DNA of 64,000 bases from assembly GCF_002113885.1 (NCBI RefSeq), contig NW_018480005.1, positions 157,299 through 221,298 on the forward strand, written 5' to 3'. The DNA comes from Mizuhopecten yessoensis (Eukaryota). Both the position numbers and the translations under genes were made by a program. Each line of letters starts with the position of its first letter. Positions within the stretch are counted from its first letter, which is position 1. The notes beneath the pieces were generated by a model. That model did not search any database, was not told where the DNA came from, and worked only from the letters and a program-made list of their open reading frames with translations. This document shows, one piece after another, positions 1 to 64,000 of this stretch.

Positions 1-583
1 GATATACTCTTCAATAAGTACCTCTAACATACCTACTGATATACTCTTCAATAAGTACATCTAGCATACCTACCGATATACTCTTCAGTAAGTACCTCTA
101 ACATACCTACTGATATACTCTTCAATAAGTACCTCTAACATACCTACTGATATACTCTTCAATAAGTACATCTAGCATACCTACCGATATACTCTTCAGT
201 AAGTACCTCTAACATACCTACTGATATACTCTTCAGTAAGTACCTCTAACATACCTACCGATATACTCTTCAGTAAGTACCTCCCACATACCTACTGATA
301 TTCTCTTCAGTAAGTACATCTAGCATACCTACCGATATACTCTTCAGTAAGTACCTCTAACATACCTACCGATATACTCTTCAATAAGTACCTCTAACAT
401 ACCTACTGATATACTCTTCAATAAGTACATCTAGCATACCTACCGATATACTCTTCAGTAAGTACCTCCAACATACCTACCGATATACTCTTCAGTAAGT
501 ACCTCCAACATACATACTGATATTCTCTTTAGTAAGTACCTCTAGCATACCTACCGATATACTCTTCAATAAGTACTTATAAC
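1..583. repeat. 37-bp minisatellite (~15 units), truncated by window start
   Basis: Unit GATATACTCTTCA(A/G)TAAGTAC(C/A)TCTA(A/G)CATACCTAC(T/C) starts at 1, 38, 75, 112, 149, 186...; variants run A-B-C-A-B-C at the start (111-bp higher-order pattern). Confidence 0.97.
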
Positions 584-838
584 ATGCTTAATCGGTGTTG
601 TTTTCATGAAAATACTGCCTGCGTATTTACTCATTTAACTCATACCCATGTGTTCCGAAACGTGCATGCAGAATATAGAGAAAAGGAACGTGGTTATATA
701 AAACTCTTAATAACATTACTTTACACCTTTTCTTTACAGCAAATGGTATAAACTAGTACTAGTACTTATCTCATGTCTTTCTTCAATACATTAATACAAC
801 GTTTGAATCCGATGTTTTGAATGAATTATCACAAACGT

Positions 839-985
839 ACTTACCCGATGTTTCTTCAGAGCAGTCTCTTAAATGTTTCATTCATTTAATAAACCTTTTT
901 ACTTAACTGAGGAATGGTTAAAGTGCTGACCTGTGATCTATCACGTTTATATATACTCATACAGTGAAACAGATGTGTCGGATTA
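839..985 (-). promoter_or_regulatory. Putative promoter and non-coding first exon (module P1) of a gene continuing off the left edge
   Basis: Minus strand: CATCTG E-box (970-975), 14-bp spacer, TATATATAAA (946-955), then donor ATCGG|GTAAGT (839-844). Same layout as the module upstream of TIMP-A. Confidence 0.6.
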
Positions 986-2822
986 CATCAAAACTAGTAC
1001 GGAAAGGTAACCACAATATCATTATTTGCGATACCGCTTCATTAAGTCGAACATCTTTTTACGATATCATATCACGATTTACTCAGTCTATATATGTGTT
1101 TTATTCTTTGTATGTATATTAACATTTTATATTACAAAACATTACGTGGCAAAGAAAGGTAATGCTACCTTAGAGCTGTTCACCAGAAAATGGCAACATG
1201 TTGATAGCTGATGGTACACAATTTCTTTATGTTCAATATGGACGACCTGTTTTTAAATCCAACAAATGTTACACATAATTTCCCCAGTTTTATACGGTAG
1301 ACGTCTTAGGTTTATGAAATTGGGAATATTGCAATGTATGTCAGCATTTATAGATATACTACAATAATTTATATGTTGATTTTCCCCTAATGGAAGACTT
1401 TTCGGGTTATATCGTATAACCTAAAAAAGGACAACACCGAAAGGGATGACGTCATATACCTCAATGTTTGGTGCAGTATTTGTAATTCCAAGTTCTGATT
1501 GGTTGAAGTTGCTTGGCGTTGAAATTACTGCGCAATGATGTGTTTTGTGTCAAATCGGGTGGGGTTTTTTCAGAAGTGAACTAATATTCACTAACTATGA
1601 TTTAAAGAAATTTAAAATTAAATTCGAACCAAATGACGAGTATCTCAAATCAATCTTCATCGATTCTGCCGATCCACTCCTTAGTGTTGCATTTCACAAT
1701 TTGAGCTTGGTCAGATGACAAGGTTGGCTGCCGGAAACAAAATGGGCAGCAATAAATAAAATTAAGTGAACAATCTATCTTTTTTTAAATCTTACGGGTT
1801 ATAACTAACCGTGAGGTATTCTTGTATCGACTGCGTACCATATAAAACCTTAGAACGTTCCTAAATTGCTTGTTTGTGCATATTTTGTTCTTCTATTATC
1901 TTATTATTTAAGTTGATTCCTGTTCCACTTACAACTAGTATTATTGCATGCGTATTAATTTTGTACCGTTATCCCCCCGTCTTTAGAACTTATGACTGCT
2001 TTGCCAATTTAGCTAAAGATAATCTTTCCTGTTTTAATAGTGACCTGTCTGTCTCCTAGACAAAGGCGTTTACTACAGCAAGTGATTTGGTATCCACTGA
2101 CTTCACGATTTTCATTACAGATGCCGACTTCATACGAACTAATAGTGTTTTATTCTGACATACAAGATATGTCTTCGGAAATAGCAGGTAATATACAAAA
2201 AGGATGCAGGAGTGAAATTGAGGACAGAGTTTTGCAATGGTTGCGGCAGATCAATTGCTGTTTTATCTTTGTTATGAAGAGACACCAAAGACGAAAAAGC
2301 TCTCAAATGCAGGAAGTCCAATATTAGTAACCTCTTAGGAATACAGAGTGTCCAAATGCACATTTGCAGCTACTGTTCCCTCGTTGAGGTTGCGATGTTT
2401 GAGGGCAGAATCAGGGTATGACTAAAGAAAATATGCTCACACCTTATAATTAGATAATATGCACGAACCCCAGTGATTATTTCGTAACAGTGTACATTTT
2501 TGGCGAAATTTATAATGTTTCTTTTATATACACAAAGACAAATAGAGCTTTGGTCCTTAAAAGGGGAGCTGTGAAATTATTTCAATTATGTTGAACAAAA
2601 GCATTAACTTTAACTAAATTATTACCTGTATGTTAATGCACAAACTTTTGATTGATAGGTGTTGATATGGAATCTTTGTAGTACAGAATTCGTTTTGTGA
2701 ATAACTTTGTCTTTTTATTATTTTTCTTAATTAGCAAGAAAATGTCATGTTTTTTTAAATACGTATTACATACAACTTTGGTTATTTTTCACTTTTATGC
2801 CACTAGCATCCGATCTTTTGAA

Positions 2823-3017
2823 TATTCCGTCTTTGCGTATTGCAGAGTTATCTTCTATTGGGAGCAGGTATTGATTGTTACGTCACGTGTTTGTGAGAGA
2901 AACGTCATCAATTTTTGAGAAAACGACGTAATGTAATTTTCTCACACGAACCAATGAGGTACCAATCAATACCTGCTCTCAAGAGAAGATAACTCTGCAA
3001 TACGCAAAGACGGAATA
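2823..3017. mobile_element. MITE / fold-back element with long terminal inverted repeats and TA ends
   Basis: TATTCCGTCTTTGCGTATTGCAGAGTTATCTTCT...GAGCAGGTATTGATTG at the left is mirrored by CAATCAATACCTGCTC...AGAAGATAACTCTGCAATACGCAAAGACGGAATA at the right. Confidence 0.85.
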
Positions 3018-3090
3018 GAGCTTCTAACAAATTTATCTAACTTTCCTGCAGAGTTGTACCTTAAATATTTTCCGTAATTCGATACTAGCT

Positions 3091-3180
3091 ACTTACTTCC
3101 CTGTTGAATTTATTTAAGTGCTGGTTGCTATTCTATCATATCTATTTATACTTATATAGCGACACAGATGTATCGGATTA
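3091..3180 (-). promoter_or_regulatory. Second copy of the promoter / non-coding exon module (P2)
   Basis: Minus strand: CATCTG (3165-3170), 14-bp spacer, TATAAATA (3143-3150), GTAAGT donor (3091-3096). Flank 3180-3420 is visibly homologous to 985-1300. Confidence 0.55.
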
Positions 3181-4031
3181 CATAATCCAAGTACTGGAAG
3201 GAAACGATAACATGTTCATTTCTTATAACGCTACATTAAATCGAACACTTTTGATATAGTCTAGGTATGTGAATTTAAAAATATATTTGCATTCAGTGCA
3301 TATTCACATTTTTAAGAAGAAGTGGTCACATCTTGATATTTGATTGGAAACAATTACTAAAATGGACGATTTGTTCGCTAATCATTCAGAATTTACATGC
3401 ACTTGCACCAGTTTTATGTATTCGAAATAATCCAATGCCTATTACCATTTGTATATATATTATGGTATATCAACCTGACGTTACCAAATACAAGGTATAT
3501 TATTAATGTGTATAGGGGTAACAAATATTTATTATCATAGGAGTAATTTTACAAATTCTGTGTGTGAAACCTCTACACGAGGTTGTGATTATTTTTGAAA
3601 AATTATAGATATTAATGGGCATTTAAATAGCGGTCTATCATACCCAAACAAGTAGATCTAGAGCTATTTACAAATTGATATCAAGGACATCATATAGTAA
3701 AACTTTAAAAAAAAATATATATATATACATACACAACTTATATGAAATACATAACAAAATGCTTTGCTCCATTCTCAAGAATACAATTCCTGTCGTGTAT
3801 CTTCTCTGGAGGTGTTGTATCCATTCACAGTCAGGATACACATGGAAACTCGAGAAAACATATTCACAAAGATTTGTTCTGATTGGTTAAGTCACCTTGC
3901 CCAATCAACAAATGGCCAAAGTGAACAGGTGGGTTTTCTGACTTTTCTTGAAAATTTCAAAAGAATTTGTATGACTCAATTTAGCCGGAGAGCTGTTCAA
4001 CGATGAAGCGGCAGATTTGTCAAAAAAGTCG

Positions 4032-4125
4032 ATGGTGCGCGTTTGTGGAACATTAGGTTATGTATCTAACTACAAGTGTTAAGATCTATTTCCCTGTAAG
4101 TGTTTATCGATTCCCGCAAATAACG
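4032..4125 (+). mobile_element. Possible degraded THAP-domain N-terminus (DNA transposon remnant)
   Basis: Reads MVRVCGTLGYVSNYK...VSVYRFP across a frameshift, resembling the THAP C-x-C...FP start. Confidence 0.3.
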
Positions 4126-4851
4126 TTTTGGTGCGAGTTACCAGCCGTGTTTTATTGGATTTTTTGTATAAAGTGTGTATATGACCTTGTTTTAAACACT
4201 ATGAATATAATGGCGTTTTCGTAGTCCAAGGATGATGTCACGCAGTCGAGTCATGAAAGACCTAATACTATTGATCTTATAGATAAAGAAGAATCATATT
4301 TTAGTGACAGAGATGGATCGTTTTTCCATGCTCAGGTTTTTGTCAAAGTATGCACATCTACCTTAATTATTTACTACGGGTGCTGCGCAAAACTTATCTC
4401 CCCTGACGTTGATCTGATAATTGAAAGTATCCTTAATGTGATGTTTTTGGGGAAATCTACCTAAGATCTTTTGATCTGATTCAGATTTAGCATGTTAGTT
4501 GTCAACTACAAACTAATATAGGAGAGAGATCCGGTCATCACGCGGTTTGCTTATCAGATAGACCGGTATATCATCTGAATATATGTGATAACACATGTTG
4601 TGTTTCAGACAAATCTGACTAACTGGTTTGGAATACAGTAAACGCATACACTGCTCCTTTGAAAAGACGGAGCCTACCGCGATCGGTTATTTTCAGTCAC
4701 TGATGTAGGATTGCATTCATGAATGTTCCGTACCATATATACCATATGTTTATTCCAGATGCCTGTTGAGAACGTCAGTTAATAACGTCGAAGGCAGCTG
4801 ATAGGTCAGGAAGTACATGTGCAGCGGGGCTGTTGTTTCGTAGAATTAAAG

Positions 4852-5443
4852 ACACGGTAGGCTGATTGAAAATGTTCATGAATGATTTACGTCCAAATTG
4901 TGACGCCACGCCTAGGACAAGTACATAACGTCAAAATGGCGTGTTTTTTTTTACATTTTAATGTTGCATGGAAAAGGTCGTACTACACGAATAAATGCCA
5001 CAAATCTTGATTATGTGATAAAAAAATCTTTCACTCGTTTTTATTTCATATGAAATTTATGAAACTAGAATTATGGTTCAAACTAAATTGGTGATACGCT
5101 CCTATATTAAAGGACGATGCACAGACAGATAACCCCAAACAGATGCATGCGGCATAAAAGGCGCATCTGCCGTTACATTGAGAACTATTTTCAGATGGGT
5201 AAACAAATTCAAGAATGATAAAGCTAACATCAAAGAGGACAAACGCCCAATAAAGGATGATGGACGCTACAATGTTTCTAAGATAGCTCATTTGGTTGGT
5301 ATTTTAGATGGCGGTACACATCACATTCTGACTGTGCCCAATATTCTTTCAATGCATTTGCAGTCTGCTAATGTGTTTAACGTTTTGATTGCTCGTCCGT
5401 ATGTGGGCTGTTTGATGACAGAAGTTATTGAATGACCCTCGTA
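4852..5443 (+). mobile_element. Degenerate, internally deleted mariner-like element
   Basis: RTIFRWVNKFKNDKANIKEDKRP resembles the mariner HTH region (W..RF..G...LED..R.GRP). The right end TTATTGAATGACCCTCGTA (5425-5443) is a typical mariner TIR plus TA. The left end is degraded and approximate. Confidence 0.7.
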
Positions 5444-5683
5444 TACTTATTCGAGCAAATTACGACAAATCAATGAAAATTCCTTGGATCACATGTTCTG
5501 CTGACATTATTTGACATATTGAAGCTACTTAGATACCTGAAATGTAGTTATAATTCAAAGTACGACCACTTTTAACTTTTAACCATAACAAAAACAACGC
5601 ATCTTTTGTTGGTGCGTGACAATGTTTAGTTTATTTACCATACAAAGTCACAAACAATGAATTAGCCATCAGGACCACCACAG

Positions 5684-5867
5684 TTAAAGTATGCCCACCA
5701 GACAGCTAAAAGCTGACCCTCTGCACGAATGTCCTGACGCGGAGGGTAAACACCGCAGCCTGTTGTAACATTTTATTCTTGTAAGATCACCGGGGTACGT
5801 GCAGGCATTAGGAGGAGGCGCAATAATGCCACAGTTCCCGCTTCATCACTATAACAACAATATCGGT
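5684..5867 (-). pseudogene. Orphan, frameshifted TIMP terminal exon (C-terminal domain)
   Basis: Translates GNCGIIAPPPNACTYPGDLTRIKCYNRLRCLPSASGHSCRGSAFSCLVGIL*, clearly paralogous to the TIMP-A last exon (..CTYYGDYTKIQCFNKLRCIPSASGKSCRWSS..). There are in-frame stops just upstream, the conserved Trp is Gly, and no other exons were found. Confidence 0.8.
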
Positions 5868-6048
5868 CTAACTACTTACACTTGTCTCTTGGTTTTGTTA
5901 CTTCTGATACATTTGTATCAATGGTTTGCTTGATCCCTGCTCTGTGTAGGGTCTACTGGTTCTGAAGTCGGTTGTTATATCTTATTTTTCTATACGTATA
6001 CGAAATCTCATATATGATATAAGACATAGAGAACTACATAAGGAATTT

Positions 6049-6405
6049 GGCCTCCATCCTTGATATCAAGGGATTAAACTCCCTTTATCCCCGGAATATG
6101 TCATAGCAAAAGCAAAGGCTCAGTGTGCACCACCTTGTGGATGAGACGAGAAAGGTAGTTTGATCTTTTGATGTACATCAAAAGAATCTCGCGGTCACAC
6201 AACGATATAACTTTTTGGCTTTGAAGTTGGTCGGCGCCCCTCTGTACTCTTCAAAAGACAAGTATTAGCCTAGTGATTCGTCAGGGTTTTTTAAACTGAC
6301 ACCAATCAAATAGCTAGCCGCGTGCCTTCAATTTTGCTATGACATATTCAAGGTGTATTGAGAGCAAAAGCGATCATAACTCCTGGATATCGAGGATGAT
6401 GGGCC
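6049..6405. mobile_element. MITE with imperfect terminal inverted repeats
   Basis: GGCCTCCATCCTTGATATCAAGGGA vs TCCTGGATATCGAGGATGATGGGCC; internal IR GAATATGTCATAGCAAAA / TTTTGCTATGACATATTC. Confidence 0.65.
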
Positions 6406-7666
6406 TCATAAAATATATATATAAAAAAATGGTAACTTATCTATTAGATATCATTTATGTTATAAGATATTTTACATAATATACAATAATATTTTATTAA
6501 TTGTTCAATTCAATATTAAGACCGGTGTAACATGAAAAAGTGACCCGCGAAGAAAACCTACCCGGGGGTCATTTTTCTACGATAGAAATCTTACCTAGGA
6601 AAGGAAACATCAACCTCTATGCACGAACATATACCAATGATATGGTATATCTCCTCTAATCCGCCCGGCCATCCGCTCAAAGGTCAATATCGAAATTACC
6701 TTAAAATAGAAGTTTACCGAAAAATCTGGTCATCAAGCTGCATTCGATTGATTTTTTTTGGCACAAGTTTGAATAGGACTGGGGTAGGTCAAAAGCTAAG
6801 GTCACCGATATCGATACTTTAAATGGAAGCTCAACGAATATCGTTGGTATCATTTATGCAACTGTATATTTCAATGATTACTTTACAGGGATTATTGATT
6901 TGTTTGTCTTGTATAAATGTTGAATACTTGCAAAAAGAAGCAGTTCAGTAATTGGTAGACATTTCACCATACACATGTATCACATGATAACGAAGAAACG
7001 ACTGACATGCTATAATTTCGCATTATGAAAACTCACAATTAACAACAAATACGAACGATCTTTAATTTCAACAATATTGGTTATTTATTACGTTCTGACA
7101 AGAAGAGTATCTCATAGGCCTTGATTGGTACAGAGCAATTGTCGGCGAGATAAGAACAGTTTAAAAACACGTTTAAGCGGAAGAAAAACATGTAAGGAAA
7201 ACAGCACTGCGTGTGGAATGGCAATAACCGGGCAATTTAAATGTCATTAATGTTTCCTGGTTCATGAAAACACCATGTTAAATACTGACGTGCTAAAACA
7301 TCCTTCAATGCGTTCATGAAACAACACTTCAACCCGTTAATCATCATGTTATAATAACGTTATCACATTTACGTGTTACGCAGCACAAAGTAAATAGCAT
7401 TTTACCACGTCAGCTTTTAGCATGATTGACCATCTAATTGTTCGTTGTCATCATGGACTTTTTACAAAATATACCTTTTTTTTTTTACTTGGTCATTTTA
7501 AAGCGATCTAGTGTACGTTTAACGGAAATGAATTAAACGCGAGTTCTTTAAATACGTTGAAGGGATGATGGTAAATAAGTGGCATTGATATGAACAAGTT
7601 TTCTTTTTCTTCGGAAAAGCAAACATGCGAGTTACATATGTACGTTAAAACCAACATTTTAATACG

Positions 7667-8340
7667 TTAGCATTTAACGATATAGATGATCGTGTTTCTG
7701 ACATGAACTACCGGTTCCTTAATTGTATCTAAGCTGGTGAAGATACAAAGTACGTTGAACACATTTGGGTCAAAATCGTTCAAAACGAATCCTACGCCAA
7801 TGTCGTATAGGACATCTGTATAGATTAATACAAAGATGTTGTGATCGAAGTCTTTAGACATCAGTATACGTTCGTCATCGTTTTCCTTGGTCAATGCCGC
7901 TTTCAGGGATTCTGACGACGCTACGGACCAGTACATCTTGGGGATGTAGTTCTTTAATCTCTCGATCACCACATTGACAACACACGATACACGTAAATAA
8001 GAGTTTCAAGTTATTCAGTCATTGTCCCTCTCTTCTTTGATTTCTCTTTCTGTCCTGTAGTCCTGTAAGTTGTTCGTCCTTTCTCTCCGATTTCGGTTCC
8101 TCTGGCCACAAGTACTTTAGAAGTTTTGCTCCATTTACCAGTGTTTTCTTATGTGACACCTTATACGTTCCCATGTCTTGCACTGCTTCAATTGTTTATG
8201 GCCCTGCCGATGTAGGATCAAGTTTTGCTCCCTTTCTGATGGCCTTTCTTGAGCTATGTAGCAGTTAGTTGTCACCAATCTTGTATAATGCTTTTTAACT
8301 TTTTTTTTGTCATGATAAAACTGTGCAAGAGCAACACATG
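7667..8340 (-). mobile_element. Degraded Gypsy/Ginger-type integrase C-terminal region plus downstream ORF remnant
   Basis: About 8110-8290 on the minus strand reads YKIGDN*LLHSSRKAIRKGAKLDPTSAGP*TIEAVQDMGTYKVSHKKTLVNGAKLLKY, matching the KL.P.W.GPY...G.Y....N...LK.Y integrase GPY/F module. The identity of ORF 7667-7972 is unknown. Confidence 0.55.
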
Positions 8341-9568
8341 TATCAATTCCTGACTTTTGAGTTTATGTTTGGACTGCTGGTATATCCAGTTCAATAAGCT
8401 CGTGAAGTCCTTCCTATTTTCACATATTTCTCTTTTGAATAATATTCCTAAAAAAAAGATTCCTCATAACACTTCATAAACTAAAAAAATGGACAGGACG
8501 TTACCCTAACCCCCTTAATATGTAGAATCGAGATTATGTAAAATATATCATTTAGTCTTTATCTCGGATGCAGTTGATAAATCTTTGTATATATGAGGAA
8601 ATTTTGTGAACGTGAGTTCAAGTATTTCTTCCTTTGTACCATTATGAATCCCGACAAAGATGCTAGACTCCATTCCACACGAATAAAGTGACGAATAACT
8701 ATTTGGTGATGTAACCTAGACATACGAGAAAAATAGATAGCTTCTCAGGAGGTTTTGCGGATGTAACTCGATAAACTACAGTAATAAGCGTACTATATAA
8801 AGTTATTACCCTTTCAAGTGTGTAAAAAACTGTCAGGTAGTTTATTAACTCTGATGGTATTGATTTTTATAATCTCAATAGTTACACTTTGTGTAATAGT
8901 TACTAAGATTATCGCTGTAAAGGTATACATGTATTGTTAGCGTGGCTTGTTACGAACGATGAGAATGACTGTATACACACCTTAGTACTTAATTCCCAAT
9001 CATCGTCATAAAATGTCTTATGCAATTTTACATGTTCATTGCATAAAATACAATTTAAACTAGAAATAATAAATTAAGTAGAAGAGGTAAGATCAAAAAG
9101 CAAGCAGTTAGTATTTATAAACTTAACGCTGTTAAATATATTATCAGCTGTTACGACTACTTCCATTCCATGGAGTTAAATCAATTGTTTTTAACAGAGG
9201 TGTCAATAAAACAGATTTTTTTCTCACCTAAAGTATTAAAACCCGTCTAAAATAACTGATAGATATAACTCACTCAGAAAGGATCTCAACCAGAACCTCT
9301 TCCGGTTACTCGTGAACTTTCTAATATACCTATTCAATAGTCATCAAAATCATTCATAAGTGTTTTGTAATTTAGTTGCAGTAACTATATAACTCTTCAC
9401 TGTATTTTGGGTTATTGTAGAGAACAAATTCACACAACCTGTTATACATGTAGTCAGCAATACTGAGAATTGTTCAGTATGTCAAGGATTCGTTAAGACT
9501 ATTATATCCACACTGTGATCAATAACAAAACATGTTTGTGTGTCAGGATTTTTTATTTACTAGACTGA

Positions 9569-12500
9569 TTAGCCAATTGTGATATCTCCGGGTCTTCCAC
9601 ACACTGGGGATGACCACCTGCACGATTTCCCGGACGCGGAGGGTATACATCTTAGCTTGTTAAAGCACTGGATCTTAGTATAGTCACCGTAATACGTACA
9701 TGTAGTAGGCCGATTAGAGCCACATCCATCCTTTGATTCCCCGCAGTACACTATCTGTAACCATAGAAAACTTAATTGTGCATACTTTACATATGGTTAT
9801 TAGTCATCCTGATAGTTTTTTTGAAATTTATGTATTTTTTGTCCTAAATGAAAACATTTGTACGTAAACTTCCAGACAGAGGATATCAGAATGGTACACC
9901 CCTGGATCGAGAAAAGAATCAGTCTGCTGTTACCCACTGCATGATCGTAAGAGGCGACTTAAGGCTAGTGATGTAAGTATAATGAGGTACATGTTATTGT
10001 ATTACAACTTTTAATAATTTAAACAATCAAACTATTATGCTATATGTAAGCAACAAACCGTGATGATGCCTTACAGTATCCAATTCTAATAGATATGTTA
10101 ATGTTAAGTATGTAATGATATCTCAAATAAAATCCACTAATGTAAAGATAACTTTTTATATTATTGATACGTGTCACTGTGCCTTTTACAGGAATATATT
10201 ATTTATAATCACGACACAACCGGTCAGAAAATACTGCGCCAATGAAATACAGAAATACACATGCGAAAACCGTTTTTGCCAGCATAGGTTTAAGATAAAA
10301 AAAAAAAATACAAACATCCATTTTAGTTACATATCATTTGGTATACAGTATTTATTGGGGAAATTGTAACTGGATAAATCTTTCTCTATGTCACTAAAGA
10401 ACTAACTTTACGACTTTTGATTTACTTTTGACGTATCTTAAACTTCATTTTAATTTCGAAGTCATCGAAATATAACAATGTACAATCTAATTAAGATTCG
10501 ATATATATGTGTTCCCTATAATGACGTGTCACATGAAAAATGACGTGTAACATGAAGAACGTTACCTTGCACGTTTTACAGTTGATGTCGTTCAATCCTG
10601 GGAAACTGTATCTTCGGTTGGAATTATACTTTCGTTTGACTTCGTTTGTTACGGAGTTCTTGTTCAGGATAAGACTTTGGCAAAGCTGTATTTGGTAGGT
10701 ACCGTCATTATTGCTTTTGGCTACAAAACAAATCCAAGAAGAAAAGAGAATATTTCTTAAAAATATAGATCTAATTGGCAAATTAACTATGTTGTGATAG
10801 CTTTTGTAGAATCGTATTGGATCACGTTTGTCATTATCTGGTATTCTAGTGATTCAACAATCTGGCCATACCTGTCATCAGGTACTTTTCTTTCTTCACA
10901 AGCCCGGTGATGCCACACATCCCGCCATTGTTGGGAGTCTTCACTGTTATAACACCACTAATATTTCCCTGCCAAACCACATTAACAAAGTACCATCAAT
11001 AGTATAACATCGCTATTCAAAACATTTTACGAAAATGCCATTAAGCTTACATGTATCACGACACAATTGTTTTGCCTCGTCAGATCCTGTGGAAATATCT
11101 GAATATTTTATTAGCCTCTCCCTGTTGACCAATTAACTGCAAAGCCAGTTTCAGCTTTGGGTAAGTATTCAAGGAAGCAAATTCAGAATAATAAAATAAA
11201 TCTAAATTGTTGGGACAATCACTTCAATAACAAGGATGAAACATAGTATCATTACACAAAAATTGCACTTTCGGGATGTATTTGTGTATACAACATACTA
11301 TAAAATATATTAAACCAGACTATAGTTGTGACAGAAATATTAGGATTGGAGAAAATAACCATCCGTAATATTGAGGAAGTAGCAGATAAAACACTAGCCC
11401 TCGTTTAGATATTTTAGGTGTCTTACCCTCGGAGGTGCTTCGGGTTAGACACCATTTTGGTTTTACTTCGGGTAGGTTACATATGTCTCTGTTTCACAAT
11501 GAAGGTAGAATATTATTTATTCCGTCTTTATTTAGTTTAATCACAAATTTATCATAAGTAGCCTGGCCTGTTTTTTTGGCAATTGACCTTCTCCGTCGAA
11601 ATATAGTTTTGATGTTATCCTGACGTCATCGTATTATTTTGTTCCTATGTTATATATCAAACCCTACAGGCAGACAAAGAACTCATCACTTATCATATCA
11701 TGAACAGGTAAAACTTAAAACAATTTGTGAAAGATGGGAGAAAATAAATCAATGTTCCGAAATTTCCCAATAGCCTCGTTATGGTATCAAATACAAAATA
11801 AATCCATGCTCCGCACTTAACCAATAACCTCGTTATGGTATATCTGGATAAACGACGATTGTCTCCACTACCGACGAACCCTAATTTGGATGTTATAAAA
11901 ACAAAACCAAGAAAGTGATGCTTACTTTGAAGACCCTCCTCACTTTAACGTGATATATGTGATCGTCGTCCATTGAGGCTGCAGGGAGGACTTCTCTAAT
12001 TTTTCCGATGAAAACTGCAATATCAAACAAAAAGCTCTACACTGTATTGTAGATAACACTGTCATAAATGATGAAGTAACGATTAAAAAAAATAAAACGC
12101 CTACTATAGTTTCACAACTTCCATTAAAAGCATTGCTGGAAAATTTACATTAAATGCTGATGGTCAAATATCTACACGAGGATCTAAAAACGAGTTAGGT
12201 TTACTCATGAGATATCGTTTAAAGTATCATGCTGCTGTGGAAAGTATCAACAGTACTGATCAACAATTGAAACGTACGTAAAATATTATTATGTTTCTAA
12301 ATTTTAACATACTATGATGGTGATACCCTATCTTTGTAGATATATATTTTACTTTGTAGCATCTATATTTCAACTTATAGCACCGTTGATGACCTTTTGT
12401 GATTAAAACACGAGCGCCCGGCGTACTTAAACTGATATATCTTGTGTATAATCGAGAACTCATTCAACAAGATTTAGACCGTTGTTATTCGACTTTGTAG

Positions 12501-25200: not shown

Positions 25201-26785
25201 ACGGTATTACTCCGCTATAGCTCCGGCCAACGGTGGCACATCGGTAGAACAACGGCTGAGCCTCGGTATAACATCGGCGGCGCATCGGTAACACTGAGAT
25301 GACAGAAAAGTGGTATTCGGTAGCACATCGGCTCTTACATTAGTAGAACAACGATTTTCGCGCCGTTGTTAATTCTTTGCTCTGATTTGGTCCAGGCGAG
25401 GAACATCGGTAGTGTGTGACAGGCCCTTTATAGACGGATGATTGCCACACACATGTGTTAGTTATAGACGGATGATTGCCATACCGGGTGTAAGTTATAG
25501 ACGGATTATTGCCATACCAGGTGTAAGTTATAGACGGGTGATTGCCATACCAGGTGTAAGTTATAGACGGATGATGGACATACCAGGTGTAAGGTATAGA
25601 CGGATGATGGACATACCAGGTAATAGTTTTAGACGGGTGATTGCCATACGCAGGTTGTTCATATAGACGGGTGATTTCTATACACAGGTAGTAGTTATAG
25701 ACGGGTGATTACCATACACAGGTAGTAGTTATAGACGGGCGATTACCATACACAGGTGTTATTTATAGATGGGTGATTGTTATACGGTAGTGATTGCTGA
25801 GGCAGGTTTGACTGTATTTACTATCTCACACTTCTGTGACTTCACAGTCAGCAGCAGCAAGACGATCGACCTGTGTCAGAGTTACGTGGTTGAGTGGAGT
25901 CTCTTGCCGCTTCCTAAGAGTGTGTACAAGTGGCGTGCTGCGGACGATACCTTCATAGGGAACAAAAACTGCGATAACTGTGAGGTAACCTAACTGCGTG
26001 TTTTTGCTATTGTATGACTAACTGCTTTTTATATGTCTCCATATTGTCCGGACCTTTCTATTGTCCCATTTTCTCCACATCTCTCAACTTCTTTCCCTCT
26101 TTGTCTGTAAGTGTCTCAATATATTTCCGCTGCTTAACTTTTCCCCTCGATACCTTGCTTTCACCTCTTCATTTAACTATAACTTCACTGCGTTATTAAC
26201 GGTTCACTATCTCACTTTTTCCTATTGTCTCTTTTTACTTCTGCACTGTCTCGCTAACTTACCATTGCCTCGACCGCCTTCTCTCGAAGAGGCCGAGTCA
26301 CTGAGAGATAGAGAGACAGACACCTGTCCTATATAACTATATTTCTAGTGTCTAGCTGTCTGTTCACTCTCGCTATCTGTCAAACTTTTCAACTTTTTCA
26401 ATATCTTTCCACTTTTCCGCAATCTCTCGAGTGTCTCTATATCCATTTTTTATCTTACTGTCATTCAATTGTCTCACTTCTTCTCCAAGGACTCGACCTC
26501 TTTTTCAAATGTCTCAAACTCTGTCTACTGGCTTTCTGTCATTCAAATGTCTCACTTTGTTCCCACGGTCCCAGAATTATTTACACATAATACCTTGTAC
26601 GTTGTATTTATCATTTACAGATAAATTATGGTACTCCGAAAAACACAGCAGAAGTATGTGACTACAACAGTCTCAGTTGCTGTCACCTCTATGAGCGATG
26701 TAACTACAATGAAAACCTCGGACAATGTAGCTGGGATAAACTTCCCCAAAAGGAAAGTGGAAAGGATTGTGAGGCTCCAGAGTAG
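22288..26785 (+). CDS. TIMP: TIMP-B: atypical TIMP-like secreted protein, 209 aa, 5 coding exons
   Basis: Exons 22288-22399, 23492-23598, 24715-24823, 25848-25984, 26621-26785; all GT-AG, phases 1,0,1,0 as in TIMP-A, total 630 nt with no internal stop. Protein: MLLTFAVLLVFGSARLSHSLCDPDVLHPQTALCNQKYAFKGKV...YEVNVMKVFK...TTKGSMQNGIPWLVVGTKYFMT...IDLCQSYVVEW...NCDNCEI...VCDY...CCHLYERC...GQCSW...DCEAPE*. HPQ..LC, VFK and G.CSW are TIMP motifs. Confidence 0.92.
22452..22512 (+). repeat. (GAA)n microsatellite in a TIMP-B intron
   Basis: About 20 GAA-type triplets downstream of the 22400 GTAAGT donor. Confidence 0.95.
22660..22865 (+). mobile_element. SINE / L2-type 3' tail remnant
   Basis: Ends TAAAGCGCTTTAGAG...GATAAGGCACTATATCAAAT, a typical L2/CR1-derived stem-loop tail. 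Confidence 0.5.
23840..24170 (-). mobile_element. Penelope-like GIY-YIG endonuclease fragment in a TIMP-B intron
   Basis: Reads PCDASLIGETERRFGVRFGEHRKD...KSANTDHVTQKNHVIDWNNSKVLDRE...RQIKEAIWM...LNRYEGAHRLSHIYD with a stop. Confidence 0.85.
25035..25816. repeat. 33-bp minisatellite ending in a Tc1/pogo MITE-type terminus, with an internal insertion
   Basis: Unit GTTATAGACGG(A/G)TGATTGCCATACCAGGTGTAA; the array ends GGCAGGTTTGACTGTA (25801-25816). Confidence 0.9.
25180..25430. mobile_element. GC-rich truncated MITE (PIF/Harbinger-like end) interrupting the minisatellite
   Basis: Repeated CATCGG motifs; ends GTGTGACAGGCCCT followed by TTA. Confidence 0.45.
26030..26575. repeat. Pyrimidine-rich degenerate repeat in the last TIMP-B intron
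   Basis: Recurrent TGTCTCA(A/C)(A/C)TT motifs. Confidence 0.55.
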
Positions 26786-28824
26786 GAATAGGAGGACCTG
26801 TGATGAAGGAAGAACTAACTTTCATATTCTTGTTACAGATTTACCATAATTATGTTAATGTTCAATATTTTTCTCCTTGAGGACGTTTTTATCTGATCTT
26901 TATCACCCCTATTACGGTATGTGGAATAGCTAGGTGATTAATAGTATTGTGAATATTAGGACCACAGTTATTTAGTCATAGGGGTGGTCAGGTATGTATT
27001 TTACCTTTCTATTGTAATCCTGTACAATAGATGTTCATTACGTCTTACTCGGAGGATGCATTAAGTGCATTCACCTGTCCAGGTGAGTTGACTTACTTGT
27101 TTCACGGGTAGCACTATCAGGTTTGCTGTACATAAGGGTCAACAGATTTCCAGCAGTAGATGCCACACTATTTGCTGGTTTAGACAAACTCTCACTTCTG
27201 ACATTCCGGTCCCTTGGGGTTGGTTGAATTAAGACGACGGTTGAATTGCGCCAAAAGCTGTCCGGTGTAATTTATAGACCCTACCATGTTGACATTCTTA
27301 TAACTGGTATTAGTCCTTTGGCAGAGAATATAAGTGAGCATAACCCCTGGAGTTTCGGAGAGTCTGAGCTTCATGTATGATCACCTCAAAAACTGTTTAC
27401 CGAAAAGATATATCCATCATTTTAAACAGAGCATCCTGTGGAAATGGTTGTATGATTGTGTAATAAATAAATACATGTATAATATACCAGATAGCTCTTG
27501 TCCTCTATTCCTTGTTGGCTATTAACGTGACAATGACACCGACCAGAGTCGTGTGCGTACTCGCTACACGTACATCTCGCAAAAGGAAAATTGGTTTTTG
27601 AAAAATGTACATATACGGTTGTCAAAAGGACAACCTTGCGAAAAATGGTTAATGGGGTGACAAAATGATAGTGCATCATTCCTTATTTTCCCATTTTATG
27701 TCAATAACTTGGATGCATTTATAGAATTTAACTTTATTCAGATAAAATTCGTTGAATCAAAATATTAAAAGTAGCCGTATACGTAGTAACAGTCACTGAC
27801 ATCATATTAACATTGTGTTCCCTAACACGAAGTTGTTATATTGCCGTATCTTTTGAGAACTTTTACTTATCCCTACATTCAGTTTAAAGTCTCGTTAAAT
27901 TTTGTACTGATCTCACATTCCTTATTGTACTTTCATAATCTACGTTCATTCAATGCCATATTTACATAAATACTATTAGTTATGTAATGGATACAACGGT
28001 AATCTGTATATTGAGGGCGTACAATATTGTTATTTCCAAAGTAATCGTTTCAGGCTAATACTTTTACTTATATTTTACAATTCCATCATATGTACTCGTA
28101 TTAAGTATTAATAATCGCATAGTTTTTTTCATAGAATAAATAGCTCATCGGAAACGAACACAATCACACCAGATACTGTCATGCACAAGCTACCTGTAGG
28201 GATAGTCATATGTCATTTAAAGGTTAAGAGCGGAGGCCATAGTTAGGACAGAAAATATCAAAATAAATCAATTCCGCACAAAATTCTTTATTTTTCAAGT
28301 ATTCACAAAATAAAACTAGGTCGACTTTATTTGCTCCGACTTTTGAGCTTGAGATTTAAATCAAAGTTATTAGCTGTAGATTTTGTAAAACAGTTTTAAT
28401 TGTTAACATTTCCAACATGAACCCCTCAATCAGTGTCTTCTGAGACATTTACTGCCCGATGTAAACTATATTAAGTATAACAATACATACACCGAAGTGC
28501 TTTAATGCACCAACACGTGGTCATTGAGCAGCGTCTATAAACTGGAACAACTACGTTGCCCTAGATATTAGCCCGGACATCATGTCCCCAGTTTGTATGA
28601 TTTGCATTGGAAAAGTGATCTTCCGCTCGGTTAAATTTTATCGGACCCAGAACACAGGTATAGGAGTACAGTTATCTTTTCCAAAGCACCAGTTGTCGGA
28701 TTTCAGCTTTTTTCCTGATTAGTTAGGTAATTCACAGTTGCTAAGACAAGGGACGAAAGCATGTCAGAGCGCAATCCAAAGCTAGACCCTGTCTGGTTAA
28801 GTATAACCCTTACATATTATATAA

Positions 28825-29155
28825 TAATAATAAAAATAATAGTTCATGGTTCTCATATACCGCTTCATCACAACCTAGTTTGTAGGTCGTCTCAAAGCAG
28901 TTAAAAAATTATTATCCTTGGTTATCGGGCCTTTGCAACTAACCAATATCTTTCTCAATTCCATGGGGCGCATACAGCCGGTGCTGCCATTTCGGCGCTC
29001 ACTGCTAGCATTCTTCAATTCTAGCACTGCCAAACCACATACTCATGTATAGCTGAGTAGACTGTTACCAGCGGAGTAAAGTATCTTGCGTGACTCGAAT
29101 CCGCAACCCTTCGGTCACGAGCCCGGCGTCCTACCAATAGACTACCGTGTCTCCT
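28825..29155 (-). mobile_element. tRNA-derived SINE (Deu/Nin-type central domain)
   Basis: Minus-strand head GGAGACACGGTAGTCTATTGGTAGGACG...GGATTCGAGTC (A/B boxes), central TACTCATGTATAGCTGAGTAGACTG, and a (TTA)n-like tail near 28825. Confidence 0.7.
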
Positions 29156-30267
29156 GTTATCAAACCATTGAAATGTGATATCAGTTTTTTCATTGATGAT
29201 GTTATGTTAACTCCTGTATCTTTATTTTTAAAGGAAATGTTTGAAAGCATCGATATTTGCAGAATTTGATGAGCTCTGCTATCAATTAAATACGCACATT
29301 TGTTACCGGCTTTCTAAGGAATGGTGTATGTTATTTATAGCAATCCTGTTGTCTTAATCTGGCAAATTCTTAGACAAAATACTTCTCAGACCCGAAACTA
29401 ACGACTATTAAGTCTTAAATAAACTTCAGAACGGACCACATTCAATCATTCAAAGAACAGAAATGCAACGTAATATATATTTGAGTTCAATACATGTTAC
29501 CTAGAGTGTTTGGTAACCAAAGCATGCATGGAACTATATTTGTCAACCTGGAATATATTTCCTGGATAAAATTATAATTGAAATCTCAATGAAATTATGA
29601 AAAATAGCATCAAACAACTCACTTTGATTGACAGTATAACCGTTTTAGTTTGAGTAGGGATTAATGAAGGTAACAGACATGTGTATAAACGTATGTCTGA
29701 AGTAGGTTCATTTCTTAGGTTTAAAGACACTTGAGGAATATTTAGGGATAGAAACCAACACTGTCATAACATATGATGGTATTTGAAAATTAAAAATGGG
29801 ATAAGAAAGTAAAAAAAAGGTGAATAAATAACAAATGCAAACATAAAAATATTGTTTGTATACCTTTTTTTACAATTATCACCAAGAAGAAGTATGTAAT
29901 CGGTTAGTTTAACAGCAAAACGGCATTATTTTGTTGTTAAATAAAATGAATGATATCAAAATTAAGTTGTGCTGCCAAGGACCGTTTCAGGGCAGTATTA
30001 CCATAACCAATACAAAATAACTCCGACAGATAAACTATAAATTACCCGAGAAGTGACCCCTTCTTGTATCGACACCATCTTTCTATAATCTGAGCTGTTC
30101 CAAAATACACAAGATCCGATATAAATAATTTAAGGATTGAATTAATTCTTTTCTATTTCATACAATCAGGTACATTGACAAAATGCCGTTCAATCCTTAT
30201 ATTGAAAATTTAAATGTTAAGGTACTTTTGACCTAAATACATATATTTCCGTATATTTTCAAAATAA

Positions 30268-30615
30268 ACTTAACGTCACTAAAAGTGACTGTGGCGTCAG
30301 TGCAAACGAGATTACTGTAACAGCTTAATGTCACCAAATGTGTCTGTGGCGTCAGTGCAAACGAGATTACTGGAACAGCTTAATGTCACCAAATGTGTCT
30401 GTGGCGTCAATGCAAACGAGATTACTGGAACAGCTTAATGTCACCAAATGTGACTGTGGCGTCAATGCAAACGAGATTACTGGAACACCTTAATGTCACC
30501 AAATGTGTCTGTGTTGTCAGTGCAAACGAGATTACTGGAACAGCCTAATGTCACCAAATGTGTCTGTGTTGTCAGTGCAAACGAGATTACTAGACCAGCT
30601 TAACGTCACCAAAAT
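30268..30615. repeat. 55-bp tandem repeat (~6 units)
   Basis: CAGCTTAATGTCACCAAATGTGTCTGTGGCGTCAGTGCAAACGAGATTACTGGAA at 30321, 30376...; single inverted copies at ~33515-33570 and ~15500-15560. Confidence 0.95.
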
Positions 30616-31099
30616 TCTACAGTTTTTAGTTTAAACATATTATATTGCAATATAATTACAAAAGGATTGGGCACAAGTTATTGCAACTTATAAACGCCCT
30701 TTCCATACTGCTTTACAACATATAAATATATGCAATTTCTAATAATACATAAATTAATTTACAACAAACACATACTTGAGAGAGAGAGATAGAGAGAGAG
30801 ATTTTAGTATTTTAGTATTTCATGATTAAAACTCTAGATTAAGATAACAAACTTATAACAATGTTATATAACAAACTTATCAAGCTTATAACAATGTTAA
30901 CCCAGTTGGACTATAAACACATTCATTACGCACTACAAATTGTTCATTTCAATCCTGAAAAACTTTCCTCTTTCGTAATCACGCAGATCCTCTTTTCCGT
31001 AGTCTTTCATCTTAATAATACCAGCTCGGCCAACAATGTTATCTTAGCAGTTGAATAAGTAATAGCACAATATTACAGTAACATCGGATAATGAAATTG

Positions 31100-32190
31100 A
31101 AACAATTAAATAAATAAGTAAATAAATAGCGTCGTGCCCTTTTCTTTAATAATGAAATTATGAACATATAAAAAGACTTCCGAATTTGTGTCACGCGACA
31201 AGTCTTCATTTCCAAATAAAAGCAAATCTAAATCACATAGTACCTCTAAACTCAAATAATTTACTCGCTGAAAAAGAATGTTTCTTTCAATACTGTAACG
31301 GCGACATTGAAAGAAAAAGTGATAAATATTTTCACAAATATGTCCACAAATACAGCTAGGGGTTTCCACAAGGTTCACACGGAATAAGTCATAATTTTGA
31401 TAACTGCAACGGTGTCTAAGCTTCGTGTGAATAACATTTAACCTATGGTCGCCGTTACCAAAGTACGAAGGAGGAATAAATTGATCGTTGGGTTTCAGGG
31501 AATTTTTAAAGATATTCAATGAAGCTGATGACCTAATAGAGTTGTCGAGGGTATTCCAACAGCGAAGAGTGGACGCTAAAAAAGAAGAGTTTGTTGTTGA
31601 TATTTTGAAATACGGGATTCTATTATCATTTCTGTTTCGATAAGGATAGCGAACTAGATCTTGTACAGTCTGGTGTTTGATTAGCATGCATTTTAAACAA
31701 GAGTTGAAGCTTTCTTCTTTTTCTTCTAGCAGACAATGTTTCTAAACCTGTTTCAAAATTTAAAGAATATATGCTAGCATATGATGGCAGACCTGTTATA
31801 ATTCGAGCGGCTTCACGTTGGGCTTTTTCCAACTTTTCTGATTCGAAACTAGAGCATCCATCCCACAATTCGCATGTATATTCTAAAATAGGTAAAATAA
31901 AGGTTCGGTAAATTCTTAATAGGGCGTTTCGTTTTAATAGAAATTTTAATTTTTTTTAAGACATTTTTTTTCATAACTGAAGAATACATCGCTTCTATAT
32001 GATCCCCCCATTTGACACTGGAGTTGAGAGTAACACCTAAATGCTTGTGACTATCTGAAAAGTCTAAAATGTTCCCGTCAAATTCTAATTCTAATAATGC
32101 ATCTACGTCATTTCTACTGGAGAAAATAAAGTACATCAGTTTTGTCCCGATTAAACGTTACCAGCCAAATTCTTCATGTTTAACCGATCA
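31100..32190 (-). mobile_element. 5'-truncated CR1/L2-clade LINE (3' end of ORF2)
   Basis: HKHLGVTLNSSVKWGDHI, WDGCS..E.EKLEK.QREAARIITG, CWNTL, CICG..CE...HFFFQC across frameshifts; (TTTA)n-like tail near 31106-31128. Confidence 0.92.
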
Positions 32191-33931
32191 TCAATGTTTC
32201 CCAAACTATTTAGACATCAGATATCTTATTCCGAGAATTATAATTCAAAATCGATATCATATCGAGAGATATATATTATAGCGTGAATTGGTGAGGAGAG
32301 ACGGTCGCTAATTTAAATATCTTGCAAATGTCTTTTCCAAAACGCGGATTCAAATCCTCTCGAAAACGTTTAAAGCAATTCACCTCTAACCAACCCCAAT
32401 GTTTTTTCAAACATTATCGAATCCCGAGTTATATATTTCACCAAAGTGTACAATCATACATCGATTATATCTATTCTACCTAGTAAAAAGTAATGACAGT
32501 TATTGTCCATATGCCTATGATAAGTTAGGTGACCCAGCAAATCTGATTATAGAAATCCGGCTGTTCTAACTCGCGCTAGCATTTGTCATGTGATCACTAT
32601 TATGTCTTTGTTTCACTACAATCTGCTTGTTTTTATCAACTCTGACCCTGTGAGCGGTTGATCTGTTTATCATTTTCAATCGCCATTTGATAGACAGGCG
32701 ATAAAAGGTCAACACTGACGTCATGTTTTACACCAGATGTTCATTTCAATCAATCAAATCCACCAATCTATAGACATCGCTCGTCAACACAGGAAATAGG
32801 CATTTCGCAGATTTACAAAGACTATTTCAAGTCACCTTCGCGGTTAGTTCAGCGGAACATTCTCATCGTGAGCTTGACAGGTTTTAAGTAAAAAACATTT
32901 GCCCGCTAGCAAATCCTCAAAAACATGGGGGATACCTTTATTCGACAAATTAAACCAGACCCACGACTCACTTGTTTACCGGTAGATTTGCTGAGGGAGG
33001 TTTTTTGAGAGCGTTAGTCTGATGGCAAAAAAAACATGCACGCGTAGGGTCTATCGTCCAATATTCCATGCTTATTTATCAATGAAAAGTGCCGTTTCAT
33101 CGCAAACGTAGTAGAATTCCAAACGAACCATATACGCATAACGCTTTTCAGAAAGTCTCCCCGTATTTGAGCAGTGATTGATTATTCTTTTACAGTCATT
33201 TGTAAATAAAGGAGTGGTCACATGGTCTTATAGATACTTCAGTAGAAATGACTAGACATTTAATTAAATTTTTATAATGTAGAATAGATATAATTTACAT
33301 GTTTGTGTATATTATGGTTGAATATATAATTAGGAATTAGAAATATTAGTAAAACATATCATGAAATAGTAATAAAAAACTTTTCAAATTATTTTTTTCC
33401 AAATGTGAACGTGTTCCTACTACACACCCACATGATATAAGGAAATACGCTGATTATTTATAAATAAATCAGGCAATGCTGATTAGATCTCAAAAATCAG
33501 AAAATCGTTAGAAACATTTTGGTGACGTTAAGCTGTTCCAGGAATCTCGTTTGCACTGACGACACACACACATTAATATCGAAAATATAAAGGTATACAG
33601 CTCTATGAAGAAACTGATGTCACGTGGTTATTCATAAATGTAATGTAAATTTGTTTGTTCGAAGATGTGTTTGAAAAGTAATCGCTGCATTTTTACAATA
33701 TATGCTATAATAAAGTATAATAACCGATCGCTATATTTTTCTAAAATCGTATTTGCCACCCAAAATGATTTCACAAATATCTTTTAAACATTAGCAATGT
33801 ATTAACTTAAATGTTATGATGACTCTTAGGTTCATGTAATAATAAAAGAAAACATCTGCTAGAAGAATTCAGCTCTGTGTTGTCAATATATTGTTGAAAG
33901 ATTTTATAGTTTATTGTGAAACATCCTACCA

Positions 33932-34385
33932 GTGTTTCGTGTTGGGGAATCTTCAATTGCCAAAATGGTTGGCGTTTTGAAAAAGTACGAAGGAATCTTA
34001 AATTCTCCTAGATACCAGACGGAAATTGTAAATGATGTAGATATCATCTCGGAGTGTCTGATTTTTCCAAACAAGGAATACATTATACAACAGGACTTGT
34101 CTCCTTGTCATAATTCAGTGTCGTCGAAACACTTTTTCAGCACCTAGGGAATCGAGATACTACCGTGGCCCGGAAACAGCCCTGACTTGAATCCCATTGA
34201 GAACATAGGGAACGACAGGAAAAGAAGCATTTCCAAGAAATTTCCTATCAAAAGCGTGAACTATGGAAGGAAATCCAGCCTCAGTGGTATGCTCTCTAAG
34301 GGGACTTTTTGAAGAAACTAATCCACGTTATGCCAAGACGGATTCGCGCAGTAATTAATGTAAGTGATGGAACCGTAAAGCAATC
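33932..34385 (+). mobile_element. Tc1-family DDE transposase remnant
   Basis: IIQQDLSPCH...*GIEILPWPGNSPDLNPIENI...MPRRIRAVI with a stop and frameshifts. Confidence 0.9.
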
Positions 34386-34844
34386 AATTAATTAATAAGA
34401 AAATCCATCGGTTTTTTATTTTTCATTGACATTCTTAAAATCAATAAATGTGACATTAATCTTTGCAAAACAAACATGTGACATCAATTTCTTCAAGGAC
34501 ATGTATATGCATTTAGGTTAAAAATACCTAAACATTTAAAATGTAAAGGTCAGTGTTGAACGGTATTTTGTCCATGTTCATGACGGTTTGAATTTGAATA
34601 GAATCAATTCAATCCTTGAATTATTTGTTTCGACTCATGTGTTAAACAGTTCAGATTATAGAAAGATGTCGTCCATAGATGACGTGTCACTTGTCGGTCA
34701 TTTTATAGTTTTACGTATACAATACTTTCATTCTCGCTTTCACACTTTTCTTTATGAGAGCTTGCTTAATATTAATACAAAACAATCACTTAAAGATATC
34801 TGGCGGATTTCTTTGGTATTTGTTATGTTAATACGGTGCTTGAA

Positions 34845-35190
34845 CGGTCCTTGCAACAGCTTCAACCTTACATACGTCAGGTAAACTGATCGGAAATTTG
34901 GGATACACCTAAAAGAACACCAGAAAGACGTTGAAGCCATGCAACAGCAAGTCTTCACTAGAAATACAAGGAAAACATCGGAGAAACAATGCAATAAATC
35001 ATCCATTATAGACCTTCTAACACACACAACCATTTCATAGACTAGAACAACTCTAAATAGCTTGAAAGGGAGGACAACTGGAAAGTCAGGAAAATCAAAG
35101 AATCCATCTGGGTTAGGAGGGAATTGGATTTGATGAACAGAGACGAAGGGGGCTACCAGCTGAGTCATCTTGTTGACCCCATTTTAACAT
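34845..35190 (+). mobile_element. Penelope-like GIY-YIG endonuclease fragment
   Basis: PCNSFNLTYVR*TDRKFGIHLKEHQKDVE...KIKESIWVRR...MNRDEGGYQLSHL; same type as 23840-24170. Confidence 0.8.
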
Positions 35191-35289
35191 AAACATGTTA
35201 CCCGTTCCCCGGACTGCCTGCAGTATTAGAGTGCAGTTGGACGAATGTATATATGATTTTGACAGCTGTCTTAACTGATTAGGCCCTGT

Positions 35290-35653
35290 GTAGTTTGTTA
35301 TTTGCCAGGGTTTTGTGGTAAGGTTTGCCGACATACCCGCTTCTTGTCACTGCCAAAGTGATAAACGGGGTGGGGCAGGGCATCATTTGATCCATCTCTA
35401 CGGCTGTCATGAATAAAAAAAGTTCAGCATCAATAACCTCGGCCGTAACTGGGGAATCGCCCTTCTGGCATCATCGTTGGTTGATCTAGGTGCCCAGGAG
35501 GCTTTTGGTGTGCTCTAAGATGCGGCGATATCAAACCCTGGGGATGTGTATTGTTATGGGATGAAGTATGTCCCTGGGGGACACGCTGTCACCCTCGGGA
35601 TGGACGTGCTCGCTATGATTCTGGGCGTAGCACTGTTTTTAAGAAGGAAATAG
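35290..35653 (+). pseudogene. 3' fragment of an MFS transporter paralogue (copy 3)
   Basis: Near-identical to ~42700-43063 (CGTAACTGGGGAATCGCCCTTCTGGCATCATCGTTGG...) but with indels and a TAC>TAA stop; truncated 5' next to the Penelope fragment. Confidence 0.88.
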
Positions 35654-36338
35654 ACATATTCCTATAGCGTTAAAAATAGCTGTGTGTTATACGAGTACAA
35701 TTGTGATATAATCCTTCGATTTATAAGTCAATTTCTGATGCTTATTATCTGTGGTAATTATGTACGCTTTGTATGTGTTACTCTGTTACATTTATCGTTG
35801 ATTTTAGCTGTGTATATTTAACATTGAGCCATTAGTTCTGAAAAACTATTTTTTCGATAAAGCATATGAAAAATTGTCACGTTCATGGCAAGGTGCAAAC
35901 CAAAAGGCGATACTGAACAATATTGCACATTAAATTAAAATACACATTGTTAGAAATGCGAGTATGCAGAGAAAGGAAAATAGTTGAATAATAGTTCAGC
36001 AAACAGTTCATCACCAATGAGGCCACGTGAGGTGTGAATCGGCCTTCGGAATTCCGAAACGATTTATACAAGTACTATTATTCCTCTGAAGATAGTACGT
36101 TTTGTCCATACCTTACAGACTTCACTGCCGGTATTTTCACCTGCTGTATTCCAGTGCATGTCTTTAGAGTCCTAATGTGAAATATAGTATTTTATTTATT
36201 TGGTTAAAGAATATCTAGAGATCTGAAACTTTGATAATATATTTAATGAATCAAAGCCTCAATATATCATTTAAACTTATTTGTTAAGAATATCAGTACT
36301 AACTGGTTTCACAATAAAGTCAATTTGTTTTATTACAG

Positions 36339-37545
36339 GTCTTGGTTCTTTGTTCAATTACATGGTTGCCCTCAATACCAACGCCATCAACTTCCACCCA
36401 AAACACCGCGGAAAAATCGTGGGCATCCTCAGCGCTTCTTTTGCAGGCAGTTCGTCGGTTTTCGCGGCATTGTATTTCCATGTAATTGGGAAGAAGGACC
36501 CTAAGAGTGGCGACAGTTTTTCCACGCTGATGATTGTGTTCAATGTGTGTTTTGTGGTCCTGGAAATTTTGTGTATTGCGTTTTTGCGAGTGTATCCACG
36601 TGTTAAACCCATAGACAACATCATATCTGATGTCAGGGCAGAAAGCCTGTGTGAACAACCGTACGATAAAAGCCTCGAGGGCGTTAAAAATAGTACGGAA
36701 GTCATCCATCGCATTTATGCGAATGTTTCCACGTATGGAGCTCACTGACCCCATTATACCGGAATTGAGGTCAGCTGACACGCATAAAAGCGGCACACCA
36801 GCGTACAACAGATATATTGTTGGTGAAAATAATATGACGAACGCCATCCAAAGTTCCGAGAATATTGGTGATACAAAGGCATCTGATATAGATTTAGTAG
36901 TTCCAGATGACACCACATGGTCAGATGGTACGTCTTTATTAACTTTCCTCATCACACTTGACTTTCAGCTCCTGACGTTGATATTTACGTTAACGTCTGC
37001 AGTTGGTCAGGTTTTCTTGATTACCCTCTTACAGACTACGGCGGCATCAGGAATGGACAGTCAAAACGCGTTAATCGTTCTAATAATTCCAATCATCAAT
37101 GCTGTTATCAGCGCCGCCATCGGGATAATTTCTGATCATTTTCACCAAAGAGTTCCCCGAATGTGTCTCCTCACAATGGGAACTGTGGCGTTTATTATTT
37201 GCCAGGGTCTAGTGATAGGACTGGGTGACAAATACCAGGCACTTGTTACTGCTTCACTGATAAACGGGGTGGGACAAAGCATCATTTGGTCCATATCTCC
37301 GGTGGTCATGAGTGAAATGTTCAGCATCAAGAACCTTGGTCGCAATTGGGGCATCGCTCTGCTGATGTCTTCGCTGGTAGGTTGTGCAGCCCTAGAGTTT
37401 TTTTTACGACGCGACGATATCCATCCCTGGGGAAGTGTACTGTTATGGAATGAAGTATGTTCGTGAGGGACACGCCGTAATCCTCGGGATGGTCGTACTC
37501 GCTATGATTTTAGGTGTGACTCTGTATGTACGGAGAAGGAGATAG
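36339..37545 (+). pseudogene. Frameshifted copy of MFS transporter exon 3 (copy 2)
   Basis: Acceptor TTACAG|GT at 36338, then GLGSLFNYMVALNTNAINFHPKHRGK..., a frameshift in the central loop (~36620-36745) and a deletion/frameshift near 37400. No exon 1 or 2 was found upstream. Confidence 0.85.
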
Positions 37546-39239
37546 ATCTGCTTCATAGCCTTAGAAGTACTTGCTAGATACACGAACATTCGGTATAAAA
37601 AACATATTATTATTATTGTATTCCATGCTCTGTTATATTTGCTTTCTGTTATAATTAAGCTTTGAACTACTTTCAGTAGTTATGTATAGGTATATATAAA
37701 TAAAATAGGAATAAAGCAATTCTACAGCACAAAAGAAAGGACAATATGAAATTTAACAACGGTATATTACAAGTACAATGAGGCAAAGCAAACAAAGCAT
37801 ATTAGCTCAGAGGACAGGTGGTCGAGTATCACCTAGCTAACAAGTCATTTGGCCATACACTAATGTGATAATTATACAAAGCAACATCCAAACATTCTGG
37901 GCAGCCCTCCAGTACTAGGTCTTTAACCATAACTACAGTGACATAGGACGACAAATGCAGAAACACAAACAAAGCAATGATACAAGCACATTAGGGCAAC
38001 CAACATAAAAACTCAAAGAGATGTTCCAAACAAACTTAAACAGAGGACTGTACAAAAACTTTCAGTACATATGGAACAGCACAATAAGGGCGTACCATGC
38101 GTGAATTAGCTTCCGGAATTCCGGATGAGATTCATATTTCCTTAGTTATGACAGTTCACGGACGGGCTTCATCAAAAGAGTGTTTACAGCGTTCACTGCT
38201 AGGATATTTATCGTGTTTTTCATTCCTGAAGGAGTGGTATTTTTGCTTCGCTAAATCTTGAATATCAAGGAGAGATCTACTGTTCAATTAAAATACTTCG
38301 CATGCCATATCTTTCAAACTCTTTACATATAAAAGGGTAGCACTGGAAGACCTTAAATGATATTTAAAAGATGAAATATAATTACGTTTTATCAATTTCA
38401 ACGCAAGTTCTTGGATTTGTTTTCCATTTTTCTCACACATTTTAAACTAGTACATTGCTAAACAAAAGTGGAAATTGTGAAATAATTGAAGAGTAGTAAA
38501 AAGTATCTCTTTCCTGCTTGGTTGAGAATCCTCCTGTTCTATTAAGAACAATATGCAAGCAATTATAAGCTCATAGATTGTGACATAATACACATGTTTA
38601 GGTCTAGGATAAACAGTCCCCGAAAGCCAATGGTTAGATATAATAGATAGACGATAAACAACCTTTTACATGTTTGATCTGGTTTTGAATTGATCTTCAC
38701 AAGTCCGTAAAATAATTGGCCTGGATTAATGTGGTTCTTTATGAATGTTTGGATAATTCATAATTTATTAATAAATGATTAAATATTCGGAAATATCAGT
38801 AAATAGTTTACCATATAATTTATTAATATAATATCTAAATTGCTGAAACCGCAGATGTCATTAGTCAGAAGCAGCTAACATTTGAAATTTTGATTCCTAT
38901 CTCGACCGAAGGGGCCGAGTCTTATGTTATTGGCCAAACATGAAGACGGATTACAGCTTATTCCTGATCTGCTTCACCATAAGCGGTATGACATTCTTTT
39001 TGTTGTCTTCAATCGTGTCTCATTGTCGATTTTCTGTCCCTTCCCTTAATTCATATTGCGGAATTTAGCATCCATGTGGACTGGGTATCAGTGATATCCT
39101 ATCTATAAATAGAACATCCAGATACCCGCTAAACGTGCGCACTTCAATTCCCTCGCCACAGGCACCATTGTTTAATAAAGCTTTGTATTTATAATTTAAT
39201 TATTGAACAAGTATATAAACAAAAGTTCTGGACATTTGT

Positions 39240-39363
39240 TATGGTTTGTTTGTGTTTTATGTCCTATTAACAGCTATGGTCATTTAAGGACGTGCCAGGT
39301 TTTGGTGGTGGAGGAAAGCCGAAGTTCCCGAAGAAAAACCACAGACCTGCGGCCAGTACCTGG
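39240..39363 (-). mobile_element. SINE 3' fragment (V-domain-like)
   Basis: GTCCTATTAACAGCTATGGTCATTTAAGGACG tail shared with the SINE at 59778, followed by GGAGGAAAGCCGAAGTTCCCGAAGAAAAACCAC. Confidence 0.6.
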
Positions 39364-40682
39364 ACATAGCGTTCATCAATTAGACAAAAGACAAAGAAAA
39401 TAAACCCACTTATTATAAACTATACTCTGTCCCATTATCTGACCATTACGTCTATCAATAACTGTCAATTTAATAACAAGGTATATATTTCAACCTCACT
39501 GGATCTTAACATCGATGTGTATATCCCTTTCCTACATGAATGACTCTTATTAGTCCGATTCTTTTCAACATATCTGCAAGATCTCTTCAAAGATGCCAAG
39601 AGAGTTCCACAGAGCGAAAAACCGTTATCCGAGCTAAAAATCAATAAAAAATAAGTGTAAAATATAAACAAAGGAAATATTACCAGGAAAACACGAAGTA
39701 ATACACAGATATTCAGAGAAAGTAATATTCTGCTTCATTGACAACACCTGCAATGCAAGTCTAAGTTTTATCTAAGTAATGTCACGTTCTCCAATAGAGA
39801 ACCGGGCTAGTGACAATAATACTGCAAAGAACACTATTGAGAATAATGAAAAACATCAATGTTCATATGAAACACGGGAAAAGACAATGCCAATGAGATT
39901 ATGATGGCGAACACTGAAATCTCCATTTTTCCAAACTGTGTGTTACATATTTGTGTGACAGAATTCGACGAAAGCATAAGCAGAAACGTAACACTCTCAA
40001 GAAAAAGAAAGTTCACGATCGAAAAGTTCAAATTGTTATGCTTATTTTTTAGCTTTGAAGTAATGTGTTCCCGCTGGTCATGTTAGACACGTAAGTAAAG
40101 TTCAATATTAGCGACTGGTGTATAGTCTGAATTGAGTTGTATTTCAAGTTTACGAAGACGTATATGACCGGCGTGGTATTTCTTGTAATAATGTTGTGTC
40201 TGAGAGTGAAATGATTTTTCAAACTACATAAAACAGTTCTTTTGTATAAGAATACATGTACCGATTCAAAAGGAAATGTAAAATTGAAAATTAACATTTA
40301 TATTCCGAACTTTTCCGCTGCAGATCGGTGTTTACGTTATAAAAAACAAAACACATTGTAAACTATAATGAATCCAAAGGAGTTGTTGTTTAGGCGTACA
40401 CAATGATAAAAGTGTGTACTTTAAAAGGTCATGAGATAAACATGTATATCAGTCAACACTAACTCCTAGTCAAACGATTATTACGGGGTAGACAGTGATA
40501 AAGTCGCCCGGTAGCTCCATCTCTCTGTAAATAAGCAACGTCCGACCTTGATGTCTGGAAGGTTGTGTTACTAAAACAAGGTCTTATCATATTACTACAC
40601 GTATAAACCTAACAACACACTGACGAAAACATTGTTACATTGGGCTATCTGGGTACATCTACACGGAATAGATTCCTTCTGA

Positions 40683-43063
40683 ATGACAATGGCGGATCAG
40701 AGGTCGGCACGGTACTTTACCGTGATGAAGTGGATTGGACTGGCGATTGGATGTGCCGCCAAGTTTGTGTCTGGGTCTTTATTCGTGTTCAACTCCTACG
40801 AAGATGCTCTCAAAACCACATTCAACTTCACCGCCAAAGAGGGTAAGACTTAGTAATTAACACAAAACCACGATTTACAAAGTCATCATTATCGAATTTC
40901 CCTACATAAATGTTGGTGATGTACATAATTTCCATAATTTGAGTGAAGGTACATGACTGAATGCCTTTTGCTTGGTATGCCCTCATTTCTTGTTATCTGA
41001 TTTATGTCGACTTCATTTTCTTTCTTATTATACCAGTTTCCTTGTGAGCAATACATAAGTAGGCGATAATCCCATGATGTTGACCCATGTTGTCGTCTTT
41101 CGTGTGCCTCGATGCTTTTAATTGTTGACAAAGAGACTGTTAGTGACGTTTTGCTTAGAAAAACCTTTTTTTCCAGTTCAGCTTCAATCGTCGTTCCTTA
41201 ACATCGGCCTTGGGATTGGGTTCCTGCCGGGAATGTTCTACGACAGATTCGGACCCCAATGGTGTTCGGGGGCGGGGCTGGTTCTGTCCCTGGCCGCATA
41301 CCTTCTTCTATGGAGTACCACCAGGTCTATCGCGTTCTACAGCTCGCGTAGCTGGCTCATGGCGATATATTTCTTCCTTTGTGGTGAGTGCTGGTTGTAA
41401 AGAATTACAGATATGTGTTATGTAACGGGTGGCATGTTTTTTTTTCCATTAATTTTATTAATGACAGATAACGGTTAGAGTTTAGCGGAATAAGTGTTAT
41501 TTTTACATTTTACTGCTAGTGTTGTAAAATACCTATATGCGTTTACCTGACTACAAGCTATCGGCTACACTATTAATAACTTATCAATGTTTAAGATGGT
41601 GTGATAATGCTTTTCAGTATGTCAAGTCAATTTTGTTTATTATAGTGTCATATATCACAATTATATCGTACAAGTATATAGTTACACAGTATAAAAACAT
41701 ATAGTTACATAACAGGGATCAATCATCTTAATGTTAAAATATATAGACCATATCATAATTTTGTTAAGAACAGCTATTATGCATAATAAATTAATAAATT
41801 AAAGCAAACTATCACGTGTGCCAATCCAGAGAGCAGGTGATTGGGACAGTCCCTACCTACCTACCTAACAAACTCCTGGATTTTGTCCTTACATATTAAA
41901 TACTATAATAGTTAAAAGTTTTCTTTAACATTTCCTGTATATGTTCTGTTGCAGGTATTGGTTCTGTGTTCACCTATATGGTCGCCCTCAACACGAACGT
42001 CATAAACTTTCATCCAAAACACCGAGGGAAAATCGTTGGTATCCTCAACGCGTTTTTTGCGGGCAGCCCATCAGTATTCGCAACATTTTATTTCCATGTA
42101 ATTGGGAAAGATGACCCAAAGAGTGCCGACAGTTTTTCCACCTTAATGGCGGTGTTCGCCGTGTGTTTTGTGGTCATCGATATTCTGTGTGTTGCCTTCA
42201 TGCGAGTGTATCCTCGTATTGAGACCACAGACAAAACGATACCGGATGTAAGTGTACATGACGTGCGTAACGACGGCGTTCAAATTGACAACAAATGCTT
42301 CATAGGTGACGATGATAAATCAGCAATCTCCGATGATATTGTAGTGTCTAATGACATCCAAATTTCTGAAAATGCGATTGAGACAAAGGCATCTGCTACA
42401 GAATCAGTGGTTTCCAATGTTGATCAAAGTTCTGATGAGGTGTCAATATTAACTATCCTCACTACACTGGACTATCAGTTGCTGACGTGGTTATTTACTT
42501 TGGCGTCTGTTGTTGGTCTGGTTTACACAATCGCCCTAACACAGACCACGTCAGCACTGAAATTGGACAGTCATAACGCCGACATCGTTCTGGTCATTCC
42601 CATCACCAACGCTGTCATCAGTGCCGCGGTTGGTGTGATTTCTGACCGCTATCAACAAAGGTTACCCCGTCTTGGGATCCTCATTGCGGGGGTAACGACG
42701 TTTATTATTTGCCAGGGTCTCGCGGTAGGGTTGGCCGACAATTACCCGACGCTTGTCACTGCCACAGTGGTGAACGGGATTGGACAAGGATTCATTTGGT
42801 CAATCGCTCCAGCTGTCATGAGTGAAATGTTCAGCATCAATAACCTCGGTCGTAACTGGGGAATCGCCCTTCTGGCATCATCGTTGGTTGGTCTAGGTGC
42901 CCAGGAGGCTTTTGGTGCGCTCTACGACGCGGCGATATCAAACCCTGGGGAAGTGTACTGTTATGGGATGAAGTGTGTCCGTTGGGGACACACCGTCACC
43001 CTCGGGATGGCCGTGCTCGCTATGATTCTGGGCGTGGCACTGTATATACGGAGACGAAGATAG
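40683..43063 (+). CDS. Major facilitator superfamily transporter (Nodulin-like/MCH1/NFD4-like), 491 aa, 3 exons
   Basis: Exons 40683-40842, 41177-41383, 41955-43063; GT-AG, phases 1,1, total 1476 nt. MTMADQRSARYFTVMKWIGL...GFLPGMFYDRFGP (MFS motif A)...HRGKIVGIL...GVISDRY...SEMFS..NLGRNWG; about 12 hydrophobic segments with a central acidic loop. Confidence 0.92.
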
Positions 43064-44745
43064 ACAAACATGTTAAAGACACAATTAACTTGCGCGTAAT
43101 TGTGTCTAATTGGAGAAAAAAAAGGAAATCAAAAAACAGAAGCAAAAAAATAAAAGTATTTCTTTTTTATAAATTTCGTATCTTAATTGTGCTCAAAATG
43201 TTAAAATAAAAATGACGTCAGACTTGTCATGTGTATATTTCATGACTGCGGCAGAAAAAAAAGATAAATGAAATTCAACGGAGAAACCTTAAACGTTATG
43301 ATTATAATTGATAACTTCAAAATGAAAATAGACCCTGTCAAAAACAACACGAGTGCTTCCATTCACATTGTGGGACTGGGCTTCAGTTTATGATGTCGTA
43401 GTTCGATGACGTTACAATCAAGGAGACAATGCACATTTCAAGCTTTCTGACTGGTTATGATATTCATAGCTTTTGTATTCTGTATTTTTATTGGTTTAAA
43501 TCCGGGAAAGTTTTATTTTTCACTGGTGACAAATACATCATTTAGATATACCTGACCGTAGTGAAAATGAACTTTCATTTATTAAATAATTGCCGATGTG
43601 GCCATGGGAAAATGCAATGAAAACAAAAACGTAATCGTAAAAAAATGCCAATGTTTTCAATGGTTGAAGTCATTAAATTTGAAATAGTTCACGTTTGAAC
43701 TTTTGCCTGCGTAATTTCCTTGTGTTTTACCTATTACTTAAACTTGCATGATGGTAAGGTTAAGATTATCTACACATAATACATACAAAGAACATTGGAC
43801 GTCGTGAAATATTCTTAGAACTACACTGTGTATATATGTGTGTAATGGTGGCGATTTAGAATATGAATTACGTTTAATTTTTAAGGGTACATTTTCTGTA
43901 GAGCTGAGGGAAAGAGTTGTAAGGAATCTTTACTATAGAAATCTAAGTGTGGATCGAGTTTAACAATAATAGTTAAGACAAATCTGTACTTTGCTAATAA
44001 AAAATATAATAATAATGCACCCAAGTATTTAGTTAACACTCTCCTGATAGTGTTTTAACAGACATTAATCAATATATATTTATGTCTGTATAGTATGTAT
44101 GCGTTCTTTCATTTGAACACACGAGCCTTATGTCTCTTGGTTAACAAGACTCCGAGTTTGATTTTTTTTGTTTAATCCGTATTTCACTTTATTAACTTGT
44201 ATTTCACCTTTAAACCTAAATGCAGTATACAATATCTCATCATATAGTCTGTGTATTTTTATCTAGATTTCATTCGTTTTTCTTTAGCATTTATTGTTAC
44301 AATAGAACAGCTGACAAAAGATGTTACGTGGTCAAACGATATGAACCTTATAACCTATTCAAATGTACAATCCCCCACACATATATATATATAGATGTAC
44401 GTGTAACGTTAATTTTACACCCTGATAACCTAAGTAGAGTAAATAACCTAGCTCAAATGTTTTGTACCTTGATAAGGCGTTGTGCTAGTGTGTCATCATC
44501 ATTGTTGTAGTGTCCTTTGTTATGAGTGAAAAGCGAAAATAATTACCGGAAAAGACATAATTAAAATGTCTACACATTGTCATTGATAAGCAAGTTTTGA
44601 ATGGTTTGTACTGTGAGTATTTACAGGTAGATTAGTCAAACTAAAACATTTAAAATAGTCATTCAAGCGGAATATACTACTGTCATTTGTTGAGGAAACC
44701 CAATACTAACTATACGTAGACATCAATGTAGAAGGCAAGTGCGTA

Positions 44746-45933
44746 ATGGCGTCTACCGAACTTGGTGAGAACTTTGGAGAAACTTATCAAGAATTTCGAG
44801 AAATTCAGGTTAAGAAGAGAGATACCTGTCATAGCCTGGCCCCACTCCAGGACGGATATGATTATCAAAAAGCTAAAAGGAAAAACAAAAGAAAGAAACG
44901 TTCCAAACACTCACCATCAGCTGAGATGACAGCCAAGAGGATCTCACGAACAGCGCTAGATACAATGAGATTGCGTACCATACGCAAAATACCATCTATG
45001 AGCACTTGTACATGGCAACTCATCTCAGAAGAAATAGAAACTCAAATGTCAAAAATAGAACTGGAAGAGACATGTACGAGGGTAGAGACAGGAGTGCAAG
45101 AAGTGTATGCTACGGAACACAAATCAGATTCAAATTTTGAACACACACATTTTAAAAGAGGATATAGAAAAGTGAACATTAAAAAACAAGAAAAGAGGAA
45201 ACACAAGAAAAAAAATCAGGAAATTGTCAAGAGTGATGAAAAATGTTCACCTCGGGATAATTCCAAATCATGGCTTGAAAATAATCGACCTAGAATTCAG
45301 AAATCGGAATACCAAGCTCTGGATACATCGTTAACAAATGACGGTCTTAATGGAAACACGGTCGTAGTAGATGCGCCAGAGGAGGAAGAACAAAGTAAAG
45401 GGAAGAACAGAAATGACCCCACTGGGGCAAGTGAGGGAGATGCATGCAATTCTAGTAAAATCACAAAATTGTCGTTGCAGGGCATTGACTCACATTCCAA
45501 ATATAAACATCAGGATGTTCCTAGTTCAGTTAAAGGAAACATGCCTTACACATTAAGGACGTCAACAAAACGAATAGGAAAACAGACCAATCATGTCAGA
45601 TTCACAGTAAGACTTCCTCCGGTAAACGTCGGTAGGAAAGAGCCTGTTGTGAGTCATTCAGCTGGAAAAGAAACCCCACAGGTATCGTATAGACAGGCGT
45701 GTGCACTTCCGAAGCTACTTCTGCCAGGAAATCTGACACTGAAAACATTTACTGTCAATGACACTAGAGGTTCTTTCGAACTTAGAAAATCAAACAGCAT
45801 TGGAGAGGACGAAAGAGGTGTTTTCCAAAAACCGGAACCGAAGGAAATTGTGAAAAAGAGGAGATCTCAATCGGCGGTATTTAAAAGATTCCGGGAATAC
45901 TATTTAAAAAGGCCACACGTTACTGTTTCATAA
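44746..45933 (+). CDS. Uncharacterised Lys/Arg/Glu-rich, probably disordered protein (395 aa, single ORF)
   Basis: 1188-nt open frame in AT-rich DNA, good Kozak context (GTAATGG), AATAAA overlapping the stop, NLS-like basic clusters; no domain recognised. Confidence 0.65.
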   Translation: MASTELGENFGETYQEFREIQVKKRDTCHSLAPLQDGYDYQKAKRKNKRKKRSKHSPSAEMTAKRISRTALDTMRLRTIRKIPSMSTCTWQLISEEIETQMSKIELEETCTRVETGVQEVYATEHKSDSNFEHTHFKRGYRKVNIKKQEKRKHKKKNQEIVKSDEKCSPRDNSKSWLENNRPRIQKSEYQALDTSLTNDGLNGNTVVVDAPEEEEQSKGKNRNDPTGASEGDACNSSKITKLSLQGIDSHSKYKHQDVPSSVKGNMPYTLRTSTKRIGKQTNHVRFTVRLPPVNVGRKEPVVSHSAGKETPQVSYRQACALPKLLLPGNLTLKTFTVNDTRGSFELRKSNSIGEDERGVFQKPEPKEIVKKRRSQSAVFKRFREYYLKRPHVTVS

Positions 45934-46119
45934 TAAAAGGGTGTGAACTTCTGCAACATGATGGTGCTTAGACGATACAACATGTGTTGTATGAAAACCC
46001 ATCACACACGTAGTATGCGTGTGCACATGTGCGTTTATGCTAAATTTGTGATCGCACACATTATATTTTTACCATAATTGCAGATTTTAATATTTGAGGT
46101 ACCAGCAAAACTTTTATAT

Positions 46120-47440
46120 AACAAGAGGCCCATGGGCCTTAACGGTCACCTGAGTCCTACAGTATTTATTTTTGTTGTTGAAATATGTACCAATTTGAGT
46201 AAAACATTGTAAAGTATAACGTTAACTTAAGTTTGTCAGGACTATGAGCTGATCATTGCTAGACCGATTTTCAGTTAGATCGGCCTATTAAAACTTGTTT
46301 TTAAGTTTGAAATAGCTATTTTCAAAATAGCGGCCATGGCAGCCAAATTGTATTTCTGATCGACCCGAAAAGAAAAAAGAAATTGTCAGTACCATGAGTC
46401 GATCATTCCTACAAAGTTTCAGTTCAATCGGCCTAGTAGAACTTGACTTTAAGTTTGAAATAGTTTTTCAAATTGGCGGCCGTGGCGGCCATATTGGATT
46501 TCTGATCGACCCGAAAAATAACAACACTTTGTCAGGACCATGAGTCGATCATTCCTACAAAGTTTCAGTTCAATCGGCCTAGCAGAACTTGACTTTAAGT
46601 TTGAAATAGTTTTTCAAAATGGCGGCCGTGGCGGCCATATTGGATTTCTGATCGACCCGAAAAATAACAACACTTTGTCAGGACCATGAGTCGATCATTC
46701 CTACAAAGTTTCAGTTCAATCGGCCTAGCAGAACTTGACTTTAAGTTTGAAATAGTTTTTCAAAATGGCGGCCGTGGCGGCCATATTGGATTTCTGATTG
46801 ACCTGAAAAATAACAACACTTTGTCAGGACCATGAGTCCATCATTCCTACCAACTTTTAGTTCAATCCGCCTAGCAGAACTTGATTTTAAGTTTGAAATA
46901 GTTTTTCAAAATGACGGCCGTGGCGGCCATATTGGATATCTGATTGACCTGAAAAATAACAACACTTTGTCAGGACCATGAGTCGATCATTCCTACAAAG
47001 TTTCAGTTCAATCGGCCTAGCAGAACGTGACTTTAAGTTTGAAATAGTTTTTCAAAATGGCGGCCGAGGCGGCCATATTGGATTTCTGATTGACCCGAAA
47101 AATAACAACACTTTGTCAGGACCATGAGTCGATCATTCCTATCAACTTTTAGTTCAATCGGCCCAGCAGAACTTGACTAAGTTTGTAATAGTTTTTCAAA
47201 ATTGCGGCCGTGGCGGCCATATTGAATTTCTGATCGACTCGAAAAATAACAACACTTGGTCAGGGAGATGTCAGTAACCTTCCCATGAAATATTAATGAA
47301 ATCCCTTTGCCAGAATTTCAGCTTAAGTTGAAAATGTAAAATGTTAACGGACAACGGACGATGGACGACGGACGACGATCGCGACGGACGAAGACGGGTA
47401 GCAATAGGTCACTTGAGCTAAAGCTCAGGTGACCTAAAAA
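46120..47440 (-). mobile_element. Helentron-type non-autonomous element (HINE/DINE-like) with ~7 x 146-bp internal repeats
   Basis: Ends AACAAGAGGCCCATGGGCC..GGTCACCTGAG and hairpin TAGGTCACTTGAGCTAAAGCTCAGGTGACCTA; GGAC(GAC)-type microsatellite; units at 46521, 46667, 46813. Confidence 0.88.
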
Positions 47441-48564
47441 TACATGTTATTAGCTCAGGTGAGTTATGTTACATATGTATAGCTTACAATGTATAGATAT
47501 TTGTTTTTAATATTTTTCTTTCAATTCATACATGTAAAACAAATATTGTTATAGTACAAGTTGCAACATTGCATGAAAACAATTACATGATAAGTAAACA
47601 ACCTATTAAATTTAAACACGATCTGGTAAAATATCCAAATTAATAAAACTACAATGTATTATATCATGCATTTAAGTATTACTCTGCTCTGGGATGGCAT
47701 TCATAGTTTCCTGTTATGATTTTTTCCAGTTGGCAGTTTATAGTCATATGAATAAGATGCGATGGTAAATAAATATTATGAAACCACATGTATCGTTAGC
47801 CTTAAAGTCAATATAGTACAGGTTGTCTGTTTTAATACATGCCAATGATACTTGTTTGTGTTTCATAAGAGTACACGGTCAAGATATGTGCACTGGCATT
47901 AGAGAAACGAATATAGCCATATATCTTTGCAAATCCCCGAATAAGTTTTGTTTGTGTGTGGATAACGTCCCTGCAACAGCCAGTGTTATACAGTATGGAG
48001 ACTGTTGCCCATGATACATCGCCGCCCCGAGTAAGTATGACTATAATTCTTTGGTTCAAAACAATAACAAACACACATACCATAGCATTCCTCGACTGAT
48101 TGTTTTCGCTGTGAGAGCAAACGATACATAATTGCACGAGAAATCGGTATAATTAGCATTACTTGATTGAACTATTGATATTCGTCTCAGAATAAGAAAA
48201 AATACCGATTTACAGTACTTCTAACTACAGTCTGTTTTTTAAAGATTATACACGGATGAGTAAATGGCCAGGTGGTTTCGTGTCTGACGTTTATACATAT
48301 ACACGTCTCCGAGAAATAAATGTTGTCTGTTAGACACCACTACGAACACTGTTTCAACTTCAAAGATTACCGTTTATCTGTAACGCATTTTTTCTTGAAT
48401 ATCATAAGAACATGCATAACATCATGTTTTTATCATAACTGCAATTTATTAATCTAGAAAATGGTCATATTCTTATCTTCTTATTTAGCAACAAGACATT
48501 TGTGCCATCAGCATATTGTATACATATATATAAGATAGACAGGTTACAACACATATAAAATGAA

Positions 48565-49565
48565 AACAAGAGGCCCAGAGAGCCTGTATCGCTCACCTGA
48601 ATATCAAGCAAAATATTCTCATTAAAATTTATCCTGTACTTCAAATATTTCACTCGTAAACTTTGTCGGCTCCTTCCCAGGAAGCTACCAGCCAAATATT
48701 ATAAATCTATAGATTGTTCAGAAGAAGTCGTTTAACTGTTTGACATATTTGTCCCCTGTGACCTTGTAAGTAGGTCAAGGTCATTTTCAGTTTCAAACTT
48801 TGTCTGACTTTATCACAGGAAGCAACCAGCTAAATATGAAGATTCTATACCTTTCAGTTCTTCAGAATAAGTCGTTTGAAGTGTTTGACACATTTGACCC
48901 CTGTGACATTGAAAGTAGGTCAAGGTCATTTTCATTCTTAAACTTTAATAGGCTCCATGTTAGGAAGCTACTTGTTAAATATGAAGATTCTTTACCTTTC
49001 AGTTCTTCAGAAGAAGTCGTTTGAAGTGTTTGACACATTTGACCCCTGTGACATTGAAAGTAGGTCAAGGTCATTTTCATTCTCAAACTTCAATAGGCTC
49101 CATGTTAGGAAGCTACTTGTTAAATATGAAGATTCTATACCTTTCAGTTCTTCAGAAGAAGTCGTTTGAAGTGTTTGACACATTTGACCCCTGTGACATT
49201 GAAAGTAGGTCAAGGTCATTTTCATTCTCAAACTTTAATAGGCTCCATCTTAGGAAGCTACTTGTTAAATATGAAGATTCTATACCTTTCAGTTCTTCAG
49301 AAGAAGTCGTTTGAAGTGTTTGACACATTTGACCCCTGTGACCTTGAAAGTAGGTCAAGGTCATTTTCATTCTCAAACTTTGTCAAACTCCTATCAACGA
49401 AGCTTTCAGCCAAATATCATGACTCTATACATTTTAGTTCTTCAGAGGAAGTTGTTTAAAGGAAAAGTTGACGCACGACGACGGACGTACGACGGACGAC
49501 GACGGACGGACGACGGACGCCGCACCATGGCATAAGCTCACTTGCCCTTCAGGCAGGTGAGCTAA
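48565..49565 (-). mobile_element. Helentron-type element with ~5 x 145-bp internal repeats
   Basis: AACAAGAGGCCCAGAGAGCC..CGCTCACCTG start, GACG microsatellite, hairpin AGCTCACTTGCCCTTCAGGCAGGTGAGCT. Confidence 0.88.
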
Positions 49566-49754
49566 TAACATATAGATGCATTTACATTATGCAATCCAAA
49601 GAATATAGACAGTTGATTATAGCTACATTTAAAAGGCAATGTCACATGAAGTACCAACAATAAAGTTAGTGTTTACTACATGTGGTCATTACATCACAAC
49701 TATGTATACATCTCCCAGTCTCCATTGGTAGACCTGTGTTCAAATTTTACAAAA

Positions 49755-49957
49755 AAAATGAGATATCTTATATACGATATAAGATATCTTATATATCATG
49801 TAAGATATCTTATATATCATCTCATTTAATTTCTATATAAGATATCTTATATAGTATATAAGATATCTCATATGCTATATAAGATATCTTATATAATTCG
49901 ATGAAATACAGGATCGACATTGCTCCTTGAATAAATGTTAAGTTGGCTTGCCATATA
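49755..49957. repeat. Palindromic AGATATCT(TATATA) array, probable MITE end
   Basis: Repeated TATAAGATATCTTATA palindromes followed by CTCCTTGAATAAATGTTAAGTTGGCTTGCCATA. Confidence 0.65.
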
Positions 49958-50084
49958 GTAATGTTCTATTTTAAGTAGATACATGTAGTTTAAAACAGTA
50001 TGAGTGAACTTTTAAAAAATTATCACGAAGATTGTATTTCTCCGTTTAATAACGACTTAAAGTCCGGTGTCATTAAAGGCATGA

Positions 50085-50318
50085 TTTACTGTATAATGCA
50101 GGTTGTCCTTAAGACCAGGTGTAAGTATAGTCAGGACTTACTGTATAATACAGGTTGTCCTTAAGACCAGGTGTCAGTATAGTAAGGCTTTACTGTATAT
50201 TACAGGTTGTCCTTAAGACCAGGTGTCAGTATAGTAAGGACTTACTGTATAATACAGGTTGTCCTTAAGATCAGGTATCAGTATAGTAAGGCTTTACTGT
50301 ATATTACAGGATGTCCAC
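50085..50318. repeat. 52-bp minisatellite (~4.5 units)
   Basis: GGTTGTCCTTAAGACCAGGTGTCAGTATAGTAAGG..TTACTGTAT at 50101, 50153... Confidence 0.92.
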
Positions 50319-50853
50319 AACAGGGAAGTACTATTTTTTAAATAGATACACACCTGCTCAGGTAGATTGTAAATGCTGGCTGGGTAGTTTGGACTTTGTG
50401 CTGCTGGATAGGCGTATTCAGTTTGGACATTGTATTAACAATGAGAAACGTACTATCAACAGACATTAAACAGAAATGCCTCCTTGGAACATTTCAAATG
50501 TATCTGAGCAAGAATAACTAATTAACACAATATGGTATTGGATATTTACCTGGACAAGGAATCAAATACTTCGGATATAAACAACTACAATATGTACCTG
50601 TGTTTCCTTGATGTTGACATCCTGAGGCTTGGAGTAACTCACATCAGTGAGCATCAGGTAGCTATACTTTAGTGTCTTTACAATTATGTGTTATGAACAC
50701 ATGGTGCCTGGATTGGAGCTCGGTATAAAGTCAAGATTTAGAGACATCAAAAAAAGTCTATTTTGTGACTGTTATTCAATATCAGTTATAATAGACAAGT
50801 TGTTTGAGTCTATTTATAGATTTTCTTGCCTCTTCCTCAATTTTTTCATCAAC

Positions 50854-52432
50854 ATGGCAACACCCATAGGTCAAATCCCTCTCCGTACTTGTACTGAACA
50901 TAAGGGGAGACCATTGGAACTTTACTGTGAAAAATGTGATACACTTGTTTGTCTTAAATGTCTGTTATCTACTCACAAAGGCCATGACGTTTGTGAATTC
51001 ATCAAAATTACTCCTACAAAGAAACAAGACATTCAAAACTTTATTGACAGAACTGAACAAAATGACCTAACGTATGGAATATATCACATCTACTGACACA
51101 CTACTTAAAGACAACACCAGCAATTTTGAGAAACTTTCACACAAGCTGAAAATGCAAACAGACAAATTAAAACAAGACCTCCACTTGCTTACAGCACAGA
51201 CACTCTCTCTTTTTCATAAAACGGAGGAGGATAATACCAAACTAATACAAAAATACAAACAGGACCTTGAAATGTACGACAAGCAACTCAGACAGCAAAT
51301 TCAAGAATGCAAAGCAGCACTCCAGCAAGGTTCTCACATAGAAATCTACGACAAAGGATGTGAAATTCATTCCCAAATAAGTTTCCCTGTAAAATCTGTC
51401 CTGGGTACTGCCAGTTTCACTCCAAACAAAAATCCTCAACATCACCTAGAACTGGCCTTTGGGAAAATTACTGCGTTATATCAAGGTCAAGCTTCAACTG
51501 ACCAGGACGGGTCAGTCAGAACATCTGGTGGTCAGAAACCATCCTCTACATCACAACAGTCAGAACCAAAAGGAAAGAAGGCAGTGACTATGTACAAACT
51601 ACTGCCACAGACCAAAGTGTTGGAGGAGTGGGAGTCTCCCGTTGGTATTGATTCCATATGCCCCACCATTGATGGTCAGGTGTGGACCAGTGTGTGTTAC
51701 AGTAAAACATTAACTCTCCTGGACAGGAGGGGGAAAGTAATACAAGAGGTCAAACACAAAACTAAAATCAACAACCTAAGTATGTCACCAACATCACAAA
51801 CATTGTGGGTCTGTGATACAGAAAACAACATCATGGAGCTGGTATCAGGACAACTGTCACACAGATTCAGCACCAAGGAGAGACCCATGTGTACCTGTGT
51901 TACTGCCAGTAACTATGTCATTGTGGGGATGACCAACAACATCTCCAAATTTACCACACAAGGTCAAATGGTACTGACTAGAAGTTCTACAGGGATTGGG
52001 AAGCCATTAGTGTGTTCACCATGGAGGATCTCAGAGTGTCCTGTCACTCACAATATCGCAGTGGTTGATAGGAATTATAAGGGTGATGGTGGTAATTGGA
52101 TAAAACATGTTATTGTTATGGACACTGATTTCAAGGAACTGTTTGTATATAGAGGTGACATCCCCAGAACATACAAACAATCATCACATAAAGGAGCTGA
52201 ACCATTCAACCCCAGGAGTGTGGTGTATGACAGTGTGGGAAACATTAGCATAGGGAACTTAAACAACAACAGACTCCTACTCATCAGTGGACGTTGGGAG
52301 TTCCTCAGGATCATACACACAGACGCAAACTGTGCATGGGCTGTAGGTGTAGACAGGGAGGATGTCCTGTGGGCAGAGTTTGGTTTGAGGAATGTTAAAC
52401 TACTACAGTACAACAGTGTGCGACTCCTGTGA
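50854..52432 (+). pseudogene. TRIM-like B-box / coiled-coil / NHL-type beta-propeller gene with one frameshift (pseudogene or assembly error)
   Basis: ATG at 50854: MATPIGQIPLRTCTEHKGRPLELYCEKCDTLVCLKCLLSTHKGH (B-box). The frame changes near 51070, then a coiled coil and propeller repeats follow (FNPRSVVYDSVGNI, WAVGVDREDVLW). Intronless. Confidence 0.85.
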
Positions 52433-53146
52433 CAATACTGTAAAGCTAGTAGGTATAGTTATCATGACAACAGAGAATCAGACCACAAACTGACCACAAT
52501 AAACAACCAGGCAACATTCTACCCTGATTGTACGTCATCATAATCACTTGAGAAAATCTTTTCAACATTCTAGTGATTTTTTTGTTATTATGATCATCAG
52601 AGAAAAAATAGTCGACATTCTAGTGTGATTAATAATTCATTCTCATGAAAGTCTGTGTGGGGAACAATTTTGTTAAAGCAAACTATATTTGTTACTAAAT
52701 CACTGAAATGAACTAATGTATCTATATATGGTCTACAGTCTATAGTGTGAGACATCCAGATTAACTGTAACACTTTTATATAGAAATATAAAAACAACCT
52801 CTAAATCACTGGCTGGAAAGTGGGACAAACAGATAAGTTGTGGCTGAATAATGGGACAAACAGATAAGTTGTGGCTTGAAAATGGGTCAATCAGATAAGT
52901 TGTGGCTGGAAAGTCGTGACTTTGACCTTGAAAATGTCCAAAATCTAAAAAGTCTAGAAGTTGATGTTACTCCATAGTGTATGATATATCTTGTACATAA
53001 CCTTTTTACCTAACCATAATCTTCTTACCAAACCTCGGTCGTGTCCTCTGATAAATAAGTAGCTTTAAAATTGTGTCAATGGTTATCTGAACGACCAATC
53101 TTCTATATTTAAGATATATCCTGTAATGTTTGGATAATTGGCTCTC

Positions 53147-53302
53147 TACTGTAGTAGATAACCAACTTAAGTTTTTGTGACCTTACATATGTACTTATCA
53201 GCCAATATTCGTACTTGCTTGGTACTGTAGTAGATAACCAACTTAAGTTTTTGTGAACTTACATATGTACTTATCAGCCAATATTCGTACTTGCTTGGTA
53301 CT
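53147..53302. repeat. 76-bp tandem duplication (2 copies)
   Basis: TACTGTAGTAGATAACCAACTTAAG... at 53147 and 53223. Confidence 0.9.
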
Positions 53303-53877
53303 TATTTGACCTTTGACCTAGAAATTAAGGTCACAGTGACCTATATGTGGAGGATATTTAATTGTTTCCCACTGAATACAATACATATTTTACGAGAATG
53401 GCACAATACCGATATTTTTCACAGGTGGAAAGCACAAGTGAAAATATCGGTATAGTGTCATACAAGTGAAATATATGTGGTATTTCAACGGTAAAACTTG
53501 TTAATTTTCTATATATAACATTTTTTTTAAATAAAATGATGAAAAGATAACTGTGACCCGAAAACGTGCGGAAAAGAGTAGCGTAATATTTGATGCCAGG
53601 TTCTAACGACGTCATGCTTGACAACAATTAACATACGGAGCGCTATGTTGCTCAACAGAATTCTAGCTTGAAAATTGAGAACCATGAAAATAACTGGATA
53701 TATGGTATATTTGTAAAGAAAAAATACATTTTCCCTGAAACAATGTAATATTATCATTTTGAATTAGTGTATAACGTTTAAGGGACACATATTTATATAT
53801 CATTGTAGTAGTAGATATATGTTGCATTATAATGTTGTAATGTATTTTTAAGATTTTTTGTAAATATGTTTTATTAC

Positions 53878-54811
53878 TAAGTGTATTGGACTGTCACAGT
53901 AAATAAACTACCTTTTTAAGTGTATTAGACTGTCACAGAAAATATACTACATTTATAAGTGTATTATACTGTCACAGTAAATATAGTACATTTATAAGTG
54001 TATTACACTGTCACAGTAAATACACTACGTTTATAAGTGTATTACACTGTCACAGTAAATATACCACATTTATAAGTGTAGGACACTGTCACAGTAAATA
54101 TACTACATTTATAAGTTTATTACACTGTCACAGTAAATACACTACATTTATGAGGGAATTACACTGTCACAGTAAATATACCACATTTATGAGTGTAGGA
54201 CACTGTCACAGTAAATATACTACATTTATAAGTCTATTACACTGTCACAGTAAATATACTACATTTATAAGTTTATTACACTGTCACAGTAAATATACCA
54301 CATTTATAAGTGTAGGACACTGTCACAGTAAATATACTACATTTATAAGTCTATTACACTGTCACAGTAAATATACTACATTTATAAGTGTATTACACTG
54401 TCACAGTAAATATACCACATTTATAAGTGTAGGACACTGTCACAGTAAATATACTACATTTATAAGTGTATTACACTGTCACAGTAAATATACTACATTT
54501 ATAAGTGTATAACACGGTCACAGTAAATATACTACATTTATAAGTGTATTACACTGTCACAATAAATATACTACATTTATGAGTGTATTACACTGTCACA
54601 GTAAATATACTACATTTAAAAGTGTATTACACTGTCACAGAAAATAAACTACATTTATGAGTGTATTACACTGTCACAGTAAATATAGTACATTTATGAG
54701 TGTATTACACTGTCACAGTAAATACACTACATTTATGAGTGTATTACACTGTCACAGTAAATATACCACATTTATGAGTGTATTACACTGTCACAGTAAA
54801 TATACCACATT
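53878..54811. repeat. 39-bp minisatellite (~24 units)
   Basis: ACACTGTCACAGTAAATATACTACATTTATAAGTGTATT, containing the inverted repeat ACTGT-C-ACAGT. Confidence 0.97.
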
Positions 54812-54987
54812 GCATGATCGTAAGAGGCGACTCAATTTTGGATCTATCTTTTCTCTTCTTTCTAAACAACTTTCTTCTTCCTAATGTCTCCATTGACAAT
54901 GCCTCACTTTTGGCCTTTAGTTGAGCATTCGCCCCGGTGAAGAAGGCTTTGGGTTCTGTCCCCTGGCCGAGACATACCAGAATTTGT

Positions 54988-56296
54988 AACAAGAGGCCCA
55001 ATGGGCCTGCATCGCTCACCTGGTATAAATCTCACACTTGTAACCTTAAAAGTGATCTATAATAAAGCTACAGGCAAAATAAAATATCAGTATTTATGAT
55101 TAAAATTCATTCAAAAGAACCTGTTATTTTTTTTTTTTTTAAACATTTCACCCCTGTGATTGAAAGTCTAACAAAGTCATTATGTTGAACAAATTTTATA
55201 GCCTTTCATCTCAGGATGCAACTTGCTAAGTATCAACATCCTGGGACCCATGGTTATTCAGAAGATGTCGTTTAAAGATTTAAACATATTTGACCCCTGT
55301 GACCTTGAATATAAGTCAAAGTCATTCACTTTAACAAACATAGTAGTCCTTGATCCCAGCATGCTACTGACTAAATATCAACATCCTGAGCCTTTTGGTT
55401 ATTCAGAACAAGATGTGGAAATATTTTAAACATATTTGCTCCTTATGACCTTGAATATGATTCAAGGTCATACATTTAAACAAACTTGGTAGCCCTTGAT
55501 CCTAGTATNNNNNNNNNNNNNNNNNNNNNNNNNNNNNNNNNNNNNNNNNNNNNNNNNNNNNNNNNNNNNNNNNNNNNNNNNNNNNNNNNNNNNNNNNNNN
55601 NNNNNNNNNNNNNNNNNNNNNNNNNNNNNNNNNNNNNNNNNNNNNNNNNNNNNNNNNNNNNNNNNNNNNNNNNNNNNNNNNNNNNNNNNNNNNNNNNNNN
55701 NNNNNNNNNNNNNNNNNNNNNNNNNNNNNNNNNNNNNNNNNNNNNNNNNNNNNNNNNNNNNNNNNNNNNNNNNNNNNNNNNNNNNNNNNNNNNNNNNNNN
55801 NNNNNNNNNNNNNNNNNNNNNNNNNNNNNNNNNNNNNNNNNNNNNNNNNNNNNNNNNNNNNNNNNNNNNNNNNNNNNNNNNNNNNNNNNNNNNNNNNAAG
55901 GTCATTCATTTGAACAAACTTTGTAGCCCTTCATCTCAGCATGCTACTGGCCAAATATCATCACCCTGGGCATTTTGGTTATTGAGAAGAAGTTGTTTAA
56001 AGGTTTTTTAAGACAATTGACCCCTGTGACCTTGAATATAATTGAAGGTCATTCATTTGAATAAACTTGGTAGCCCTTCACCCAAGCATGCTACTGTCCA
56101 AATAACACCTCCCTGGACAGTTTGGTTATCGAGAAGAAGATGTGTAAAGTTTTTAACATATTTGACCCCTGTGACCTTGAAAATGGGTGAAGGTCATTAA
56201 TTTTAACAAACTTTGTTGCCCTTCATCCCAGTTTGCTTCTGGCCAAATATCATCACCCTAGGCCTTTTGGTTACTTCGTGCCAGGTGAGCTAAAAA
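54988..56296 (-). mobile_element. Helentron-type element with internal satellite, spanning an N gap
   Basis: AACAAGAGGCCCAATGGGCCTGCATCGCTCACCTGG ... GCCAGGTGAGCTAAAAA; TGACCCCTGTGACCTTGAA repeats. Confidence 0.85.
55509..55897. other. Assembly gap (N run)
   Basis: Run of N. Confidence 1.
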
Positions 56297-56865
56297 TGGT
56301 AGTTTCTACTCCTGCTTAACGCTCAGCAATTTAGGAGTGGGACAAGTGGTTCGCCCGTTGCCAGTATAATGTGACATGGTGGGGTGTCCTGTTGGGTGTT
56401 TTCGGCAGTATGTTTCAGTAAGGTAGCACTATAAAGTCGGCATCAGTTCCGTGCTACAAGGAGACAAACATGAACATATTGCAGCCTCCTAAAACACACA
56501 CATACACTACACGCATGCATCTTGCATACAGGGGAAGCCGTCCTTAAATGACCATGTCTGTTAATAGGACGTTAAACAATACTAAATCAAACCAAACCAA
56601 ACTAATCTTGTTTTCTTATAAAAACAGCATAACTTCATATCTAATAATACAAAAAAAAGGGACTACTAACCTAAAAAGTTACATTGACCGTGATTTTCAT
56701 CACTGTGAATATACCCTTTTCAGATCCATACAACCAAATATTCACAAAAGTCCACCATTGATGTAGATTTGTTATACAATGAATCCTGATTTTATTGATA
56801 TTTTGTCGGAACAGAGTGTTGTTAAAGGCATAAGTAATGACCAAAAAACAGTCATACATTTAGGT

Positions 56866-57555
56866 TTAACAGGATGTCCTTATTGTCAGGTGTCAGTAAA
56901 GTCAGGTATTACAGGATGTTGTTATTGTCAGGTGTCAGTAAAGTCAGGTATTACAGGATGTTGTTATTGTCAGGTGTCAGTAAAGTCAGGTATAACAGGA
57001 TGCTGTTATTGTCAAGTGTCAGTAAAGTCAGGTATTACAGGATGTTGTTATTGTCAGGTGTCGGTAAAGTCAGGTATTACATAATGTTGTTATTGTCAGG
57101 TGTCAGTAAAGTCAGGTATAACAGGATGTTGTTATTGTCATGTGTCAGTAAAGTCAGGTATAACAGGATGTCATTATTGTCAGGTGTCGGTAAAGTCAGG
57201 TATAACAGGATGATCTTTTGTCAGGTGTCAATAAAATCAGGTATAAGAAGATGTTGATATTGTCAGGTGTCAGTAAAATCAGGTATAACAGAATGTCCTT
57301 ATTGTCAGGTATTACAGGATGTCCTTATTGTCAGATGTCAGTAAAGTCAGGTAATACAGGATGTCCTTATTGTCAGATATCAGTAAAGTCAGGTAATACA
57401 GGATGTCCTTAATGTCAGGTATTACAGGATGTCCTTATTGTCAGATGTCAGTAAAGTCAGGTAATACAGGATGTCCTTATTGTCAGATATCAATAAAGTC
57501 AGGTAATACAGGATGTCCTTATTGTCAGTTGTCAGTAAAGTCAGGTTTTACTGTA
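56866..57555. repeat. 42-bp minisatellite ending in a MITE-type terminus
   Basis: TATTGTCAGGTGTCAGTAAAGTCAGGTATTACAGGATGTTGT at 56881, 56923...; ends CAGGTTTTACTGTA. Confidence 0.95.
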
Positions 57556-58697
57556 TATACTGTATAACATGAAATGTTCGTGTACTTTCTTTCGTGGTTT
57601 AGAACTCTTAAACCATAGCTCGTCCAACGAAATGTATTAATTTTCATTGTTAGCCAGGTACAACAAAATATATCCACCATTCCGAGAAACATTTGTTCAA
57701 TATTGGAACACATGTGCGGTATGTTTTAAAATGACAAAGAGTCACACTAACCATACTTCTCTGTACAAGCCAAACAATGACAATAATTATCACACTTTGT
57801 CGCTGACCTGTTCTCGCCATTTCCCGTATATGGAAGGGGATCACCGCCATAATTTTTTTTTTTAATAAAATTAGTTAATGCTGGTTTGGAATCTAATTCT
57901 ATGTATTTGTGTTATTTCCCTAGTTGATACGTCTTTTTACATTTGTGTTGTGCACTCATTTGCAAATCTATTGCATGCTCATTCCATGCTATGCTAGTTT
58001 TACCGATCGCGATTTCGTGTTAGCTTAATTGTAATGTTCAATCCATTCCAGACTTACGTGATGTATATAACCATTAAATTCTATCGGTTGTTTTGAACTT
58101 TTTATTCAGAACTAGCTAGCTAGTCACTAGTAAACTAGTAACCCAGTACATGAAATACGAGAGGTTTCCTCATTATGACGACTCCTCAACCACATCGAGT
58201 TCGACGTACTGACGCAATGTCGTTACCGTAAAAACCCATGTAATTTGCGCAGGTACTTTTTGAGGCTGAAAATCTGGAAAAAAGCTTCTACTCGAATATT
58301 TTGCGCACCCAAAAAATCTGGAAAAACCCCGATGTTCATGCTCCGAAAATCGATCTCTGAATAAAAAAAAAATAAATATATTTCTATGATTTTTTTTTCA
58401 TTGATGTAAAATGATATTTAAAACCAAGAAGAAACTACGTAAAATGTGTATTTTGTTGCTGGTTTTCTTTGAATTATCTGATCACACATGACACACACGT
58501 GTGCACATATCGGCATACATCTATTCATTTTAGCAATATTTTACATAAAACATTTACTTGCTTACAAAAACATATCAATTAATAAGTAATTTGATGTTTA
58601 GTAACCGCTGGTGCATATCTCCTGGTGACTATTGTGTTTTTAAAGGTTTTTATATTTATTACTGCATAAATTAAATATCACACATTAAAAAAAAGTG

Positions 58698-59343
58698 AAA
58701 CAAGAGGCCCAATTTGCCTGCATCGCTCACCTGGTATAAATCTCACACTTGTAATCTTAAAAGTGATCTAAAATAAAGCTACAGGCAAAATATCAGTATT
58801 TATGATTAAAATTCATTCAAAAGAACCTGTTATTTTTTTTAAAAACATTTTACCCGTGATTGAAAGTCGAACAAAGCCATTATGTTGAACAAATTTTATA
58901 GCCTTTCATCTCAGGATGCAAACTTGCTAAGTATCAACATCCTGGGACCCATGGTTATTCAGAAGAGGTCGTTTAAAGATTTTAAACTAATTTCACCCCT
59001 GTGACCTTGAATATAAGTCAAAGTCATTCACTTTAACAAACATAGTAGTCCTTGATCCCAGCATGCTACTGACTAAATATCAACATCCTGAGCCTTTTGG
59101 TTATTCAGAACAAGTTGTTTAAATATTTTGAACATATTTGCTCATTGTGACCTTGAATATGATTCAAGGTCATACATTTAAACAAACTTGGTAGTCCTTG
59201 ATCCTAGTATGCTACTGGCTAAATATCATCACCCTGGGCATTTTGGTTATTCAGAAGAAGTTGTTTAAAGTTTTTAACATATTTGACCCCTGTGACCTTG
59301 AAAATGGGTGAAGGTCATTTTAACTTCGTGCCAGGTGAGCTAA
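58698..59343 (-). mobile_element. Helentron-type element, close sister of 54988-56296
   Basis: The first ~500 bp are nearly identical to 54988-55508; same ACTTCGTGCCAGGTGAGCTAA end. Confidence 0.88.
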
Positions 59344-59677
59344 ACAAGAGGCCCAGAGGGCCTGTATCGCTCACCTAAATATAAATAAAGTAATTGGTAT
59401 GAAGTAAAGATATAGCACTCCATGGTAGGTGCTGTTAGTACATATGAAATTTCAGAAAGATCCATCCAGTACTTGAGATATAGAGAACAAACTTCAATCA
59501 GAGCCCCACCCCTATGCCCCTACGGGGGTCATACCCACCAATTATACAAAATTGAGTCACCGTCACCCAAGGATGCTCTACACTAAATAAGGATAAAATC
59601 CCTTAATCCCGATGGTCGGAGAAGGATTTTAAAGGTTTTACCTCTATTTTTCTATTGGGCCCCGCCCTACTGCCCCC

Positions 59678-59777
59678 NNNNNNNNNNNNNNNNNNNNNNN
59701 NNNNNNNNNNNNNNNNNNNNNNNNNNNNNNNNNNNNNNNNNNNNNNNNNNNNNNNNNNNNNNNNNNNNNNNNNNNNN
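59678..59777. other. Assembly gap (100 N)
   Basis: Run of exactly 100 N, probably a gap of unknown size. Confidence 1.
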
Positions 59778-60164
59778 TTTGATTTTGTTTAACGTCCTAT
59801 TAACAGCTAAGGTCATTTAAGGACGGCCTCCCCTGTGTGCAAGATGCATGCGTGTAGTGTATGTGTGTGTATTTTGGGAGGCTGCGATATGTTCGTGTTT
59901 GTCTTCTTGTAATAGCGCGGAACTGATGCCGACTTTATAGTGCTACCTCACTGAAACATACTGCCGAAGACACCCAGCAGGACGCCCCACCCGGTCACAT
60001 TATACTGACAACGGGCGAACCAGTCGTCCCACTCCTAATTTGCTGAGCGTTAAGCAGGAGTAGAAACTGCCATTTTTAAAGACTTTGGTATGTCTTGGCC
60101 AGGGGACAGAACCCAAAGCCTTCCTCATAGGGGCGAACGCTCAACAAATGGCCAAAAGTGAGGC
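59778..60164 (-). mobile_element. tRNA-derived SINE, near-intact copy
   Basis: Reverse complement of the split SINE at 54900-56600. Confidence 0.85.
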
Positions 60165-60919
60165 CAGATCCACGGTGTATACAAAATTGGTTCCCCTTCA
60201 CCCAAGAATCCTTTCATTCCTACAGAAGAATTAGGATTTTAAAGAATTTGCTATATTTCCCCTATTGGGCCCCGCCCTTAAGCCCCCAGACCCACCATTT
60301 ATACAAACTTTGTTCCCCTTCGCCCAAGGATGCTTCTGACCAAATCCTTTCATTCCTACAGAAGAAGAGGGATTTTAAAGAATAATTTGCTATGTTTCCC
60401 CTATTGGGCCCCGCCCCTCAGGCCCCTGGTGAGCCAGACCCATGGTTTATACAAAATTTGTTCCCAACTACCCAAGGATGTTCCACACTAAATATGGACC
60501 AAATCCTTTCATTCCTACAGGAGAAGAAGGATTTTAAAGAATTTGCTATATTTCCCCTTTTGGGCCCCGCCCCTCAGCCCCCAGGGGGGCGAGACCCTCC
60601 ATTTATAAAAACTTTGTTCCCCTTCCCCCAAGGATGCTTCTGACCAAATATGGACCAAATCCGTTCATTCCTACAGAAGAAGAAGGATTTTAAAGAATAA
60701 TTTGCTTTATTTCCCCTATTTGGCCCCGCCCCTCAGGCCCCTGGGGGGGCCAGACCCACCATTTATACAAAATTGGTTCTTCTTCACCCAAGGCTGCTCC
60801 ACACCAAATTTTGTTAAAATCTGCTCAGTGGTTCATGACTAGTAGTGTAAAGTTGACGGACGATGGACGCTGCGGTATGGCATAAGCTCACCTTGGTCCT
60901 TCGGACCAGGTGAGCTAAA

Positions 60920-62006
60920 AACAAGTAAAAGGAAATGTATCATAAGATAATGTATTCATACATCTATATATATGTATGTCATACCCCCTATGACAATCTG
61001 ACCCCACCACCACCCCTAGCCAGAGTTTCCTCTGGCCCCGACACCAGACTGAGACATTTTGACAGATAGATGTCTGTTTAACCCACATTGACCTTTGACT
61101 TCCCACTTGCACTTAAAGTTGACCTTTGACCTTATGACTGTAATTGAGAAAACAATTCACACAGTTGGTCTACATAACATATCCAAGTATCATGACTCTA
61201 GTCCAAGTGGTTTTTAGGATATTGTTGCTTGAAATTTTTAACATATTTGACCCATGAAAGTAGCTCAAGGTCATTTTAATGGGGACACTTTATAGCACTC
61301 CATCCTAGGTACTTACTGGCCAAATATCATGACCCTGGGCCTTATTGGACTTGAGAAGAATTTTTTTAAAGCTTTTAACCAAAGTTGACAATTGATCCCC
61401 GACTAGCACTTCAAGTTGACCTTTGACCTCATTACTGTAATCGAGAAAAGATTTGCACTGCTAGTTTACATAACACACATAAGTATCATGACTCTTGTCC
61501 AAATGGTTCTCTGGATTATGTCGTTGAAGTTTTTAACATATTTGACCCCTGTGACCTTGAAAGCAGGTCAATGTCATTTTAATGAGGAAACTTTATAGCA
61601 CTCCATCCCATGTACCTACTGGCCAAATATCATGACCCCAGGTCCTCCAGTTCTTCAGAAGAAGTCATTGAAAAGAAAATGTTGACAGACGATGCAGTAT
61701 GGCCTTCCATCTTGAGATTAAAACCATGTTTTCATATTTATTGTAATGAATTTTAAAGAACTTCTGGATAACTTTGAATCTTCCTCTTTACCTTCGATTA
61801 TATGCGCACAACCTGTCAACTTTTCGCTGTACCATCTGTCCTCATACTCAAGCTTAACAGTATCTCCACAATTTCGATGGAGGGTGCAATACTTATAGTC
61901 ATACTTTAGCTAAACAATATATTCACGATTAAGATGGAGGATCAAATACCCTCATGACAAATGTTGCAAATGTCATTTTTGTTGAACTTGGGCCAGATGA
62001 GCTAAA
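60920..62006 (-). mobile_element. Older, degraded Helentron-type element
   Basis: Two ~300-bp units (GTTGACCTTTGACC.. at ~61118 and ~61415), GACAGACG remnant at ~61685, terminal GGCCAGATGAGCTAAA at ~62000. Confidence 0.6.
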
Positions 62007-62702
62007 CATTCAATGTTTCAACAATTCAAAAGTGAAACGACAGACAAGCGCTAGCATTCTAGGTATTTATTTTTTTACCTTTTGCTGCAAGTTTGCAACC
62101 TTACTCCAATGCATTTAGAAGTTTCATCAGAAGTTCAGTTGTTTTCCTGTCCAGAGAAGCATTGCAAAGATTTTACATTTGACCCTTTGCCATTTTCTGT
62201 TCAACAAATAATCTTCTCTTCTCAAGTTCCATAAGGCCAAGGGTCATGATATTTGGCCAGTAAGTACCTGGGATCTTTTGTACGATTTGTGCTTCCACTA
62301 CCTTGCCATTTAACTTTATAATCTCCCATTAAATAATCTTCAGTAGTTCAGCAGACGGTTCTTCAGTCAATTTGACCTCGAGGTATATATATAATTACGC
62401 GACACATCTGAACAGGATACATATCTAGGATATTTTTAAAAACCAATATTGCTCAGTAGTTAAGTAGTAAAGAGACTGGACAAGCATTTAACACCTGATC
62501 AACAGGGACCAATTAACTACTAAGCTATTTAAGTGTGACGGATTAGCTTTTCTTATTGCGATCTTTCTGCAAGTACTTTCCCTTCGTCCATACAATGGTC
62601 TAGTTTCATCAATTATGAATTCAAATTATGGTTTTGTTCGTCTATCTTCTCTTTAACCCTATTTCCCTTATTGTTTTCTTAAACAGAAATCATGAGAACT
62701 AA

Positions 62703-63385
62703 AAACAAGAGTACCGCGGGGCCGAACAAAATACGCCCGTCTAATGCCATATAGTGTTATATACTTTCTTACATTGAAATAAGATCTGCATCATTCTAAG
62801 AGTGGTTAGCTGATATGCTATAAAAAATGTAGGAGAAAATCTTCGGACAAAAAATCAAATACCGAAATGAACAAAGGGCAGTAACTATTGCAAAAATTGT
62901 TGAATCAAAATTCTTTTAAGGGGGACACAAATTCATATCATGATCATAATGGATACCAAGTTTCAAAGAGATCGGTCGAAAAATGTAGGTGGAGTTTGCT
63001 GGACAAAAATCAAATACTGAAATAAACAAAGGGCAATAACTTTCGGAAAAATTGTCGAATCAAAATTCTTTTAAGGGGGACACAATTTCATATCATGATT
63101 ATAATGTATACCAAGTTTCAAAGAGATTGGTCGAAAAATGTAGGAGGAAATTGCTGGACAAAAATCAAATACTGAAATAAACAAAGGGCAATAACTTTTG
63201 AAAAAATGGTCGAATCAAAATTCTTTTAAGGGAGACACAACTTCATATCATGATTATAAAGTACCAAGTTTCAAAAAGATCGGTCGAAAAATGTAGGAGG
63301 AGATAGCCGGACAAACGAAGTTTACGCCGGACGGACGAACAACGCCATACCATAATACTCCCGTCAAATTTGACGGGTGTATAAT
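62703..63385 (-). mobile_element. Helentron-type element of a distinct family with ~3.5 x 155-bp repeats
   Basis: AACAAGAG...ATACGCCCGTC start, units at 63001 and 63156, GGAC microsatellite, hairpin TACTCCCGTCAAATTTGACGGGTGTA. Confidence 0.82.
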
Positions 63386-63855
63386 AAAGAATGCAAAAGC
63401 TCTGTGATGCATGTTTAATAAATAATCAAATTTCAGAACACATACATCAGACACAAGACATGGAATACAAGCAGCAATGACTAATAAAATGTTGCACACA
63501 CAATTATTAAAAGGGAAATAAAAACACAGGCAGGGATCAAACATACTGCTTTAAGTTCTGAACATATACACGAATACAATGTATTTCTAGATGTGTAAAC
63601 ATTATGATACCCGAGGAAAAAATAACTCAATTTAAAAGTAACACAGTTGGAATATATTAAATCATGCTTGATCAAGTAAATTCATCCTTGCTTATAACTC
63701 AGTGATCAAAATAAATGATCATATGGTATCAGTCATTATGAACCTTTTGGCACTTTTAATCACAAGTGCAAAGAAAAAATAAAATGTTGATACAGGTAAA
63801 GCACTTCCAGTAAATAACAACATTAAGCCTTAAAATACACAGTTCACTTTCTTTT

Positions 63856-63999
63856 TTAAAACAATTTTTCTAAAATGTCCCATTTCTGACTTGTGGTAGA
63901 CAAGTTATCCAACATGACAGAAGAAATCGACAGATTGCTGTCTTTCAATGACTCCACTGTGCAATCATTTTTATAATGTATCTTAAAGGAGTGCCGGAA
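63856..63999 (-). CDS. Possible C-terminal end of a gene entering from the right edge
   Basis: 47 open codons FRHSFKIHYKNDCTVESLKDSNLSISSVMLDNLSTTSQKWDILEKLF*; no motif recognised. Confidence 0.25.
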   Translation of the reverse strand, partial: FRHSFKIHYKNDCTVESLKDSNLSISSVMLDNLSTTSQKWDILEKLF

Positions 64000-64000
64000 T

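What the first reader, a model, noticed from the sequence alone, without database searches (positions are those of the whole stretch)
9569..26785. Head-to-head TIMP pair with opposite net charge and a shared promoter module: candidate two-component secreted matrix system
Seen: the two genes are divergently transcribed, about 6.7 kb apart at their promoters, with identical exon phases. A hand count of the mature proteins gives TIMP-A about 28 K/R vs 13 D/E (net about +15) and TIMP-B about 18 K/R vs 27 D/E (net about -9). Both sit behind the same E-box/TATA module. Inference: co-expressed, oppositely charged secreted paralogues could pair or coacervate, with one guarding the matrix from proteolysis and the other cross-linking or scaffolding it (for example in byssus, shell or ligament). 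This is speculative.
Basis: partly seen in the sequence, partly recalled or inferred. Interest (0 to 1): 0.7.

Follow-up and report, generated by a model that had tools for sequence, protein, structure and literature searches.

The report
Oppositely charged neighbouring scallop TIMP genes
Two neighbouring scallop genes of the TIMP protease-inhibitor family encode one strongly basic and one acidic secreted protein, a contrast kept in three scallop genera, but the head-to-head layout is peculiar to this species and nothing yet shows that the two proteins work together.

Summary
Both five-exon genes are real, with intron phases 1,0,1,0. They equal RefSeq proteins XP_021341256.1 (TIMP-A) and XP_021341274.1 (TIMP-B) of Mizuhopecten yessoensis. 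Predicted TATA promoters lie 6.7 kb apart and share a 12-nt E-box core.

New here:
- A (and a neighbouring paralogue, A') match the known byssal cross-linker Sbp8-1 of Chlamys farreri: basic, with two extra C-terminal cysteines at the same positions.
- B lacks the inhibitory Cys1-Cys70 bridge in all three genera examined.
- B and A are adjacent, and their opposite charges are kept, in Argopecten irradians and Ylistrum balloti. There the two genes lie in tandem on one strand. Only B is inverted in the Yesso scallop, so the head-to-head layout is incidental.
- Both genes are under purifying selection (dN/dS about 0.2).
- B had no reads in four RNA libraries of unknown tissue. A could not be tested.

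Both genes are already catalogued: Ma et al. 2023 list A as a "branch TIMP" and B as a "pseudo TIMP". Functional pairing or coacervation remains untested speculation. The scan also noted B separately (s1-512437).

The parts
9569..13934 (-). TIMP-A coding region (5 coding exons: 13934-13811, 12014-11926, 10968-10872, 10720-10566, 9754-9569). It encodes a 216-aa precursor. The mature protein starts CSC, has 14 Cys, net charge +15 and pI 9.3. It equals XP_021341256.1.
   Evidence: Pfam TIMP 59.4 bits, full length; best solved relative is TIMP-2, E 3.3e-8.
14310..14386 (-). Predicted TIMP-A promoter and non-coding exon 1: E-box core CATCTGCTACAC at 14386-14375, TATATA at 14366-14361, donor GTAAGT at 14315-14310. 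The acceptor AG is at 13956-13955 and exon 2 starts at 13954.
   Evidence: The region aligns with the region upstream of the Y. balloti A orthologue and with other A-type promoters. No RNA evidence.
21095..21194 (+). Predicted TIMP-B promoter and non-coding exon 1: E-box core CAGCTGTTTCAC at 21095-21106, TATAAA at 21120-21125, donor GTAAGT at 21189-21194. The acceptor AG is at 22269-22270 and exon 2 starts at 22271.
   Evidence: Window 20902-21123 is 69% identical over 227 nt to the region upstream of Y. balloti B (E 3e-15). No reads in four RNA libraries.
22288..26785 (+). TIMP-B coding region (5 coding exons: 22288-22399, 23492-23598, 24715-24823, 25848-25984, 26621-26785). It encodes a 209-aa precursor with 11 Cys, no Cys1 or Cys70 equivalents, net charge -9 and pI 4.8. 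It equals XP_021341274.1 (LOC110442135).
   Evidence: (Pfam TIMP 35.2 bits, N-domain only).
14387..21094 (.). The 6.7-kb stretch between the two predicted promoters. It has no N run and holds dispersed-repeat debris, including a solo 55-nt repeat unit at 15506-15561.
5702..5833 (-). Relic of an A-type last exon: 62% identical to A residues 171-207, with in-frame stops just upstream and no in-phase acceptor.
839..975 (-). A third copy of the A-type promoter module (CATCTGTTTCAC at 975-964, then TATATA and GTAAGT). It is the probable promoter of paralogue A', whose exons lie before the window start (contig positions 154528-139628).
3091..3170 (-). A degenerate fourth copy of the A-type module (CATCTG, 14 nt, TATAAA, then GTAAGT), without the full 12-mer.
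41966..43060 (+). Intronless MFS transporter gene. It serves as the synteny anchor that shows only B is inverted relative to the other scallops.
   Evidence: 66% identical to the A. irradians MFS gene next to B; Pfam MFS_1, 62.3 bits.

Best explanation
This is part of an old tandem TIMP cluster (MFS | B | A | A-like) inherited by scallops, not a purpose-built bidirectional unit.

A and its neighbour A' are Sbp8-1-type TIMPs: basic, with the canonical N-terminal CSC, all 12 family cysteines, and two extra C-terminal cysteines. In Chlamys farreri those two cysteines polymerise the byssal protein Sbp8-1. A is therefore most likely a secreted byssal or foot-gland matrix protein that cross-links through free thiols (inferred by homology).

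B is an ancient paralogue, about 30% identical to A. It lost the Cys1-Cys70 bridge and became acidic before the three genera split. It is kept intact by purifying selection and cannot inhibit metalloproteinases in the canonical way (inferred).

A local inversion of B alone produced the head-to-head layout. It probably happened in the Yesso scallop lineage, though the direction is not polarised.

Each gene keeps its own TATA promoter with a short non-coding first exon. The shared 12-nt E-box core is probably inherited from the ancestral gene and may place both genes under the same bHLH-type regulator (inferred). Whether the proteins meet or interact is not shown.
For: - Identity with RefSeq proteins.
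- TIMP membership and fold.
- A and B are 29% identical, BLASTP E 6e-13.
- Orthologues: A in Y. balloti (62%) and A. irradians (55%); B in A. irradians (50%), plus an intact unannotated B in Y. balloti.
- Synteny: MFS(-) B(+) A(+) A-like(+) in both other genera, against MFS(-) B(-) A(+) A'(+) here once the window is flipped.
- Charges: A +13 to +17, B -9 to -11 in all three species. A' is +9.
- dN/dS is 0.18-0.26 for both genes.
- Sbp8-1 peptides translated from the published primers are CTCNPYP, SDIVIIGK, SQGVCGIT, VIECFNKERCVP and WTDNDC-stop. They match A at mature positions 1, 17, 64 and 161. The extra Cys lie at mature positions 163/185 in A and 164/186 in A', in the A. irradians A orthologue and in Sbp8-1.
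- Promoter core.
- PMC10755359 supplement: A is a 'branch TIMP' in one orthogroup with XP_021341255.1; B is a 'pseudo TIMP' without an orthogroup.
Against: - No expression data exist for either gene in this species. B had zero depth on all five exons in four RNA libraries of unknown tissue, and A was not testable.
- Only about 45 residues of Sbp8-1 could be compared, so orthologue and co-orthologue cannot be told apart.
- The inversion cannot be polarised without Chlamys or an outgroup.
- The AlphaFold models are of low confidence (pLDDT 55 and 53), so disulfide pairing and free thiols are inferred from alignment only.
- The conserved charge contrast together with conserved adjacency is more than this 'legacy' view requires.
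Confidence: 0.62

Rival explanations
1. Functional two-component system. A and B are co-secreted from the same gland cells, and the basic and acidic TIMP-fold proteins bind or condense electrostatically. A then locks the assembly through its extra thiols.
For: - Opposite net charge held within narrow limits in three genera despite 40-50% sequence divergence.
- Adjacency conserved.
- Both genes under purifying selection.
- A shared 12-nt E-box core at both promoters in several species.
- A matches a byssal cross-linker.
- M. yessoensis B has an odd number of Cys (11), so at least one free thiol.
Against: - No co-expression or interaction data.
- B was silent in four RNA libraries.
- The head-to-head layout is not conserved.
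- Net charge density is modest (+0.08 and -0.05 per residue), and both are folded, disulfide-rich domains. Known coacervating adhesive proteins are disordered polyelectrolytes (own knowledge).
- TIMP paralogues differ widely in pI anyway. Sbp8-1 and Sbp7 are both basic (PMC5975577).
- The B orthologues have 10 Cys, so the free thiol is not conserved.
Confidence: 0.18
2. Unrelated functions. A acts in the byssus. B has moved to another matrix or role, such as an acidic shell or ligament matrix protein or an immune factor. The adjacency is only a remnant of tandem duplication.
For: - Tandem duplication is the main mode of TIMP expansion in Pteriomorphia, and these TIMPs serve immunity, shell, ligament and byssus (PMC10755359).
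- A and B are only about 30% identical, so the duplication is old.
- Outside the 12-nt core the promoters are lineage-specific.
Against: - The shared E-box core is conserved at both promoters.
- There are no expression data either way.
Confidence: 0.15
3. The divergent orientation is an assembly error in the short-read scaffold, and the true layout is tandem as in the other scallops.
For: - Two chromosome-scale assemblies of other genera agree on the tandem layout.
- B is flanked by copies of a dispersed 55-nt repeat in opposite orientation, at 15506-15561 and 30269-30613. Such repeats could mislead an assembler.
Against: - There is no N run anywhere between window positions 1 and 55508, so A, B and the spacer lie in one gap-free stretch.
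- The spacer also differs in length and content from the other species.
Confidence: 0.05

Closest known systems
Sbp8-1 (CF9441.24), atypical TIMP-like byssal protein of Chlamys farreri (Zhang et al. 2018, PMC5975577)
   Same: A and A' share several features with Sbp8-1:
- a TIMP fold with the 12 family cysteines plus two extra C-terminal cysteines at matching positions (163/185 and 164/186, against 164/186 in Sbp8-1);
- a basic pI;
- an N-terminal C-x-C;
- about 66% identity over the 35 residues in four of the five primer-derived peptides.
   Different: - Only primer-derived fragments of Sbp8-1 could be compared.
- Sbp8-1 ends at Cys186, whereas A continues for nine more residues.
- Foot-specific expression, presence in the byssus and polymerisation are shown for Sbp8-1 only.
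- No acidic partner is described for Sbp8-1.
Vertebrate TIMP-2 and TIMP-1 (PDB 1br9, 1uea)
   Same: - They are the best solved relatives of both proteins by sequence and by fold.
- The gene layout has five coding exons.
- A keeps Cys1-Ser2-Cys3 and the Cys70 equivalent.
   Different: - Identity is below 30%.
- A has two extra cysteines.
- B lacks Cys1 and Cys70, matches only the N-domain part of the Pfam model, and is far more acidic.
'Pseudo TIMPs' and 'branch TIMPs' of molluscs (Ma et al. 2023, PMC10755359)
   Same: Both genes are listed there by accession: A as a branch TIMP (HOG0038160, together with XP_021341255.1) and B as a pseudo TIMP. The paper also documents expansion by tandem duplication and five-exon structure.
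   Different: - That study had a single scallop, so B was left without an orthogroup. Here B has orthologues in two more genera.
- Charge, cysteine loss, adjacency and orientation are not discussed there: the main text has no occurrence of 'isoelectric', 'cysteine' or 'head-to-head'.
Complex-coacervate underwater adhesives, such as the sandcastle-worm cement proteins (own knowledge, not tested here)
   Same: Secreted proteins of opposite net charge, in an animal that makes an underwater holdfast.
   Different: Those are highly charged, low-complexity and largely disordered polyelectrolytes packaged together. A and B are folded cysteine-rich domains with modest net charge, and co-secretion is unknown.
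Bidirectional (head-to-head) promoter gene pairs
   Same: Divergent orientation in this genome.
   Different: - The predicted starts are 6.7 kb apart, each with its own TATA box.
- The orientation is not conserved in related genera.

Membership tests
TIMP family (Pfam PF00965) | Match to the family profile above the curated cut-off | tested here: met
   A scores 59.4 bits over profile positions 3-183 of 183. B scores 35.2 bits over positions 5-136 only. The cut-off is 23.1 bits. Single exons gave no match.
TIMP family (canonical inhibitor) | Mature N-terminus Cys1-x-Cys3 directly after the signal peptide | tested here: met
   This row is for A. A reads ...TVFG|CSCAPSPPH, and Cys23 aligns with TIMP-2 Cys1. 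The cleavage site itself is inferred.
TIMP family (canonical inhibitor) | Cys1-Cys70 bridge that forms the metalloproteinase-binding ridge | tested here: not met
   This row is for B. B has S-L-C-D-P in place of C-x-C-x-P and Q-N-G in place of the MCG cysteine. The same holds in the A. irradians and Y. balloti orthologues. A keeps both cysteines.
TIMP family | Twelve conserved cysteines (six disulfides) | tested here: inconclusive
   By alignment, A has the 12 plus 2 extra. B has 10 of the 12, plus 1 extra in M. yessoensis only. Pairing could not be read from the models, because the C-domains have pLDDT below 50.
TIMP / NTR fold | OB-type N-terminal beta-barrel like N-TIMP | tested here: met
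   The top Foldseek hits for both models are TIMP-2 and TIMP-1 (A: E 3.6e-9; B: E 2.2e-6). N-domain TM-scores by target are 0.6-0.7. The models are of low overall confidence.
TIMP family | Inhibition of matrix metalloproteinases | not testable with these tools
   This needs an enzyme assay with an untagged native N-terminus.
Sbp8-1-type byssal TIMP cross-linker | Two extra C-terminal cysteines at about mature positions 164 and 186, and a basic pI | tested here: met
   A has the extra Cys at 163/185 and pI 9.3. A' has them at 164/186 and pI 8.9. A. irradians A has them at 164/186 and pI 9.2. The Sbp8-1 positions come from the mutagenesis primers in PMC5975577.
Sbp8-1-type byssal TIMP cross-linker | Foot-specific expression and presence in byssal thread and plaque | not tested
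Bidirectional promoter pair | Divergent starts less than about 1 kb apart, with the orientation conserved | tested here: not met
   The predicted promoters are 6709 nt apart. The genes are tandem in two other genera.
Two-component coacervating adhesive | Opposite charge, co-secretion, and phase separation on mixing | tested here: inconclusive
   Opposite net charge is met and conserved. Co-expression was not testable: B was silent in four libraries. Phase separation cannot be tested with these tools.

The most novel reading that the evidence does not exclude
A basic Sbp8-1-type TIMP and a conserved acidic, bridge-less TIMP paralogue next to it form a co-regulated electrostatic pair. The two folded TIMP-fold proteins would dock or condense in the foot-gland secretion and then be locked by disulfide exchange. 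That would be a protease-inhibitor fold turned into a two-part structural glue, kept together in the genome since before the scallop genera split.
Probability: 0.15. Interest if true: 0.65.

Novelty: new variant of a known kind. Interest (0 to 1): 0.4.

Why it matters
TIMP expansion in pteriomorph bivalves and the use of a TIMP-like protein as a byssal cross-linker are already known. What is added here is a scallop-wide, selectively maintained neighbour of the Sbp8-1-type genes. That neighbour has lost the inhibitory disulfide and carries the opposite charge.

If the two proteins prove to be co-secreted and to bind, this would be a simple, recombinantly testable model. It would show how a folded inhibitor scaffold was turned into a paired structural material. 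It would also assign a function to one of the many uncharacterised 'pseudo TIMPs'.

If they do not, the locus is an ordinary tandem-duplication remnant with a lineage-specific inversion.

Tried and rejected
- Exon-by-exon Pfam and PDB searches gave nothing, because the exons are too short.
- The Pfam TIMP scan of the whole genome did not list this locus. It lists only the best candidates.
- The sigma-70 promoter and terminator scan is irrelevant for a eukaryote.
- Global alignment of the A and B promoter regions showed no homology beyond the motif level.
- Word searches with A, with B and with their joint profile found only five proteins in 5.8 billion. A charge survey of the wider scallop TIMP family was therefore not possible.
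- No paper text mentions the accessions. They appear only in a supplement.
- No indexed RNA run holds gene A. Reads of four RNA runs laid on B gave only partial hits to intronic repeats.
- The inverted 55-nt repeats flanking B were considered as an inversion scar. This was rejected as proof because the unit is a dispersed repeat with at least 378 candidate sites in the genome.
- The 479-aa open frame through the 45-nt repeat of paralogue A' was considered as a coding insert. Differences fall 22/37/10 on codon positions 1/2/3 (10 synonymous, 59 non-synonymous), so nothing shows coding constraint.
- ORFs with an RT-like YIDD motif in the spacer gave no Pfam match.
- No joined spliced sequence was handed to any search tool. 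Searches used exon references and then the database's own records P0001 and P0002. Exons were joined only inside scripts, to compute charge, local alignments and dN/dS.
- N runs were left untouched.
Full report
**What is there.** The window comes from a 988-Mb assembly of 82,659 contigs. The two proteins carry RefSeq names from Mizuhopecten yessoensis, the Yesso scallop.

I read both strands and built two five-exon models with GT/AG introns and phases 1,0,1,0.
- TIMP-A is on the minus strand: exons 13934-13811, 12014-11926, 10968-10872, 10720-10566 and 9754-9569, encoding 216 aa.
- TIMP-B is on the plus strand: exons 22288-22399, 23492-23598, 24715-24823, 25848-25984 and 26621-26785, encoding 209 aa.

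Single exons were too short for Pfam or PDB searches. I therefore aligned the two last exons by reference and ran that profile against the 1.84-billion-protein representative library. It returned P0001 and P0002, which are identical to my joined models. They are XP_021341256.1 'metalloproteinase inhibitor 1-like' and XP_021341274.1 'uncharacterized protein LOC110442135'. No joined sequence was given to a search tool; joining was done only inside scripts.

**Family.**
- Pfam TIMP (PF00965): A scores 59.4 bits over the whole profile. B scores 35.2 bits over the N-domain only. The cut-off is 23.1 bits.
- The best solved relatives of both are TIMP-2 and TIMP-1, by sequence and by fold. The AlphaFold models are weak (pLDDT 55 and 53).
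- A and B are 29% identical (BLASTP E 6e-13), so they are old paralogues.
- A keeps the N-terminal CSC and the Cys70 equivalent.
- B has S-L-C in place of C-x-C and no cysteine at the Cys70 position. Because the partner of Cys3 is retained, the lost pair is the inhibitory Cys1-Cys70 bridge.

**Charge.** Mature A has 28 K/R and 13 D/E, net +15, pI 9.3. Mature B has 18 K/R and 27 D/E, net -9, pI 4.8.

**Promoters.**
- The two ATGs are 8354 nt apart.
- Each promoter is followed by a short non-coding exon with a GTAAGT donor and an acceptor about 17-20 nt before the ATG.
- The composite pattern (E-box, TATA, donor) occurs four times in the window against 0.24 expected.
- The 12-mer CAKCTGYTWCAC, defined from the A and B copies, occurs three times in the window against 0.06 expected. 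It is also found on the gene strand at the A and B promoters of Ylistrum balloti and at the A promoter of Argopecten irradians.
- A. irradians B has CACCTG and a TATTTAAACCC box at the same place.
- Each promoter region is conserved with its own orthologue.
- Outside the 12-nt core, A-type and B-type promoters do not align.
- The 'same module' is therefore a shared architecture plus a short shared element, most simply inherited from the ancestral gene. No RNA read supports the starts.

**Relatives and synteny.**
- Word searches found A orthologues in Y. balloti (62%) and A. irradians (55%), and a B orthologue in A. irradians (50%).
- I modelled an intact, unannotated B orthologue in Y. balloti.
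- Fetching the loci and mapping all proteins gives MFS(-) | B(+) | A(+) | A-like(+) in both other genera.
- In the Yesso scallop, with the window flipped so that A reads forward, the order is MFS(-) | B(-) | A(+) | relic | A'(+).
- Order and neighbours are conserved. Only B is inverted. The head-to-head layout is therefore not a conserved feature.
- The stretch has no assembly gap.
- B is flanked by inverted copies of a 55-nt repeat, but that unit is dispersed genome-wide, so it proves nothing.
- The direction of the inversion cannot be polarised with these three genera.

**What is conserved.**
- Net charge: A orthologues are +13 to +17 (pI 9.2-9.4). B orthologues are -9 to -11 (pI 4.7-4.8). 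A' is +9.
- All B orthologues lack Cys1 and Cys70.
- Pairwise dN/dS is 0.18-0.26 for both genes, with dS saturated. B is therefore not decaying.

**Link to known biology.**
- Zhang et al. 2018 (PMC5975577) showed that Sbp8-1 of Chlamys farreri is a basic, foot-specific TIMP-like protein of byssal thread and plaque. It polymerises through two extra cysteines, C164 and C186. It did not inhibit type IV collagenase in their assay.
- I translated their published primers. This gives the Sbp8-1 fragments CTCNPYP, SDIVIIGK, SQGVCGIT, VIECFNKERCVP and WTDNDC-stop.
- These fragments match A at mature positions 1, 17, 64 and 161. A's extra cysteines lie at mature positions 163 and 185. A' and A. irradians A have them at 164 and 186.
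- A and A' are therefore Sbp8-1-type genes. Only about 45 residues of Sbp8-1 were available, so this is strong but not complete evidence.
- Ma et al. 2023 (PMC10755359) already list A as a 'branch TIMP' (in one orthogroup with XP_021341255.1, probably A') and B as a 'pseudo TIMP' with no orthogroup.
- They also document tandem duplication, the five-exon norm and structural byssal TIMPs.

**Expression.**
- No indexed RNA run holds gene A.
- Reads were laid on B with its predicted promoter (21000-26999). Four RNA runs from four studies were used, with 1.7-1.9 billion letters read from each.
- Depth was zero on all five exons and on the predicted first exon. The few reads laid were partial hits to intronic repeats.
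- The tissues are not given, so this shows only that B is not broadly expressed.
- From my own knowledge, the Yesso scallop attaches by byssus only when young. Silence in adult libraries would fit a foot-gland gene.

**Verdict.**
The byssal and cross-linking idea fits A. The charge contrast and adjacency are conserved, and a shared promoter element exists.
- Against it: the head-to-head arrangement is incidental, the promoters are separate, and B rather than A has lost the inhibitory apparatus. Co-expression, binding and coacervation have no evidence.
- The modest charge density and the folded, disulfide-rich nature of both proteins make classical coacervation less likely than simple electrostatic docking, if the proteins interact at all.
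- I put the functional-pair reading at about 0.15-0.2.

Noticed in passing
L001 4431-5646 (contig C76678 141729-142944, before the window start): Paralogue A' is an intact 213-aa model at contig positions 154528-139628. It carries a 45-nt tandem repeat of 27 copies (92% matches) that copies the end of exon 4 plus its GTAAGC donor. The frame stays open for 479 aa, with the 15-aa unit VSFPGKDEINCDKCK. Eighteen units keep AAG|GTAAGC, so many in-phase alternative donors exist. Differences fall 22/37/10 on codon positions 1/2/3, so nothing shows coding constraint. It is probably an intronic expansion, but isoforms with CxxC repeats are not excluded. Compare the '4C-repeat' byssal proteins of PMC9168380.
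   Followed up: partly
window 5702-5833 (-): A solitary A-type last-exon relic with in-frame stops upstream. A. irradians also has a lone A-like last exon between A and the next promoter module (L003 20225-20407).
   Followed up: partly
window 21190-21540 (+): The start of B's predicted first intron is a tandem repeat (periods 55 and 105 nt) in which GGTAAGTGC, the donor-site sequence, recurs about six times. This is a second case in this cluster of a duplicated exon-intron junction.
   Followed up: no
L004 10001-10063 (A. irradians): The annotated 239-aa B orthologue starts at an ATG only about 6 nt after the TATA-like box. The 26-residue N-terminal extension is therefore probably an annotation artefact. 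The homologous Met is residue 27.
   Followed up: partly
L005 3438-6332 (Y. balloti): An intact B orthologue (211-aa model, five exons) is not among the called genes of that assembly.
   Followed up: yes
window 30107-34642: A transposon-like element with 139-nt terminal inverted repeats (79% complementary). A 55-nt subterminal repeat (6.3 copies at 30269-30613) recurs at 33518-33574 in the opposite orientation. The unit is dispersed in the genome, with at least 378 candidate sites.
   Followed up: partly
window 35294-37542 (+) and 41966-43060 (+): One intact intronless MFS_1 transporter gene (41966-43060), plus fragmented MFS-like pieces upstream that look like a decayed duplicate.
   Followed up: partly
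window 22456-22512: A (GAA)19 microsatellite in B's first coding intron makes exon 1 read through into a poly-Glu open frame (the 84-aa ORF at 22288-22542). It is not part of the protein.
   Followed up: yes
P0003 (2137 aa): The last-exon profile also hit a 2137-aa protein with nine matching stretches (E 3.6e-8). It is presumably a repetitive cysteine-rich protein and was not examined.
   Followed up: no
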